A stretch of 59,862 bases of DNA from a virus (taxonomy: Duplodnaviria > Caudoviricetes), in the IMG/VR virus record IMGVR_UViG_3300028862_000314, positions 1-59,862 of that record. One strand, 5' to 3'. Shown here one piece after another: positions 1 through 59,862 of the stretch (its first letter is position 1; each line of letters begins with the position of its first letter). Position numbers and translations under genes: made by a program. The notes below the pieces were generated by a model that made no database searches, had not been told where the DNA came from, and was given only the letters and a program-made list of their open reading frames with translations.

Positions 1-509
1 GCTCTAATCCCAAATGACAGGGCCGCGAAGCTACAAGCGTAATTTACTGCCGGAAGTACGCCAGTTACGGATGCCATAAGACCGCCTCCATCGATAGAGC
101 ACAAATACTTGCCTACGCCATTTTTGTTAAACTTTGAAAATCCAATTAAAGGATATTGTGAAATTTTAATTCTTCTTTTATTGCCAACGCTTTCAAATGA
201 ATAATAATAAGAAGGCAATATACCTATGACCTGTCCATCAACTCCGGTTAAATTAGCGGCACTCCCATCTTCTTTTTTTGTATGATCTGTCTTTAATAGA
301 TAATAGTTAATTGATCTATCATTTTTTATACAAGCATAGCGTATTGAATTATAAATAGGTTGCGTTGTGATTAAACTCGCTAGTCCTATTCTTGTAATTG
401 ATGTCGATGGTACGGTTACGTCCCACTCCACGCCATACCATAGATTTTGGTTCACAAGTGAACAATTAGAAACCAAAGGAGAAAACCGAAATTCTTTAAA
501 TAAACTCAT
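1..509 (-). CDS. N-terminal part of tail/receptor-binding protein; runs off window start, probably continues in 59027-59862
   Basis: Not in ORF track. ATG at 509, open to base 1 (MSLFKEF...WYGVEWD...DGSAANLTGVDGQV...FGIRA). The other window end is an open frame on the same strand (GTGWNPVSEFQD...). Confidence 0.75.
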   Translation of the reverse strand, partial: MSLFKEFRFSPLVSNCSLVNQNLWYGVEWDVTVPSTSITRIGLASLITTQPIYNSIRYACIKNDRSINYYLLKTDHTKKEDGSAANLTGVDGQVIGILPSYYYSFESVGNKRRIKISQYPLIGFSKFNKNGVGKYLCSIDGGGLMASVTGVLPAVNYACSFAALSFGIR

Positions 510-521
510 AATCGTAATTTA

Positions 522-872
522 TTAAACTCCGAAACCGTCTGCTCTGTGGTATAGTCCGGCTCCTGCCGATAGCTTGATTGAAACTGCTACAAATCCAAAA
601 CCTACTGACATCCCTTTTGGGATAGGAATAGTATTTAGTTTTAATAGCGTAGTTACCCTTTCTGTCCCGTCTGCCGTTTTCACCGATTCGATTACCGATA
701 AATCATCCCATGATGTAAACCCGGTACAGTTTACTGTTACTTCTCCGTCTGCTGCCTTTATGTATGGGGTTCCGTTAATACCGGAAATATCTTCCAGTGC
801 CGGTCCTGATACTTCGCCTATGTAATCATGTGTTTTTCTCATGGTGTATGTATTAAAGATTTGAATCGTCAT
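522..872 (-). CDS. hypothetical virion-associated protein
   Basis: ORF co-oriented and abutting within the tail operon. Confidence 0.55.
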   Translation of the reverse strand: MTIQIFNTYTMRKTHDYIGEVSGPALEDISGINGTPYIKAADGEVTVNCTGFTSWDDLSVIESVKTADGTERVTTLLKLNTIPIPKGMSVGFGFVAVSIKLSAGAGLYHRADGFGV

Positions 873-1554
873 TATTGTATGAACACCTTGCTCCGGTGGT
901 AAGTGCTGCCCAGGCTGTATTATCTTCTATTAGTGGAATCAATGAACCATCTGAATAGTGTGTTGTCTTTAGATTTGAAGCCATCCATACCTGTGTGCCT
1001 ATTTTAACGGTTTTGTAATGGTTTAAGTCATAGTCTATGTAATCATTGCAGTATTCGCCATCGGCAAGTAGAAGTTCGGATTCGGTGGCTAAACGGAATA
1101 AGCGAATACCACACCCCATTGTATTATATATAACACCCGCTATACCGATTGAAGGGGTATCGTTCCCAACACTCACATAATATCCATTTCCTAACTCGTC
1201 ATCATCGCTACACCAATTACTGGATGCTGATTTTAGTGCATAAAATACGCCCTTTAATTCTTCTTCTGGGGAACCATTCCTCAGTCCATTACCAAGTAGT
1301 TTAAAATTAACTGAGTTTAATGCGCCCTCATTTGGTTCATCCCAATGTATTAACCCCTGCTCTTTCAATAATCCGCCCGAAGTTTCATCATCTCCTAAAT
1401 AGTCAGATAATGTTTGCCAATCGGTACTTTCTGGCACACTAAAATCACCTTCCGCAATCAACGGATTACTTGCAGCATACCAATTATATAACGCACCGTA
1501 ATTTTTAGGTGTTACCACATTCCGTTTTTTCGGTGTGAATAGTATCATCCCCAT
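853..1554 (-). CDS. FISUMP (Fibrobacter succinogenes major paralogous) domain protein, circularly permuted
   Basis: Motifs YGALYNWYA, GGLLKE.G..HW..PN and YKTVKIGTQVWMA.NL. Confidence 0.75.
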   Translation of the reverse strand: MGMILFTPKKRNVVTPKNYGALYNWYAASNPLIAEGDFSVPESTDWQTLSDYLGDDETSGGLLKEQGLIHWDEPNEGALNSVNFKLLGNGLRNGSPEEELKGVFYALKSASSNWCSDDDELGNGYYVSVGNDTPSIGIAGVIYNTMGCGIRLFRLATESELLLADGEYCNDYIDYDLNHYKTVKIGTQVWMASNLKTTHYSDGSLIPLIEDNTAWAALTTGARCSYNNDDSNL

Positions 1555-1958
1555 TACGTGCGCTTTATTTGTATGTTTCCCGATAATACGCAGTCGGCAT
1601 CTGTAGGCGGTGTAACAACCTCTAAGGTTAGTACGTCACCTGTTGTTACGTGAATATTGGAAACACCGGTTAAATCTATATTCATTAGGCCCCCACTGTT
1701 GAAATTTTCAACTTCCGAGATTGGTATTCCATTAATTGACATGGTTAGGGTAACTGTGTCAATATCATTTCTAAGAAATACCTTTTCAAGCGTATAGTTG
1801 TACCTTGCGAACACGTCAAGGTAATATAACTGACCAGCAATTGACGTGCCTATATCGGAGAATATAAACGATATAGTATCTGTATTCAAACTCGAATTGA
1901 GAATCTTATTCCCATCGAAGTCCTGATCTCTACCGTATTTCTTTGGTCTTACTGTCAT
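1554..1958 (-). CDS. putative tail-associated beta-rich protein
   Basis: Translationally coupled within structural operon; beta-strand-like composition. Confidence 0.5.
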   Translation of the reverse strand: MTVRPKKYGRDQDFDGNKILNSSLNTDTISFIFSDIGTSIAGQLYYLDVFARYNYTLEKVFLRNDIDTVTLTMSINGIPISEVENFNSGGLMNIDLTGVSNIHVTTGDVLTLEVVTPPTDADCVLSGNIQIKRT

Positions 1959-2971
1959 GAGAAATAGAGTATTCCTGATTTATTACCTATCCATTGGCAA
2001 ATTGTTATGTTCACATCAATTGGTTCGGTGTCAATGTCAAATTCATCCCCGGCACTATCTATCATTTGTACGGTAGGCATATATTTACCTAACCCGTGTT
2101 CTACGATAACATACGATACGTCATAGAAATTCTGTTCGTATGTGCCTGCCGGGGAAGTGTAAAGCTCATAGGCTGTTCCTGACCAACTGTACATTAACTT
2201 TGCTGTACGGTCAACATAGATTATGTCTGCTACTCCCGTTAGTGGGAATGCGGCAAAGTTTAAGAAGTATAAAACCTCTTGTGTAGGGGTTTGGGTAGGC
2301 GGTACATATCCGCTTTCTCCTGTAGTCGTATCGGTAATTGTTCCAGTTTCTGGATCCACGGTGATAATTTCCTGTTGAAATTCCGGAAGGATATTAAAAT
2401 ACTGAACCATCGGTTTGTACAATTCCGTCAAACTATTGTTATACTGCGTCAACAATCCCGGTATTCTTGCCTGTTCAACGTTAACCAAATCTATTTGCCT
2501 GGTTATGATAAACCATTTTAATATTACCGTTGAAACAAACAGTTCTTCAATGGCAGTATCAATCATTGGTAACAGGTTGGCATTATACCCTAACTTATTG
2601 GCAAGCCTGAACCCGTAAGCAATAATTGTAGTTACTGCCGGTGGTATGCTGTCATTTTCACCTCCTACGGTTCCCCCTGTTGCAGTTTCATCAGCAAGTG
2701 ATAAGGTTATGCTCCTGTTCTTTATAAGTGAATCAGGAATGTTCTTTGAAAGTTTATAGGCTATCTGGAAAATATGTGATATAGCCCTGTCACATTCTGA
2801 ATAGATAAGTTTAAGATCATCGGAGGTCAATAACAGTTCTTCCCTGTTTACCGGGGCCTTGTCTGTTTCAACTATTGAACGTACCGGATAACCGGAATAC
2901 ATTTTCAACCGGTCTATAATATCCTCCGTCTTATAAATGAAAAGAATCTGTGAACCGATTGTTTTGTACAT
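1955..2971 (-). CDS. putative virion structural protein (adaptor-like N-terminus, fibre-like C-terminus)
   Basis: Position in structural operon; FAAFPLTG...IYVD motif typical of tail proteins. Confidence 0.5.
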   Translation of the reverse strand: MYKTIGSQILFIYKTEDIIDRLKMYSGYPVRSIVETDKAPVNREELLLTSDDLKLIYSECDRAISHIFQIAYKLSKNIPDSLIKNRSITLSLADETATGGTVGGENDSIPPAVTTIIAYGFRLANKLGYNANLLPMIDTAIEELFVSTVILKWFIITRQIDLVNVEQARIPGLLTQYNNSLTELYKPMVQYFNILPEFQQEIITVDPETGTITDTTTGESGYVPPTQTPTQEVLYFLNFAAFPLTGVADIIYVDRTAKLMYSWSGTAYELYTSPAGTYEQNFYDVSYVIVEHGLGKYMPTVQMIDSAGDEFDIDTEPIDVNITICQWIGNKSGILYFS

Positions 2972-2972
2972 T

Positions 2973-3479
2973 TTATAGGTAGGTGTAAGGCCTTCTTATT
3001 GGTGTTTTCCGGCTGTTAATAATCTTCCTTAGTTCTAACTCTGCGTTAGAGTATTTCAATTCTTCTACCAGGTAAGCCTGTTGCTGTCCGGTTGTCATAT
3101 ACCAGTCTTTCAAACAGTATGCTATTAGTATCTTCTCCCCGGCAAGGTTTAACGCTGAACTTAAAGCTAGATCCCAGTTTTCATTCATCCACAATTCATA
3201 CGTTATTGTCCTTTTCTGTGTCGTGGTGTTCAGGAAATCATATTGAAATGGTGTTGCTGATTTACGTGTAAGTGATTGAAGTTTCTGGTATAAGTCACTG
3301 GCTGCATCCCTCAAATTAAAAGCTGCCAGATCGAGTTCAGCATCAGTAATAGCAAGGTTACTTTCCTGTGTTGCTCCGGCCTGATTTGCATTATGACTAC
3401 CGGTATATAAACTACGTAACTGCAACTGTTTATTTAACAGTGCAATGTCGTAAGTAAGTATTACCTTGTTATAGATCAT
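2973..3479 (-). CDS. putative head-tail adaptor-like protein
   Basis: Position and helical composition; inference only. Confidence 0.4.
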   Translation of the reverse strand: MIYNKVILTYDIALLNKQLQLRSLYTGSHNANQAGATQESNLAITDAELDLAAFNLRDAASDLYQKLQSLTRKSATPFQYDFLNTTTQKRTITYELWMNENWDLALSSALNLAGEKILIAYCLKDWYMTTGQQQAYLVEELKYSNAELELRKIINSRKTPIRRPYTYL

Positions 3480-4621
3480 AGTGATGTGCTTTCAAATGCT
3501 TCAACAAATGCGGTCCAATAAACTGTTGTATTTGCAAGGCCGGTACAATTAATTGTTAATCCCTTAAAAGCCCCGGGAGGTGGTGGACCTGCTGCATCAT
3601 ACTGACTAATGAATACACTGACGTTTATTGCCGGTGAACCGTAGTCAATAAATGTGTTATCTGTTGCAGGATTGGCTATTATGTTTCCCGATGCCCAAAC
3701 ATACCCGTCAGAATCTACTCCTGTTAGGTATTGGTATTCCCAGCTTTTGGCTTTTTTACCTCCTTTTACAACTGCCAGGACAATAATTTTAAGCAGGTAG
3801 CTCTTATTATCTTCAAACCCGTATTGAAAAGGTAATACCATTAATTGAGTAGTGGAGTTTAGCGTGGTAAGCCTCATTGAGGACCTTGAACGCTGCGAAT
3901 CACCTACATTTGTGAATACTCCCGATGATTCAGCTACATCACCTTTGCGTAATGCTTTTGTTTTAACTCCCAATGCTGTTGATCCCTCGCCTTGTGCTAC
4001 TGTTGCGCTACCCGGGGCAAATGAATTAACTCCATTAGCTGCTGATGCACCACCAATACTTTCAATTCCTGATGTCGCATTCGTTGAAACGTGTTTACGG
4101 AATACAGGAGGTAGAATTGTTGATATTTTACTGAACGGCATTATTAACCAGGCTGCATGATCGGCATAATTAAACCCGGGATTATCTGCTAAAGCAATAA
4201 CCCAATCCCCGTTCTGGAATATTTCATTTACATCGTTTACTTCTGCAACTATAATAAAGTCCATCTTCTTAATACGGTCCGTATTTGGGGCAATATATAA
4301 GTTCTGGAAAGCCTGTGATAATGGATGCGTAATACTTAAAAAGTTCAATGAGTTTTCACCGTGTAATACCCTTGATTTTGGTGTTACAGCTAACTGTCCG
4401 TTTAAAATAAGAGGAACAGAACCACCCATTGCGTTAATAGCTGCTACAATCTCCGGTCCTGTCATGGTAACTACTCCGGTCCCGTCAGGTAATCCCTGAA
4501 TAGCTGTTGCATGTAATCTGTTAGTTCCTGTCAATAACTCCAATGCAGTCACTATCTGCGCCCCTGTCATGGACGATAGTGTTGTAGCAAGTAATTCAAC
4601 TGTTATGTTATACTCAGCCAT
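3476..4621 (-). CDS. tail fibre-like protein with YadA-head-like repeats
   Basis: Repeats SAANGVNSFAPG/TVAQGEGSTALG; duplicated MTGxxIV motif. Confidence 0.6.
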   Translation of the reverse strand: MAEYNITVELLATTLSSMTGAQIVTALELLTGTNRLHATAIQGLPDGTGVVTMTGPEIVAAINAMGGSVPLILNGQLAVTPKSRVLHGENSLNFLSITHPLSQAFQNLYIAPNTDRIKKMDFIIVAEVNDVNEIFQNGDWVIALADNPGFNYADHAAWLIMPFSKISTILPPVFRKHVSTNATSGIESIGGASAANGVNSFAPGSATVAQGEGSTALGVKTKALRKGDVAESSGVFTNVGDSQRSRSSMRLTTLNSTTQLMVLPFQYGFEDNKSYLLKIIVLAVVKGGKKAKSWEYQYLTGVDSDGYVWASGNIIANPATDNTFIDYGSPAINVSVFISQYDAAGPPPPGAFKGLTINCTGLANTTVYWTAFVEAFESTSL

Positions 4622-4970
4622 TGTCTGCAGGGTTAAGATTTAATAATGCTGCTTTCTCAATTTGCACGTCCCCTCCGGGCATGTTTGCATTTGCTACGAT
4701 AATTTTAACCTCAATGTCATAATTACCGGCATGTTTCTTTTTTAATATGGATTCATTACAGTACAATACGCACTTATCATCCACAATACTCAATGTTTCA
4801 AATCCGGTTTGAGCTACCCGGCTCCATTTAATAGCTACTTCACCACTGATCCTGTTTACTAATCTCATTTCGATATTAGTAATAGTAGAAAGCGAAGGGG
4901 AAACTGCTACCCCCTCGCTATCTTTCAGAGTTACTCTGATCGTGTGGCTTTCGCCTTGGTAACTTCTCAC
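4614..4970 (-). CDS. putative virion Ig/BppU-like protein
   Basis: YQGES.TI.V.LKD start and AG.YDIEV motif. Confidence 0.45.
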   Translation of the reverse strand: MRSYQGESHTIRVTLKDSEGVAVSPSLSTITNIEMRLVNRISGEVAIKWSRVAQTGFETLSIVDDKCVLYCNESILKKKHAGNYDIEVKIIVANANMPGGDVQIEKAALLNLNPADNG

Positions 4971-4972
4971 TA

Positions 4973-5491
4973 TTACAGTCCGCTTACGTCCTCGTAAGTA
5001 ACATAAACGCTGGCTTTACCTGCCAACAGTGCTGCCCAGTTTCCACCGGTAGGTGCTGCTCCGATATAAACATGCGAAGCTCCGATAACAATAGCAACAG
5101 GTGTATATCCTGCGCCTACTGCGGTCTGACCTATGGCATTTGCAGCTATAAGGTCGGTATCGGCAAAGAACTGTGCGCCTGAACTCGAATTTCCAGCCTC
5201 AACAGTAAAAGCGGTAATGCTTGTTCCTGCCCATGCAACATCTGTTACAAAGACAACATCACGAACACGGCTTTTAGCCGGAACGATTGCACCTAGGTCA
5301 ATAACCTGCTGTGTGGTGTTGGCTGCTGTTACGAAATTAAAGTCACAACCGGCTACGCCTACGGCCCCGATTGTTTTCTTAATGGATTTTATTGATAGGG
5401 CTGCGAAGTTTGCATCTGCCCGTTTGCAGGCTGCATCAAATGATGCTTTGCTTAATCCTGCTGAGTTATTTTCATCGTGTACTTTTTCCAT
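4973..5491 (-). CDS. putative capsid decoration/cement protein
   Basis: Downstream of capsid; Ala/Gly/Val-rich beta protein ending GKASVYVTY. Confidence 0.45.
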   Translation of the reverse strand: MEKVHDENNSAGLSKASFDAACKRADANFAALSIKSIKKTIGAVGVAGCDFNFVTAANTTQQVIDLGAIVPAKSRVRDVVFVTDVAWAGTSITAFTVEAGNSSSGAQFFADTDLIAANAIGQTAVGAGYTPVAIVIGASHVYIGAAPTGGNWAALLAGKASVYVTYEDVSGL

Positions 5492-5494
5492 TGC

Positions 5495-6082
5495 TTATTT
5501 GGTTGTTAGAAATTCAGTTACTTTGTTTAATGCTGCCTTACCGGCCTCTACTTCACCCATAATTTGGAGTGTAGTACTTGCTATATACCAGGCTACAGGA
5601 TCTAGTATTTCTACCGTCACATCTTCTGGCGTAGGAATGGCTATATAAAAGCCTTCGGTTACAGTTCCCGGGGCCGATGTATTGAACATCAGTTTAAGTC
5701 CGGTATTCTTAGTTACGCAAGCTCTTATTCTCGAATTTCCACCGCTTACATAACTGTAATACATAAAAATATGATCCCTTCCACCTTCGGTAACAAGGTC
5801 CGATTCAGTAACAGGCCGGGTAAGATTAGTAGTATTGAAGCGTACTAGCCTTAAAAAATCGGTAGGGAGTGTTATTTCACTTAACCCGGCCTGAGTTTCT
5901 GTTATGGTTCCGGTAATAGGTTTGAAGGGAAGAAAACGAACTGGCAAAAACTTAAAAGCATTACTCAACTGCTCGTCAAGTATCTGGTCAATGGTTTGAT
6001 TGCTGACAACTTCGATAGCATTATCGGTGACAACATCGTCAATCCTGACCTGAACTGCTTTTATGAGTTGCGTTCTGTTCAT
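5495..6082 (-). CDS. putative head-tail connector / tail tubular protein A-like
   Basis: ITLPTDFLRLV motif; position after capsid genes. Confidence 0.55.
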   Translation of the reverse strand: MNRTQLIKAVQVRIDDVVTDNAIEVVSNQTIDQILDEQLSNAFKFLPVRFLPFKPITGTITETQAGLSEITLPTDFLRLVRFNTTNLTRPVTESDLVTEGGRDHIFMYYSYVSGGNSRIRACVTKNTGLKLMFNTSAPGTVTEGFYIAIPTPEDVTVEILDPVAWYIASTTLQIMGEVEAGKAALNKVTEFLTTK

Positions 6083-6540
6083 TACGGTTTCCAGTTAGGG
6101 AATATGAGGTTAGCTACTTTAGCCTCGTTCATTATCATCTGAGTGTTTTTCAATCTGCTGAACGGCACATCGAAATTATGATTCAGGTAAAGTTTAGCAT
6201 CCTGCCCGGTATTAACATCTTCAACCAATACATCACCGGTATTTGTGAGTACGGTTTTAGGCTTTTCTTCGGTAGGTACTACTACTTTAGGTTCTGCAGG
6301 TTTTTCAGCTTCGGGAAGTTTACCTTCTTCTTCTGCTGTTTTAACCAACTTAAAGGAACTGCCATAATGCTCGTGTGATTCCAATTCAGCCTGAATGAGC
6401 TTATTGGAAGTCCTGTAAGTCCCATTCTCTCTAACAGGATAATGACGGCCTCCTTTAAAGGCGCACTCTACACCCACCCCGTTAACTTCAACGGTGAGTA
6501 TGAGTTTCATGTATTGTATTGACTGATACGTTTTCATCAT
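6082..6540 (-). CDS. hypothetical protein after major capsid
   Basis: ORF in structural operon. Confidence 0.6.
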   Translation of the reverse strand: MMKTYQSIQYMKLILTVEVNGVGVECAFKGGRHYPVRENGTYRTSNKLIQAELESHEHYGSSFKLVKTAEEEGKLPEAEKPAEPKVVVPTEEKPKTVLTNTGDVLVEDVNTGQDAKLYLNHNFDVPFSRLKNTQMIMNEAKVANLIFPNWKP

Positions 6541-6547
6541 GGCTTTA

Positions 6548-6585
6548 AAAAATTAAAGCCCCCTCCCCGAAGGAAAGGGGCTTAA
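6548..6585 (-). terminator. intrinsic terminator/attenuator after major capsid gene
   Basis: AAGCCCC...GGGGCTT hairpin followed by T-rich tract on minus strand. Confidence 0.65.
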
Positions 6586-6590
6586 TTTAT

Positions 6591-7934
6591 TTAGGAATTG
6601 GCGGTTATCCATCCGTGTGTTCCCGGGTTACGGAACTCGCAACCGAAACAATCTTCAAGCCTCCATGCGTTTACTTTGCTGATACCTGTTTTGTCAAGTT
6701 CTAATTTAGTCCATGACATAGGCATACGTTCACGTCTGCGAATTTTGGTAGGGTCAATAATATATCCATCATATTCGTGGCCTACCTGGTTCAGTGATTT
6801 ATCGTGAACAATGTAGAACTGGCCGAATACAGTATCAATAACATTGAATTTTACACCAAACTTAATTTCGGTTACTTTGGCATCTACCTGTTTCTGAATG
6901 GTAGGTACTTTCATTAAACCTGCAATAAGTTTACTACCGGCTCCCATCATACGCATTGACGAACCGTTGTTATCGGAGAACATTTGTTCAGCCCAATCAA
7001 TGAATTTGTTACCTGATAACAGGTTTGTTGCTGTACTTGCCTTTGAATAGTCAAGGCCTACTCCTGCAAACTCCTGTAAACCTCCTGAGAAGTATTTGAA
7101 CTTATTGGTTTTAGGGTCAAGCCTATAAGCCCTTGCACCTAACAGCGAAGCAAGGTTAGCTTTCAAACGCATGTCATAGATAGTGTCTGCCTTGAACTCA
7201 ATCATTCCGTAGTCAACTTCCTGTAAGTTCAATGCCTGGTAAATACCTTCTTCTACCTGTGCCATGTGTGCCTGGGTGAAGTTATAGGTTTTATTCGGCA
7301 TCATCTGGTGTGCTTCCGTCTGTGCTGCGGTTTCTTCTTTCGCATTACCTATACAATAAATAGGTGTTTCGTCAGCAATAGAAGGTATGATAGTAAGGTT
7401 CCCGGACTCTACACCGTTAACGGCATATACCTGAATGGTTCCGTTTGAAATGTTCTTATCCGTTACCTGAAGGCGTAGTTTTGATCCACTTACTCCATTT
7501 GCGAAAATGCTAGGCAGGTAAGCTACATCATCAATACTCCAATTAGAAGCGTTACCGACATAAATGTCTTTAAGTCCGGCTGATCCAGTAGTAAACGGCT
7601 GTTTAACTAAGTCCTCAATAGAACGAGTTGTGTTTTCGTAGAACTCAAACTTCCATGCTTCCGCTACATCACCTGCTCCAATTTCACGAAGCATTGTATC
7701 CATAGGTACATCATCAGGTCGGATAAGAGATATTTTCTTACTAATATCCGTTAGGTTCATTCCTGGTGCTGCTGTATTTGCGGCTGCTGTATCTACCGTT
7801 CCGGTAATACCTACACCTGCAGCAATCATAACTCCGGCTCCCAAAAGAGAAACCCCGGCGGTGGCTATCATTGTTCCTAACACGAGCGCAAGCACCAAAA
7901 CGCCAAGTGCGGTTTTTAACATTCGATTTTTCAT
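6591..7934 (-). CDS. major capsid protein (SU10/DUF5309-like) with hydrophobic N-terminal extension
   Basis: 447 aa, follows scaffold and is followed by terminator; motifs I.P.D.P, YNFTQ, SGGL..F, FG.F.IV.D. Confidence 0.75.
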   Translation of the reverse strand: MKNRMLKTALGVLVLALVLGTMIATAGVSLLGAGVMIAAGVGITGTVDTAAANTAAPGMNLTDISKKISLIRPDDVPMDTMLREIGAGDVAEAWKFEFYENTTRSIEDLVKQPFTTGSAGLKDIYVGNASNWSIDDVAYLPSIFANGVSGSKLRLQVTDKNISNGTIQVYAVNGVESGNLTIIPSIADETPIYCIGNAKEETAAQTEAHQMMPNKTYNFTQAHMAQVEEGIYQALNLQEVDYGMIEFKADTIYDMRLKANLASLLGARAYRLDPKTNKFKYFSGGLQEFAGVGLDYSKASTATNLLSGNKFIDWAEQMFSDNNGSSMRMMGAGSKLIAGLMKVPTIQKQVDAKVTEIKFGVKFNVIDTVFGQFYIVHDKSLNQVGHEYDGYIIDPTKIRRRERMPMSWTKLELDKTGISKVNAWRLEDCFGCEFRNPGTHGWITANS

Positions 7935-7977
7935 TTTATTTATTTGTTTGGTTTATAGTTGGCGCAGTGCGCTTTGA

Positions 7978-8790
7978 TTACATTCTTTGCCTTTTGGTAG
8001 CATAATCCACAATATCATCGAGATCGTGTTTAGGCTTTTCGGGTTCCGGTGCTTTTTGGGTGGTTCCCTGTGAAAGTATCTGAGGTAAACCATCACCGTT
8101 TTGTGTTGACTCCTTTGCTGTAAGCTCCTCAATGTTGGCGTTACGTCCTTTTATTTCGCCTTCTTCGGCTGCTACTGCCAGGTCCTCAGGTTTTGTTTTA
8201 GCTTCATACAGCGCATCAAGTAACCTTTCTGTGATCTTTCCTTTATACACATCGGAAAAAAGGCTGCTTAATTCATTGATGTATTCAGTCATTGCTTCAC
8301 CGTCAAGTCCGCGTTTTTCGCTCCATGCCTGAATTGTATTCTGGCTTTCGGCTGTATTGGCGTTTACTTCTCCGATAAATGCCTCATGTGCTGCCCGGTT
8401 TGCTTCTCTCATGGCTTTCTTTTCAGGCCACTTTGAAGGATCTGATTCAGCTAATGCCTTTTCCAGATCATCAGGGGAAACATGCAGGGCTAATGCTTCT
8501 GCCAGGTCAGCACCTTCTCCAATATCATCCAGTACTTGTGCCATTACAGGTTCAGCATAAAGAGCATCAATAACTTTCTTATTTGCTGTTTCGTTCTGTG
8601 TCCGGTAACCTTCATGCTCCGTCATTTTTTCATCGGCAGCACTCAGAATATCATCATCGGAAGCAAACTCCCTTTCGGGGTGCATCCCTTTGACACGATC
8701 AAGGAAGGGGTGACGTTGTGGTGGTGCTGCTTCGGTATTCTCTACCGGTGTTGCCTGTTCTTCAACGGGCATAATTTCTTGTTCCATCAC
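7978..8790 (-). CDS. capsid scaffolding protein
   Basis: Acidic, helical 270-aa ORF directly upstream of capsid; GEIKGRNANI motif. Confidence 0.65.
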   Translation of the reverse strand: MMEQEIMPVEEQATPVENTEAAPPQRHPFLDRVKGMHPEREFASDDDILSAADEKMTEHEGYRTQNETANKKVIDALYAEPVMAQVLDDIGEGADLAEALALHVSPDDLEKALAESDPSKWPEKKAMREANRAAHEAFIGEVNANTAESQNTIQAWSEKRGLDGEAMTEYINELSSLFSDVYKGKITERLLDALYEAKTKPEDLAVAAEEGEIKGRNANIEELTAKESTQNGDGLPQILSQGTTQKAPEPEKPKHDLDDIVDYATKRQRM

Positions 8791-8833
8791 TTTGTGTTTA
8801 AATTTCAGATTGTTATCCGGTCAATAGGAATCA

Positions 8834-8877
8834 CAAAGTAACTTCGTTAATAAAAAATAAATATGTTTTTTTGTCAT
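8834..8877 (-). promoter_or_regulatory. putative late promoter (ATGACAAA box + TTACTTTG -7 element)
   Basis: Same 44-bp layout as 31936-31979 and 31986-32029. Confidence 0.6.
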
Positions 8878-8932
8878 GTATATGTGATAAACTGTCATTT
8901 TTGCCCTATATTTGCAGTAACGCTATTTTATT

Positions 8933-9268
8933 ATGGGTGAACCTGACGATAAGGAAGTATTTAAAAAGTGTTCCAAGTGCGGTCATACTAAGTCGTTAAC
9001 CTTGTTTGCGAAGGACAAACACGTTAAATCGGGGTATAGGGGTTATTGTAAAGACTGCGGTAATGAAGCCAGAAATCAACTATATATAAAGAATAAGAAA
9101 GTAGATATTGAAAAGGCTAAAGCATACTATCACGAGAATAAAGAAAGGGTTTCAGCTAAGTATAAAGTTCATTACGAAGAAAACAGCGAAATCATACAGG
9201 TAAAGAATAAAGTACACTGGCTTGAAGAAGTATTGCTAGAACCCGAATTTGGTTACCTAAACACATAA
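8933..9268 (+). CDS. zinc-finger protein (HNH/EndoVII-type N-terminus, no visible nuclease domain)
   Basis: CSKC...CKDC followed by basic helical repeats. Confidence 0.55.
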   Translation: MGEPDDKEVFKKCSKCGHTKSLTLFAKDKHVKSGYRGYCKDCGNEARNQLYIKNKKVDIEKAKAYYHENKERVSAKYKVHYEENSEIIQVKNKVHWLEEVLLEPEFGYLNT

Positions 9269-9271
9269 TCT

Positions 9272-9568
9272 ATGTTATTGAGAGAAGAAGTTTTCCCCCG
9301 AACCCGATACTCACACAAGCCATCACGGAACGAAAAGTTATTCCGGTATTACATTCAAATCCTGAAATCATACGGTGAAAAGGCTACGGCCTTCTCAAAA
9401 GAATACCTGTACGCTGAATGTGCTGACGTATTCGATATTTCAGCAGTAACAGCCGGAAGGATAATAAGGTCCATGATAACAGATAATAAATACACAAGGT
9501 TCCTTAATAACGATGAGTGTAAGGAGTATCTGGAAACATTGTTAAACTATCAGAAAAGGGGAGTATGA
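9272..9568 (+). CDS. putative HTH DNA-binding protein
   Basis: ECADVFDISAVTAGRII resembles a helix-turn-helix. Confidence 0.45.
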   Translation: MLLREEVFPRTRYSHKPSRNEKLFRYYIQILKSYGEKATAFSKEYLYAECADVFDISAVTAGRIIRSMITDNKYTRFLNNDECKEYLETLLNYQKRGV

Positions 9569-9867
9569 AAGACGATATTGTAAAGGTTGCACAATGGGGG
9601 TTGATCTGCGATAATCCAGAATGTGATTGGCGTGACGATACAATAAAATTTAAAGATTACAAGGGATGGGTTAATGCCCAATGTCCTAAATGTGGTCAGA
9701 ATGTTTTAACTGAACATGATCTTAAAAATGCAAAAATGCTCTATGCTGCTATCAGGATTGTAAACCTTAAAAATAGGTTATTTGGCAGGAAGCGTGTAAA
9801 GGGGGATATTGATGTTAATGTTATTGTTAATACTCACAATGATATTTCATTTAGGCTTGAAGAATAA
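9565..9867 (+). CDS. small zinc-ribbon protein
   Basis: CDNPEC...CPKC. Confidence 0.55.
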   Translation: MKDDIVKVAQWGLICDNPECDWRDDTIKFKDYKGWVNAQCPKCGQNVLTEHDLKNAKMLYAAIRIVNLKNRLFGRKRVKGDIDVNVIVNTHNDISFRLEE

Positions 9868-12800
9868 ATGAACACCAAAGAACTCATACACGAGAACGAT
9901 CTACGCAATGAGGCCTTATACGCCCCATACAATCCCTATACAGGGGTTGGTAGTCTTATTCCCAGGTTTGAGTTCCATATTGACGATGAAACAATAATAC
10001 TCCTTCCTAATTCCATGAAGGAGGTAATAGCAGAATTTCAAAGCCCGGGCAAGTCAATGCGCGATATGACAAAGGCGCAATTTGCCACCATGTACGGAGT
10101 GTTAACCAATTTAAGGATAAACTATGATTTTGAGTTCTGGGCAGCTACTTGCGTATTCATTCAGGATAAGATCACCAAGCAGGACGTAAACTTTATATTA
10201 CGTATTCCTCAAAGGATATTGCTGAAAGTTTTAATTGAATTATTCTGGGCTAAGGTTCCTATCCGTATTATCTTACTTAAAGCCCGTCAGTGGGGAGGAA
10301 GTACGCTAGTGCAGATGTTCATAGCGTGGTTACAGATATTCCACTTTGAGAACTGGCACTCTGCTATTGTCGGTGATGTAGAAGAACAGGCAAGGACCAT
10401 CAGGGGAATGTACCGAAGGATGGCAATATTACACCCTCCCCAGGTTCAGCCTATAACCTTTTCCAGTTTCGAGAGAAGCACAAAGAACCTGATCTTAAAC
10501 GAAAGAGGCTGTATAATTTCAATCGGAAGTATGCAAAGGCCGGAAGGTTTACGTGCTAGTGACGTGATGTGTACCCATAAGAGCGAATGTGCAAGCTGGA
10601 AAGAAACAATGGGAAAGAAGCCGGAGGACCTTATACAATCACTTTCCGGTATGCCCTTAGTACATGGAACTGTTGATGTTGAGGAGTCAACGGCAAAGGG
10701 CATAGGAAACTACTTTCACAAAAGCTGGCTACAAGCAGTAAATAAAGAATCAGACCGTATTCCTGTATTCATTCCCTGGTTTAAAATTGATATGTACCAA
10801 CGTCCTTTCTTTTCCGAAACCGAAAAGATTGAATTTGTTGAACACATGGATAATTATTCCAACTTCTTATGGGAAGAAGGCGCAACACTCGAAGGTATTA
10901 ACTGGTACTATTGGAAACGCAGGCACGAAGGTTGGGATGCAGTTCAGGACCACTGGCGCATGATGGCCGAATATCCTACTACCTGTATTGCTAGAGGAAT
11001 GAAAGTTGGAACCGATATTGGGCTTATCCCTATTGAAGATGCGTATGAATCAAATTACTCGGAATTTGGCAAGGTGTTAGACCATATTTCAAACGGGAAA
11101 CGTCAAGTTTATAAATTAAAAACAGCTATGGGGTACACTTTAAGGTGTACGGAAGATCATAGAATAATGACACTATCGGGTAAATGGAAAGAATTACGCG
11201 ATTTACAAGAGGGTGATAGCATAGCATTATCAGAACCTATGTTAGCGAAGGGTCAATATACGTTCAAATATAAGGATAATGGGTTTGTTGATATTTCGAT
11301 TGCAATTACACCCGACTTTGCAAGGTTTGTAGGGATTTTTATGGGTGATGGGTCCTATCATGCTCAAACGCTTTCAATAGCCTGTGATGCTAAGGATGAT
11401 GATTTTGTAATTGAAGTACAAAGGCTCGTTAAGTCTATATTTGATCTAGATATGATTCCTAGAAAAACCGGACCAAATAAAGGGTGTACGGAATTAAGGG
11501 TATCAAATCAGAGATTATCAAAATATTTTTTACAATTAGGTATTGTTGAACAATACGAAGAACACGGAGTAAAGGGATCAAGGGGTTCGTTTCATAGAAA
11601 GGTTTGTGTTCCTGGATTTATTTTAAGATCACCTAAAAGCGTAATAAAAGAATTTCTTTCTGGAATATTTGAAACAGACGGATTTAATGCTTTCCAAGTA
11701 CCTAAAGTTGAAATATTTTCAAAACACATTGAGTTTTTAAAAGACCTACAGTTATTGCTTCTTGCTTTTGGAATAACATCTAAGATAAGGTCTAGCAATA
11801 AAATTAACGGGGAAGGTAGAACGTATTTGGGTAATAAACTCACATTACAAGGTGAACAGGCTAGTCTTTTCAGAGAAAGAATAGGATTTCTAAGTTCCAG
11901 AAAACAGGGAATGTTTGCAAGTTGGCAGGTAAGAAACTATGTTAAGAGAACTAAAAATATTTTATTCGATTCGGTAATTAGTATTGAAGAAGATGGAATA
12001 GATGATGTTTACGATTTAACAATAAGGGATTCACATAAATTTTCTGCTAATGGAATAGTTGTACACAACTGTAATGAGGCCTTTCAAAGTACAGGCCGGA
12101 GAGCTTTTAGCCCCTTATACGTTAAAAATGCAGGTAGGTATGTATGCAAGCCTGAATTTGTAGGAGAAGTATTTGCAGGATCTACATCAGGAGAAAAAGC
12201 ACTTACACACATAAGGTTTGAACCTACACCTAACGGTAACCTTTATATCTGGGAAATGCCAGATACAGAGAAGATATACAAAAACAGGTATGTTGTAGGC
12301 ATTGACATAGGGGGACGTTCTGTTGGTGCTGACTATTCGGTTATTCGTGTACTTGACAGGCTTCCACTACTCGAAGGAGGTAAACCTATTTTTATACTTA
12401 CCTGGAAAGGTCACCTCGATCAGGACCTAGTAGTCTGGAAAGGGACACAAATAGCAAAAGCATACGGTAACGGTTTACTTGTACCTGAAACAAACTCCCT
12501 CGATAAGATTGAAAGCGAAGGAGATCACTTCTTAACGGTCCTTAATGAGATTGTGGACGTGTACCCTCATATTTACTGCCGTACTTCACCGGAACAAATC
12601 AGCCAGGGTGCGCCTAAACAATATGGTTTTCATGTAGGCCATAACAAAACGGCAATGATTGACTATTACAATGCTCAACTGCGTGACTGTGCATTTATTG
12701 AACTCGATCAACGGGCTGTTAACGAAAATGATTCCTACGAGATTAAAGCAAATGGAAGTTACGGGGCTGTTGACTCGATGCACGATGATATATTAATGCC

Positions 12801-12906
12801 AACGGCTGAAATATTGTACATAAGTAAAGATTTACCATTGCCCACTGAGATTATTCGCGCTAAAAACAAGGTCACTAAAAAGGTTATTAACGAAGCATCA
12901 TTTTAA
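9868..12906 (+). CDS. terL: terminase large subunit, intein-containing
   Basis: Walker A variant LKARQWGGST, ESTAKG, nuclease GIDIGG...DYS and HDD motifs. Confidence 0.9.
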   Translation: MNTKELIHENDLRNEALYAPYNPYTGVGSLIPRFEFHIDDETIILLPNSMKEVIAEFQSPGKSMRDMTKAQFATMYGVLTNLRINYDFEFWAATCVFIQDKITKQDVNFILRIPQRILLKVLIELFWAKVPIRIILLKARQWGGSTLVQMFIAWLQIFHFENWHSAIVGDVEEQARTIRGMYRRMAILHPPQVQPITFSSFERSTKNLILNERGCIISIGSMQRPEGLRASDVMCTHKSECASWKETMGKKPEDLIQSLSGMPLVHGTVDVEESTAKGIGNYFHKSWLQAVNKESDRIPVFIPWFKIDMYQRPFFSETEKIEFVEHMDNYSNFLWEEGATLEGINWYYWKRRHEGWDAVQDHWRMMAEYPTTCIARGMKVGTDIGLIPIEDAYESNYSEFGKVLDHISNGKRQVYKLKTAMGYTLRCTEDHRIMTLSGKWKELRDLQEGDSIALSEPMLAKGQYTFKYKDNGFVDISIAITPDFARFVGIFMGDGSYHAQTLSIACDAKDDDFVIEVQRLVKSIFDLDMIPRKTGPNKGCTELRVSNQRLSKYFLQLGIVEQYEEHGVKGSRGSFHRKVCVPGFILRSPKSVIKEFLSGIFETDGFNAFQVPKVEIFSKHIEFLKDLQLLLLAFGITSKIRSSNKINGEGRTYLGNKLTLQGEQASLFRERIGFLSSRKQGMFASWQVRNYVKRTKNILFDSVISIEEDGIDDVYDLTIRDSHKFSANGIVVHNCNEAFQSTGRRAFSPLYVKNAGRYVCKPEFVGEVFAGSTSGEKALTHIRFEPTPNGNLYIWEMPDTEKIYKNRYVVGIDIGGRSVGADYSVIRVLDRLPLLEGGKPIFILTWKGHLDQDLVVWKGTQIAKAYGNGLLVPETNSLDKIESEGDHFLTVLNEIVDVYPHIYCRTSPEQISQGAPKQYGFHVGHNKTAMIDYYNAQLRDCAFIELDQRAVNENDSYEIKANGSYGAVDSMHDDILMPTAEILYISKDLPLPTEIIRAKNKVTKKVINEASF
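10984..12069 (+). mobile_element. intein (362 aa) with LAGLIDADG homing endonuclease in terL
   Basis: Starts CIARG after EYPTT; block B CTEDHRI; LAGLIDADG motifs VGIFMGDG and LSGIFETDG; ends VVHN followed by Cys. Confidence 0.92.
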
Positions 12907-12907
12907 T

Positions 12908-13264
12908 ATGAACGCAAAGGAGCTAAGAATCGGGAATGTAGTAATCAACAGGCTGTTAAGTACCGTCAGTGGTGAATATCTTGTTACAAGTGATGTATTT
13001 GCTTTCATTGAGAATAATCCAGATCAGGATATTTATCACCCAATATTATTACATGAAGAATATTTGGGAAGATTCGGATTTAAGAAGATTGAAGGATTTG
13101 ATGATGCTATTATTCTAATTAAAGATGATGTTGAGTTGGAGTTTGTTACCAGGTATTCAACTTGCGCATATCTGAATTACCTAAACAATGAATGTAAATA
13201 CGTTCACCAACTTCAAAACCTATATTTCGCATTAACAAACAAAGAACTAATACTAAACAACTAA
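12908..13264 (+). CDS. conserved phage protein (ELRIGN...VHQLQNLYFALT family)
   Basis: Paralogous to 36756-37157. Confidence 0.7.
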   Translation: MNAKELRIGNVVINRLLSTVSGEYLVTSDVFAFIENNPDQDIYHPILLHEEYLGRFGFKKIEGFDDAIILIKDDVELEFVTRYSTCAYLNYLNNECKYVHQLQNLYFALTNKELILNN

Positions 13265-13268
13265 ACCC

Positions 13269-13637
13269 ATGAACCCAAAACTCCTATCAATCGTAATCCC
13301 ATTCTTAGTAGTTATCTTTTTCTGGATAACGTACAGACTAAAGAAAGTCCCTATTCTTAAATACATTTCTAAATGGCCTTGGGGTGTTAGGATTGTAAAG
13401 AATGAGTATTTGCGCACTCTGTTTAATCGGGAAAAGAACCGTGTTAAAAGCGTTAAACGTGCCGTTAAAATGGCGAAACTTCGTAATCAGGCTGAGAATC
13501 TTAAGATGTATGTTATTGAGGTTGTTAAAGGTCGGTATTGGATTGGAACCATGCGCGAATGGAACATAGAGCGTAAAAACTACCCGAAGATGAAGCATAT
13601 CTGGCCCCCACGCGACTCGGTATTCCAAACACGATAA
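13269..13637 (+). CDS. hypothetical membrane-anchored basic protein
   Basis: N-terminal hydrophobic stretch; operon context. Confidence 0.55.
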   Translation: MNPKLLSIVIPFLVVIFFWITYRLKKVPILKYISKWPWGVRIVKNEYLRTLFNREKNRVKSVKRAVKMAKLRNQAENLKMYVIEVVKGRYWIGTMREWNIERKNYPKMKHIWPPRDSVFQTR

Positions 13638-13763
13638 CCCCATGCCCTACACTCCCCACCCCAAATCGGTAATCTTTAAAAGGCGCACACAGTTAATGCG
13701 CCTATACTTGAAACTTGAACAAACTGAAAGTAACATTGATGAACTTTTAAAAATGCTTCTTTA

Positions 13764-14024
13764 ATGGAAAAAGCCTTTACAATAGATTCTCTTTCTTTAC
13801 GGTCATTAAACGATTGGTTGAAAGTTATCTTTGAAGGTAACAAAGGACCTACACCCCGGCAGTTCTGGATATCAAAACCCTACCTTGTCAGCCTGTCAGA
13901 TGAGAACTTTCTAGGTTTAATCAACAGCGAAGTACAGTTAATAGGTGGTAGTGAAGCCTGTGATTATATAGATCAGCGAATGAAGATAATCGAAATGAAG
14001 GAAAAGATTAAGAAATGCAAATAA
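13764..14024 (+). CDS. hypothetical protein
   Basis: ORF in co-oriented cluster. Confidence 0.5.
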   Translation: MEKAFTIDSLSLRSLNDWLKVIFEGNKGPTPRQFWISKPYLVSLSDENFLGLINSEVQLIGGSEACDYIDQRMKIIEMKEKIKKCK

Positions 14025-14215
14025 GTAACAAATACGAGTTAGGTCAATTAGTATTCCTTCTTACCGATAACGAACAACTTGCTCGTATTGTTACCTGTAT
14101 TCAGATTAACGGAAATAATCAGCTATCATACCAGCTAAGTTGTGGAGTAGTTGCAAGCTGGCATTACGACTATGAAATTGTAAGTAATAAAGATTTAGTA
14201 AAAGCACTTCAATAA
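14015..14215 (+). CDS. small SH3-like phage protein
   Basis: KYELGQLVFL.TD.EQ..R.V motif. Confidence 0.55.
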   Translation: MQISNKYELGQLVFLLTDNEQLARIVTCIQINGNNQLSYQLSCGVVASWHYDYEIVSNKDLVKALQ

Positions 14216-14356
14216 TGAATACACTCTGGGCCATATCCTTACTTGCTTTCCTGGTCGAAATATTTCTACACCCTCGATTAGACTGTAAAGATGTTGACGG
14301 TTGGTATTTGTGGTATGGTAAGGATTATAATAGGCGGTATTTAAAAATAAAATAAG

Positions 14357-15259
14357 ATGAAAAAGATAAATTTATTTTTTGACATGGAGTTTACTTCCTT
14401 GTCACCCGATGCTCAGATTGTTTCGATTGGGATTGTGAGTGAAGATTTTTTGCCAATCAATTTAAAATTAACGCATTATACGGACGAAAACGGTGTTGTT
14501 GGAGAAATTTCAAAAATAGAAGACTCTCCCATGTATGATGGTAAATACCACAAAATATTTAAAGATGAATTTTCAAAATCAAATAGCTTTTACGCTGAGT
14601 TCACCGACTTTGACATTAACCGTTGTGATGGTTGGGTTAAGGAGAATGTGGTGGGTAAATTGAAATACAAGGACTACGATAAATTCTTGCCTGAATACGG
14701 TGTTAATGTTATGTCGGGTAAAGGCAATACAAGTCTTATCAAATTATGGCTGTACAGGTATTTGGAACAATTCTACAACTACCAAATTCAATTCGTTTGT
14801 GATTGTGGTACATTTGATTGGTATCATTTATTACAGTTGTTGGCTGAATGGGATGAAGTGCCCATGCAATTAATGATTGATACTTCAATTATTCCTATTG
14901 ATGTTACCATTGAGGAGTTTATTGATGAGTGGAAGCGTAGTGGACCTATTGTGGTAAGTAAAATGCCTGATCCTAAGGTTTTTAATATTGGGGGGAGAAT
15001 AGGACTCCCAAAACTTCCCTCAAACATTTCACCCGTTCCGCAGGATTTGAATGACCTTATCGCTATTAAACGTGGAATTTCGGTATGGGAAGCGTTTGAT
15101 TTGAATCGGGAAACCCTTTCTGTTGGTAATGATTCAGTGTTAATGGTTAACAACAAAAATGCTGAAACGCTTGATAGTTTAAACCCAAATGCAGAATTAA
15201 AGCATAATTCACTTTGGGATGCTAAAGTAATCAAAGCTATTTACGAAAAACTACAATAA
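14357..15259 (+). CDS. DEDDh 3'-5' exonuclease (Rv2179c/DUF5051-like)
   Basis: FFDMEFT, SIGIV, FYAE, FDW and HNSLWDA motifs. Confidence 0.75.
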   Translation: MKKINLFFDMEFTSLSPDAQIVSIGIVSEDFLPINLKLTHYTDENGVVGEISKIEDSPMYDGKYHKIFKDEFSKSNSFYAEFTDFDINRCDGWVKENVVGKLKYKDYDKFLPEYGVNVMSGKGNTSLIKLWLYRYLEQFYNYQIQFVCDCGTFDWYHLLQLLAEWDEVPMQLMIDTSIIPIDVTIEEFIDEWKRSGPIVVSKMPDPKVFNIGGRIGLPKLPSNISPVPQDLNDLIAIKRGISVWEAFDLNRETLSVGNDSVLMVNNKNAETLDSLNPNAELKHNSLWDAKVIKAIYEKLQ

Positions 15260-15261
15260 AC

Positions 15262-15292
15262 AAAAAGACCGGTTAACTCCCGGCCTTTCTTT
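15262..15292. terminator. probable bidirectional terminator between convergent genes
   Basis: A-tract, GACCGG..CCGGCC hairpin, T-tract. Confidence 0.55.
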
Positions 15293-17244
15293 TACGCTGT
15301 AATTCCTTCCGGCTGCACCGGCTGTTGTCCTGCCATCTGTTGCTGCTGCGCCATCATCTGTTCGGCCTCTTTCCTCTTACTTTGAATATCCGCTAAAAGG
15401 TTATCCGCAAACGGAATACTACAATGAGCAAGTGCAATTTCAATATCAATTTTATTGGTATCAACCCATTTGAACAACTGATCGTCAATCATACTCCTGA
15501 ATACCGGTGAATCAGCACCCTGAACGATATTAATATCAATATCCTTCATTGCCTTAGCTTCTGATGCTTTGTACATCTGTGCATCTTTAGAATACGCTTT
15601 ACCGGCAATAGTTATAATCCTGTCCTCGTAATACTGACGGATAATACTTAATGCCTTTTTATCCCTGCGTTTCTTATAAGCCCCGAATGATTCAATAATA
15701 TCAATGTTGTTCATTGCTGAATTTTGGGCTTCCTGTGCGTATAGGCTTGAAGGTGTACCCGATTTGGCGGTAATACCTTGTATGGCGTTACCTACTCCTC
15801 CTGTGCGCATCATAAAGTCCATTTGCATCTGTATAGCCCCGTTGCTGTCAGGATCAATGGCACGTGCTGAAATCTGTTGAGGAATAGTAGCCCCTGGCTT
15901 GATCTTAATTTTGATAACTCCGTTGTACTTGGTCCATTCTTCCGCGAAGTCCTCAATGGTCATATCGTCAGGAATAGAATCTTCGGGAACCAAAAGAACC
16001 CCTTTAGCTGCTGCGCTCCTTTGGAACTCCTGTGCGATAATCAACCTGTTAATAAACCTCTGTTGGTCTATCAAATCCTCGGATAATCCCCAGACCTCTC
16101 CGTTAACCAAAGGATAAAGGCTAATAGCGTAAGGGTGTTCCTCGTGCTGATACGGGGTTTCTGCTTCATACAAACAGGCTCCTTGTGGAGTTAAGTACTT
16201 CACATACCAGTATTGTTCAAACTTCTCGGTAGCTACCATCAAAGGTACTTCTTCCTCCGGCACTCCGTTTTGAGCATAGTAGGCTATACGTTTACTGTTT
16301 ATCTCGTCAATCTGTGCTTTTGTAGCTTTAAGTACCTGGCGTGTTCCGTCATAGTAATCATGCACATAAAGCCTCCATTCTGCCCTAAACTCCCATATCT
16401 CGAATAACCGGCATAACGACATATCGTTAGGAATAAGGAAGTCACTAACTTGTGTGTCCTGATGTGTTAACGTCTGACCCGTTCCCGGGTAATCGGTTTT
16501 GTGATTTTTGAATAACTCACGTATTATCTTTTCATCTTCTTTATTGCTTCCGGCAAATGCAGCAACCATATATTCAATAGGTGCATCAATAATATCACCT
16601 ACAAAGTTTAACTCGTTAAGCCTTGTATCTTTTATCCCTGAGTTGAAGAATATCCTGTCATAAGGTATATTGTCAATAAATAATGACTCTCTGTTAAGGG
16701 TAGGCATGTATTTATATCCTACTTTCCCGATAACTCCACCATACAAAAGGAAGTTTTCAAGGTTACGTGCATCCAGGTCGTGAGCTTCGTTAACGTCAAG
16801 TTCAGCCTGCAGCATAGTTGTAAGCATTTCGCTTTTCGATGAGTTCTCCTTTGATCTGGCAATAGCCATACTCTTACTAGGATTACTTCTGTACTGCGAA
16901 ACAATACTGCGTATAACAGGCCTTATAAGGTTTTGTTTGAATGGTATCTTGCCCTGTGTCTTTATGTATTCTTCCTCCGTCATGGTGATACCCTTTCCGT
17001 CACGGTCCGAAACAATAACTTTTTCATGCCACTGTTTACCCCTGTAGTACATAAATGAACGGAAGCTTCTTTCTCTCCAATCTGTCAGGTCCTCCCAATA
17101 TTTACGTGCTATGTTAAGCACTCGCATATTATCCTCCCTGTTTTCATAGAAACGTTCAGTACTCGCACTTGCTTTGCCAGTGGTTTTCTTCTTACCAGGA
17201 AGTACTCTCCTGCGTATTTTTAGTTGTTCGGTGTCGAGTATCAT
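15292..17244 (-). CDS. portal protein (P22-like)
   Basis: 650 aa; YYRGKQW, N.IRP, L.DQQRFINRL motifs; Gln-rich tail. Confidence 0.8.
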   Translation of the reverse strand: MILDTEQLKIRRRVLPGKKKTTGKASASTERFYENREDNMRVLNIARKYWEDLTDWRERSFRSFMYYRGKQWHEKVIVSDRDGKGITMTEEEYIKTQGKIPFKQNLIRPVIRSIVSQYRSNPSKSMAIARSKENSSKSEMLTTMLQAELDVNEAHDLDARNLENFLLYGGVIGKVGYKYMPTLNRESLFIDNIPYDRIFFNSGIKDTRLNELNFVGDIIDAPIEYMVAAFAGSNKEDEKIIRELFKNHKTDYPGTGQTLTHQDTQVSDFLIPNDMSLCRLFEIWEFRAEWRLYVHDYYDGTRQVLKATKAQIDEINSKRIAYYAQNGVPEEEVPLMVATEKFEQYWYVKYLTPQGACLYEAETPYQHEEHPYAISLYPLVNGEVWGLSEDLIDQQRFINRLIIAQEFQRSAAAKGVLLVPEDSIPDDMTIEDFAEEWTKYNGVIKIKIKPGATIPQQISARAIDPDSNGAIQMQMDFMMRTGGVGNAIQGITAKSGTPSSLYAQEAQNSAMNNIDIIESFGAYKKRRDKKALSIIRQYYEDRIITIAGKAYSKDAQMYKASEAKAMKDIDINIVQGADSPVFRSMIDDQLFKWVDTNKIDIEIALAHCSIPFADNLLADIQSKRKEAEQMMAQQQQMAGQQPVQPEGITA

Positions 17245-17245
17245 G

Positions 17246-20200
17246 TTATTTCAGATTTATTTTGTACTTCTTTTCAAGGGTTCCAACCTGAGTTTTAAAT
17301 ATTTTTGCTGCATTCTCCGCATCTGTCTTGTATTTTAACATTGCTTCTGAACTTGTGGCGTTTTCTGCGTTATTTTCGATGTTTTTAATATTCTTATCAG
17401 CTAATTTGGTGATGTATGTAAGCTCGTTCATGAACTGGTATTTGTTCATCATCTGTAAAGCCTCTTTAGGATCATCCTTTTTCAAATTATTAATCTGATA
17501 TTTATATTCATCAACTGCTTTTAGTGCGTTGTAGTAGGTTGACATCGGGTTGCTGTCCTGTGAACGTCCTAAATAACGGTAGAATAACGGAACGTCCCAT
17601 TCATTCATTTTACCATCAGGGGTAACAGCGTTATAGGCTGTATTGAATACCTGTCTGAAGAACTTAACCCTTCCACCTCCAACAGTTTCAGATACATGCT
17701 GAATATCGGCAGGGTTCCAGTCAAATAACATAGTTTTTAACGTGTTATCCTCTTTTAATCCTGTTTCTGGATCTAGTCCCTGCCCGGCTTTAGTATACTC
17801 ATTACCACCACCAAACTCATTAAGCCATTGTGTAGCCTGTACTAAAGGCTCAAAGGTTGAATTTAATCCTTCCTGTGATCCCGGAATACGATCTTCTAAC
17901 TTTGTAGTAAATTGCTCTTTGTGTACCTTCTTCCCGGCAAAGTTTTGATTTACGGCTATATCATAGGCAGGAGTTAAAGCGGTAGGAACCAGGGTGCGTC
18001 CCAGATCATCACCACTTACATTAAATGGAGTTAATGCACCGGTTAAATTTTTCAAGTTACTAGCTGCAAACTCTCCGGCAGAAAGTTTACCCATTGCAGC
18101 CATTGTAGAAGTAACTCCTAATGCGTAAATAGCCCTAAAGAATTGTGGTAAAGGAATCTTAACATATTTGCCATCACCCCTATTTATGATAAGGTTATTA
18201 AGTTTATCGTAATCGGGAATGTTATCATACGTATTCTCTCCTCCCTCATCATCCGGCATAGTCATGTATGCTAATATAGCTTGAAGAACTCCCAATGCAA
18301 AGAATGAACCTAAAGCATATCCGAATTTAGCCTTGTTTTCTTTCCCCATTTTATAAATTCCGTATGTAGCCGATACGGTAGGCTTGAAGAACGCAAACAA
18401 CTGATTAAATACAGTGCTGGCCTGGCCTGTCCTGTCAAAGTCAACAGTAGCCTCTTTACTTGCTAAAGCTGCTTGTTCTGAACTCTGCCCTGCCATTTTA
18501 CGGCTTACGAATACGGCAAAACGGGAACTTTGTTCTGACATATCCATAACATAGGTCATTAACTCTGCCCCCTTGCGAAGTGGATAGTTATAAAATACCT
18601 TGTCTTTACCCGACAACTTACCGGTTCCTTTCCCGAAATCTGCTTCTTTTGCCCTTATCCTGTTAATTTCCTTCTCAATCTTCTCTGCTGACTTCTCAAA
18701 ACTTTCAAGCTGCATCCATCCGGTTGGTCCTCCCGAATCTTTCCACATCTTATAAAGGGTATCAAGTACTCTTTGCTCTCCGTACTGTTGTATTGCCGAT
18801 ACAATAGATTGTTTATTGTGTAGCCCTGCAGTTATTGTTTCTGCCTGTGATAACGGGTTTAGTTGTTTCCTAATATCCCGGTGAATAGTACCGAATGATT
18901 TACCCGTTACAATCTGCCTGATGAACTGTCCGGCCTCTCCTTCTTTCCTGATACCCTCCGTAATTGCTGCATACGGTAAGTCAATAAACATAAAGTTATT
19001 CAGGAAGAAGTTAGGGTTTTTACCGGTGAAATTAGCCTTCATAAACTGAGTAAGTTTACCCATCCATGAATTACCTAGCCACTTTGAAGTTTCTTTAAGT
19101 AACACATTCTCTCCCTTTATGCTTTGCGCTACATGAGGATCGCCTAAAACGAGTGTAAACCTATCCCCGTTATCGTAGCCCATAATCTCATGTTTCTCTG
19201 CTGTTGCCCTTGTCCTCTTTGCTTCGTGTGCGTTACCCTTGAAAGGTGCTTTAATATACATATACTGCCCCATTGCAGGATTATCTTTATTCATCCTGAA
19301 TAACTGAAGGGCTGTACGTGCTATCTTATTTTTAACACTTGTCATGATAGCTGAATGTGCCATCTGTCGAATGTAGGGTAATGGATCACCAGGCTCAGAA
19401 GTACGGCCTTTAGCTTTTATTGTGGCCTTAACATAAGTTTGTGAAGTAATACCCTGTCCTTCGTTGTTTACATAATCGTAAAAGTCCTCCGGGTTAGGGT
19501 TCATTTCGTCATATTCCCATCCGCGCAAAGGAATGTAATATTTCCGATCATTAAACTTGTCGTGATCTTCTTTTGTGATAACACTATGTAAATACAGATT
19601 ATCAATAGTAAAATCAGTTGAAGCCTTTACCTTGCTCCAAAGTGAATCAATAAGATTAGGGCTTATTTTCTGTTCAAATTCCTTAACAATCTGTTCAACC
19701 GTTTGCCTGTTCCATGAATCTTCCGGATCTTCACTTATTGCCCTTATACCCTCGTTGTCGTTTCTCTCAATAGCTGATTTAGCTTTAAGATAACGCTGAA
19801 TTTCTTTTGATGAAACGTGCTGTTGGTCGATAAGGTGAGCTATCTCCGTTTGCAGGTCCGTGAATACTCCTTCGTCAAATGTATCAACCAGGCCTTTTAT
19901 TAAGCCCTTCCTTCGCCTGAGCAAACTGTAAACGTCAAATAGTTTCAATCCCTTTATTCCGTCCTTTGCCATTTCCTGCTGCCAAAGGTCAACACTGTGT
20001 ACGTTTTCAGCAATCCAGTCTGCAAACCTATCTCCATAATCTTTCTTCCCGATGATGCGTTTCATTTGCATTCCTGCAAATTGTGGTCTTTCTGCATCTA
20101 CCGTAGGATTAACCGAAGGAGGGATATTGTTGTTGGAGGAATGTTTGAGTAAATTAACGCTTCCTTCCCCTAAGAGTTCTCCTGCGAATCTTGGTCTGTT

Positions 20201-23200
20201 TTGCGAACTGCTAAGTACAGTTCCCATGCTGTCATTTCCGGATTCTCCTTGTGAAGTCTGGCTTTCTCCGCTATCTGTTCCTGTGTTAGATAGGTTGCTA
20301 TGTGAATCCCCGATGGGCTTGTTATATAAAACCTTTCTGTTTGTTCCATAATATAGGGTGCTTATAAATCGTCTTTCAAAGTTATCAATTATTTCTTTAC
20401 CCTCGACAACATCCATAATCTGTTTGTATGTCAATGGTTCTTCGGTAGGGATAACACCGTTTACTATCATTCCCTGTATGGTATATGCTAATGCTTCGTC
20501 TGCCCTGTCGTATTCGGTGTAATCGTCATAACTTTTATTAAGCATACCGTCAATGCTCTCATATCCTTTAAGGTCATGGAAGTATTGTAGTATCTGGCTT
20601 CTTCGTGCTGATAGAAACGCTCTGTTATGTGCATGTACTGTTTCGTGTATGATGGTAGGACGTATAGATTCCATTGAAGGAACACGGCTGGCGATAACTA
20701 CAATATGTCTGTATGTGCCATCAAAGAAAGCATCTGCCGATTTATCAAGGAGTGCATCTTCAATCTCTTTCATGTGTCCTGAACTGGCTTTATTGTCAAA
20801 GTACCAGTTTCTTACGTCCTTTTCGCTTTGAACTACGAGTAAAGGTGTTTTGTTTTGGAGTTCTGAAAGTATTGATTTGGCCTCGGTATTGATTAAGGAA
20901 TGACGTTCTGGTAATGGGAGGTTGGTGAAATCGGTTTGCTCAATAGAAAAAGATGAATTTATCTGTCCCTGTAAATAAACCTTCTGCCTTTCGCTTACGT
21001 CTTGCGTTTCTGAAATCCTTTTCAGATGATCCCCCGCAAACTCACTGTTAGAGTGTTTCATTATCGAATTTTCATCCGGGAACGCAAAAGCCTTATCAAC
21101 AAACTTCTGCCTGCTTTCCAGGTCGGGAAACCTAAACCCTTTACTCCATTTATCCCAGAATCCCCCAAATGATTTAGCGTGATCTTTGATAATAGCGTAT
21201 TCATCCGAAGCTATACGGTCACCCAATTTCACCATATACAGGTCTGCGCCCGTCTGTGTGTGCTTAACTGTTTCAAGTGTATAAGGAGCATCTATTTTAA
21301 TTACGTTGTCATTGGAGGGAGTTATGCTAGGCTGCTGTGGCTGTGATTCCCCTACATTAAGCCTTTCGTTTACCGTTACATCTTCCAGCGCATCAAATAA
21401 ATCCTCAATCTTTTCGATATGGGAGTAATCAAGGTTTTCCGGATAGCTGTATTTGCTGTTTTGTTCGTTGAATCTCCTGCTAGCCTCGGCCTGTATTTCA
21501 TCCGTTGAAAGAATGGGTTTACCGGCTAAATAATTACGTCCGTTCTCTGCCCCTAATTCGTTTGCAAACTGCCTTTCCGACTTATGCTCATATTTATCAA
21601 TAACAACAATACGTGTCGAAACACTTGTTCCTGCTTGTTTGAATGTTACTGATGGTAGTTTAATGCTTGCTACTAAATGAGCATCCGGATTAATCTGTTT
21701 CCCGTTCTCGTCAGTACCATAAAGGAAAGTATCAAGCCTGTCCGACATTTTACCTTCGGGGATTAAAGCAACAATACGTCCACCGTTTTTAAGGTGCGTA
21801 AATGCTTTTGCCACATGGTCCATTGCGGTTTTACCACCACTACCAAAAGGGGGATTCATTGCAATACCGTGAAACTTATTAACGATATTCAGGTTTTCAA
21901 ATGTATCGTTAATGATTTTACGTGTTCCCCCACCGGAACGTGCATTCAGTTTTGAGAATAAAGCATGTGAAGGCTCAACGGCTGTTACTGTTGCGTATTC
22001 AGGAAACCACATAGCTATTGCCCCGTGTCCTGCGCTTGGTTCCAGTGCTGATTCTTCAAACTGCAATCCTAACCATTCCACCATCTTCTGACCTACTGGC
22101 TCCGGAGTAGCGTAATAGTCTGTCCCCTCCCTTTGATCTCTGAGCCCTGTGGTCTTTTGCAGGGTGTTATATACCAATACTGCCCTGCGGAACTCTGAAA
22201 GCTGCTGTTGTGCTTTTTTATCGTATTCCTTGCCTCCTTTTCCTTGTTCAAGGTTTGGATCATCGGTTTTAGAGTTCCACAATACACCTTCTGCGAATGA
22301 ACGGAGTAAATCACGTGCCTGATCGCCTACTGCTAAGTTTTCGGTAGTACTTAATTTCTTGTTTACGTTACGTCCGAAGTTTTCAATCTCCATATCAAGC
22401 CCTAACAAAGGGTTTTCAAATATGGCGTTTGATTCCTGACCTATACGGAATATCCTACCTTCAATCTGCAATGCTGTTGTAGATGAAATAGGCATTGACA
22501 AGCTCATAAGGACTCTCTGGTTCTTGCCGGATGTGTCGTGTAATGAAATACCTTCTTTCCCGGCTTCTTCCTGTACAACGATTATATCGACTCCGGAACC
22601 GTCTTTATTGAACTTGGCAATATTTGCAGGTTTGTTGGCTTTTGATACGTCACCGTTAATTAATGCTACCCTGTCAGTACCGAATGCTGCTTGTATTTGT
22701 TCAATGGCAGGATTATAATTAAGGGTTTGCTCGTATGCTAAAAGATCAGCGTACTTATCCTCAAAGTTATTAGCCTGTGATAGTGCTAAACGTGCTTTTT
22801 CTTTATTTTCTGCTGATGAATTGGTATCATTCAATACCTCATTAGCCATACTTACCGTCCTGTCAATAATAGTTTTGAATGGGGGTGATACATTGGCTTG
22901 TTTCCTTCTGTGGAATACAACGACTTTACGACCTAATGCAAGGTGTTTTTCAATACGTGGTATTACCATAGAAGCCTTTAAGGATTCAAAAAGCTGTGTT
23001 GTATAGTTATAATCATAAAATACGTCACGTGCTGCGCTCTGCAGTCCTTCAAACTCTTTGGTTTCGTAATTGAAAATATCATTCAGTCCGTTATTGAATA
23101 ACTCTGCGTTATCGAGTGCTACTAACGGGAACTCACGGGAGTAATCCATATCACTTTCAATAGCACGTCCCGACATTACACCCTGGCTCATTAGCTTCTG

Positions 23201-26200
23201 AGCAAATTCAACCTCCTGCATTGCTATTGCTTCGGGGTTTGAATGCTCTTTAGTTTCCAGTTGGTGATGTTTCCACTGATACGCACTACCGAAGTTTTCA
23301 AGGAAGAAACGACTTTCAGCATCTACCCTGCTTCCTCTTGCATTGGTTATTTCTTCGCCTGTATAGTCAAATAATACCCTGTTAGCATAGCGTAAATTGA
23401 AATGCCCTTTAAATGGTGTTGCTGAAAGGAATACTACTTTGGTATTTTCGTATGCTCTCTTTGCACGTTCAAGTAATGCAGGTTCGAGTTCTTTCTTTTT
23501 GGCTTCCAGATCATCAATAACCTTTGATAATACCTTTACTGCTGCTTCTGATGCTGCCGGATTAGCTGCATTGTCATTATTCAGGGATGCGTTAAGTTCC
23601 CTGTATTGGGTCATAGCTTCCCTGTGCTTAATCCAAACAGGGTGAACGTCAGTTATTCTCTGAAATGCTGTTGATACCGATACGTTGCTTAATCCGAAGT
23701 GTGCATAGGTAGTTGCTGATGCTGTACCTTTCTTTTCTTCCATTAACCGGTGTGATTCATCGTAAACGATTAAATCAAGGTCACGGTTTTTTAAAGCATC
23801 ATTTGAACGGAAATTTGCATAAGTACAAATGTTTATTCCTTTCCCGGCTGTCTTGGTATCTTCAAGGTTAGTAATATCAAGTCCTAAGTTAATGCCGTCT
23901 TTTATCCAGTCTTTAATCTTAGGTTCTGAGGGAACAACAATAAGTATCTGCCCCTTACCTTGCTTGGCAAAACGTTTAATAATTCCTAATCCCGTGAATG
24001 TTTTACCTGTGCCGGTCCCGTTGGTAAACAGAATACCCTTACCGTTGGCAAGGTCTTTTGTTTTGTGCGCTTCTGAGAAGAATCGGGTTTCTGCTTTCAG
24101 AACATCATCCTGTTGTTCGTCTAACAGATATGGGAGGGTTTGGCGAATGTTCGCCTCATCCATTAACTTAACTGGTATGGATTCGTTTTGCTGCTGTTGT
24201 ATCAGCCTTTTGGCTGTGCGCTGCTGAAACGTTTCTGGTAATCCTTCATTATTTGTGCCGTCTGGCTTACCTGTAACGATGTCATTGACATTATGTCCTT
24301 CTGGGCTATCAATGCTGCTTCCTCTGCCGTCAAAATCTCCGGCATCATTGTTCGTAACGATTGGTTTCGGGTCCGCTTGATATACTTCGTTATCGCCTTG
24401 TTCTCCAGGTAAATTGGCAAAAAGGCCACCACCGCCCTCGCTACGGTTTCGTCTGACTGCTTTTCCACTTCCTGCCGGAGTTTCATTTCGTACCGGTTCG
24501 CTGCTTCCTCGTCCACTGAGAACAGGAGTTCCATTTTCGGGTACTTCATTGGCACTGTTTCCGCTATCTGGTTGGCTACTTCCTGGTCTATCTGGTACAT
24601 CGTTGTTATTTTTGTCAAAGTTACGACCTAAATCGCTGTTTTTGTCCTCTTTAGGTGAATTTATTTTGTATGTGTACGCTCGTACTGCTGTGAAATCATC
24701 AAGTCTTGCATCTTCATTTTCAAGTAAGAAAGAAGCATATCCCTTTTTACAGGCTGAAAGCAATTCGGGAGAAATAGGAACGCCCTTAGATTCAATACCT
24801 GAAATAATATCAGCGAATTTATAAACGCCTTGTTTGGTGAAAGCATCTACAAGTTTAAATCCTGCTGCGTTTATCTTTGAAAGCTGCTCAGGGGTTTTAT
24901 CTGATGGCCCGTTGGAGTGTTTTAATATCGTGTTATCTTCTTCACCCAATAAACCTAGAAGATCGTTAAGAGCATTGTCAATATCATCATTCTGTTTGAT
25001 AACTTGTTTAATGGCATCTCCGGCAAACTTTGGCTTTTCAGCTTTTACTTTTGGTTCAGCAACTTTCTTTTGTTTGCTTCCTGCACTGCCCGTGTTAACC
25101 TTTGGAGCCTCGTTAACTGTTCCTCCGTCTGACAACTGAGCATTAAAAGTTCTGGCTTTGTTAAGGGTTGATTTTCGTTGACCGACTGCGTTGTTTTCGA
25201 TTTCATCTAATATTTCCTCCTTAGTTTGAACTTTATCGTTAAATAATCCTAACTGTCCGTTTTTATTTGCTGTTGCAATCTCGTTATACGAGTTGAAGAA
25301 TGATTTTGTATCTGTCTGATTGCCGGTTAATACGTCTGCAAGTAGTACCTCTGTTAAATTGTAAGGTGTAGTATCGAACATATCAGGCAAAGAAACCATA
25401 TCATAAACGCTTCCAAATTCACCTGAACGCATTTTGCCTAAAAGAACTACAGCCCCATTCATTTCGGGAAGTATTGAATATTCCCCTAGTGCCTGGTTCT
25501 CTAACAAAGGTAAGATACTTTTCGTTATTCTCAACCTGTATTGTTTCATTCCCTCTATATTCATCATACGAATAGAGGATTCGTCCATTACGCTACCGAT
25601 AAGGACTGTTTCAATCATATCCTTTCCTATGGCTGAAAAGGTTTTACCGTCAAGTATTTCGGCAATATCCATTGTGGTTATAATACCACTATCAACCATT
25701 AAGTCAATAAGTTCATTAGTTGCTGACGTACTGGCGTAGGCATCTGACATAGTATCAAACCTATCCAATACCCTTGCAATCTTCCGTACCTGTTCCGGCT
25801 TAATTGTTTTACTGATCTTGATAGCACGTTCTACCTTGTTTTGTGTCTTTTGGTCAGAAGCGTTGAACTTAGCAAATGTTTCAGTAGTATATTCCGGTGT
25901 TTCGTTCATTTGGAATATTACCCTGGGATTTTTAAAAGAAGATACTTGTTCGGGAGTGAACCCGTACATATCCGCATCCTGCATAAGCTGTTCTACATAA
26001 CTTGCATCTGTTCCATTTCCGGCTGCAAGTTCTCCACTCATGGTACGGTTATTACCTGATACTACAATTCCATCAGGAGAAACAATAACAGGATTATCAA
26101 GTGCTTTACCGTTGTATTGGTTAGCAATATCAATTACCTGTGCTTGCGCTGCCTTATCAGATCCATAATCACGATCATTAACTGTCTTTCCGTCTGGTGT

Positions 26201-29200
26201 TGTCGGGAATCCTTCGTTTTGTGAAAAGTTTAATGGGTTATGTGAAGGCGTAACCGTACCCGACTCTACAAGCATATATTTACCTGCAATTCGTTCATTG
26301 TTAGGTAGGGTAATTATCTTTTCCCGTCCCTCAATTTTAGGCGAATTGTTATATTTGCTTACAGCTACTTCTCCGGCTTTCCCCGGGAGTAGTTTATTAA
26401 TAACCGGCTTAATTACTCTAGGCGCAAGTGTAGGCACTTCCCCCTGTACCTTATCGGGTACAGATTGTACCCCTGTTGGCTCGTTTGTACCCGTTGGGGT
26501 ATTGCCTAATGATTCTTGTAGGTGCTGATCTCTTTCTTGGTCGCGTCTTTTCTTTTCTTCCCTATTTACCTTATCAATATCGTTTAATTCTTGTTCGGTA
26601 TAGTTTTTTGATGGATCATTGCTACCAACAATTACTTTTGCCGGATAAGTGACTATTCCCGTGTCGGTATCAATAGTTCCTCCATCTATTAGGCTAATAA
26701 TATAATCTCCGTCAGATGGATTCCTTGAAATGTTTAGCGATACGGCTACCTTATTAAAATCATATTTACTTCCTACCTCTAATTCGTAATACTCAACACC
26801 AATTTGTTTTAGCGATTCAACATATTCTTGCTTTTTATTGTTTATTCTATTTTCTATTTCGGGGGTTATAGTGCCTTTTTTGTTTAGATTCTCACGTATT
26901 GTTTCTAGGGACGATATAGCACTAAGCACTGATTCTGAATACTTTTTCTTAGCATCAAATACTGCATATTCATCACTATTAGGATCGTTTTTTATCTGAT
27001 CTAAATTGGGCTGATCTATAATATGCTTTGTAGTCCGTTCTATCCTTTCATCAACTTTCTTTTCAAACTCACTTGTTGCATTTTCTGCAACAGCTGGTTC
27101 AACCGTAGCCGTATTGTCTATGGTTGGCGCATTACCAGAAATGGCGATGCCTCCTTCGTTGCCCTTACTATCTTTACTTTCGTTATCATTCGGGGTCGAG
27201 TGGGAGGCATCGGACCGCACATCGCTAATATTACTATTAGCAGTAGAAGTCACTGGTACAAAGTTAGTAATTAATCCTTCGAGTTTTGCCTTTTGCTCGG
27301 TTAGTTTCTTTATTTCGTGTTCAATTTTTATAGCCTCGTCTAAATCGGAAATATTTTCCTGTTTCTTTTCTGCTTTAGCTATTTTATCGGTAACGGTTTT
27401 AATTATATTATTCAGATAGGTTGTAGCTTTTTCTTCACCAAAAGTATCTTTAAGATAGTTTAGCTTTTGGGTATCATCCATTTGCTTAGTATCTACATTA
27501 CCATCTTTATCGAGTGGGTAATTATTCAACTGTACGTTATTATCGGACGGTTGAACTGTCAACTGTTCTGGATTACTTGACGGTTGCTGTGCTTCAACTA
27601 TACTTTGCTGTTGTGCTAAAATTATATTTTGCTGCTCAATCTGCTGTGCTTGTTCGGCAAGTAGTTGTTCTGCTGGCTGTGCTTCCCAGGTAGTAGGATC
27701 GAAGTCTGTAAAGGGTACGGTAGATACCTTCCCGTTTTCATCTAAGATAATCGGAGGTTGTGAAGGATCTATATTGTCAAGGTCCGGTTTACCTTCTGCG
27801 TTAAGAGTTACACCTGATTTAATGAAATAAGGCTTACCATCAGCATGAAGGTTTGTTATTAAATGCGTTCCGTTATCGTTGAGGACTGGTGTAATCTTAT
27901 CGGAAAGGGCTTGTATGGGGTCCTGCTGTGGCGTAACGGGTGCTTGTGGTTCTGCTCCTGTTAACTGTCCTTGTATTGGCTGTTGTGGTGCTTGTGCTGC
28001 CTGTTCTGCCTGTGCAGTGATTGATTCGCCAGCCTCATAAGCTGATTTTAATATGCTTGCTTCTTTAGGATCGAGTGAAACAACCTTTTCAAAGTCACTT
28101 GCAGGTTCATTCCCAAAATCACCGTCAGATTTAACTACTGTATAATTATCCCCGTTACGTCCAATTACTTCAAAAACAGTTCCGTCCTTCTTGATACCAT
28201 AATTCAAAGTCTGGTTTGACTCTCTGGCCTTATCAATTCGATATGATGTTAATGCACGTCCGTAACCGGTAAGCAATCCCCCCATAACAAAACCACCTAG
28301 TGCAGCCTGCCATGTTTGAGTGCCTAATTCCTTCCAGCTTGCATCTTTATCATACAATCCGGCCTGTAATCCGTATTCAGATACCTGAGCGACAACTTCC
28401 TCAAATGCTTCTTCACCTGGTTGTAACAGGTATTTGTTATAAACAGTCTTTGCAATAGTGGGGTGTTGTGATAGAAACTTCTGGAATATCTCTTTGGCTC
28501 CCTTTTCCCCTGTTGTTTCAAGTATTTCTTTAGCAGCAAGTGTCTGCGCTGCCTTAGTCATATACTTACCCTTAACGAAACGTGAAACGGAACCTAATTG
28601 CTCTGTCCCTGTTTCAATAGCTGCAAACAATACGGCTAGCCCTAACTCTACTTCGGGATCGTAACCGGTTGAAGGTTTACCCTGCTTTATACTTTCATCA
28701 AGGTATTGATGGTATTGCTGTATTCCACTACCTGAACCCATTAAACCGAACACGGGCATAATTGCGCCTTGTGCGCCAGGAACTACCATTGCTGCTGCAA
28801 TAGGTAACATCTGTGGTAACATAGCAAAAGACTGCGCCACATTGGGGTTGGGTGCTTGCTGTATATCTTCTGCGCCTGATTTATTTAATGAGTTAGCCCA
28901 ATCACCTAGAATAGTTGTAGGTTTTGTAGCTAGTTCATTCCACATCTTTCGTTCTTCTTCCGGCTTGGTCTGATCTTCCGATAAAGAAGCAAATACTTCT
29001 CTCGTTGCTCGTTCTGCTGCCCCATAACCAGGTATTGCCGGATTTGATTCAGTCGCCATCCTTGCGACATAATCAGCACCCTGTAAAATAGCTGAACCCG
29101 TTTGTTTGAATCCTGCTTTTAATCCTTGTGTAACGTCACCGGGGGTTTGTCCTGCGTAGTTATCTTCCATGTTGTAACCAATACCTCCCGGCATAGTTAC

Positions 29201-29548
29201 TTCAAGGGGTTTAGGTTCTGCCTGTTTCTTTGCCTGTTCCTCGGTACTTATCTGCGCTCCTTGTTTTGCAAGGTCCATCAAACCACCATAAGTAGAACGG
29301 GCATTATTCCCTATGATATTTGCGTAATAAGGTGTATCAACATCATAAAACGGCTTAACGGTAGGGTTTTCACCTATGAATTTAGGTAACTGGCTGAAAG
29401 GAATAACGGCTGGATCTGCACCACCGATATTAAATAACCCTACTTCCTGTGCATCTGGATAGTCTTTAAGGAACTTATCAGCACTGCTTATTGGTATAGT
29501 AATATCCTGACCGTTGTAATTGAAATATCTGTTACCTTCTACTGGCAT
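17246..29548 (-). CDS. giant polyvalent ejection protein (DarB-like): ParB/DdrB-like, SF2 helicase, N6-adenine MTase, HExxH peptidase, LPD38-like C-terminus
   Basis: 4100 aa; SGNNR (ParB-like), TGTGKT and DESH (helicase), LEPSAGHG and NPPF (MTase), HETVH; C-terminal TVDFDR.G and KIPLP motifs. Confidence 0.8.
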   Translation of the reverse strand: MPVEGNRYFNYNGQDITIPISSADKFLKDYPDAQEVGLFNIGGADPAVIPFSQLPKFIGENPTVKPFYDVDTPYYANIIGNNARSTYGGLMDLAKQGAQISTEEQAKKQAEPKPLEVTMPGGIGYNMEDNYAGQTPGDVTQGLKAGFKQTGSAILQGADYVARMATESNPAIPGYGAAERATREVFASLSEDQTKPEEERKMWNELATKPTTILGDWANSLNKSGAEDIQQAPNPNVAQSFAMLPQMLPIAAAMVVPGAQGAIMPVFGLMGSGSGIQQYHQYLDESIKQGKPSTGYDPEVELGLAVLFAAIETGTEQLGSVSRFVKGKYMTKAAQTLAAKEILETTGEKGAKEIFQKFLSQHPTIAKTVYNKYLLQPGEEAFEEVVAQVSEYGLQAGLYDKDASWKELGTQTWQAALGGFVMGGLLTGYGRALTSYRIDKARESNQTLNYGIKKDGTVFEVIGRNGDNYTVVKSDGDFGNEPASDFEKVVSLDPKEASILKSAYEAGESITAQAEQAAQAPQQPIQGQLTGAEPQAPVTPQQDPIQALSDKITPVLNDNGTHLITNLHADGKPYFIKSGVTLNAEGKPDLDNIDPSQPPIILDENGKVSTVPFTDFDPTTWEAQPAEQLLAEQAQQIEQQNIILAQQQSIVEAQQPSSNPEQLTVQPSDNNVQLNNYPLDKDGNVDTKQMDDTQKLNYLKDTFGEEKATTYLNNIIKTVTDKIAKAEKKQENISDLDEAIKIEHEIKKLTEQKAKLEGLITNFVPVTSTANSNISDVRSDASHSTPNDNESKDSKGNEGGIAISGNAPTIDNTATVEPAVAENATSEFEKKVDERIERTTKHIIDQPNLDQIKNDPNSDEYAVFDAKKKYSESVLSAISSLETIRENLNKKGTITPEIENRINNKKQEYVESLKQIGVEYYELEVGSKYDFNKVAVSLNISRNPSDGDYIISLIDGGTIDTDTGIVTYPAKVIVGSNDPSKNYTEQELNDIDKVNREEKKRRDQERDQHLQESLGNTPTGTNEPTGVQSVPDKVQGEVPTLAPRVIKPVINKLLPGKAGEVAVSKYNNSPKIEGREKIITLPNNERIAGKYMLVESGTVTPSHNPLNFSQNEGFPTTPDGKTVNDRDYGSDKAAQAQVIDIANQYNGKALDNPVIVSPDGIVVSGNNRTMSGELAAGNGTDASYVEQLMQDADMYGFTPEQVSSFKNPRVIFQMNETPEYTTETFAKFNASDQKTQNKVERAIKISKTIKPEQVRKIARVLDRFDTMSDAYASTSATNELIDLMVDSGIITTMDIAEILDGKTFSAIGKDMIETVLIGSVMDESSIRMMNIEGMKQYRLRITKSILPLLENQALGEYSILPEMNGAVVLLGKMRSGEFGSVYDMVSLPDMFDTTPYNLTEVLLADVLTGNQTDTKSFFNSYNEIATANKNGQLGLFNDKVQTKEEILDEIENNAVGQRKSTLNKARTFNAQLSDGGTVNEAPKVNTGSAGSKQKKVAEPKVKAEKPKFAGDAIKQVIKQNDDIDNALNDLLGLLGEEDNTILKHSNGPSDKTPEQLSKINAAGFKLVDAFTKQGVYKFADIISGIESKGVPISPELLSACKKGYASFLLENEDARLDDFTAVRAYTYKINSPKEDKNSDLGRNFDKNNNDVPDRPGSSQPDSGNSANEVPENGTPVLSGRGSSEPVRNETPAGSGKAVRRNRSEGGGGLFANLPGEQGDNEVYQADPKPIVTNNDAGDFDGRGSSIDSPEGHNVNDIVTGKPDGTNNEGLPETFQQRTAKRLIQQQQNESIPVKLMDEANIRQTLPYLLDEQQDDVLKAETRFFSEAHKTKDLANGKGILFTNGTGTGKTFTGLGIIKRFAKQGKGQILIVVPSEPKIKDWIKDGINLGLDITNLEDTKTAGKGINICTYANFRSNDALKNRDLDLIVYDESHRLMEEKKGTASATTYAHFGLSNVSVSTAFQRITDVHPVWIKHREAMTQYRELNASLNNDNAANPAASEAAVKVLSKVIDDLEAKKKELEPALLERAKRAYENTKVVFLSATPFKGHFNLRYANRVLFDYTGEEITNARGSRVDAESRFFLENFGSAYQWKHHQLETKEHSNPEAIAMQEVEFAQKLMSQGVMSGRAIESDMDYSREFPLVALDNAELFNNGLNDIFNYETKEFEGLQSAARDVFYDYNYTTQLFESLKASMVIPRIEKHLALGRKVVVFHRRKQANVSPPFKTIIDRTVSMANEVLNDTNSSAENKEKARLALSQANNFEDKYADLLAYEQTLNYNPAIEQIQAAFGTDRVALINGDVSKANKPANIAKFNKDGSGVDIIVVQEEAGKEGISLHDTSGKNQRVLMSLSMPISSTTALQIEGRIFRIGQESNAIFENPLLGLDMEIENFGRNVNKKLSTTENLAVGDQARDLLRSFAEGVLWNSKTDDPNLEQGKGGKEYDKKAQQQLSEFRRAVLVYNTLQKTTGLRDQREGTDYYATPEPVGQKMVEWLGLQFEESALEPSAGHGAIAMWFPEYATVTAVEPSHALFSKLNARSGGGTRKIINDTFENLNIVNKFHGIAMNPPFGSGGKTAMDHVAKAFTHLKNGGRIVALIPEGKMSDRLDTFLYGTDENGKQINPDAHLVASIKLPSVTFKQAGTSVSTRIVVIDKYEHKSERQFANELGAENGRNYLAGKPILSTDEIQAEASRRFNEQNSKYSYPENLDYSHIEKIEDLFDALEDVTVNERLNVGESQPQQPSITPSNDNVIKIDAPYTLETVKHTQTGADLYMVKLGDRIASDEYAIIKDHAKSFGGFWDKWSKGFRFPDLESRQKFVDKAFAFPDENSIMKHSNSEFAGDHLKRISETQDVSERQKVYLQGQINSSFSIEQTDFTNLPLPERHSLINTEAKSILSELQNKTPLLVVQSEKDVRNWYFDNKASSGHMKEIEDALLDKSADAFFDGTYRHIVVIASRVPSMESIRPTIIHETVHAHNRAFLSARRSQILQYFHDLKGYESIDGMLNKSYDDYTEYDRADEALAYTIQGMIVNGVIPTEEPLTYKQIMDVVEGKEIIDNFERRFISTLYYGTNRKVLYNKPIGDSHSNLSNTGTDSGESQTSQGESGNDSMGTVLSSSQNRPRFAGELLGEGSVNLLKHSSNNNIPPSVNPTVDAERPQFAGMQMKRIIGKKDYGDRFADWIAENVHSVDLWQQEMAKDGIKGLKLFDVYSLLRRRKGLIKGLVDTFDEGVFTDLQTEIAHLIDQQHVSSKEIQRYLKAKSAIERNDNEGIRAISEDPEDSWNRQTVEQIVKEFEQKISPNLIDSLWSKVKASTDFTIDNLYLHSVITKEDHDKFNDRKYYIPLRGWEYDEMNPNPEDFYDYVNNEGQGITSQTYVKATIKAKGRTSEPGDPLPYIRQMAHSAIMTSVKNKIARTALQLFRMNKDNPAMGQYMYIKAPFKGNAHEAKRTRATAEKHEIMGYDNGDRFTLVLGDPHVAQSIKGENVLLKETSKWLGNSWMGKLTQFMKANFTGKNPNFFLNNFMFIDLPYAAITEGIRKEGEAGQFIRQIVTGKSFGTIHRDIRKQLNPLSQAETITAGLHNKQSIVSAIQQYGEQRVLDTLYKMWKDSGGPTGWMQLESFEKSAEKIEKEINRIRAKEADFGKGTGKLSGKDKVFYNYPLRKGAELMTYVMDMSEQSSRFAVFVSRKMAGQSSEQAALASKEATVDFDRTGQASTVFNQLFAFFKPTVSATYGIYKMGKENKAKFGYALGSFFALGVLQAILAYMTMPDDEGGENTYDNIPDYDKLNNLIINRGDGKYVKIPLPQFFRAIYALGVTSTMAAMGKLSAGEFAASNLKNLTGALTPFNVSGDDLGRTLVPTALTPAYDIAVNQNFAGKKVHKEQFTTKLEDRIPGSQEGLNSTFEPLVQATQWLNEFGGGNEYTKAGQGLDPETGLKEDNTLKTMLFDWNPADIQHVSETVGGGRVKFFRQVFNTAYNAVTPDGKMNEWDVPLFYRYLGRSQDSNPMSTYYNALKAVDEYKYQINNLKKDDPKEALQMMNKYQFMNELTYITKLADKNIKNIENNAENATSSEAMLKYKTDAENAAKIFKTQVGTLEKKYKINLK

Positions 29549-29553
29549 GTCGT

Positions 29554-30786
29554 TTATTTTTTAGGTGCAGTTGCTCCAAATCCCTTTTTTGCCCCCGGGT
29601 ATCTGCTTAAATCAATATCACCCGTTGATTGTTTCCCGGGCTGAGCTACTACCGGCTGTGCCATCGGTGCAGGTGTGTTGAAATCTCCAATTCCTAACGG
29701 ATCAACGGACTTTGCAGGCTGAACTCCTAGTAAATCCATTCCGTAGGTGCTTATAAGTGCGCTGGCTTCTCCTGTGGTGAAATCATTATTACCCATCCTG
29801 GTAATGAGTGGGTTTTTAACGTCTGTTGCGTTTCCGTATTTGTCCTTTGACGTTCTGTCTGCTACCTTACCCAATATTTCCCATGCTTTTACTCCGTCAA
29901 TGTAAATAATTGAACCGTCTGGCATTTGAACTGGTACTGTTGAACTCGGTGAGAACTTATCAGCAAGGTTAGAACCCTTGTCCCCTCCCTTTAATCCATC
30001 CCTGTACAGCTTATCATTAAGGTTTGCAGCATAATACTGATACCCTAATGTAGCTTTGCGCCCACTTATCTGTTCGGCTAGTTGCGCTTGGCTCATTGCA
30101 AGGGCTTCTTTGTGCTGATCTTTGTTAAGTTGTAGCGTAGCATCAAAATGATCGTTATCCTGTTTCATCTTCTTGTCCTCACGTGCTGCCATGTATTCAT
30201 TCTGTGCTTTCTGTGCCAATGCCCTCTCCTTCTGCAGTTCTTCCATTTCCAACTGACGTGATGTTTGCTGGAATACGTCTTTACCTATTGCAGCTTTCGA
30301 CATTGCGTTACGATACTTGGCTTCGTTGTCAGCATTTATTCTGTCGTTATACTCTTTGAGTGCTAAGGGTGTAAAGGTGTTCTCCTGTGCCAATATAGGA
30401 CCTCCCTTACTTCCGATATAACCACCGTATGCCGTACTTAATCCTTGTCCTAGCGCATTCAGTCCGGCTGCAAACTTCAATCTTTGTTGGCGTTTCTCAT
30501 CAACTGGTGGTGTTCCGCTATCAATCAATGCAGAAAGAGGGTTAAAGCCTAACCTCATGTTTTCTTCCATCCTGGCTTTAAACTTTTCTTCCCGGGTAGG
30601 TTCTGGTTGAACAACTGCCATCGGTGCTATGGGAGCATTAGCATTTAACTGTGGTGCTTCTCCAAAAGCGTTACTTACCTGCGCATCAATATTCGGTGTG
30701 TCCGTATATTCAGAAAATGGAGCAGGGGGAACTACTAACGGCTTCCTCCATTGTGCGTTCTCCTCAAACATATTCATTACATTCAT
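29554..30786 (-). CDS. putative internal virion/ejection protein
   Basis: Gly-rich segment plus Gln/Glu coiled coil; upstream of giant protein. Confidence 0.55.
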   Translation of the reverse strand: MNVMNMFEENAQWRKPLVVPPAPFSEYTDTPNIDAQVSNAFGEAPQLNANAPIAPMAVVQPEPTREEKFKARMEENMRLGFNPLSALIDSGTPPVDEKRQQRLKFAAGLNALGQGLSTAYGGYIGSKGGPILAQENTFTPLALKEYNDRINADNEAKYRNAMSKAAIGKDVFQQTSRQLEMEELQKERALAQKAQNEYMAAREDKKMKQDNDHFDATLQLNKDQHKEALAMSQAQLAEQISGRKATLGYQYYAANLNDKLYRDGLKGGDKGSNLADKFSPSSTVPVQMPDGSIIYIDGVKAWEILGKVADRTSKDKYGNATDVKNPLITRMGNNDFTTGEASALISTYGMDLLGVQPAKSVDPLGIGDFNTPAPMAQPVVAQPGKQSTGDIDLSRYPGAKKGFGATAPKK

Positions 30787-30797
30787 GCCGGTATGTA

Positions 30798-31313
30798 TTA
30801 ACGTGGTTTCTGGCTCGAAGCCTGCATTTCCTTTTGAATGTCTGCTTCTGTTTTGCCTGTGGTGTTCTCAGCTACCTGGAAAGTGTCAGCATAAGGATTA
30901 TATGTTGCATCTGCTTTCCCGTCTGCTTCTGCCCTGGTATAGCTTGGTATGTAGTAATTCCTTGTGTAACTGCCAATCCTTCCGTCAACAGGGCTTAATT
31001 CAGGTTTAGGGTAGTTCTTCTTTAATCCTGATGAATACATTGGATTCGGGGAGTTGTAAGTTGCGTTGAAATAGTCCTGCATCTTCTTAGTCTGCGAATC
31101 GTAATCGTAATTCTTCCCCTGTATCATGTGGTATTGCTCAAACTGATCTTTAGCATACTTCCCGTCACCTGCATCTAACTGTTCATCGGTAACTCCCTCG
31201 CTTCGTACTTTCTGATTAAAGTATTTCAGGTATGCGTTCCAATCGTCAACCTCTTGTTTTGTAGGGGCTGTGCGTTGTTCTGTCGGAGGAGTTGATACAG
31301 GTACTTCTTTCAT
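30798..31313 (-). CDS. hypothetical protein in ejection-protein cluster
   Basis: ORF coupled to neighbours. Confidence 0.55.
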   Translation of the reverse strand: MKEVPVSTPPTEQRTAPTKQEVDDWNAYLKYFNQKVRSEGVTDEQLDAGDGKYAKDQFEQYHMIQGKNYDYDSQTKKMQDYFNATYNSPNPMYSSGLKKNYPKPELSPVDGRIGSYTRNYYIPSYTRAEADGKADATYNPYADTFQVAENTTGKTEADIQKEMQASSQKPR

Positions 31314-31918
31314 TATACAGGCTTTTTGTCAAAGGCTCCGTTAGCCCATGAGTTGAGTATATTGCTTGTTGCTCCGTTTACATTTGCTCCAAACTGGTTC
31401 CATTGGTTTGCTTTTCCTGCAAGTATGTTAGCCTGGTTTGCTTCTAAAGGCTGCATCAGTCCTTTGTACTGGTACATTGTCTGGTCCTTGCGTATATCGC
31501 CAGCACCTACAAGGCCGGTAACTGCATCAGCGTAACTCTTTTGGTTCTGTCCTGATTGCGCTATTACTGCTTCTGGTGTGCTTCCACCGGCAACAGCCAT
31601 ATTAGCCTGTGACTTGTTTGCATCTTTGAATTGTGTCTGTAAACGTGAAAGTCCGGCACGTGCAGCATCAGAATCAAGGTAATTCCTGTAATACTCTTTA
31701 TTGAACCATGAACCTAGTTGATCCATGCGCTGCTTATTATAAGCCTCTGACTTCCTGGCTGCCTTTTCGGCTTGTGATTGTCCCCAAATATTAGCTGCTG
31801 CTCCTACTCCTGCGCCTATAACTGCGCCCCAAGGTCCGAATGTAGCCCCGGAAGCTGCGCCTGAACCAATTGAGCTTAACATCTCATTACCGTTTGCATC
31901 GAATCCTGGTGATGACAT
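31313..31918 (-). CDS. internal virion (ejection/pilot) protein
   Basis: GAASGATFGPWGAVIGAGVG Gly/Ala segment followed by coiled coil. Confidence 0.65.
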   Translation of the reverse strand: MSSPGFDANGNEMLSSIGSGAASGATFGPWGAVIGAGVGAAANIWGQSQAEKAARKSEAYNKQRMDQLGSWFNKEYYRNYLDSDAARAGLSRLQTQFKDANKSQANMAVAGGSTPEAVIAQSGQNQKSYADAVTGLVGAGDIRKDQTMYQYKGLMQPLEANQANILAGKANQWNQFGANVNGATSNILNSWANGAFDKKPV

Positions 31919-31935
31919 AATCCTAGTATTTTCTG

Positions 31936-32029
31936 CAAACTTATAACACCTTACTATTCCAAATGTGTTTATTTGTCATAAATTAATGACAAAAACACCA
32001 TGTTAGTACTGATAATCAGAATAGTTTTG
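31936..32029. promoter_or_regulatory. divergent putative late promoters
   Basis: Back-to-back ATGACAAA boxes, each 44 bp to the end of a TAnnTTTG element (TAAGTTTG minus, TAGTTTTG plus). Confidence 0.6.
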
Positions 32030-32048
32030 CAGGTTTAATAATTATGTT

Positions 32049-34886
32049 ATGGGTCAGATCGCAAACATATCACCGAAAGGAATCATAAGGAACACCCCGG
32101 ATTCGTCATGTGTAGATGGTTCTTTGTTGGAAGCTATCAATATCCGCTTTCGTGATGGGGCCTGGCGTGGTATCGGTGAGAAGAAAGCAACAGGATATTA
32201 TGCTGAATCTGTTTTTATTCTTGATGGCATAGCGTATCACCCGGCACTTCCTGTTAATACCTATGTGGTCCATAACTCGGCAGACAATAAGATTTATACC
32301 GTTCTTTTCACAAATGGTAGTGCTGTTCAGGTTTCAACTGCTGTTCTTACGCTGGAATCGGGAGAGGTATTCAGTAGGTTTTCGCATCTTGGGAATGTAT
32401 TATTTGTTTTCACGGACAGGAGAAAGTATTTATTGTATTGGGATGTTAAGACACTCGCTTATATCAATCTGACTAAACTACCACAACCTAACATGCAGGT
32501 TGTTTCAATTCCCACAACTGACGATTTAGATTATTTTATTGCGGAGTTTAACATACCGGAACCTGTTGGATTAGTCGAAACAGGCGTTGGATCAGTTGTT
32601 GAGGAATACATTAAGAACCAGGTAATGAGTTCATATTACTTGAAGATGGATTCATACAAAACTCTGAATTATATCACCGGAGTTTTCCTTTTGCGTATAG
32701 CTTACAAGCTATTCGATGGTACTTATATCAATCACAGTATTCCAATATCTGTTTCAATAAGCCCAACAACAGGAACATATTTTATACCCGTAATAGCATA
32801 TTGGACCGTAACTGGTGGCTATCATGCTACAATGAGGGGGATAGCCGTATCAAAAAATATATTCAAGTATGATTTCTTTAATGCTGTCGATTTTAATTTT
32901 AAAGATTATTACGATGCCGGTATTATTGAATCAATGGATATTTTTTGCACTGAACCATTCGTTACACGTGACTACAATCCTAATTCAATGGTTTGGGGTC
33001 ACACGACATTGCCGTCTGGAGCAATTGCCCTTACCCCTAATTTAAGGCCTGAGTTTAATACAATTATCGAAGATGCCGTATTCTATAAAATGCACTCTAT
33101 ACCGGTTTCTGATCTCGTTAAAACTACAAATAACGTAGGTAAATACGGAAGGATAGAGCTTGACTTCAGTAAGATTGTTTCAACTAACGAGTTAATGCCT
33201 GCTGATGATTTTTCACATCACGGAATTAATGCGCTGGCAGATTATCAATACAATAGCAGGATGCACCTGGGTAATGTTTCGATTCTTCCTACATTACCAT
33301 TAGACAACAGTGTTAACCCTCCGGTGATAGGAATAAAAGCTGACCTTTCCGGGTTAGAGTTACCCGTAGAAGGTACTGATAGCTCGCTGATTGTTTCTTA
33401 TGATCCATACACCGGGTTAGATATTCGCTGCCGTGTGTACATTAAAACAGCAAACGGAGTTGTTATTGTTGATGGACCTGTACCTAAGAACAGGCCGGAA
33501 ACAGAAGCAGATGGTGTTACCATAACAGGTATATTCACCCCGGCAAATTACTCTTATGCTTTCTTCACCGATTCAACCAATAACTATATAGCATTAAGGA
33601 ACCTTATTTCATATCCAGATTACCGGGCTTATAAAATGAGATTCTATTATACTTACCTCGGAATAAAGTATGTGTTGGCGGATTTTGATTTAAAACCTGC
33701 AACAAATATGAACATTGCTTACTTCGGTACTATCCCGGAATCAACTACTTCAAATGTCATTAACCTGACAATGCCACTTACTTTAACTGCTGGCACTGTT
33801 TATACTGATACGGATTGGAACATTACAAACATCATCCGCGACACAAACCGTATGCAGGTATCAGAAATATTCAATCCTTTTATCTGGCCTGCTAAGAACT
33901 CATATAGATTCGGATTGATACACAATGAACTCATAGACATTTCAACGGTACAATCGCAAATGAGTGATTCCGCTTTTGGTATGTACCCTATTTATGTTTT
34001 CACCAGGTCAGGAGTTTACGCTATCCAACACGGGACCGGGGAAGTACTATATCAAAGTATTCAGCCCTTGAATAATGAAATACTTATTTCTCGTGGCTCG
34101 TTGTGTGCTATCAGCGGAAGTATTGTGTTTGCCTGCAAAGAAGGAATAAGGGTTATAACAGGATCTAACAGGCCGGAGGAGATAAGTATTCCTGTTGAGG
34201 GTTCAATTAATAACCCATTAGCCCTACTGCCGTATTATTATGATGCTCTCACGGGGTTCAGGCTCCCACAAATCAATAATTACCGTACAGGAGTAACCTT
34301 TTTAACCTACATTCAGGCTGCTAAGATTTTTTACGATGTTGAGAACAAAGAAATAATTGTATCAAATCCGGCATATCTGTACTCATACGCATACTCTCTG
34401 TTCACTGAAAGCTGGGCCACAAGGACTGATGTATTCACCGATGTACTTGTTATCGCTGGCAGGCAGATAGCTGTTAAGCGTAGCTCTGCAATGGATGGCG
34501 ACACGTTGGTATATACTTCTTCCCTTCATTACCTAGACACGGAAGATACTACAACAGGCCTATGTGATTACATGCTGATGCAGACAAGGCCCCTCAATTT
34601 CTCAAACTCGGCAAATAAGCATATCAATAAGCTAATAAGCAGGTGTAGAGTTATCACAAAGAATCAGGAGAACGCTATACAAATAGTTGTTGGTAGTAAT
34701 GACTTGATTACTTGGCAGATAATATCATACGTTCAGTATAGCGGAGATCAAGCAAATATGATAAATACTAATCCGTCAGGCAATTTTAAATACTTTGTAA
34801 TAGCTATTGCCGGAGAAAGAAAAGGATTCTACCTTAACCAGATTGATATTGACTGGAAGGAAAGATTTAATGATAAACTACGATAA
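32049..34886 (+). CDS. tail nozzle/stabilization protein (tail tubular B / P22 gp10-like)
   Basis: 945 aa beta-rich; DG.L.E.IN, YNSRMHLGN, SE..NPF, FG.YPIYVF motifs. Confidence 0.7.
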   Translation: MGQIANISPKGIIRNTPDSSCVDGSLLEAINIRFRDGAWRGIGEKKATGYYAESVFILDGIAYHPALPVNTYVVHNSADNKIYTVLFTNGSAVQVSTAVLTLESGEVFSRFSHLGNVLFVFTDRRKYLLYWDVKTLAYINLTKLPQPNMQVVSIPTTDDLDYFIAEFNIPEPVGLVETGVGSVVEEYIKNQVMSSYYLKMDSYKTLNYITGVFLLRIAYKLFDGTYINHSIPISVSISPTTGTYFIPVIAYWTVTGGYHATMRGIAVSKNIFKYDFFNAVDFNFKDYYDAGIIESMDIFCTEPFVTRDYNPNSMVWGHTTLPSGAIALTPNLRPEFNTIIEDAVFYKMHSIPVSDLVKTTNNVGKYGRIELDFSKIVSTNELMPADDFSHHGINALADYQYNSRMHLGNVSILPTLPLDNSVNPPVIGIKADLSGLELPVEGTDSSLIVSYDPYTGLDIRCRVYIKTANGVVIVDGPVPKNRPETEADGVTITGIFTPANYSYAFFTDSTNNYIALRNLISYPDYRAYKMRFYYTYLGIKYVLADFDLKPATNMNIAYFGTIPESTTSNVINLTMPLTLTAGTVYTDTDWNITNIIRDTNRMQVSEIFNPFIWPAKNSYRFGLIHNELIDISTVQSQMSDSAFGMYPIYVFTRSGVYAIQHGTGEVLYQSIQPLNNEILISRGSLCAISGSIVFACKEGIRVITGSNRPEEISIPVEGSINNPLALLPYYYDALTGFRLPQINNYRTGVTFLTYIQAAKIFYDVENKEIIVSNPAYLYSYAYSLFTESWATRTDVFTDVLVIAGRQIAVKRSSAMDGDTLVYTSSLHYLDTEDTTTGLCDYMLMQTRPLNFSNSANKHINKLISRCRVITKNQENAIQIVVGSNDLITWQIISYVQYSGDQANMINTNPSGNFKYFVIAIAGERKGFYLNQIDIDWKERFNDKLR

Positions 34887-34901
34887 TAAACTAAAATAGT
34901 A

Positions 34902-35195
34902 ATGGCAGCACCACTTGGACATAAGAAAGCAGGAGGCAGACAGAAAGGCACGACAAATAAGTCTATTAGTGATTTGCGCTCTATATTCAGCACTCTGCTT
35001 ATCAATAATGAGGGTAATATGCAGACATGGATAGACAAACTAGCTCAACGTAATCCAGGCAAGGCACTAGAGATTATAACAAAAATGGCTGATTATCTTA
35101 TTCCTAAACCAATTCAGGAAGGTGAGAAGTCACCGGAACTTGATTGGTATGCTGAACAAGCCCGGAAGATGATGGAAAAGAGTAAGACTGGCTAA
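34902..35195 (+). CDS. terS: putative terminase small subunit
   Basis: GHKKAGGRQKGTTNK and Y.IPK motifs typical of small terminases. Confidence 0.65.
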   Translation: MAAPLGHKKAGGRQKGTTNKSISDLRSIFSTLLINNEGNMQTWIDKLAQRNPGKALEIITKMADYLIPKPIQEGEKSPELDWYAEQARKMMEKSKTG

Positions 35196-35481
35196 GGATA
35201 TTCAAATTCCCTGTTATGTATTCTTCAATAGCTAAATACTGATTATAAAAGTCACTATCAATATTACAATCCCTAAATTTGTTCATCGAATGATATACTC
35301 TCTGTATGTCGCATCCTAATATTTCAACTACTTGGTGATCGCTTAACTTTGTGGTCCGCTTCAACGCTATTATAATAATCTGATGGCAGCGCATAACTCG
35401 CCTGGCGCGACTACTCCTGAACTCTTTTGGAGTAACAGAATAAGTTTTACATACGAGTTCTATTATTTGCGCAGGTGTCAT
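35104..35481 (-). CDS. DnaA C-terminal-like HTH protein
   Basis: IIELVCKTYSVT...S.R.R and LS...V..ILG.D...VYHS. Confidence 0.55.
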   Translation of the reverse strand: MTPAQIIELVCKTYSVTPKEFRSSRARRVMRCHQIIIIALKRTTKLSDHQVVEILGCDIQRVYHSMNKFRDCNIDSDFYNQYLAIEEYITGNLNILSQSYSFPSSSGLVQHTNQVPVTSHLPELV

Positions 35482-36149
35482 ATATGAATCTGATTAATCG
35501 GTGATTGAATCCTGCTAATTAGTTTATCAGAAATATGAGTGTAGATAAGAGTAGTCTTTACGTTATTATGACCGGCAAGCTTCTGGATCAGATTAATGTC
35601 AGTACCGGCCTCTACCATGTGAGTGAATGCACAATGTCTGATTAAGTGTGTGTAAACTCTTTTACTTATTCCGGCCTTTTCTGCCAGTTGTTTCATAACT
35701 TCATTCACCGATCTATCTGAATACTGAATACCAAACTGTCCATTAAGGACATATTCCTTTGAATGATATTCTTTGTAGTACTTTTCGAGCAGTGGAATAA
35801 TGACATCAGGAAGCATCACTTGACGGTCTTTATTTCCTTTGCCCGCAACAATGTTTATAATCATTCTGGACCTGTCAATATGGGACCATTTAAGATTGAT
35901 TAATTCACTTACTCTTAATCCTGTTGAATAGAGAAGTGTTAGTATTACTTTATGCTTCGTATTTTCGCATACACTGAACATTCTTTGAATTTCATCCTGG
36001 GATAAAACTATTGGCAGTTTATTATTTTTCTTAGCGTAAGGAATCCACTTGAATTTATCTTTTTGATTCAGGCATATATCATAGAATTTCTTAATTGCAC
36101 TGTGATAACATTTTTGAGTGTTGGCAGCAATACAATAGCTACCTGACAA
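35478..36149 (-). CDS. tyrosine recombinase (integron-integrase-like), apparently 5'-truncated at the first cassette junction
   Basis: KLP.VLS, GLRVSE, GKGNKDR, HLIRH, GH, TLIYTH give an intact R-K-H-R-H-Y set; only a TTG start, located inside cassette 1. Confidence 0.85.
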   Translation of the reverse strand: MSGSYCIAANTQKCYHSAIKKFYDICLNQKDKFKWIPYAKKNNKLPIVLSQDEIQRMFSVCENTKHKVILTLLYSTGLRVSELINLKWSHIDRSRMIINIVAGKGNKDRQVMLPDVIIPLLEKYYKEYHSKEYVLNGQFGIQYSDRSVNEVMKQLAEKAGISKRVYTHLIRHCAFTHMVEAGTDINLIQKLAGHNNVKTTLIYTHISDKLISRIQSPINQIHI

Positions 36150-36564
36150 TTTTGTTTATAAGTTGAATTGGGGTACAGTTAAATTTTTCAGAAAGATTAA
36201 AAATTGTCATTGCTTGGTTTCTTGTTGCTGTCAAATCTAACTTCCATCTTATTTCTGCAAATATTCCGTTTTTACGCATTCCGGATAAAGTAAATTTTGA
36301 TACGTCCATTTGTCCGGGTACGCATTCTCTACACCAAAAATCATCTTGTTCATCTTCGGGTAGTTGATTATAGTATTGTTCTACTTTGTCAAAATCTAAA
36401 ATAGCAACATAGTTATCATCATCATCGTTCTCGAACCCACTTTTAAAAGGTTTCGAGTGTTTGCATCCTGAAAAGGCTTGTATTACCTTTTCACCACAAA
36501 TGAAAAATGTACTGCTGCCAACAACAGGTATATTCAATTGCGGGGTTTGTGGTAATTCGTTCAT
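36139..36564 (-). CDS. cassette 1 hypothetical protein (start inside attC loop)
   Basis: N-terminal LNIPVVGSST is encoded by the attC arm. Confidence 0.7.
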   Translation of the reverse strand: MNELPQTPQLNIPVVGSSTFFICGEKVIQAFSGCKHSKPFKSGFENDDDDNYVAILDFDKVEQYYNQLPEDEQDDFWCRECVPGQMDVSKFTLSGMRKNGIFAEIRWKLDLTATRNQAMTIFNLSEKFNCTPIQLINKIVR

Positions 36565-36646
36565 TTATTATCGTATTTAAGTTATTACTGTTTGATAATT
36601 TTGCGCTTCGTAGTCCGCAACTGAAATATACCCGCGGACGTTAGCC
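36516..36646 (+). repeat. attC-like site 1
   Basis: TGCCAAC..GGTATATTCAATTGCGG / CCGCAACTGAAATATACC..CGTTAGCC. Confidence 0.8.
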
Positions 36647-36733
36647 AATAAGTTGCGCTGTAATCGTGTCTTAAAAATCTAATCCAATTCAAGACGGTTT
36701 CGCAGCAATTCAATGAGCATTAGCGCAACCTAT

Positions 36734-37230
36734 TGCTAACAGAGTATATAAAAAATTAAATGGTTTGAGCAATCTGTGCGGGTTCGGCTGTCAAATCTTC
36801 GCCAGTTAAAGCATACCACAAGTTTTGCAATTGGTGTACAAAGTTTATTTCAGCAATCCACACTTCTGATTCTCCAAAATAAACCTGTCCTTCAACAGTA
36901 ATTACCAATTCACCTTTGTTATAGTATCCAGGGTGTCCGATCTCAAATCCAAGTTTCATTAACCAATATTCTGATATTGTCTTACCTTCTAATTCAGAAA
37001 ATGAAATAAGGTCAGTTTTTAATTTATCCTCAAATAAATATTCAACTCTTGCGAAATCGTATTTAATTTCAACAACGGTCAACAATGCCGGCTTGCCTAC
37101 TATCGGGTCCCATTTATACGATAAATAATTCCCAATTTTTAATTCACTTTTTTTCATGTTTTTACAATATTTAGGTAGAGTTAGTATTTTAGGTAACCAT
37201 TTAACTTTTCATATACTCCATACGTTATAA
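36734..37230 (+). repeat. attC-like site 2 (gene in loop)
   Basis: CTAAC.GAGTATATAAAAAATTAAATGGTT / AACCATTTAACTTTTCATATACTC..CGTTATA. Confidence 0.8.
36756..37157 (-). CDS. cassette 2 phage protein (ELKIGN...VHQLQNL family)
   Basis: Paralog of 12908-13264. Confidence 0.7.
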   Translation of the reverse strand: MKKSELKIGNYLSYKWDPIVGKPALLTVVEIKYDFARVEYLFEDKLKTDLISFSELEGKTISEYWLMKLGFEIGHPGYYNKGELVITVEGQVYFGESEVWIAEINFVHQLQNLWYALTGEDLTAEPAQIAQTI

Positions 37231-37512
37231 GCCATTTTTGCCACCGCACCCATACTTCATGCTTTTCGGTAAGCAATCCATCATTTCTTTATCCAACCAC
37301 AGCACTTTATCACAATTCTTACATTTCCAACCATAAGCAGTCCATTTACTGATTTGTGTTTTACCACTTAATGAATGCTTGTGCTGTGATTCTATCTCGT
37401 CAATGTATGGGTTTTCCATATCAAATTCGTGTTTTACCCCAAATAAAAAACGGCTTATAACAACAAGTATAGGTAATTTGCCGTTCTTCAATTTAACTTT
37501 TTCTATATTCAT
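37225..37512 (-). CDS. cassette 3 small Zn-binding protein (start in attC loop, TAA stop in crossover core)
   Basis: CKNC motif; LPILVVISR is encoded by the attC arm. Confidence 0.65.
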   Translation of the reverse strand: MNIEKVKLKNGKLPILVVISRFLFGVKHEFDMENPYIDEIESQHKHSLSGKTQISKWTAYGWKCKNCDKVLWLDKEMMDCLPKSMKYGCGGKNGL

Positions 37513-37583
37513 AATATTTATCTTTTAATTTAAGTTTCTACTAATTTTGATGGGCAAACTACCCATACTTGCAGCCGTTAGCA
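37455..37583 (+). repeat. attC-like site 3
   Basis: ATAAC..AAGTATAGGTAATTTGCC / GGCAAACTACCCATACTT..CGTTAGC. Confidence 0.8.
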
Positions 37584-37613
37584 GCTATTAAAACAGTACG
37601 CTCGTTCCTCGCC

Positions 37614-38150
37614 TGCTAACATGGCATAAGAACAAGTGCTGGCGGTGCTTCGATTTAGCATTTCAACTAATTTTACCATAATTATTTTTTTGCCAACGCT
37701 AAAACTTCTTTATTGTATTTTTTCTGATAACCTTGAAATATATGTGGAAAATTTTTTCCAGTACATACCATATAAATTGCAGTCTGTGAAACATTATATC
37801 TTAAAGCAAGTTCCTTTTTGGATGTTCCATTTTTTAAAACTTCAATAATTATTCTTATTGCTTTAAAATCATTTAATTTTCTGTGTGGATTTCTGAATGA
37901 CCGAACATTCATTCCTTTTGGAGTTTTTGATTTGCATATTCTTTGTATGTGATTAAAATTAACTGGATATAATTCTGCAATTTCTTTTGAAGATTTATTT
38001 TCCACAAACCATAAATTTTGTATTTCCAGTTTTTGTTTTTCTGTAAGTTTTATATTACTCATATTTCCCCTCCTTAAAAAAATAATTATTACTGTAGTGT
38101 TTCAATCATACTGTACGTTTGCACCTGTTCCTATGCCGATACCGTTAGCA
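37614..38150 (+). repeat. attC-like site 4 (gene in loop)
   Basis: CTAAC..GGCATAAGAACAAGTGC / GCACCTGTTCCTATGCC..CGTTAGC. Confidence 0.8.
37682..38062 (-). CDS. cassette 4 tandem-HTH DNA-binding protein
   Basis: SSKEIAELYPV and SKKELALRYNVSQTAI motifs. Confidence 0.7.
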   Translation of the reverse strand: MSNIKLTEKQKLEIQNLWFVENKSSKEIAELYPVNFNHIQRICKSKTPKGMNVRSFRNPHRKLNDFKAIRIIIEVLKNGTSKKELALRYNVSQTAIYMVCTGKNFPHIFQGYQKKYNKEVLALAKK

Positions 38151-38234
38151 ACTATATGCGCATAACAGCAACTATAAAAACGATTCCAACACTTAACACT
38201 TTCGCAGCAAGTCCGGGCAGATAGCGCATACAGT

Positions 38235-39038
38235 TGCTAACACAGTATATAACAAACGCGAACGGCACAGCAACTATTAAAGGGTAATCGTTTATCATCA
38301 CAAATAATAACATGGTTGTACAAGTGGTTTTTACCATAATTCAGGCTGTAATTTATAATTTTGAAATCTTTTCTCTTGTGCGTCGTAATAATCTTTGTCA
38401 TTCTCAAATCCTACAAAATCAATGTTGCCAGTTCTGTATGCTGCAATTCTGTTTGATCCTGATCCTAAATGCGTATCAATTACTTTTCCGCCTTCAGGTA
38501 AATAGTTTCTGTAAATCCAACTGTAAAGCTGAACCGGCTTTTGTGTTGGATGTATTTTGTTTTTCTCGAGCAGTACGGAATATCTAAATATCTTATTTGA
38601 TCCATCAAATGAAGTCCAAGCGTAATCAAACATTCCAAAGCTAAGTTTTTCGGGTTGTCGCTTATCCCAGATAATACAATGTTTTGTTGCTGGAAGTGGA
38701 TAATAGTTGCCACCCCAAATAATCTGATTTTTGGAAATTCTGAAAAGTTCATCAAAGTATTCCATTGATATTGGCTTATTATCCCATTTCTTTGCGGTCA
38801 ACCCTTTGTCTGTTACTAATCGAGGGCTATTACCTATACCAATTCCAAATTCAGGATCAACCACAGCCAAATCAAAACAGTTGTCGGGATAGTTACGCAT
38901 GTTCACAAGGCAATCATCGAAAAAAACTATATTATTCATGTTGGTTCAATATTTAGGTAAAGTGAGCGTTATTATTTGTTTACTTTTCGTTTGCAATCAG
39001 GCAGTGGGTTGCGCTTGTCATATACTAATACGTTATGG
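38235..39038 (+). repeat. attC-like site 5 (gene in loop)
   Basis: CTAAC..AGTATATAACAAACGC / GCGCTTGTCATATACT..CGTTATG. Confidence 0.8.
38331..38939 (-). CDS. cassette 5 DNA amino-methyltransferase (N4/N6, beta class)
   Basis: DPEF motif IV variant, HPTQKP, IDTHLGSGS. Confidence 0.85.
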   Translation of the reverse strand: MNNIVFFDDCLVNMRNYPDNCFDLAVVDPEFGIGIGNSPRLVTDKGLTAKKWDNKPISMEYFDELFRISKNQIIWGGNYYPLPATKHCIIWDKRQPEKLSFGMFDYAWTSFDGSNKIFRYSVLLEKNKIHPTQKPVQLYSWIYRNYLPEGGKVIDTHLGSGSNRIAAYRTGNIDFVGFENDKDYYDAQEKRFQNYKLQPELW

Positions 39039-39087
39039 GCAACCGTAAGACCGCTCCGAAAGGCAGCCTTACGACGCCACAATTTCA

Positions 39088-39225
39088 CTACTTTAGTTTT
39101 GCAACCAATTCAAGTAGTTTTTCTACTACGGTCGTAACCGCTTCTTTTTTCTCTGCCCTCATTAATGGGTCAATGCTTGCCGATAAAGTGGCAATTGCGT
39201 TTAATAAATCCTGTTGATTTTCCAT
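39088..39225 (-). CDS. cassette 6 small helical protein
   Basis: MENQQDLL...; ORF can be extended to 39285. Confidence 0.5.
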   Translation of the reverse strand: MENQQDLLNAIATLSASIDPLMRAEKKEAVTTVVEKLLELVAKLK

Positions 39226-39281
39226 ATAAATTGTGGGTTTTACAATGCCCTCCCAAGGCGTATTATTTAAAAAACGGCAGC

Positions 39282-39377
39282 CCATAACACGTTGTATACG
39301 TCAGTTTTGCCGTGTAATTTCGTATAAATTGATAGCTGTGTGCAGGCAAAACCGCACGCATACAACCACCGTTAGCC
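39282..39377 (+). repeat. attC-like site 6
   Basis: CATAAC..GTTGTATACGTCAGTTTTGCC / GGCAAAACCGCACGCATACAAC..CGTTAGC. Confidence 0.8.
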
Positions 39378-39464
39378 AATAAGCTACGCATACAGCGTGT
39401 AATAAAACGTTAATCTTAATTTTCAATCTTCGCATCGGTTCAGAAAGTTTGGTGCGTAGCCTAT

Positions 39465-39891
39465 TGCTAACAGCGTATATAACAAAATAAATTATTTGGG
39501 CTGTACGTGTGGCTCGGTAGGCGCATTCATCGCTTCATAATCAATGTACACATCATACAGTTGTTCTGTTGTACGCCAAACATTTATGTCGTAAAAAGAC
39601 CAATAAGATTTAACCCAAACCTTTTGATTTGCATCTGTTGGATGTTGTCTGCATATCCAATTATACTTAGTAGTCCATTCAACAAAATCAATTGCCATTA
39701 TTTTTGAATAGTTAGACATGGCATCAAGTACTTCTGGAACATCAAATGTTATTTTAACACCTGGTCTCCTTCTTTCTCTTGCCTGTTTAAGTATTTCTAA
39801 TCTTGTTATGCTTTCCATAATTGTACAATATTTAGGTAAAGTGTGTAATTGAGGTAATAATTTCTCTTGTCATATACGCCATCCGTTAGTT
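39465..39891 (+). repeat. attC-like site 7 (gene in loop)
   Basis: CTAAC.GCGTATATAACAAAATAAATTATT / AATAATTTCTCTTGTCATATACGC..CGTTAGT. Confidence 0.8.
39492..39818 (-). CDS. cassette 7 hypothetical phage protein
   Basis: AIDFVEW...TTEQLY motif; same leader as the cassette 2 and 5 genes. Confidence 0.65.
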   Translation of the reverse strand: MESITRLEILKQARERRRPGVKITFDVPEVLDAMSNYSKIMAIDFVEWTTKYNWICRQHPTDANQKVWVKSYWSFYDINVWRTTEQLYDVYIDYEAMNAPTEPHVQPK

Positions 39892-40080
39892 GCAATTACA
39901 GAAAAACTCAACAACTGCTGAAATAATAACTACATATACAGAAACATACAATAAAGTATATAAGATATAAAGTGATTGGTCTCCGTTGTAGGTTTTATAA
40001 TGAAAATCAGCCGTTTTAATAGATAACCAAATTGTTAACCCGAAAGTCACAAAAAATCCTAATAATATTAAAGTATTCAT
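39886..40080 (-). CDS. cassette 8 two-TM membrane protein (TAA stop in crossover core)
   Basis: Two hydrophobic segments; ATG at 40080. Confidence 0.6.
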   Translation of the reverse strand: MNTLILLGFFVTFGLTIWLSIKTADFHYKTYNGDQSLYILYTLLYVSVYVVIISAVVEFFCNCN

Positions 40081-40098
40081 AATTAATTTAATAACTGC

Positions 40099-40227
40099 AA
40101 CTAACACTAAATATAAAATATACGGGTGTCAGTGCATATTTGAACGGTATTACCTTTAATTTGCTTTCGTGTATCGGGATAGGATACCGCTTTTAATCCC
40201 GTACATTTCATATTTTTAACGTTGGCA
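40099..40227 (+). repeat. attC-like site 8
   Basis: CTAAC..AAATATAAAATATACGGG / CCCGTACATTTCATATTT..CGTTGGC. Confidence 0.8.
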
Positions 40228-40233
40228 GCAATA

Positions 40234-41028
40234 CTACCAAAGTGCCAGTTTCAAGTTTCGTTTATAATTGAACCATCTTTTTTCTTCGTCCTGAAAATAT
40301 TCCGAATCAATTTCAGTGCCGACAAATTCGCATTCAAATTTATCTGCAGTAATTCGGCTACTTCCTGAGCCTAAATGTGTATCAATTACTTTCATTTTGT
40401 ATATGCCAAATTCTTTAAAAATAGCATCGTAGAGCATCACTGGCTTATGGCAAGGGTGTATTCTTTTTTCATTTAGTTTTTTGTTTCCTTGCTGTACCAT
40501 TGGTTCACTAAGGCTTTTCGCTTGCATCATTCCAGCCCATAAAAGCGGTATTTCAATTTCGTAATTAATAGAGCTGCAGTAAGCATATTCAAATTGGTTA
40601 AAACTTACACCTTCCGCAAATCCTTTATTCCATTTAATTCGTCCTTTGCCTAATCCTGTCCATTCGGTATAGTCAGCTCCGAAAATTATTTGGTTTTTGC
40701 TTATTCGTTTTAGTTCATCAAAATATGCTTGAGGTGGTGTGGCATTATCCCAATCCTTAAAAGTATGTTTATGTTTATTTCTGTTTGGGTTTATTCGAGT
40801 TCCATTTTTTTGTTTTACAGTCGTTTTGGTTTCTTTCAAATAAGCCATTTTAGCAACTCCAATCCCATAAGGTATGTCACAAACCGCCCAATCGAAATAT
40901 TTATTAGGAAACAAACCCATAACAGACGAATAATGAGCATTAAACACCGTACTGCTGCCAACAACAGGTATAGCAAATAAAGGCTGCTGTGGTTTGCGGT
41001 CGGTAGTGCTTTCTATATTATTCATCAT
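40234..41028 (-). CDS. cassette 9 DNA amino-methyltransferase (N4/N6, beta class; start inside attC loop)
   Basis: DIPY motif IV variant, HPCHKP, IDTHLGSGS; FAIPVVGSST from attC arm. Confidence 0.85.
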   Translation of the reverse strand: MMNNIESTTDRKPQQPLFAIPVVGSSTVFNAHYSSVMGLFPNKYFDWAVCDIPYGIGVAKMAYLKETKTTVKQKNGTRINPNRNKHKHTFKDWDNATPPQAYFDELKRISKNQIIFGADYTEWTGLGKGRIKWNKGFAEGVSFNQFEYAYCSSINYEIEIPLLWAGMMQAKSLSEPMVQQGNKKLNEKRIHPCHKPVMLYDAIFKEFGIYKMKVIDTHLGSGSSRITADKFECEFVGTEIDSEYFQDEEKRWFNYKRNLKLALW

Positions 41029-41085
41029 CGGTTGATAGTTTACTGGTTTCTAATCCTTTACTTGCCATACCTGCGACCGTTAAGT
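40956..41085 (+). repeat. attC-like site 9
   Basis: GCCAAC..CAGGTATAGCAAATAAAGG / CCTTTACTTGCCATACCTG..CGTTAAG. Confidence 0.8.
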
Positions 41086-41106
41086 GCAATACCTACGCAC
41101 GAAACA

Positions 41107-41592
41107 CTATTTAATTTTAATTCCTAATCCTATTCCACTATAAACAGCAAGCCCTATACCTCCTACAATCAACCCTCCGTCTATTGTAGCGTTAAATATT
41201 CCTACGCTAATCATAGTGTAACCTATTCCGGCCTCTGCCTGAAACTTCTTTGCTATATCCCAACTATCATCACTGCAGTGGTGTTCAAGTTTGGCCTGTC
41301 CTATTCCTGCATTGATCGTTACACGGTTAAATGATCGTGATGCACCTACAACAAATGATTGGTTTGTGTCGAAGCAATCCTCCGTATTTTTACCTTCCTG
41401 CCAGCTTACGGCAGCATAAGAGGCTATATATCCTCCCCATGTCGGAGAAGTATAAAATAACTTACCGCTTGCCTGCCCGTCTGAGTTATAGTGAATAGCT
41501 GCGCCTATCACTTGTGAGTTAGCCTTTATTGGGATCTGCGCCAATAAGAATATCATAATTGCAATAGCTGATAATTTTAATGCTGTTTTCAT
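41107..41592 (-). CDS. secreted, putative small outer-membrane beta-barrel protein
   Basis: Signal-peptide-like N-terminus; alternating Gly/aromatic strands; C-terminal GIGLGIKIK. Confidence 0.55.
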   Translation of the reverse strand: MKTALKLSAIAIMIFLLAQIPIKANSQVIGAAIHYNSDGQASGKLFYTSPTWGGYIASYAAVSWQEGKNTEDCFDTNQSFVVGASRSFNRVTINAGIGQAKLEHHCSDDSWDIAKKFQAEAGIGYTMISVGIFNATIDGGLIVGGIGLAVYSGIGLGIKIK

Positions 41593-41990
41593 AGCTTTGA
41601 GTATTTGATTATTACTTGAATAAGATTGAATCTGTCATGTTTATATGCTTTTTTGTAACTTGCCTGGGCAAAAAAATCTAACTGATCTACTCTTTCGTTT
41701 CCAATTTTTTTAACCAGATTCTTCCGATACTCTAACAGGTTCCCGTGTTTATGGTAGTTACATTGTAGGCACTGTCTATGTACATTGTCCTCGTTGAACT
41801 CCATTGAAGCATAATGTCCTGCCGAATAAAAGTGTCCGGCTTGTGGGTCATTACGTGTTCCGCAACTTATACAGCCCTGTTCTTCATCCCTTTTTCTTAT
41901 CCATGCCCTAAATAGTTTACCGGCCTTGGTTCGTAGTTGTGGAACTGAGTATTTTTTGTAATGCTGTATTTGAGTTGCTGTGAGTTCCAT
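41589..41990 (-). CDS. ninG: NinG/Rap-like recombination endonuclease
   Basis: IRKRD..CISCG..AGHF..FNEDNVH.QC..CN..KHGNLLEYR. Confidence 0.85.
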   Translation of the reverse strand: MELTATQIQHYKKYSVPQLRTKAGKLFRAWIRKRDEEQGCISCGTRNDPQAGHFYSAGHYASMEFNEDNVHRQCLQCNYHKHGNLLEYRKNLVKKIGNERVDQLDFFAQASYKKAYKHDRFNLIQVIIKYSKL

Positions 41991-42039
41991 TACAGTTGTA
42001 AGTGTTAAATATTAAATTCAAATTGCTTTTCTTTTGCTG

Positions 42040-42306
42040 TTAAAAATCATAATCCCTAGAGAGTAGTATTGATTCTGCCGTAATTGGATCACAATTATTT
42101 TCTTTGGTGATGGAATCTATCATGTAATCGTGCCACAACTCATAAGGGGTTAGTTTTATTTCACTATGATTAACCACCCATATACTGAACTTTTTAGATT
42201 CTTTGTTTGAATAAATCTGCATAGCATCCAGTATATTTGATAAACTTTCATCGGGGATGCTCTTAATCTCTATTGCTTCACTGAGTATTTCTAATGCTTC
42301 TGTCAT
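42040..42306 (-). CDS. hypothetical protein
   Basis: ORF in early/middle operon. Confidence 0.55.
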   Translation of the reverse strand: MTEALEILSEAIEIKSIPDESLSNILDAMQIYSNKESKKFSIWVVNHSEIKLTPYELWHDYMIDSITKENNCDPITAESILLSRDYDF

Positions 42307-42309
42307 GTG

Positions 42310-42531
42310 TTAAATTATTGATTCAATTTTCTTTATCGCGCTATAAACTCCGCTTGTTGTTGTGTTAAATAATTCAGCTATTCTGCTTGAAACTAAATAT
42401 GATTGTTTGTTGAGAGCGAAATAACAAGCGTGTCTACACATAAAGTTTTTTTTAAAGTCCTTTGGTTTAATCCCGTAGTAGCTACAAATCTTTTCTATAA
42501 CTACATGAGGTGGTGTATCGTGGGTGTTCAT
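42310..42531 (-). CDS. DnaA C-terminal-like HTH protein
   Basis: IEKICSYYGI...RH..Y...S.RIAELFN....VYSAIKKI. Confidence 0.55.
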   Translation of the reverse strand: MNTHDTPPHVVIEKICSYYGIKPKDFKKNFMCRHACYFALNKQSYLVSSRIAELFNTTTSGVYSAIKKIESII

Positions 42532-43166
42532 TCATCTGTTTTGATATTCATTAATTCTTCATCAACAAGCCATTCTTTATTAACTAGCCAATCAGATCCC
42601 ACTTTTTTCATTATCTCCTTCCCTGATGTTTCTCCACAAGTTCTCTGATCTCCGTATAATTTTGCCAGTTCGTGTTTTTGATTCTCATGCTCTCTATCGG
42701 AAACAAATTCAGCAGCATTTAACCGTTCATCAAATACCTGCCTGAACCATGATAATATTTTTGCTCCATCTAATCCCTCGTATATGGCCCCAAACTTTCC
42801 CATTTTAGCCTGTTTGAATATGTAAATCATATCGGCTATCTTAATCATTGGAAATTCATCCAGTATCATTTCTGCGGTAATATCAATTTGTGCGCCCGTC
42901 ATGCTTCGGGTTAAATTCAGGTAGTCAGACAATTCAAGTAAATGCGCTTTTATTAAACTGACTGCCAATAGTTCATTTACTTTGTTTTTCAAATAACCCA
43001 GTGACGGAGTATTGTATTCTGGCTTTATTAAATCCGAAACCGATTTTAATTTAACCTGCAGTTCCCTGCTCGATTGCGGATTGTATATCTCTAGCAAGTT
43101 TTTGACGGTAATCGTCGCTAACTCTGTTATTTGATTTGACCCTGTTTTTATTAGTGCCGTTGACAT
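42528..43166 (-). CDS. replication accessory protein (helicase-loader-like position)
   Basis: Follows initiator; F..AK.GKFG..Y..LD motif. Confidence 0.5.
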   Translation of the reverse strand: MSTALIKTGSNQITELATITVKNLLEIYNPQSSRELQVKLKSVSDLIKPEYNTPSLGYLKNKVNELLAVSLIKAHLLELSDYLNLTRSMTGAQIDITAEMILDEFPMIKIADMIYIFKQAKMGKFGAIYEGLDGAKILSWFRQVFDERLNAAEFVSDREHENQKHELAKLYGDQRTCGETSGKEIMKKVGSDWLVNKEWLVDEELMNIKTDE

Positions 43167-43986
43167 GATCTTTAAGTTTTAATTTGAACCAGTTACCAAA
43201 ATATTTTTTTGCCTCCTTATCTGTTAAGGGAAAACTTGATAAGTCTTTTAAGTGTCTTGTAAATGCCGGGATATGTTTTGTTACGTCCTCGGTTGATATT
43301 GTTAATTTGTAGGTATCAAAAGCTGTTGTTACAAGTGATTCGTGCTGAGAATAATTATTTTCTAATTCGTGTTCGAGTTCAGATATTTTTTCTTCCGTAT
43401 AAACAATCCCATGTTTACCGAATAATGATTCAAATTTTTCCGGCCCCGGGAAATCTTCTTCTTTTTTTTCTTTGTTTTTTAAATCACTAATAAATTTTTC
43501 AAATTCAGATTCATATTTGTTTAATAGTGTATAGTTATTAGTTAATAGTATTATATTATTACCAGTTAGAGTACCAGTTAGAGTACCAGGTAGTGTATCA
43601 GGTAGTGTATCAGGTACAGTACCATGTATAGTATCAGATAGAGGCACAGCTACAGTACCAGTTAGAGTATCATTTTTTGATACACTAAGAATTGTTAATT
43701 TTATCCTTGGTGACTTATTTAGGTTGATTCCCTTCTCCCATTGCAGTAAACCAAATTTGCATAATTCATCAAGTATTGCGTAATAAGTTGTTTTACTTTG
43801 AATAGCTGCGCCCTGCATTGCAAGGTCCCAGGGACACTTAAACCATACAGCCCAGTTATTCCTATTGTTTTGATTTAAAAGGAACATATACAGGCTTATG
43901 TGTGTTGGCCTAATGTCATGTACTCCATTGAAAACAATAGAATAGAATGCTTTTAACTGAGTATGTAGTTCAATCCTGTTAGCCAT
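43051..43986 (-). CDS. replication initiator protein
   Basis: N-terminal wHTH-like HISLY.FL..NN..W; internal tandem repeats; C-terminal YF.NW. Confidence 0.7.
   Translation of the reverse strand: MANRIELHTQLKAFYSIVFNGVHDIRPTHISLYMFLLNQNNRNNWAVWFKCPWDLAMQGAAIQSKTTYYAILDELCKFGLLQWEKGINLNKSPRIKLTILSVSKNDTLTGTVAVPLSDTIHGTVPDTLPDTLPGTLTGTLTGNNIILLTNNYTLLNKYESEFEKFISDLKNKEKKEEDFPGPEKFESLFGKHGIVYTEEKISELEHELENNYSQHESLVTTAFDTYKLTISTEDVTKHIPAFTRHLKDLSSFPLTDKEAKKYFGNWFKLKLKDHVNGTNKNRVKSNNRVSDDYRQKLARDIQSAIEQGTAG
43561..43672. repeat. 12-bp tandem repeats (iteron-like origin) in initiator gene
   Basis: ACCAGTTAGAGT x2, CAGGTAGTGTAT x2 and degenerate copies, beside an AT-rich tract (43500-43560). Confidence 0.7.
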
Positions 43987-43988
43987 TT

Positions 43989-44111
43989 CTATGTTTCAAT
44001 TATAATAAACCCCAATAGCAAAACCCGACCCGAACGGTGTCCAGTCGCAGAGGGTACGGGTAATGCTAATAAGGGTAAGTGAAAGTTATTTTTCATTTTT
44101 TGGACACCGTT
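43989..44111 (-). promoter_or_regulatory. structured 5' leader (pseudoknot + 35-aa uORF) of the initiator gene
   Basis: 11-bp perfect complement 44033-44043/44101-44111; hairpin 44010-44075; uORF 44096-43989. Confidence 0.55.
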
Positions 44112-44293
44112 AGGAATGACAAATATACAACTTAACGTGACAAAATCGCACATTTATCAAAAATAAATATTTTATTTCTTTGTCTGCATATACCGGTCCT
44201 TATAAACAAAGGGTTTATCGTCCGGCTTAAAGTAGTTCCTGATGGCTACAACTGCTATGGTAAGGAGTATTAAGCCCCAAAATATCAGGTATA

Positions 44294-44743
44294 TCATACC
44301 ATTTCCTCCATCATTATATCCTGTTCTTCTTCAACAGCATGTTTTCTGTTCTTACGTGATACCCTGGCCCTGTCGCTGTAATTTGTTGACCCTGTATGTG
44401 CTACTCCTGCGTTATCAATAAAGTGAATCAATGCAGCTTCCATATCTCTACCAGGTCTTATTTGCAATGCACACCTTTTGATGTGTCTGAAATTTGGCCT
44501 ACTCTCCATGTGCTTGTATTTCAATGGAAGGTTACCCGTATCAATCCATTGTTCAGGTGATTCTTCCCGGGACCTGGCTATTAAGGCCTTTTGTTTTAAC
44601 TCAATCTGAGGATTAAGCATGTTAACCCGGTCCTGTTGTACTTTCGATGCCTGAACTTCTGAAAGTTCTTCGGCAGGTTTGTTGTGTCTGGGCATAGTTT
44701 TAGGTGTTAAATTGTCTGGTTGAAAATATTTCTTGTTTAGCAT
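44294..44743 (-). CDS. hypothetical protein (likely start 44695)
   Basis: ORF in co-oriented operon. Confidence 0.5.
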   Translation of the reverse strand: MLNKKYFQPDNLTPKTMPRHNKPAEELSEVQASKVQQDRVNMLNPQIELKQKALIARSREESPEQWIDTGNLPLKYKHMESRPNFRHIKRCALQIRPGRDMEAALIHFIDNAGVAHTGSTNYSDRARVSRKNRKHAVEEEQDIMMEEMV

Positions 44744-45098
44744 AGCTTATTTGCGTTCTGAACCACTCTAATCGGTGTGTAGCTGATTTATTTATTCTTT
44801 CGGACCAATCATATACAAATCGTTCATCACGGCATAGGCTGTCTATAATTGCGTTTACTGTCCTGGCAGAAACATAAGTAGTTTCAGTTGCTAGCTTTCG
44901 TATAGAATCAAATATTTCACTCTGCATTTTGGCGTTGAGTTTCTTTTTTGATTGGGCCATTATATACCCGGATCGGCTTATTATTACGGAAAGCTCATTA
45001 CCCTTTTTAAAAAGCACGTTCACATCCTCAGAAATATCTTCTTCAATTATCTGTTGATACTGTTCTAATTCGTCTTTAAGTTTGTCGAGTTCCGTCAT
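44700..45098 (-). CDS. conserved helical phage protein
   Basis: W.ERIN.SATH.LE..RT.ISY.K.E motif. Confidence 0.6.
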   Translation of the reverse strand: MTELDKLKDELEQYQQIIEEDISEDVNVLFKKGNELSVIISRSGYIMAQSKKKLNAKMQSEIFDSIRKLATETTYVSARTVNAIIDSLCRDERFVYDWSERINKSATHRLEWFRTQISYAKQEIFSTRQFNT

Positions 45099-45234
45099 TT
45101 TACCTGTATTAAGTGTGGTTTAATTGGTTGTTGTCCTGCTGCCCTTATTCCTCCGGCCCATTTCGACATGAATATTATAAAGGCTATCAGGATGAAGAAA
45201 AGAAGTACATAATTCCAGTTCCAGCGAGTTTTCA

Positions 45235-45975
45235 TCAGAAGGGGGTTTTATCAAGTGGTATCGTCATTTTCTTGTCAGCTATCCAAACCTGCTTCCCGGG
45301 AACTACAAAATCTATTGCTGATTTAAAGTTCTTTGCGTGTGAATTGCCATCAGAAAGGTGAAGGAGTACAATGTTATTGAGTACGGTAGTATCATTCTCC
45401 TGGAGAAACTCTTTTACTGATTGTAAGCTCATGTGACTGAACATTACCCTATCCCTTACTGATTTGTTTGCTCCATTTGCAACACGTTCATCAATAATAT
45501 CATTATCGTAATTAGCCTCAATAAGCAGATTGTTAAGTCCTTTGATCTTGTATTCTATGTACATTGAATCGGTACAGAATAAAGTATCTCCACATTCAGG
45601 GTGACGAATCAGAAACATCAAAGGTTCTGCAGCATCATGCACTGCCTTTATCGGGAGTATGGTAAACTGTCCTAGTTTAAATTTAAACCCATGCTCAACA
45701 CAAATAATTAACCTCGTATGGTTGGGTTGAATCTTTGTCTTGGTTCCGTATGAGGTATAAACATCAATACCGGCCTGTAACAATTCCTTTACGTGTCCAG
45801 CATGGTCCCCGTGTTCGTGGGTAACCAGGCAGCCAATTATACTACTCAAATCAAAATCAAGCGACTGCTTTACTTCCGATATTTTAACTCCTGCTTCCAG
45901 TATAAGGGTTTGTGTTCTCCCTTTTAAAAGATAACAGTTGCCTTTTGATGAAGATCCCAAACATATTAGTTCCAT
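45235..45975 (-). CDS. MBL-fold metallo-hydrolase (nuclease)
   Basis: LGSSSKGNCY, THEHGDH, HDA, EANY, HLS motifs. Confidence 0.85.
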   Translation of the reverse strand: MELICLGSSSKGNCYLLKGRTQTLILEAGVKISEVKQSLDFDLSSIIGCLVTHEHGDHAGHVKELLQAGIDVYTSYGTKTKIQPNHTRLIICVEHGFKFKLGQFTILPIKAVHDAAEPLMFLIRHPECGDTLFCTDSMYIEYKIKGLNNLLIEANYDNDIIDERVANGANKSVRDRVMFSHMSLQSVKEFLQENDTTVLNNIVLLHLSDGNSHAKNFKSAIDFVVPGKQVWIADKKMTIPLDKTPF

Positions 45976-46051
45976 TGTAATTAATTTTTGCAGCCTGCCG
46001 GGGGAACGGTCCCCGACAAGTACCATACAGGCTGATTTACTTTTAAGTGAA

Positions 46052-47098
46052 TTAAAACCCCGGCCCCTTTATTTTCCCGGCACTGGTATCTACTGGGTCG
46101 GGTTCCGGCTGTGGTTCCGGCTGTGGTGTAGTTGTTATGGATATAACTTCTGCTTCCTCCATGTTCAACTCTTTCTTGTTGGCGTTGGCCGATATGGTCT
46201 GCTTTGATTCCGTTGCAGTCTTATCAGTATCTATCAGGTTATTAGCCTGTGATTCGTTTTCTGAAAGCCTGATGTAATCATCATCAATCTTTTGGCTGTC
46301 AATGGTGATAGCTCCATAAGCTGCCCGGCACAAAGTTTTGTATGCCATTTCATTGTACCACCCTTCAATAACTTCGGTTCCGTCTTTCTTCCTTCTGCCC
46401 TGTTCGTCTGTAATCCATTTATCTTTAGTTCCTCCCCAAAATTCGGCACTTGCATAAGCAGGTTTGCGCTTGTCAATTTCCGACTTAGGCCAGAAAACAA
46501 GTTTGTTCTTTGTGTTATCATCGAATACGTGATAATAAAAGCCTCCGATAACATCACCACGTTCAAACGGGTTTGCAGCAACTTCAAAAACATAGGATTC
46601 AACGCTGTTGTGAATATCCTTTTTGATGGGCTTGAACGTATCATTCCCGAATACCAGTTCGATAACTACGTCCTTTGGAATATCAAGGCCGTACTTGGTA
46701 GCCATCAGTTCCTTACCGCGATACCCGGGAACAAAACCAACATCATACTTTTGAGTAGTGTTGTTTTTGTATGGAACCATATTGATATGGTTGGGGAGTG
46801 CCGGATCATAACCGATACGTGCGCAACTAACAACATGAACAGCGAGTGATTCCATGTTGATATTACTCCAAATGATAGGAACTGTATCACGGTATTGTTC
46901 TGCTTTCTTCATCCGCTTTTCTTCTGCCATCTTCAACGACTGGTCAATGCTGATAAAGTAATTTTGTACAAGTCTTTTCTGAAAGTTAGTCAGGGCTATA
47001 CTTCCATTGGTTCCGGCAAATTCTGCCATTACCTTTGATGTGAATCGTTCTGATTGGGTCAACTCCTGCTTAATGACCTGAGTGTTTTGTGTTTCCAT
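46052..47098 (-). CDS. recT: RecT-like single-strand annealing protein
   Basis: GY.G, V.ELV...D.F, EMAYKT..R motifs; between ATPase and MBL genes. Confidence 0.75.
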   Translation of the reverse strand: METQNTQVIKQELTQSERFTSKVMAEFAGTNGSIALTNFQKRLVQNYFISIDQSLKMAEEKRMKKAEQYRDTVPIIWSNINMESLAVHVVSCARIGYDPALPNHINMVPYKNNTTQKYDVGFVPGYRGKELMATKYGLDIPKDVVIELVFGNDTFKPIKKDIHNSVESYVFEVAANPFERGDVIGGFYYHVFDDNTKNKLVFWPKSEIDKRKPAYASAEFWGGTKDKWITDEQGRRKKDGTEVIEGWYNEMAYKTLCRAAYGAITIDSQKIDDDYIRLSENESQANNLIDTDKTATESKQTISANANKKELNMEEAEVISITTTPQPEPQPEPDPVDTSAGKIKGPGF

Positions 47099-47245
47099 TG
47101 TTTTTGTTTTTACAAATTAGTTTTAAAGTAATTCGGTCTAGTTCCCGAAAGTCAAACTTCCAATGATTACCGGTGACAAAAACATTACCGGGGCCGGTGA
47201 GCATCAAAGGAGCAGGTATAGTTCAGTACCTTGCTATGCCCCCTG

Positions 47246-49180
47246 CTATTTCCTTACGGTTAGTTGTTTTTCTGTTGATACTATAAGCCTGATAAGCTGG
47301 CTTTGTGTCGGTATGATCTGGTTCACACTTTCAGCGTTATCGACAAAAATCGGTGCAGTGATGTTGTGTACCTGGCTGAATACATTGATAATCTCAACAC
47401 CCGTGTTTATTCTGGCTGCGTTATTTGCATCCGGAAAAGGAACACCGTTAACCAGGCAAATACAATCAGGTTCTTCTCCACCGTTGATAAGTGTCTTGAA
47501 CATTTTGAATCGTACCGATGGGAACATTTCGTTAACCCTGCGCTCAACCTCGTTTATCTTACGTTTGGTAAACTGGTCAATCTGAAATTCTAACTTCTCC
47601 ATGCTTGCAATCTGCTGCGCCAGGTCTTTTTCTTCTTTGTTCAGATCGGCCTTACGTTGCGCCATTGCATCAATGGTATCTTTAGTTGACAACTGAGCTT
47701 TCAGAAGATCAAGTTCAGAAATAAGTTCTGACTTGTAGGCTTTCAGTTCCGTTGTATCTTCCTGTACTACTTCCGGAATAACAATCTGTGATACTTCCAA
47801 CTGAACACCAACATATTCAGCATTATCACTTAGCATAGCTTCTACTGATTTCACATTTACCGGAGTAGAACGGAGTACTTTAATGTCATTCTCCAATGCC
47901 GTTAACCTTTCAGCTAATCCTAAAGAGTGACCTACAATAGTTTTGTTCCTTTCCTGTAATTGGGTTATGCGTTCTTTGTTCTCGAATCCCGTCTTTGTGA
48001 TGGCTGCTATTTCGGCAGTCTTGGCATTGTTGAAGTTGAGTGTAGCTTCGTCAACCTTTGCGCCTAGCATATCTTCCGGTAGGGGCTGGCTGCAATACGG
48101 GCAGTTTGTGTCTGTGAACTTTAATTCTTCTGCTTGTTTTGCCGTCCACTTGCTGCGAAGGTCCTCATTAACCTTGGTAAGGGTTTCGATTGTGGCATTG
48201 TTATGCTCAATCTCTTTATTATACCCTGCTGCCTGAAAGCCTATTTGCTCAATCTCCTGCTCTTTGGTCCTGATCTGATGATCTTTGGTTGTACCCAGGT
48301 TAGCAAACTCCTGACGGGTTTTAAATTCAATATTCTGCAACTTGGTTTTAAGGTTGTTTTCCTTAATCAGAAGTTCTGAACGCTTGCGCACTTGTTCCTC
48401 AACACCTTTGCTTGCATCTGCAATCTTCTTTTCAACTTCTTTAAGGCTTTCGCCTGTTAGCTTAATATTTTCAGCTATTGCCTTGAAGTCTTTTGCTTCC
48501 GGTGTGTTGTGGGTAACTTCGTCAATCCTTGAAGGGATATGCTCAATAGCTTTTTTCAGGTTAAGCCTTTTAGCCGTGTATTCTTTTTTCAGATCCTCAA
48601 CGGTTTTCTTTTCGTTGCGCATTGTTTCCAGAAGTGAAACAAGGTCTTTACCTGCAATTTCCTCGTCTGTGGGAACACCTGCTATTGAAGTGAGCATTTC
48701 CCTTGCTTCGTTCCATTTAAGGCTGTTGAAGTACGTGGGGCTTGTTAGCAGCTTAAATGTAGCCTCCGGGATGATGGAGTTAATATAAGCCTGATATTCC
48801 TGCAACTGTTTTGGTACATCGTTTACAAAGAATATTGTTTTATTCCCTGCAAACTCTGTAATTTCTTCGCCCCGTCTTTTAACCCAATCTTCACGAAGGG
48901 TACGGGTTAACTTTACTTCTACACCGTCAACACTGAGTATGCCGGTTACTTCGTGGTCAATCTTCTGGATGATAACACCGTGTTCATCGTAGGTTTTTAC
49001 CCCGAAGTCTTTACGGTCCTGTGCATCTTTACCGAATAACAGCCAGGTAAAGCTGTCGAAGATGGTAGATTTACCTGTTGCGTTGGCTCCTGAAATATCT
49101 GTTATATCTGAAAAGTCAATGTCCAGGCTTTTTATCCCTTTGAAATTGGTTAGGATTAATTTTTTGATTTCGATTTTCAT
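47246..49180 (-). CDS. Rad50/SbcC-like ATPase
   Basis: NFKGI, GANATGKST, CPYC zinc hook, coiled coil, PIFVDNAES. Confidence 0.85.
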   Translation of the reverse strand: MKIEIKKLILTNFKGIKSLDIDFSDITDISGANATGKSTIFDSFTWLLFGKDAQDRKDFGVKTYDEHGVIIQKIDHEVTGILSVDGVEVKLTRTLREDWVKRRGEEITEFAGNKTIFFVNDVPKQLQEYQAYINSIIPEATFKLLTSPTYFNSLKWNEAREMLTSIAGVPTDEEIAGKDLVSLLETMRNEKKTVEDLKKEYTAKRLNLKKAIEHIPSRIDEVTHNTPEAKDFKAIAENIKLTGESLKEVEKKIADASKGVEEQVRKRSELLIKENNLKTKLQNIEFKTRQEFANLGTTKDHQIRTKEQEIEQIGFQAAGYNKEIEHNNATIETLTKVNEDLRSKWTAKQAEELKFTDTNCPYCSQPLPEDMLGAKVDEATLNFNNAKTAEIAAITKTGFENKERITQLQERNKTIVGHSLGLAERLTALENDIKVLRSTPVNVKSVEAMLSDNAEYVGVQLEVSQIVIPEVVQEDTTELKAYKSELISELDLLKAQLSTKDTIDAMAQRKADLNKEEKDLAQQIASMEKLEFQIDQFTKRKINEVERRVNEMFPSVRFKMFKTLINGGEEPDCICLVNGVPFPDANNAARINTGVEIINVFSQVHNITAPIFVDNAESVNQIIPTQSQLIRLIVSTEKQLTVRK

Positions 49181-49276
49181 AGCTTTAATTATTATTTTCG
49201 TAACTGTTCTCTGATTTTCTGATGTAGCAGTAAGCTACTACCGACACAACTATTGCCAGTATTATCATAAATGTTA

Positions 49277-49528
49277 TCATTTTTTTAAAAGGTATTTATC
49301 AAGTGCATAATTCCGTTGATTTTCTTCTTCCAGGGCTATCCGGCTGTATCGCTTGCGTGATGTTTCGGTATCGCGTACTGCTTTTATCCTTCCATCCCGT
49401 TTCCATCTTGTAACCTTGGTCCTCCCGTAAAGCCTGAATGCTTCTGCCTGCCCGATGTATGGATCTAATTTTATTCCGAGTTCATTTAGAATAGCAATAG
49501 CGAATATTTTAGCCTCATCCTGTGTCAT
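49277..49528 (-). CDS. excisionase-like HTH protein
   Basis: YIGQAEAFRLYGR..V.RW...G.I. Confidence 0.55.
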   Translation of the reverse strand: MTQDEAKIFAIAILNELGIKLDPYIGQAEAFRLYGRTKVTRWKRDGRIKAVRDTETSRKRYSRIALEEENQRNYALDKYLLKK

Positions 49529-50304
49529 GCTGTTTTCTGTTTTAGGCTTTCAACAAACTTGTGTATGGCGTTCCGGCCTGATTCGGTCCACTTGGTAAGG
49601 ATATGTGTACTTACTACTCCGAAACTGTTGGTGTAGGTCTGCGTTACGGTTCCGGTATATCCTTTATCCTGATACTTTGAATACAATACCCATGTTCCAC
49701 CGGAGAGGTAAACAATACCATGCTTGTGAAGCAGTTTGTTTAATCCTATGGCACTCATGCCTAGTTCCTTTGCAATTACGTTGGTATTGATAAGTTTGTC
49801 GCTCTGCAGCACTTCGTCAAAGTACATTACCTTGGGTGCTGATAACTTTAGTTGCTCCTGCTGTGCTTCTGATCGGGCCAGATACAATTCTTTCTCTGCA
49901 CGTTCAGTCTTTAATTCTGTTGCCAGCCTGATGATAAAGTCAGGGTTAAGCAAATCGTTAGGGTTAATTGCTGTGGCTCCGTACTTCAATAACTCTTTCA
50001 TACGATCATTGCACCATATTGCGAAGGATGGGGACAACCATCTTGCAAACTCCATTGCTACATCTTCGTGCATCCAGGTTCCGGGATTATTACCACCATT
50101 CATAACCAACACTAAATCAGTCAGTGTGCATTTATGAGAAGTGACAAGTGCCTGTATAAATAATTGATACTGTGATGTACGCATCCAGTTAGCTGGCTTC
50201 GTATTGAATGGTTTAGCCATATCAACCGCATTTACCATTACATTTCCGTTATCACGTTGAAAAGTGATGTCGTTTCCCATGTATTCAAATTTCTTCGTTT
50301 CCAT
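49525..50304 (-). CDS. KilA-N / KilAC phage antirepressor
   Basis: MVNA..MAKPF, GTWMHEDVA.EFARWLSP, PKV.YFD.VL, IAKELG.SA, KWTE.GR. Confidence 0.85.
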   Translation of the reverse strand: METKKFEYMGNDITFQRDNGNVMVNAVDMAKPFNTKPANWMRTSQYQLFIQALVTSHKCTLTDLVLVMNGGNNPGTWMHEDVAMEFARWLSPSFAIWCNDRMKELLKYGATAINPNDLLNPDFIIRLATELKTERAEKELYLARSEAQQEQLKLSAPKVMYFDEVLQSDKLINTNVIAKELGMSAIGLNKLLHKHGIVYLSGGTWVLYSKYQDKGYTGTVTQTYTNSFGVVSTHILTKWTESGRNAIHKFVESLKQKTA

Positions 50305-50315
50305 GTTGTTCTTGT

Positions 50316-50510
50316 TTACTTGTTTCTGTTTCTTAAATAGTTTGCTACCGTGTACTCTGATATTTCGTACTGCAATGCAATTTGCTTTTTCCACTCAGTA
50401 GCGGAGTTCTTGGGGTTCTTTTTCATCTGGTAGTACGATGAAATGATTTCTTCCCGTTGTTTTGCCTTCCTGATTCTGAAAGGACTTTCATAGGGTGCAA
50501 CTTTCGCCAT
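50316..50510 (-). CDS. Cro-like regulator
   Basis: Small HTH (IALQYEISEYTV.NY) divergent from CI-like gene. Confidence 0.55.
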   Translation of the reverse strand: MAKVAPYESPFRIRKAKQREEIISSYYQMKKNPKNSATEWKKQIALQYEISEYTVANYLRNRNK

Positions 50511-50608
50511 GTGATTTTTTTTAGTTGTAAGTATTGTTTTTGTAATTTTGTGTTGTAACTTTGTCATGTTTTTAAATAAAACAACACAATACCGTTTATT
50601 TGATTGAG

Positions 50609-50654
50609 CAAATGTAGTACATATATTGCGAATTGGTACAAAAAATGCGAATTG
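50609..50654. promoter_or_regulatory. lysis-lysogeny switch region
   Basis: TACATTTG -7 element (minus, 50609-50616) and direct repeat TGCGAATTG at 50627 and 50646. Confidence 0.5.
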
Positions 50655-50673
50655 TTTTTAATATATTTTTTAT

Positions 50674-51108
50674 ATGACTGATATAGAGCGAATTGAAGCT
50701 GTAATTAATTGGTCTGGTTTGTCGGAAAATGCCTTTGCAAAGAAAATAGGGTATTCTTCTGGTGGATCTATTTATAATAAAATAAATGGTAATAGAGATA
50801 TTAATATAAAATTTATCACAAAAATTGCGAATACTTTTCCAGAAATAAATAAAACTTGGATATTAACCGGAATTGGGAATATGCTTACAAATTCAAATAC
50901 GGTTATCCAAAGAGATAAGCAACCACAAAATCAACCTAATAATAACTCTAAAGACGAACTTATGACACCAGAACGTTTTGACAGACTACTCGACTTAATG
51001 GAAGATCAACAAAAAGCTATCAACAGCTTAATCGAAAATCAAAGTGTATTAGCTAGTAAAATACCAGATCACCAGAAATTGGAAAAACTAAGCGGGCGGG
51101 GTGCTTAA
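50674..51108 (+). CDS. CI-like repressor (HTH, no visible peptidase domain)
   Basis: LSENAFAKKIG...FPEIN..WILTG.G.M. Confidence 0.8.
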   Translation: MTDIERIEAVINWSGLSENAFAKKIGYSSGGSIYNKINGNRDINIKFITKIANTFPEINKTWILTGIGNMLTNSNTVIQRDKQPQNQPNNNSKDELMTPERFDRLLDLMEDQQKAINSLIENQSVLASKIPDHQKLEKLSGRGA

Positions 51109-51275
51109 CATTAATTTATAGCAACCCATTGAAGCCCGCAGCCCAGGAAAGCTGCGAGAATAAAATAGTGGAAGATATTGAAAACTACAGCACACAAAAT
51201 AAACACTTACTCAGACTACTTAAAACAGTTTATTCATTCTTAATATTAATACCTAATATACTCGCATCGTAAATA

Positions 51276-51533
51276 ATGACATTAAGTATAATCCTTATTA
51301 CGGGAGGAGTGTTGGGATACATTCTAAATGTGTTTCTGATTCGTTATTTTATCAGAAAAAATGATCCGGTTACTTGGAGATATAAGCACATTAAAACAGG
51401 AAATAAATACGCATGGGAAAATACAGCAAACAAAGGCGTGGTTCCTAAATGGGTTTCTCGCATAGGGATAATAAGCATGAATTGTTTTTTAATAGGGATA
51501 TTTATAGAAATAATTTCTCTATTTAAAAATTAA
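51276..51533 (+). CDS. two-TM membrane protein (moron-like)
   Basis: Hydrophobic segments, AT-rich, lysogenic strand. Confidence 0.55.
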   Translation: MTLSIILITGGVLGYILNVFLIRYFIRKNDPVTWRYKHIKTGNKYAWENTANKGVVPKWVSRIGIISMNCFLIGIFIEIISLFKN

Positions 51534-51541
51534 TAAATAGT

Positions 51542-51844
51542 ATGTTAATGGCAGCACAAATTAAAAATAGAACATTTCATTATATTATATTAGTAATATA
51601 TATTGGTAATTGGTTTTTGCCACTTTATATACCCGGTGTGAAAACATTATTTTTAAACGAGATTATACTTTTTATTGTTACTACAGCATTTCCGATAGGG
51701 CTTTCTTATTTTGTGTTCAATGTATTAAATAAAGATGACATATTCGAGAATAATGAAGACATGCTTATTTCGAGCTTTTTCTCCGTTTACCAAATTACGC
51801 TAGCCATTGTTTCAGCACTTTATTTAATTGTAACTAACCCCTAA
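51542..51844 (+). CDS. multi-TM membrane protein (moron-like)
   Basis: Three hydrophobic segments, AT-rich. Confidence 0.55.
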   Translation: MLMAAQIKNRTFHYIILVIYIGNWFLPLYIPGVKTLFLNEIILFIVTTAFPIGLSYFVFNVLNKDDIFENNEDMLISSFFSVYQITLAIVSALYLIVTNP

Positions 51845-51848
51845 CCCC

Positions 51849-52169
51849 ATGAGCACCGAAGAAGATAAGATCAATGCACGAATAGAAGAAGTAAGGCTAA
51901 CAACAGGCCTTAATGCTACCGATTTTGCAAAGAAGATCGGGGTAAAGCCTAACACATACCTGGTAACTGTTAATTATTCGCGCAGGAAGCCCGGAGTAGA
52001 GTTAATACAGGCCATACTTAGCACGTTTCAGGTTTCTGCCCGATGGCTGATGCTTGGCGAAGGCTTTATGTGGGATATTGATAAAATAAAAGATTCCGGG
52101 GACGAACAAACATTGATAGATACTGCCCGTGCTATCCTTACCCGAATATCGCAGAAGGGGACCGGGTGA
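51849..52169 (+). CDS. second XRE-family HTH regulator
   Basis: GLNATDFAKKIGV...VSARWLMLGEG.M. Confidence 0.75.
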   Translation: MSTEEDKINARIEEVRLTTGLNATDFAKKIGVKPNTYLVTVNYSRRKPGVELIQAILSTFQVSARWLMLGEGFMWDIDKIKDSGDEQTLIDTARAILTRISQKGTG

Positions 52170-52242
52170 CTGTATCGGTTAAATTAATTTTTTAGTAACG
52201 TGTTGAATTGTCATTTTTGGTTGTATATTTGCATTTCAATAC

Positions 52243-52316
52243 TGCGAGTTGGAGAAGCCCGGTATCTCGTCTGGCTCATAACCAGAAGTTCATCAGTTCA
52301 AATCTGATACTCGCCA
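52243..52316 (+). tRNA. tRNA-Met(CAT), initiator-like
   Basis: Cloverleaf: GCGAGT/ACTCGC acceptor, GAGA/TCTC D-stem, TCTGG-CTCATAA-CCAGA, ATCAG-TTCAAAT-CTGAT; TATATTTG promoter element upstream; no encoded CCA. Confidence 0.88.
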
Positions 52317-52456
52317 CTAACCCACCCGAAAGGGGCCATAAAAACGTTCTTTAACCCGAATGGTATTGCGGACACGAATAGGTCAACTTTATTCGTATTG
52401 TCAATTTAACGCAAGGTTGATATAGGTTCCTGTAATGTGCGCCCCGTATGAACGAA

Positions 52457-52492
52457 GAAAGCCCGGACAAAGTTAGCCGGGCTTTCGCTTTT
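52457..52492. terminator. intrinsic terminator
   Basis: GAAAGCCCGG...CCGGGCTTTC then T-tract. Confidence 0.7.
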
Positions 52493-52562
52493 TATGGTAA
52501 GTATGGTTTTTATGGTTTTTATGGTTTTTATGAAAAACAGGTATTCCCTGTGAAAAGTAGGT

Positions 52563-53786
52563 TTAATTAGCCATCTTCACAACTTTCATTCCGCCTTTAG
52601 TTTCATACACATAGTCTAAAACAGCCCTTACGGCCCTGTCAACTTTAGTATAATCCACCTTAGTATATTTGTCAGTCATATCATAGTTATCCTTGTGTAC
52701 AAGTGCCAGGTCCACTTCATCAACAGGTATGTTACATTCGTTACGTGCAAAGGACCCGAAGGAGTGACGGGCATGATACGTTGTAATAGCGGGTATTTTT
52801 AACCGTTCACATATCAATTCAAGCCCTCTGTTAACACGTTTGTTAAACTGGCCCGTAGAAGTAAAAAGTTTATAGAAGTTAAATTGTCGTTTATCGTCAG
52901 CATATTTGGCAATAAGGCCGGTTATTTCCGGCTGCACCATCAGGCTTGTAAATGCTTTGTCGTTTCTCCGTTTAGTTTTCTGCCTGTTATACTCAATTCT
53001 TTTGTTCACGGAACGTGAACACGTGTACATATCTGCAGTATTCATTCCGGCCAGCGCAAAACTGATCTTAAAAACATCAAGGCCGAAAACTTCCCGGGGA
53101 TCTTCCGGGGTATCGTTCAATACTTTTCGTAGTGTTTCAACATCAAGTGAACGCTTGTCAGGAATATTGGCTTTTGGTTTAATGTAACCCTTCCGGTATG
53201 GGTTCCTTAAAAGTATATCTTCCCGTTCTGCTATTCCTGCCAGGGTACAAAGATAAGTTTGGTATAATCGTATAGTTGTTGATGATGTTACCTTCTTCAT
53301 CTTCCCTGGGATTGTGCGAAGGTTAATCTCAAAGTCATTTAGAAGCCTTACAGTAAACTTTGAGGCAGGAAGTATATCTGTTCCGATATATTCCTGCAAT
53401 CGGTCCAGTGCCGTGTAATATCCCTGTACGGTCTGTTTTGCCTTAGTATGTTTGAAGGAGTTAACCTTTGATCTGAAATAAGGGATAAGGTTAACGTCCT
53501 TGTCGGGTTCTGGATTGGATAAATAGTGAGCTAGATCCTGAACCGTCATAGTATCAATTAATGAACTTAATGATAATATTCTTTTTTCGTAATCTCTTAT
53601 CCGGTCCTTTATCTCATCCCTCAAAGTAATATCCAATAGTTCCCGTTTTACATTCAAGTCGGAAGATTCAACATAATAAGGTGTTTTCATATAGGCCGTT
53701 TTTGAATTGTGTATCATCCTGATGCGGACCTGATACTTATTATCAGAACGCTTGTGATCTGAAACCGATATTTTAAACGTTGGCAT
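52563..53786 (-). CDS. int: phage integrase (tyrosine recombinase with arm-binding and SAM-like domains)
   Basis: 407 aa; GMN..D, R.KT, YHARHSF, H...T..Y motifs; adjacent to attP-like site. Confidence 0.85.
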   Translation of the reverse strand: MPTFKISVSDHKRSDNKYQVRIRMIHNSKTAYMKTPYYVESSDLNVKRELLDITLRDEIKDRIRDYEKRILSLSSLIDTMTVQDLAHYLSNPEPDKDVNLIPYFRSKVNSFKHTKAKQTVQGYYTALDRLQEYIGTDILPASKFTVRLLNDFEINLRTIPGKMKKVTSSTTIRLYQTYLCTLAGIAEREDILLRNPYRKGYIKPKANIPDKRSLDVETLRKVLNDTPEDPREVFGLDVFKISFALAGMNTADMYTCSRSVNKRIEYNRQKTKRRNDKAFTSLMVQPEITGLIAKYADDKRQFNFYKLFTSTGQFNKRVNRGLELICERLKIPAITTYHARHSFGSFARNECNIPVDEVDLALVHKDNYDMTDKYTKVDYTKVDRAVRAVLDYVYETKGGMKVVKMAN

Positions 53787-54393
53787 GGTTAAGGATTATT
53801 GTTTTTTGTTTAATATACGCAACATCCATTATTTTCTGCTTAACTATTTCAAACGGCTCATCGGCATTAATCTCAATAACCGCCTTTCTGATTGGGTCTA
53901 ACAAATTATCTATAACCTTAATTATATCCTTATCTATAATTTTGTTTTTTTTAACACTTTCGTATGGAACCCTATAATTAGTCGGGATATAAAATATATT
54001 GCGCCTACAAATAACCCTGAATCGTAAAGTATAAGTTCTATCTGATCTCAAATAAGTAACAACTGGAGTTAAGGAAATACTAATATTCAATCTACCATAC
54101 TTAATTGTAGTTTCTGCTGTATGGATTGTATTCATAGGGGGATTTAGTTCCTTTATAAAATTGCCTTCTTCCGATATTAATTCATCAATCGGAACGATTT
54201 TATACTTTACCCGGTTAAATAGACCAGGGTTATTACTTAGATGCTTTAGAACTCTAGAAACTATGTTGGTCGATCTTCCAATATAAAGCAAGTTATTGTC
54301 ATTATATAAAAAATAGATACCCATCAATGTTGTTAACTGACCTAAATTTATTTCCCCATCAAAACTAGGATTCAATAATTCACCTGTATTCAT
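53773..54393 (-). CDS. GIY-YIG nuclease fused to arm-DNA-binding-like domain
   Basis: GIYFL...LYIGRS.N..SR..H, E..FI..LNP.MN; C-terminus resembles integrase N-terminus. Confidence 0.6.
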   Translation of the reverse strand: MNTGELLNPSFDGEINLGQLTTLMGIYFLYNDNNLLYIGRSTNIVSRVLKHLSNNPGLFNRVKYKIVPIDELISEEGNFIKELNPPMNTIHTAETTIKYGRLNISISLTPVVTYLRSDRTYTLRFRVICRRNIFYIPTNYRVPYESVKKNKIIDKDIIKVIDNLLDPIRKAVIEINADEPFEIVKQKIMDVAYIKQKTIILNHANV

Positions 54394-54423
54394 ATATATA
54401 TTTTTATCAAAGATAGTGTATTA

Positions 54424-54461
54424 TATCCACCTGTTTACAAATTATCCATTTGTTTATAAAT
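54424..54461. repeat. tandem 19-bp repeat, candidate integrase arm sites
   Basis: TATCCACCTGTTTACAAAT / TATCCATTTGTTTATAAAT, about 150 bp from att core. Confidence 0.5.
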
Positions 54462-54529
54462 AATTATTAGAGTATTCTTAAAGTTTCGGTTATAAAGAAT
54501 CATATTAACGTGTTTTTATGAACGCAAAC

Positions 54530-54557
54530 AAAAAGGCTCCCGTGTCTGGAAGCCTTT
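54530..54557 (-). terminator. probable terminator
   Basis: AAAGGCT(T)CC hairpin with flanking A/T tracts. Confidence 0.5.
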
Positions 54558-54608
54558 ATTTATGTAGTGTTCAAATTAAGTTTCAGTAAGTTGCAAAAAA
54601 TAAGCAGT

Positions 54609-54650
54609 ATTGATTAAGAGTCAATTGCTCTACCAGCTGAGCTACGGAGA
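54609..54650 (-). other. attP core: 5' half of tRNA-Lys(CTT)
   Basis: Minus strand TCTCCGTAGCTCAGCTGGTAGAGCAATTGACTCTTAATCAAT = D arm plus anticodon arm, with no T arm or 3' acceptor. Confidence 0.8.
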
Positions 54651-54774
54651 GGATAAGGGTTTCAGGAATTTAAGCATCAAATTATTAAACAATTTGTAAA
54701 TCGGCTTATTTTTACCCCTGTTTCCCGGTGCAAATATATAATAAAATTTTAACGGGTAATGCCTGATGGTAATT

Positions 54775-55581
54775 TTATAGCTCCATGTATTCAAGTATTG
54801 GCAAACGCCCCCCCTCTAGAACTACTCCACAATTAATATGAGGCTTTGAAAAGTGCCTGCCGTATGCTGCAGCGTAACTGTCTTTGTCAAATCCCGCCCC
54901 TATCTGCATACAGAATAACAGATACCTGGAACCTGCAATGTAATCTATATAGCCTTCTGCGTGATAATGCCCCTGAACTATACTAATAAGATCCTGTTTC
55001 ATTCTTTGCCGGGCTTTCCTTGCGGTTCCATGAACATACTCAACGTTATCAATAGTATGCTTTTCTGCATAATCCCAATTAGGAGTTTCAAGGACCTCAC
55101 TAATTGACTTTAACCACATAGAAGAATTACCGGCATTAAAATTCTTCCTTTCCGGTATAAGGTCATGGTTCCCGATACATACCCTGGCATAAGGGAAAGC
55201 ATTATACCATAACTTTATTTGTTCTTTTGCCAGTTGAAGCTCCCGGCCTGCGCTGTGTCCGTCAGGGTTTGTTTCATGGAAGCTGCTGTAATGGTTATCT
55301 ATTACGTCACCAATGAATACAACCTTATCACACTTATATTTTTTGTAAATCCGTAAACAAAATTCCAGATACCCGGGAAGTGTAAAGGGTTCGTGTAGGT
55401 CCCCAATGGCTAAAACGTTTGATAAATATTTTTTCTGCTTATATCTAGGACCCCTACCTTTGGAGCTTTTTTCAAAATAAATATTTCTTTTTACAGAAAC
55501 TACCTTTATATTAAAATATACGGAAGCTGCTTCAATTCCATTTAATTGTGCATATTCGTAAATATCACTACTTCTAGACAT
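54775..55581 (-). CDS. calcineurin-like metallophosphoesterase
   Basis: GDLH, GDVID, GNHD, HG and GHYH motifs. Confidence 0.85.
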   Translation of the reverse strand: MSRSSDIYEYAQLNGIEAASVYFNIKVVSVKRNIYFEKSSKGRGPRYKQKKYLSNVLAIGDLHEPFTLPGYLEFCLRIYKKYKCDKVVFIGDVIDNHYSSFHETNPDGHSAGRELQLAKEQIKLWYNAFPYARVCIGNHDLIPERKNFNAGNSSMWLKSISEVLETPNWDYAEKHTIDNVEYVHGTARKARQRMKQDLISIVQGHYHAEGYIDYIAGSRYLLFCMQIGAGFDKDSYAAAYGRHFSKPHINCGVVLEGGRLPILEYMEL

Positions 55582-55610
55582 TTGGCAGTCTTAATTCAAC
55601 AATCCGTGAA

Positions 55611-56201
55611 TTATCTTCTGAGCTTAAACTTCCAGTATAAATTAATCCATGCCGTTTTATTGATAACGTCATAGGAAACAGTGTACAAGTTATCTTTCTT
55701 CGTGTTAAGGGCTAGTGTAGGCGCAAGTCCAATCTTATCGGTCCAGCCTCCTATACCAAAACCGGCATATACTTTGTTTCTGGCCTTGGGGCAATCTGTT
55801 GTATAGTAAATTGAATCTATTGTGTGAATAGTCTGTACAACCATTTTAACGGTAGCTACTGCGGTACGTTTCTGAATCCTGTTTCTGGAAATTACGTCAC
55901 GGATGGCTATCATGTAATTTTCACCCCTTAAAGTATCGTTTGAAATAATTACTTTGAAGTAGTCGGTTATCAGATCCAATGTATCAAATGGAACATCTGA
56001 GTAAATTGTATCGTGTACTTCCTGCCCGGGTATGTGTTCGGTGATGGTATCGGTGTGAGTTATGGTAACTGTAACAGTATCGGTATGCGTTGTGTTATTC
56101 GTTGGCTGTTCAGGCTTCGGGGTACATTGCCTCAAAAATATAATTACTATCAACAGGAACAGGCAAACGAATTGCCAGAAGTATTTTATAACTGTTTTCA
56201 T
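55611..56201 (-). CDS. membrane-anchored lysis-associated protein (spanin-like)
   Basis: N-terminal TM, DT-rich stalk, beta C-terminus; follows endolysin. Confidence 0.5.
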   Translation of the reverse strand: MKTVIKYFWQFVCLFLLIVIIFLRQCTPKPEQPTNNTTHTDTVTVTITHTDTITEHIPGQEVHDTIYSDVPFDTLDLITDYFKVIISNDTLRGENYMIAIRDVISRNRIQKRTAVATVKMVVQTIHTIDSIYYTTDCPKARNKVYAGFGIGGWTDKIGLAPTLALNTKKDNLYTVSYDVINKTAWINLYWKFKLRR

Positions 56202-56734
56202 GGATTGAATTTGAATGAATGAATCCTGTTAACCCAACCTTTAAAGAATCGCATCTGAGAAGGTTTATTTTTTACTATGCGCGAAACAAAAGCTATGCGT
56301 TCAAAAACTATCTTTTTAAATAGTTCCTCCTGGTCGCATCTGTTAAGAGCGTTAATAGTATGTTCTCCAACTATACCATCGGTGACAACATCAAGTATCT
56401 GTTGAGGAAAGATAATACCCCATTTGCCGGAAGCCCACACCCAATCTACGAGTATAAACCTTATTGATTCATTCTCAATTTCGTCAGCTTTCCATCTATT
56501 CCAGTAATATTTCTTTAGAATTATCTTAAACTGATCTATTGTAAGGTTTTTCATGTCCTCTGGGCTTGGGATCTTACCAAATGCCTGCTTATAGGTTGCA
56601 GGAGTTATACCCATATTGGTTCCAATCAATATTCCGTCAATATAATTACCGGAATCTTCTACCATGCACTGGTATTTCCCTTCCCATTGTAATATTATTT
56701 TGCAAAGTTTATCTATGCTGTCCATAAAGTTCAA
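56198..56734 (-). CDS. endolysin, glycoside hydrolase family 108
   Basis: EG......D.G, TNMGIT, DGIVG..T, F.KGW.NR motifs. Confidence 0.85.
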   Translation of the reverse strand: MNFMDSIDKLCKIILQWEGKYQCMVEDSGNYIDGILIGTNMGITPATYKQAFGKIPSPEDMKNLTIDQFKIILKKYYWNRWKADEIENESIRFILVDWVWASGKWGIIFPQQILDVVTDGIVGEHTINALNRCDQEELFKKIVFERIAFVSRIVKNKPSQMRFFKGWVNRIHSFKFNP

Positions 56735-57476
56735 ATTTTAATCCATTTATTACTCTATTTTCTAAGCAACTTCGAGATACGCTTTCATGTGAGATATTGT
56801 TGTCTTTAGATGCAGCGTTAAACGATGGGTATGTTTTTAGTATTATTCCAGTAATATCAATCAAGCTGCACCCGCTCCCCTTGGATCTGCTTATTGCTAA
56901 TCCCCTAGCTATTCTTTGTTCTTCCGGCATTTTTGAATATGCCTTTTTAATTTCCCTTCCTGCATTTATGTATTTATTCCTTTTTATATCCTCTGGAATT
57001 TGAGAATTAGTTAATTTTGCTTTTTCATATCTAGCATTAAATTCAACCTTGTTTTCTAGTTCATATTTCCTCCTAGAATCACTCATCTTTTTCCTACTCT
57101 GTAAAGAATATTTTTTACCTGTCTGTTTTATTGATAGTTTTAGTTTTGTTTCTTCGGAATGAACATATCCATTAAGACTATCGCCCCCAACCGTATAATT
57201 AACCAAGTCAAATCCCCAGCATTTTAGCTGTGAAATCCAATATATCTCCATAATTTCCCAACCGGCAGCATCTACTATGTCAATAATTTCAATTTTGGGT
57301 AACAACCCCTTGTTAATAATAGATTTAATCCAGCACGTTCTATGGTTTATTCTGGGGTCGCTTAAATGTTTACTATATCTTTTTAATAATGGCTGTATTG
57401 TTTTCCCAACATACCGTACCTGGTCCGTTTCGGGATCTGATAATGTATATATGGTTACATATTTAACATTAGCCAT
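56709..57476 (-). CDS. free-standing GIY-YIG homing endonuclease with NUMOD repeats
   Basis: IYTL...RYVGKT, R..H, E..WI, LVN.T.GG, HSEETK.K.S motifs. Confidence 0.8.
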   Translation of the reverse strand: MANVKYVTIYTLSDPETDQVRYVGKTIQPLLKRYSKHLSDPRINHRTCWIKSIINKGLLPKIEIIDIVDAAGWEIMEIYWISQLKCWGFDLVNYTVGGDSLNGYVHSEETKLKLSIKQTGKKYSLQSRKKMSDSRRKYELENKVEFNARYEKAKLTNSQIPEDIKRNKYINAGREIKKAYSKMPEEQRIARGLAISRSKGSGCSLIDITGIILKTYPSFNAASKDNNISHESVSRSCLENRVINGLKFELYGQHR

Positions 57477-57486
57477 GACGTATAAA

Positions 57487-57867
57487 TTAAAATGTTGGAT
57501 TGTATTTAAGAATGAACTCAAATACAGCGAATACGGTAGCTATCACGCTGAACATTGAAACGGCAATAGCTAGTGCTGCAACCTTCCAGCCTGTTATTCC
57601 TTTTCTTACAATTCTATCCTCCCACATCTTACTTATAAATTCCCTCTGAGGACAATCCGTTATAGTATGAGGAAGGTTCCTTTCGATAGTTGCTATTTGT
57701 TCAGTATGTTTCTTTTGTGTTCCGTTTGCATACTCCTGCAGTTTCTTAATGTCTGAAAGCTCTTTAAGTATAGCGTTATTCTCTAATGTTCTTATCTCTC
57801 CCAAATGCTCTTTGAGTTCATTTAGCATACGCTGAAATTCGTTTTTATCGGCTGCTGTCATTGTCAT
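57487..57867 (-). CDS. coiled-coil protein with C-terminal TM (holin/antiholin-like)
   Basis: Lysis cluster position and topology. Confidence 0.5.
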   Translation of the reverse strand: MTMTAADKNEFQRMLNELKEHLGEIRTLENNAILKELSDIKKLQEYANGTQKKHTEQIATIERNLPHTITDCPQREFISKMWEDRIVRKGITGWKVAALAIAVSMFSVIATVFAVFEFILKYNPTF

Positions 57868-57882
57868 ACGAGTATTGAGTGG

Positions 57883-58080
57883 TTATTTGGGTAATCCTGT
57901 TTTGTCTGCATCCTTTTGAAGTAATCCCCACAATGGTAAGACTATTGATAGCAGGGCAGCTAAGGCCACCGAGAAATCAGAAGCATTGTACTTACCCAAC
58001 AAAAAACCAACCAACACAGAAGCAAAAGCCAATCCTGCGACTATACCAAATACTGTTGTTTTCCAGCTTACGTTTTTCAT
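57883..58080 (-). CDS. putative holin
   Basis: 65 aa, two TMs, SWKTT..G start and charged tail. Confidence 0.65.
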   Translation of the reverse strand: MKNVSWKTTVFGIVAGLAFASVLVGFLLGKYNASDFSVALAALLSIVLPLWGLLQKDADKTGLPK

Positions 58081-58084
58081 TTTA

Positions 58085-58411
58085 CTAGGTATTACAAAGT
58101 GATCTTATCCGTTTTGATGATTTTGTCCTTAAATAACCATCCCTATTTATTGATGTTTGTGTTTTAGGTATGAACTCTATTCCCGTGTATCTCATCCCAG
58201 AATAAGCATTTGTCAATGCTAAGCTCTTATCCTGCTCCATTGGTAGATTTGGCGAAACGGACCCGTCTTTTAATACCCGGCCCCACCAATCACCCATACT
58301 CAAAACCGCTTCTTCTTCTACCCACCCTATCAATTTCCACCCGTTGCGTTGTTCCAATTCGATACGCTTCTGTTGTGTTTCTGGAATATGCAACGGTTCA
58401 TCTGCTTTCAT
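58085..58411 (-). CDS. hypothetical protein
   Basis: ORF coupled to neighbours. Confidence 0.45.
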   Translation of the reverse strand: MKADEPLHIPETQQKRIELEQRNGWKLIGWVEEEAVLSMGDWWGRVLKDGSVSPNLPMEQDKSLALTNAYSGMRYTGIEFIPKTQTSINRDGYLRTKSSKRIRSLCNT

Positions 58412-58731
58412 TTGTCAAATTTGATAAAAGGCAGTAGCTTACGAATCTGAATGTCAAACCAGGCAGTTTTACCTACATAGTACCAACGCTGACCGATAAC
58501 CAGGGCAATAATTACATTGTAAGGAATCCAGCAAACAAAACCGGCAACCAAAGCGAAATACCAATCAGAAGCAATAAATACAACTGCGACAAGTGGCAAC
58601 TTTACCAAAAACGCAACTATATGCCAGTATCTACTATATTTCTGATCGCCCGACAATTTCCATTTAATTACTAATCCGTTCCAAAGAGCGAAGAGAAGTA
58701 AGGAAATGAGTATTAAAATTGTCGTTGTCAT
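58408..58731 (-). CDS. membrane protein
   Basis: Several hydrophobic segments; YVGKTAWFD motif. Confidence 0.6.
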   Translation of the reverse strand: MTTTILILISLLLFALWNGLVIKWKLSGDQKYSRYWHIVAFLVKLPLVAVVFIASDWYFALVAGFVCWIPYNVIIALVIGQRWYYVGKTAWFDIQIRKLLPFIKFDK

Positions 58732-58768
58732 TGGTATGGTTTTTAGTTCTTAAAGTTGCAAATGTGAA

Positions 58769-58990
58769 CTATTTAACATCAAACAAATATTTATCTTCAT
58801 TCATTTCTATAATTTTGTTTAAAGCATTTTCCTTATCACAACGATCTACTTCTATGCAGTTAAATTTATTGATAGAGTTATTATCTTCTGTTATAGTTTC
58901 ACGATTATAACAGAAAAGATATTTACCGTTTCTTAAATCGTAAAATTCTGGCATTATAAAATCGCTTGATTGTTTCATTGCCTTATTCAT
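58769..58990 (-). CDS. hypothetical protein after tail gene
   Basis: ORF co-oriented with tail operon. Confidence 0.45.
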   Translation of the reverse strand: MNKAMKQSSDFIMPEFYDLRNGKYLFCYNRETITEDNNSINKFNCIEVDRCDKENALNKIIEMNEDKYLFDVK

Positions 58991-59026
58991 TTTTTTCGTG
59001 CGTGTTGCGTGTTGTTTCGTGTTGCG

Positions 59027-59862
59027 TTAATCGGCAAAGGTCAAGCCCAGCCTGGCGGAGACATAGCTACTCGCGAAGCCCGGAGCGCTATACCCGCTCA
59101 CGAGGCGCGGACCGGCATACGCCCCGTTAATCAAAAACCCACGGGACAGAACGATACGGACACCTGCGCTGCCTGAATGGTAGTAATAATCAGCCATATA
59201 AGTGACAGAGGAACCGCCAACAGTAAGCGGTAACATTGTGCCAGGAATAAGGCTTGTAACGTATCCGTCTACCATTGGCATTTCACCGACTTTTACAAAA
59301 TACGCGTCTTTGCACCTGTAAGCCTCAGCAATAGCAGAATAGTTAACAAGCAATCCCGGCAGCCATTGGTATAAGTGCCCGAAATAATCTTCAAACCCGG
59401 CAAATATCGCGCTCTGAGTTGCAAATGTTGACGCTAAAATTGTAAACGTTTGACCTATTGCAGTGAATATATCTGCGGAAATAGTGATCTGATCATTACT
59501 ATCTTTTGAAATTATTGTGGCGGTTGCGTTCGTAACCGTATTTTTTATTGTCATTCCGATAAACGCGGCATTCCATGCCGTTGCAAATCGCCCGGTATGG
59601 ATACATTTATTAGCTGACAGCGCCGAAACGGTTCCTTTGAACCAGTCTGTTACAATGAAAGGAATTGACCCGGTATAATCACCGTAGCTATTTGAAAGGC
59701 CATTGTTTTTTATGCCACCGTAACCCCGAAAGCTCCAGCCACCGTCATCATTTGTTGCTCCGGTTGAAATTGCCGTTTGAGCATTAAAATTAGCAGTATA
59801 CACCAGCTCCAATATTTGAAGCTGCAAGTCCTGAAATTCAGATACTGGGTTCCAGCCGGTAC
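59027..59862 (-). CDS. C-terminal part of tail/receptor-binding protein with C-type-lectin (Mtd/DGR-target-like) end
   Basis: Frame open to window end; G.E..FG..YQW..G and DYYY...R.VL..G....GA.AG...........P......SARL. Confidence 0.7.
   Translation of the reverse strand, partial: TGWNPVSEFQDLQLQILELVYTANFNAQTAISTGATNDDGGWSFRGYGGIKNNGLSNSYGDYTGSIPFIVTDWFKGTVSALSANKCIHTGRFATAWNAAFIGMTIKNTVTNATATIISKDSNDQITISADIFTAIGQTFTILASTFATQSAIFAGFEDYFGHLYQWLPGLLVNYSAIAEAYRCKDAYFVKVGEMPMVDGYVTSLIPGTMLPLTVGGSSVTYMADYYYHSGSAGVRIVLSRGFLINGAYAGPRLVSGYSAPGFASSYVSARLGLTFAD

Follow-up and report, generated by a model that had tools for sequence, protein, structure and literature searches.

A start-associated 17-mer in the shared frame of integron-like cassettes from a probable Bacteroidota phage

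It has long been asked how integron-type cassettes come to combine near-identical recombination sites with unrelated genes. The array considered here is integron-like and is located at 36.1–41.0 kb of the window (the complete 59,862-nucleotide stretch of the IMG/VR record IMGVR_UViG_3300028862_000314, which probably is a fragment of a Bacteroidota phage). Three array genes, denoted A, D and F, begin at the same short distance from the same 17-nucleotide sequence, so that the cassettes appear to share, in addition to recombination sites, a leader that reaches almost to the start codon. What this leader belongs to, and what it might do, is considered below.

Cassettes and recombinase of the array

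The array adjoins a 5'-truncated gene for a XerA-like tyrosine recombinase (35478..36149, minus strand) whose product is missing about 60 N-terminal residues. The homology to full-length relatives starts at 36125, which is a cassette junction, and the missing N-terminal fragment was not found anywhere else in the window. No close relative of the recombinase was detected in cultured phages (the best match is 34% identical), and the TIGR02249 profile yields 156.6 bits, below the cutoff of 265. The full-length relative L024 (275 aa) aligns with VchIntIA (2a3v) over residues 12-175/11-179 and 200-272/247-319, has 24 residues at the IntI-specific segment compared with 67 in IntI4, and aligns end to end with XerA (5hxy; E 6.6e-36); judged on this relative, the IntI-specific additional segment between the catalytic patches is absent. 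All array ORFs face the recombinase gene, and the array is embedded in a long co-directional gene run (35.1-50.6 kb). Gene A (36756..37157, minus strand) encodes a 133-aa protein of a phage family of unknown function (phrog_10066, E 2.8e-12); gene D (38331..38939, minus strand) encodes a 202-aa DNA methyltransferase (PF01555; phrog_23224, E 2e-31) that is 36% identical to another methyltransferase encoded at 40234-41028; the 108-aa product of gene F (39492..39818, minus strand) has no family match. In addition, gene C (37682-38062) encodes a protein with two HTH domains, and a DnaA_C-like HTH protein is encoded beside the array (35104-35481).

An explicit search for palindromic R''/L''...L'/R' sites with AAC/GTT cores identifies five in the array, compared with 0-1 in shuffled sequences. 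In the 10 relatives that were mapped, out of 23 with the recombinase, sites of this kind, 46-194 nt long between the R boxes, are located upstream of the recombinase. In 58 sites, G-T mispairs outnumber A-C mispairs 59 to 16 on the gene-sense strand, which indicates that the folding strand is the coding strand. Genes A, C, D and F are located between the L boxes, with a hairpin of 43-100 nt filling the usual gene position, and A, D and F are enclosed by covarying L''/L' stems of 19-24 bp (hereinafter loop genes). Cassette A (36641..37224) consists of a 100-nt hairpin (36640-36740) and L arms (36742-36765 and 37195-37218; I2) around the leader and the gene, with G|TTA at 36640 and 37224; the arms are 92% complementary, with 22 Watson-Crick and 2 G-T among 24 pairs. 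Cassette D (38145..39032) has its hairpin at 38144-38241 and its L arms at about 38243-38263 and 39008-39027 (I13), and in cassette F (39372..39885) the respective positions are 39371-39471 for the hairpin and 39473-39496 and 39856-39879 for the arms. Among the L stems of A, F and D there are 5-7 two-sided changes that preserve pairing.

The loop-gene unit moves as a single cassette, cut at G|TTA. A metagenome contig (X4 record 3) matches 36639-37227 without a single difference, and the DNA on both sides of the match is unlike that of the window, so that the mobile unit is the one that the first-pass annotation had delimited. Further loose ends in metagenome contigs are found at 37223, 39374 and 40223; contig L049, which comes from the same phage (99.95% identity over 2171 nt), diverges from 40226, and the homology of L050 to the window begins at 37227. 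Dividing the array into ordinary cassettes in the gene-sense direction, each a body with its site downstream, was rejected: the points at which exact identity ends instead fit the plus-strand partition.

The 17-mer and the shared cassette frame

The 17-mer CAATATTTAGGTARAGT is present in three copies in the window, at 37165, 38947 and 39826, with no others. On the plus strand, the matches are CAATATTTAGGTAGAGT (37165-37181) and CAATATTTAGGTAAAGT (38947-38963 and 39826-39842), with 0 mismatches each. The sense form on the minus strand, ACTYTACCTAAATATTG (ACTCTACCTAAATATTG at gene A, ACTTTACCTAAATATTG at gene D), is followed by 7 nt and the ATG at 37155-37157, 38937-38939 and 39816-39818, respectively. 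The spacers, TAAAAAC, AACCAAC and TACAATT, are unlike one another. The initial observation of an identical sequence precisely 7 nt upstream of three unrelated genes thus holds, including the lack of homology among the genes (no mutual BLASTP match at E<=10). Conservation of the spacing had been set beforehand as a test, and it is 7 nt in all three window copies as well as in the metagenome contigs L050, L048 and L051. With up to 3 mismatches allowed, the whole window contains no fourth copy (dinucleotide-shuffle control, mean 0.73 matches), so that within the window the sequence is confined to cassette genes. The read-backwards control gives zero matches, and a forward repeat search again recovers the three copies; five 13-mers, among them the core of the motif, are present at least three times in the window, whereas each of 20 dinucleotide-shuffled sequences yields 0 or 1.

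The 17 nt form the invariant core of a leader, and this leader is one part of a shared cassette frame that also comprises the ~100-nt GTTAGC...GCTAAC hairpin, L boxes of the GTATAT type and a 3' tail. The body ends GTTAGCCAATAAG and CCTATTGCTAAC, previously noticed as common to cassettes 2 and 7, are indeed found in both, at 36640-36652/36729-36740 and 39371-39383/39460-39471, and the repeat families that cover them (D2 and D9) show 74-78% identity. The leader of gene A (37158..37223, minus strand; 66 nt) comprises a spacer, the L'' arm, a TTACCT repeat, the 17-mer and the 7-nt spacer, and is identical to the leader of gene F (39819-39884) in 51 of 66 positions (shuffled mean 49%, maximum 59%); the parts downstream are 66% identical (shuffled 48%), whereas the coding parts, at 50%, are close to the shuffled value of 48%. 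The leader of gene D is 92 nt long, compared with 66 nt in A and F, and has in common with these only the 17-mer island and an L box. Between D and F, the match is 17/17 in the 17-mer, with the rest of the leaders at chance level (55%; the mean of the shuffled A-vs-F leader control is 49%), and the 17-mer and the L arm are about 45 nt apart in D versus 13-14 nt in A and F. On the 3' side, the frame extends about 30-45 nt into or past the ORF ends. DNA with homology to the sequence that encodes the C-terminus in the gene-A family is present in the last codons of gene F and, in L049, in the 3' UTR of a cassette unrelated to it; this suggests that the cargo of an older cassette was replaced. The idea of a common cassette backbone into which ORFs are captured precisely at the start codon finds only partial support: one frame does surround unrelated cargo in A, D and F, but the junction between frame and cargo is not at the ATG, the spacers differ, D shares little, and the 17-mer is missing from empty sites with this type of L box (L050, 1-120; L042, 8109-8156). 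The 17-mer would have spread by copying of the frame rather than of the cargo.

The 17-mer followed by 7 nt and ATG is found in three further cassette contexts from metagenomes, L050, L048 and L051. The leader of gene A is identical to that of L050 in 64 of 66 positions, the coding DNA being 58.6% and the proteins 38-39% identical, and to that of L048 in about 36 of 40 positions, with proteins 39-40% identical. In L048 and L051, the leader heads a gene-A homolog in the ordinary between-sites position, hence it tracks the gene start and not the loop design. In total, only six independent leaders with at most three cargo families are available. A search for the motif in related DNA, as originally recommended, thus recovers the same spacing in these three cassettes but no convincing case in IMG/VR, and one occurrence outside cassettes. 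Of the 20 IMG/VR loci with the exact 17-mer, not one has an ATG at +7 or lies in a cassette context, and they are read as chance matches. The shortened pattern TACCTAAATATTG followed by 7 nt and ATG likewise gives 20 IMG/VR loci without a convincing gene start; one of these, L170, has a 301-aa ORF, but the frame is open for 36 codons upstream. In genome contigs, the 17-mer followed by N7 and ATG occurs at three loci, two of them without an ORF, with ~2 chance matches expected by our estimate. The occurrence outside cassettes is L054, where the exact 17-mer and 7 nt precede the ATG of a 120-aa chromosomal gene in a Saprospiraceae MAG, with no cassette context; this MAG contains no close relative of the recombinase, and its near-matches to the motif (51 versus 39 in the control) are not located at starts. 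In IMG/VR, searches with the A and F proteins taken singly identified no relatives. With a profile built from three A-family sequences, 377 relatives were retrieved, of which 80 were kept, and none of the 72 examined has the 17-mer within 4 substitutions upstream. A family-wide ACTAAA leader motif in the cassettes of the relatives (5 of 18 leaders versus 24 of 313 controls) was dropped because four of the five occurrences come from one locus.

Possible functions of the leader

The reading that we tentatively prefer, on the basis of sequence comparison, is that the 17-mer is a start-associated 5' leader element that may well act on translation initiation. It would act in cis on the mRNA, setting up initiation of whichever cargo follows, in a Bacteroidota-type host that does without Shine-Dalgarno (SD) pairing, possibly via a factor that recognizes the ACTYTACC half. 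In support of this possibility, the orientation and the 7-nt spacing are fixed, and the conservation of the 17-mer is far above that of the flanks and the cargo. The leaders contain no ATG and fold no better than shuffled sequences (z = +0.38, +0.80 and +1.83), with the motif largely unpaired. Adenines at -3, -6, -12 and -13 are known to favor initiation in Flavobacterium johnsoniae (PMC6847099); here, adenine occupies -3 and -6 in 3/3 copies and the motif itself provides A at -11 and at -13 to -15, with T at -12. The phage's own genes have an adenine peak at -13/-12 and SD-like 4-mers in 3 of 60 cases, and neither the motif nor the spacers contain GGAG, GAGG or AGGA. However, the adenine rules leave the 5' half, ACTYTACC, unexplained, and when scored with an initiation-context matrix derived from 60 other phage genes (25 nt upstream of each), the three leaders rank 42, 52 and 54 of 63, so that they are not above-average generic initiation contexts. 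With only six leaders, the effect of selection is not fully distinguishable from that of recent frame copying. The first-pass annotation had suggested either a promoter or a translation enhancer; a promoter of the host type is unlikely, with 4/6 positions matched (see below), and a role in translation is tentatively favored.

The promoter alternative, which we regard as doubtful, posits a cassette-borne promoter with nearly leaderless transcripts, where the 3' part of the motif (AAATATTG or TATTGT) serves as a -7/-10-type element, transcription starts at the conserved A at -3, and each loop gene is self-expressed despite facing the recombinase gene. A leaderless design needs rigid spacing, as is observed, a purine is present at -3 in 3/3 copies, and in F. 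johnsoniae transcription starts 4-5 nt after the -7 element (PMC6847099), which here corresponds to -3/-2. Furthermore, the genes are on the strand opposite to the integron convention, so that an attI-side promoter could not serve them, and the L054 gene, located behind a long intergenic region and with no TAnnTTTG box seen in the ~130 nt upstream of it, would fit a self-sufficient promoter for a nearly leaderless mRNA. However, the near-invariant -7 positions of sigma-ABfr are T-12, A-11, T-8, T-7, T-6 and G-5 (PMC6847099), and the best register, AAATATTG, agrees with TAHHTTTG in only 4 of these 6, with A for T at -12 and -8. In the phage itself, TAnnTTTG boxes precede the ATG of four genes that lead operons (8933, 31918, 32049 and 54393) by 14-19 nt rather than 7 nt, and such boxes are also located farther upstream of 50567 and 50674. 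Of the predicted F. johnsoniae transcripts, 87% have leaders longer than 10 nt (PMC6847099). A promoter/terminator scan for sigma-70-type signals is at chance level (19 sites versus 20.5 expected in the region), and the sole such match in the leader of a motif gene, ATTACA-18-TACAAT in F (39849-39820), has its second hexamer abutting the ATG. Finally, read-through transcription is available because the array lies inside the co-directional run.

A more elaborate scheme, to which we assign a low probability, posits a reusable frame with two arms, one being the leader with the 17-mer and the other the conserved 3' tail, new cassettes arising by ORF swap between the arms; the frame would supply the start context of the cargo and, in some cases, its last codons, and a single factor would control the translation of all such cassettes by way of the 17-mer as a start-associated operator. 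The conserved frame can be followed 5' of the cargo up to 7 nt from the ATG, and 3' of the cargo into the last codons or the 3' UTR; given that, in addition, the leader is found on diverged homologs in two cassette designs, cargo replacement in an existing frame becomes testable. If true, the ORF swap would be a concrete, testable route for gene acquisition by integron-type cassettes. The leader would also provide Bacteroidota hosts that lack SD pairing with an expression element that is both defined and portable. The scale is small, with three copies in one uncultured phage lineage.

That the 17-mer is an operator for a trans-acting factor, outside any such scheme, appears improbable. In this case, a phage or cassette protein (e.g., the product of gene C or the HTH protein encoded at 35104-35481) or a small RNA would bind the 17-mer in DNA or mRNA and co-regulate the three cassette genes, in the way that the T4 RegA protein acts at the start regions of several early mRNAs. 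Conservation of all 17 positions is far more specific than Bacteroidota initiation contexts require, a second, degenerate copy is present 18 nt upstream in A and F (TTACCTAAAATAC and TTACCTCAATTAC, respectively), and DNA-binding proteins of unknown role are encoded within and next to the array; a bound factor was likewise left open for the start-associated sequences (SAS) of the Cluster K phages by their authors (PMC3203893). Nevertheless, these binders are only candidates, the window contains no sequence complementary to the 17-mer, and the motif is retained in the contigs L048, L050 and L051. It is similarly improbable that the 17-mer has no function of its own, being a relic of common descent or of short-patch gene conversion among cassettes derived from the gene-A type that hitch-hikes with the recombination boxes: whole leaders of equal length common to A, F and L050, the gene-A C-terminal homology in F and L049, and the restriction to a single lineage (no convincing case among the 20 + 20 IMG/VR matches and the 72 gene-A homologs) are compatible with such an origin, but in D the 17 identical nt stand alone, with flanks at chance level on either side, the 7-nt distance from the ATG is preserved although the spacer letters vary, and the 17-mer is unchanged between gene-A homologs whose proteins are only 38-40% identical.

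Comparison with known systems

Compared with sigma-ABfr promoters (-33 TTTG / -7 TAHHTTTG; PMC6847099), the leaders share an AT-rich element ending in TTG near the gene, but 2/6 near-invariant positions are wrong and the ATG is too close for the usual leader. The initiation regions of Bacteroidota described in the same source, with their 'Kozak-like' adenines, likewise lack an SD and have A/T-rich leaders without structure, with A at -3, -6 and -13; however, these regions are degenerate, whereas here there is an invariant 17-nt word that scores below the phage's median start context.

The cassettes themselves resemble those of sedentary chromosomal integrons (PMC5027507), in which homogeneous attC sites, much more similar to one another than the cargo is, surround unrelated genes; folded sites with AAC/GTT cores, R and L boxes and breakpoints at G|TT are common to both, and the one-strand G-T bias reported above has a counterpart of 1.24 versus 0.39 per site in integrons (PMC5027507). 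Clusters of attC sites borne by phages have been described (PMC9892861). The recombinase of the array, however, is XerA-like, without the IntI segment. In integrons, the cargo is on the top strand, the promoter is at the attI end and the bottom strand folds, whereas here the genes are on the folding strand and face the recombinase. Genes A, C, D and F lie between the L boxes, with a 43-100-nt hairpin at the usual gene position, and a 5' leader next to the start codon is part of the conserved frame.

As regards the leader, the best parallel is the SAS/ESAS of Cluster K mycobacteriophages (PMC3203893), which is also a short, asymmetric word in one orientation, located 3-7 nt (7 nt here) before the mostly ATG starts of unrelated non-structural genes, and is also lineage-restricted and absent from the rest of the genome. 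A function in translation initiation or binding of a factor has been proposed for it (PMC3203893). The SAS, however, has an AGGAG Shine-Dalgarno core, whereas the 17-mer has no SD and the host is SD-blind; and the SAS occurs at many sites across the non-structural half of the genome (93 identified in the phages covered by that study), in contrast to the three copies found here, all in mobile integron-like cassettes.

Copies of the leader motif and the genes behind it

A pattern search of the window identifies three exact matches to CAATATTTAGGTARAGT on the plus strand, at 37165, 38947 and 39826, and no further copies even when three mismatches are allowed. Only five 13-mers, the core of this motif among them, occur at least three times in the window; 20 dinucleotide shuffles yielded 0-1 such words each. 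In the sense orientation (minus strand), the unit consists of ACTYTACCTAAATATTG followed by 7 nt and an ATG, and it precedes three ORFs of the integron-like cassette array, all on the minus strand: gene A (36756-37157, a phrog_10066 member), gene D (38331-38939, DNA methyltransferase) and gene F (39492-39818, without a family match). The three proteins have no mutual BLASTP matches at E<=10, so the first-pass annotation was correct in reporting an identical 17-nt leader 7 nt ahead of three unrelated genes; the shared body ends that it described are present in the window as well (repeat families D2 and D9). The 17-mer stands at a fixed distance from the ATG, but 13-14 nt (A, F) or about 45 nt (D) from the L arm of the surrounding site; the motif is tied to the start codon, not to the recombination site.

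We tentatively favor the view that the 17-mer, as a start-associated leader, influences the initiation of translation. The three leaders are unstructured, lack an upstream ATG and carry A at -3, -6 and -13, positions at which A is favored in initiation in F. johnsoniae (PMC6847099); these features are consistent with a role in translation. Scored with a matrix built from start regions of the phage itself, the three leaders take ranks 42, 52 and 54 among 63, and the ACTYTACC half is left unexplained, which implies a specific element rather than a purely generic translation context. Of the two roles originally suggested, promoter or translation enhancer, a role in translation is favored in this qualified form. 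A host-type promoter is unlikely because, in its best register, the motif agrees with TAHHTTTG at 4 of 6 near-invariant positions and the element lies only 7 nt from the ATG; a sigma-70 promoter scan remained at chance level. A promoter for nearly leaderless mRNAs can also be considered and appears improbable, and an operator for a trans-acting factor or a functionless relic are each still more doubtful. A general phage signal is ruled out by the lack of other copies in the window.

The virus record is linear, with an estimated completeness of 69%. TAnnTTTG boxes are located 14-19 nt ahead of the ATG of four operon-leading genes and farther upstream of two more; the phage genes show an adenine peak at -13/-12, and just 3 of the 60 upstream regions contain a Shine-Dalgarno-like 4-mer; and the sole DNA similarity to cultured phages, in a methyltransferase segment, is best to Flavobacterium phages. 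Together, these features point to a Bacteroidota host. Gene C (37682-38062), also a loop gene, is preceded by a strong AAGGAGGGG Shine-Dalgarno sequence (38063-38085), compared with a 4-mer in 3 of 60 other genes. Its product contains two HTH motifs that are similar to the DNA-binding ends of homing endonucleases; the gene may be foreign in origin. Two tandem repeats were also observed: a 12-nt unit (TACCAGTTAGAG-like) present about 10 times at 43548-43691 within the ORF 43051-43986, and about four copies of the 9-nt unit CATAAAAAC at approximately 52480-52535, in the gap between 52169 and 52563, which look iteron-like.

Recombination sites, cassette boundaries and the recombinase

In the 10 relatives mapped, rows of sites lie upstream of the recombinase gene, in the same direction, and have the form ..YTAAC, 3-6 nt, L'', loop, L', 1-2 nt, GTTA.., with 46-194 nt between the R boxes; ORFs are placed between sites, and the first 10 nt of each cassette are complementary to its end box. 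The window array includes five sites of this form, vs 0-1 in shuffles. Four window sites hold a whole gene (A, C, D or F) in the L''-L' loop, and the usual gene segment is represented there by a 43-101-nt hairpin (36640-36740, 37578-37620, 38144-38241 and 39371-39471). The stems across the loop genes are real: that of gene A comprises 22 Watson-Crick and 2 G-T pairs out of 24, that of F 21 and 2, and that of D 17 and 3, and among the three, 5 to 7 positions differ in both bases yet still pair. Across 58 distinct sites from the window and the relatives, mispairs on the gene-sense strand are G-T in 59 cases vs A-C in 16. A bias of the same kind (1.24 vs 0.39 per site) distinguishes the strand that recombines in integron attC sites (PMC5027507).

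Comparison with metagenome contigs delineates the cassettes. A 747-nt peat contig (X4 record 3) contains exactly 36639-37227, with 0 differences, between unlike flanks of 133 nt and 25 nt; other contigs cease to match the window at 37223, 39374 and 40223; and similarity to the gene-A homologue of contig L050 begins at 37227. L049, a contig of nearly the same phage, matches the window at 99.95% identity across 2171 nt and is unlike it beyond 40226, where, with a break at AAC|GTT, a cassette with a 60-aa ORF replaces the methyltransferase cassette (L049 1-250 vs window 40227-40480). These breakpoints indicate that cassettes are cut at G|TTA on the plus strand, in agreement with the original cassette partition. 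Breakpoints at the other site end (40102, 39285) come from contigs with several differences from the window and are read as paralogous sites joined to other cassettes. The recombinase gene is divergent at the left end of the array, and all cargo is on the folding strand, facing it.

The ORF 35478-36149 encodes a tyrosine recombinase (PF00589, E 1.2e-39) that is closest to the XerA and integron-integrase models, yet falls under their cutoffs. The recombinase is encoded at 23 of the 24 IMG/VR loci found, with 59-80% identity and at full length (266-282 aa) in all 23; the remaining locus, L047, has a 33-residue fragment only. Over its whole length, the full-length form aligns with XerA; it lacks the IntI-specific segment, having 24 residues at a stretch where 67 are present in VchIntIA. 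The window protein lacks about 60 N-terminal residues, and a search of the rest of the window found no N-terminal fragment. The gene is cut short exactly at a cassette junction, with likeness to the full-length relatives starting from the N codon of NTQK (36125). Given that the box GTTGGCAGCAATAC (36120-36133) pairs with 36508-36523, the first cassette, with its 141-aa ORF (36139-36564), seems to have inserted into the recombinase gene; ends at 36119-36122 are seen in several metagenome contigs as well. Nearly all the relatives (L024-L046) have a conserved ..YTAAC, 3-6 nt, TATATGTA box about 50-60 nt ahead of the recombinase ATG, likely an attI-type site; the TATATG in it is similar to the L box of cassettes A, D and F (GTATATGA).

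The 141-aa ORF and the methyltransferase 40234-41028 are alike over the first 17-20 or so codons (12/17 identical, E about 2e-4; 36508-36564 and 40949-41028). These codons lie in the L'/R' part of similar sites, so the start codon and the N-terminus come from the recombination site. A contig from run X5 departs from the window at 36355, so the 141-aa ORF is mosaic as well.

Shared frame, cargo and distribution

The leaders of A and F are equal in length and alike throughout (51/66 identical; shuffled mean 49%, maximum 59%), as are the downstream regions (66%; shuffled 48%), whereas the coding DNA is at chance level (50%; shuffled 48%). Likewise, gene A and its L050 homologue share 64/66 leader positions, 66% of the downstream region and 58.6% of the coding DNA (proteins 38-39%). 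The likeness of D to A and F is limited to the L box, the hairpin family and the 17-mer, which is an island of identity in a 92-nt leader otherwise at chance level. An approximately 45-nt 3' tail element (..GCCGARCCNGCRC..CAA..TTATTT..) is common to five cassettes with unrelated cargo (window 36760-36800 and 39495-39530; L049 205-255; L048); it encodes the C-terminus (AEPAQ...) of the three gene-A homologues and TEPHVQPK in F, and follows the stop codon in an unrelated L049 cassette. Judged from this element, cargo looks to have been replaced within an older frame. The earlier proposal that ORFs are captured at the start codon of a common backbone holds for the shared frame around unrelated cargo and fails for the ATG: given that each copy has its own 7-nt spacer, frame and cargo do not meet at the ATG.

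Contigs L048 and L051 carry a third gene-A homologue (protein 39-40% identical) with the same leader, which lies directly behind an R' box of the usual kind (GTTACCT...); the homologue is followed by an ordinary site whose L boxes resemble those around window gene A. In both cassette designs, therefore, the leader accompanies the start of the gene, and it does not mark the loop design. The 17-mer is absent from empty sites of the same L-box type (L050 1-120, L042 8109-8156).

Within the sequences searched, the 17-mer is confined to this lineage. In line with the motif search proposed at the outset, a search of the metagenome collection recovered four loci, one from the same phage and three that are gene-A cassettes. 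No convincing case was detected in IMG/VR, none of the 23 recombinase-relative loci examined has the motif at a start within four substitutions, and it is missing in all 72 gene-A homologues examined. In a Saprospiraceae MAG contig (L054, approximately 2500-2530), the exact 17-mer, 7 nt and an ATG open a chromosomal gene for a 120-aa Cys-rich protein, which adjoins a K-channel-like gene, with no cassette sites near. By our estimate, about two chance matches are expected in that collection, and three are seen; this case may be chance or a true relative of the leader.

Comparison with known systems

In a non-exhaustive keyword search of the literature, no work was retrieved on Xer-like phage arrays of this kind, nor on integron-type cassettes that share a start-associated leader. 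Phage-borne attC clusters have been published; one, from a Polaribacter phage, contains two methyltransferase cassettes (PMC9892861). The nearest described counterpart of the 17-mer comes from Cluster K mycobacteriophages, whose start-associated sequence is a 13-bp asymmetric word located 3-7 bp ahead of the starts of unrelated non-structural genes; it has been proposed to act in translation initiation or to serve as a binding site (PMC3203893). We class the 17-mer leader as a variant of start-associated sequences and homogeneous cassette frames.
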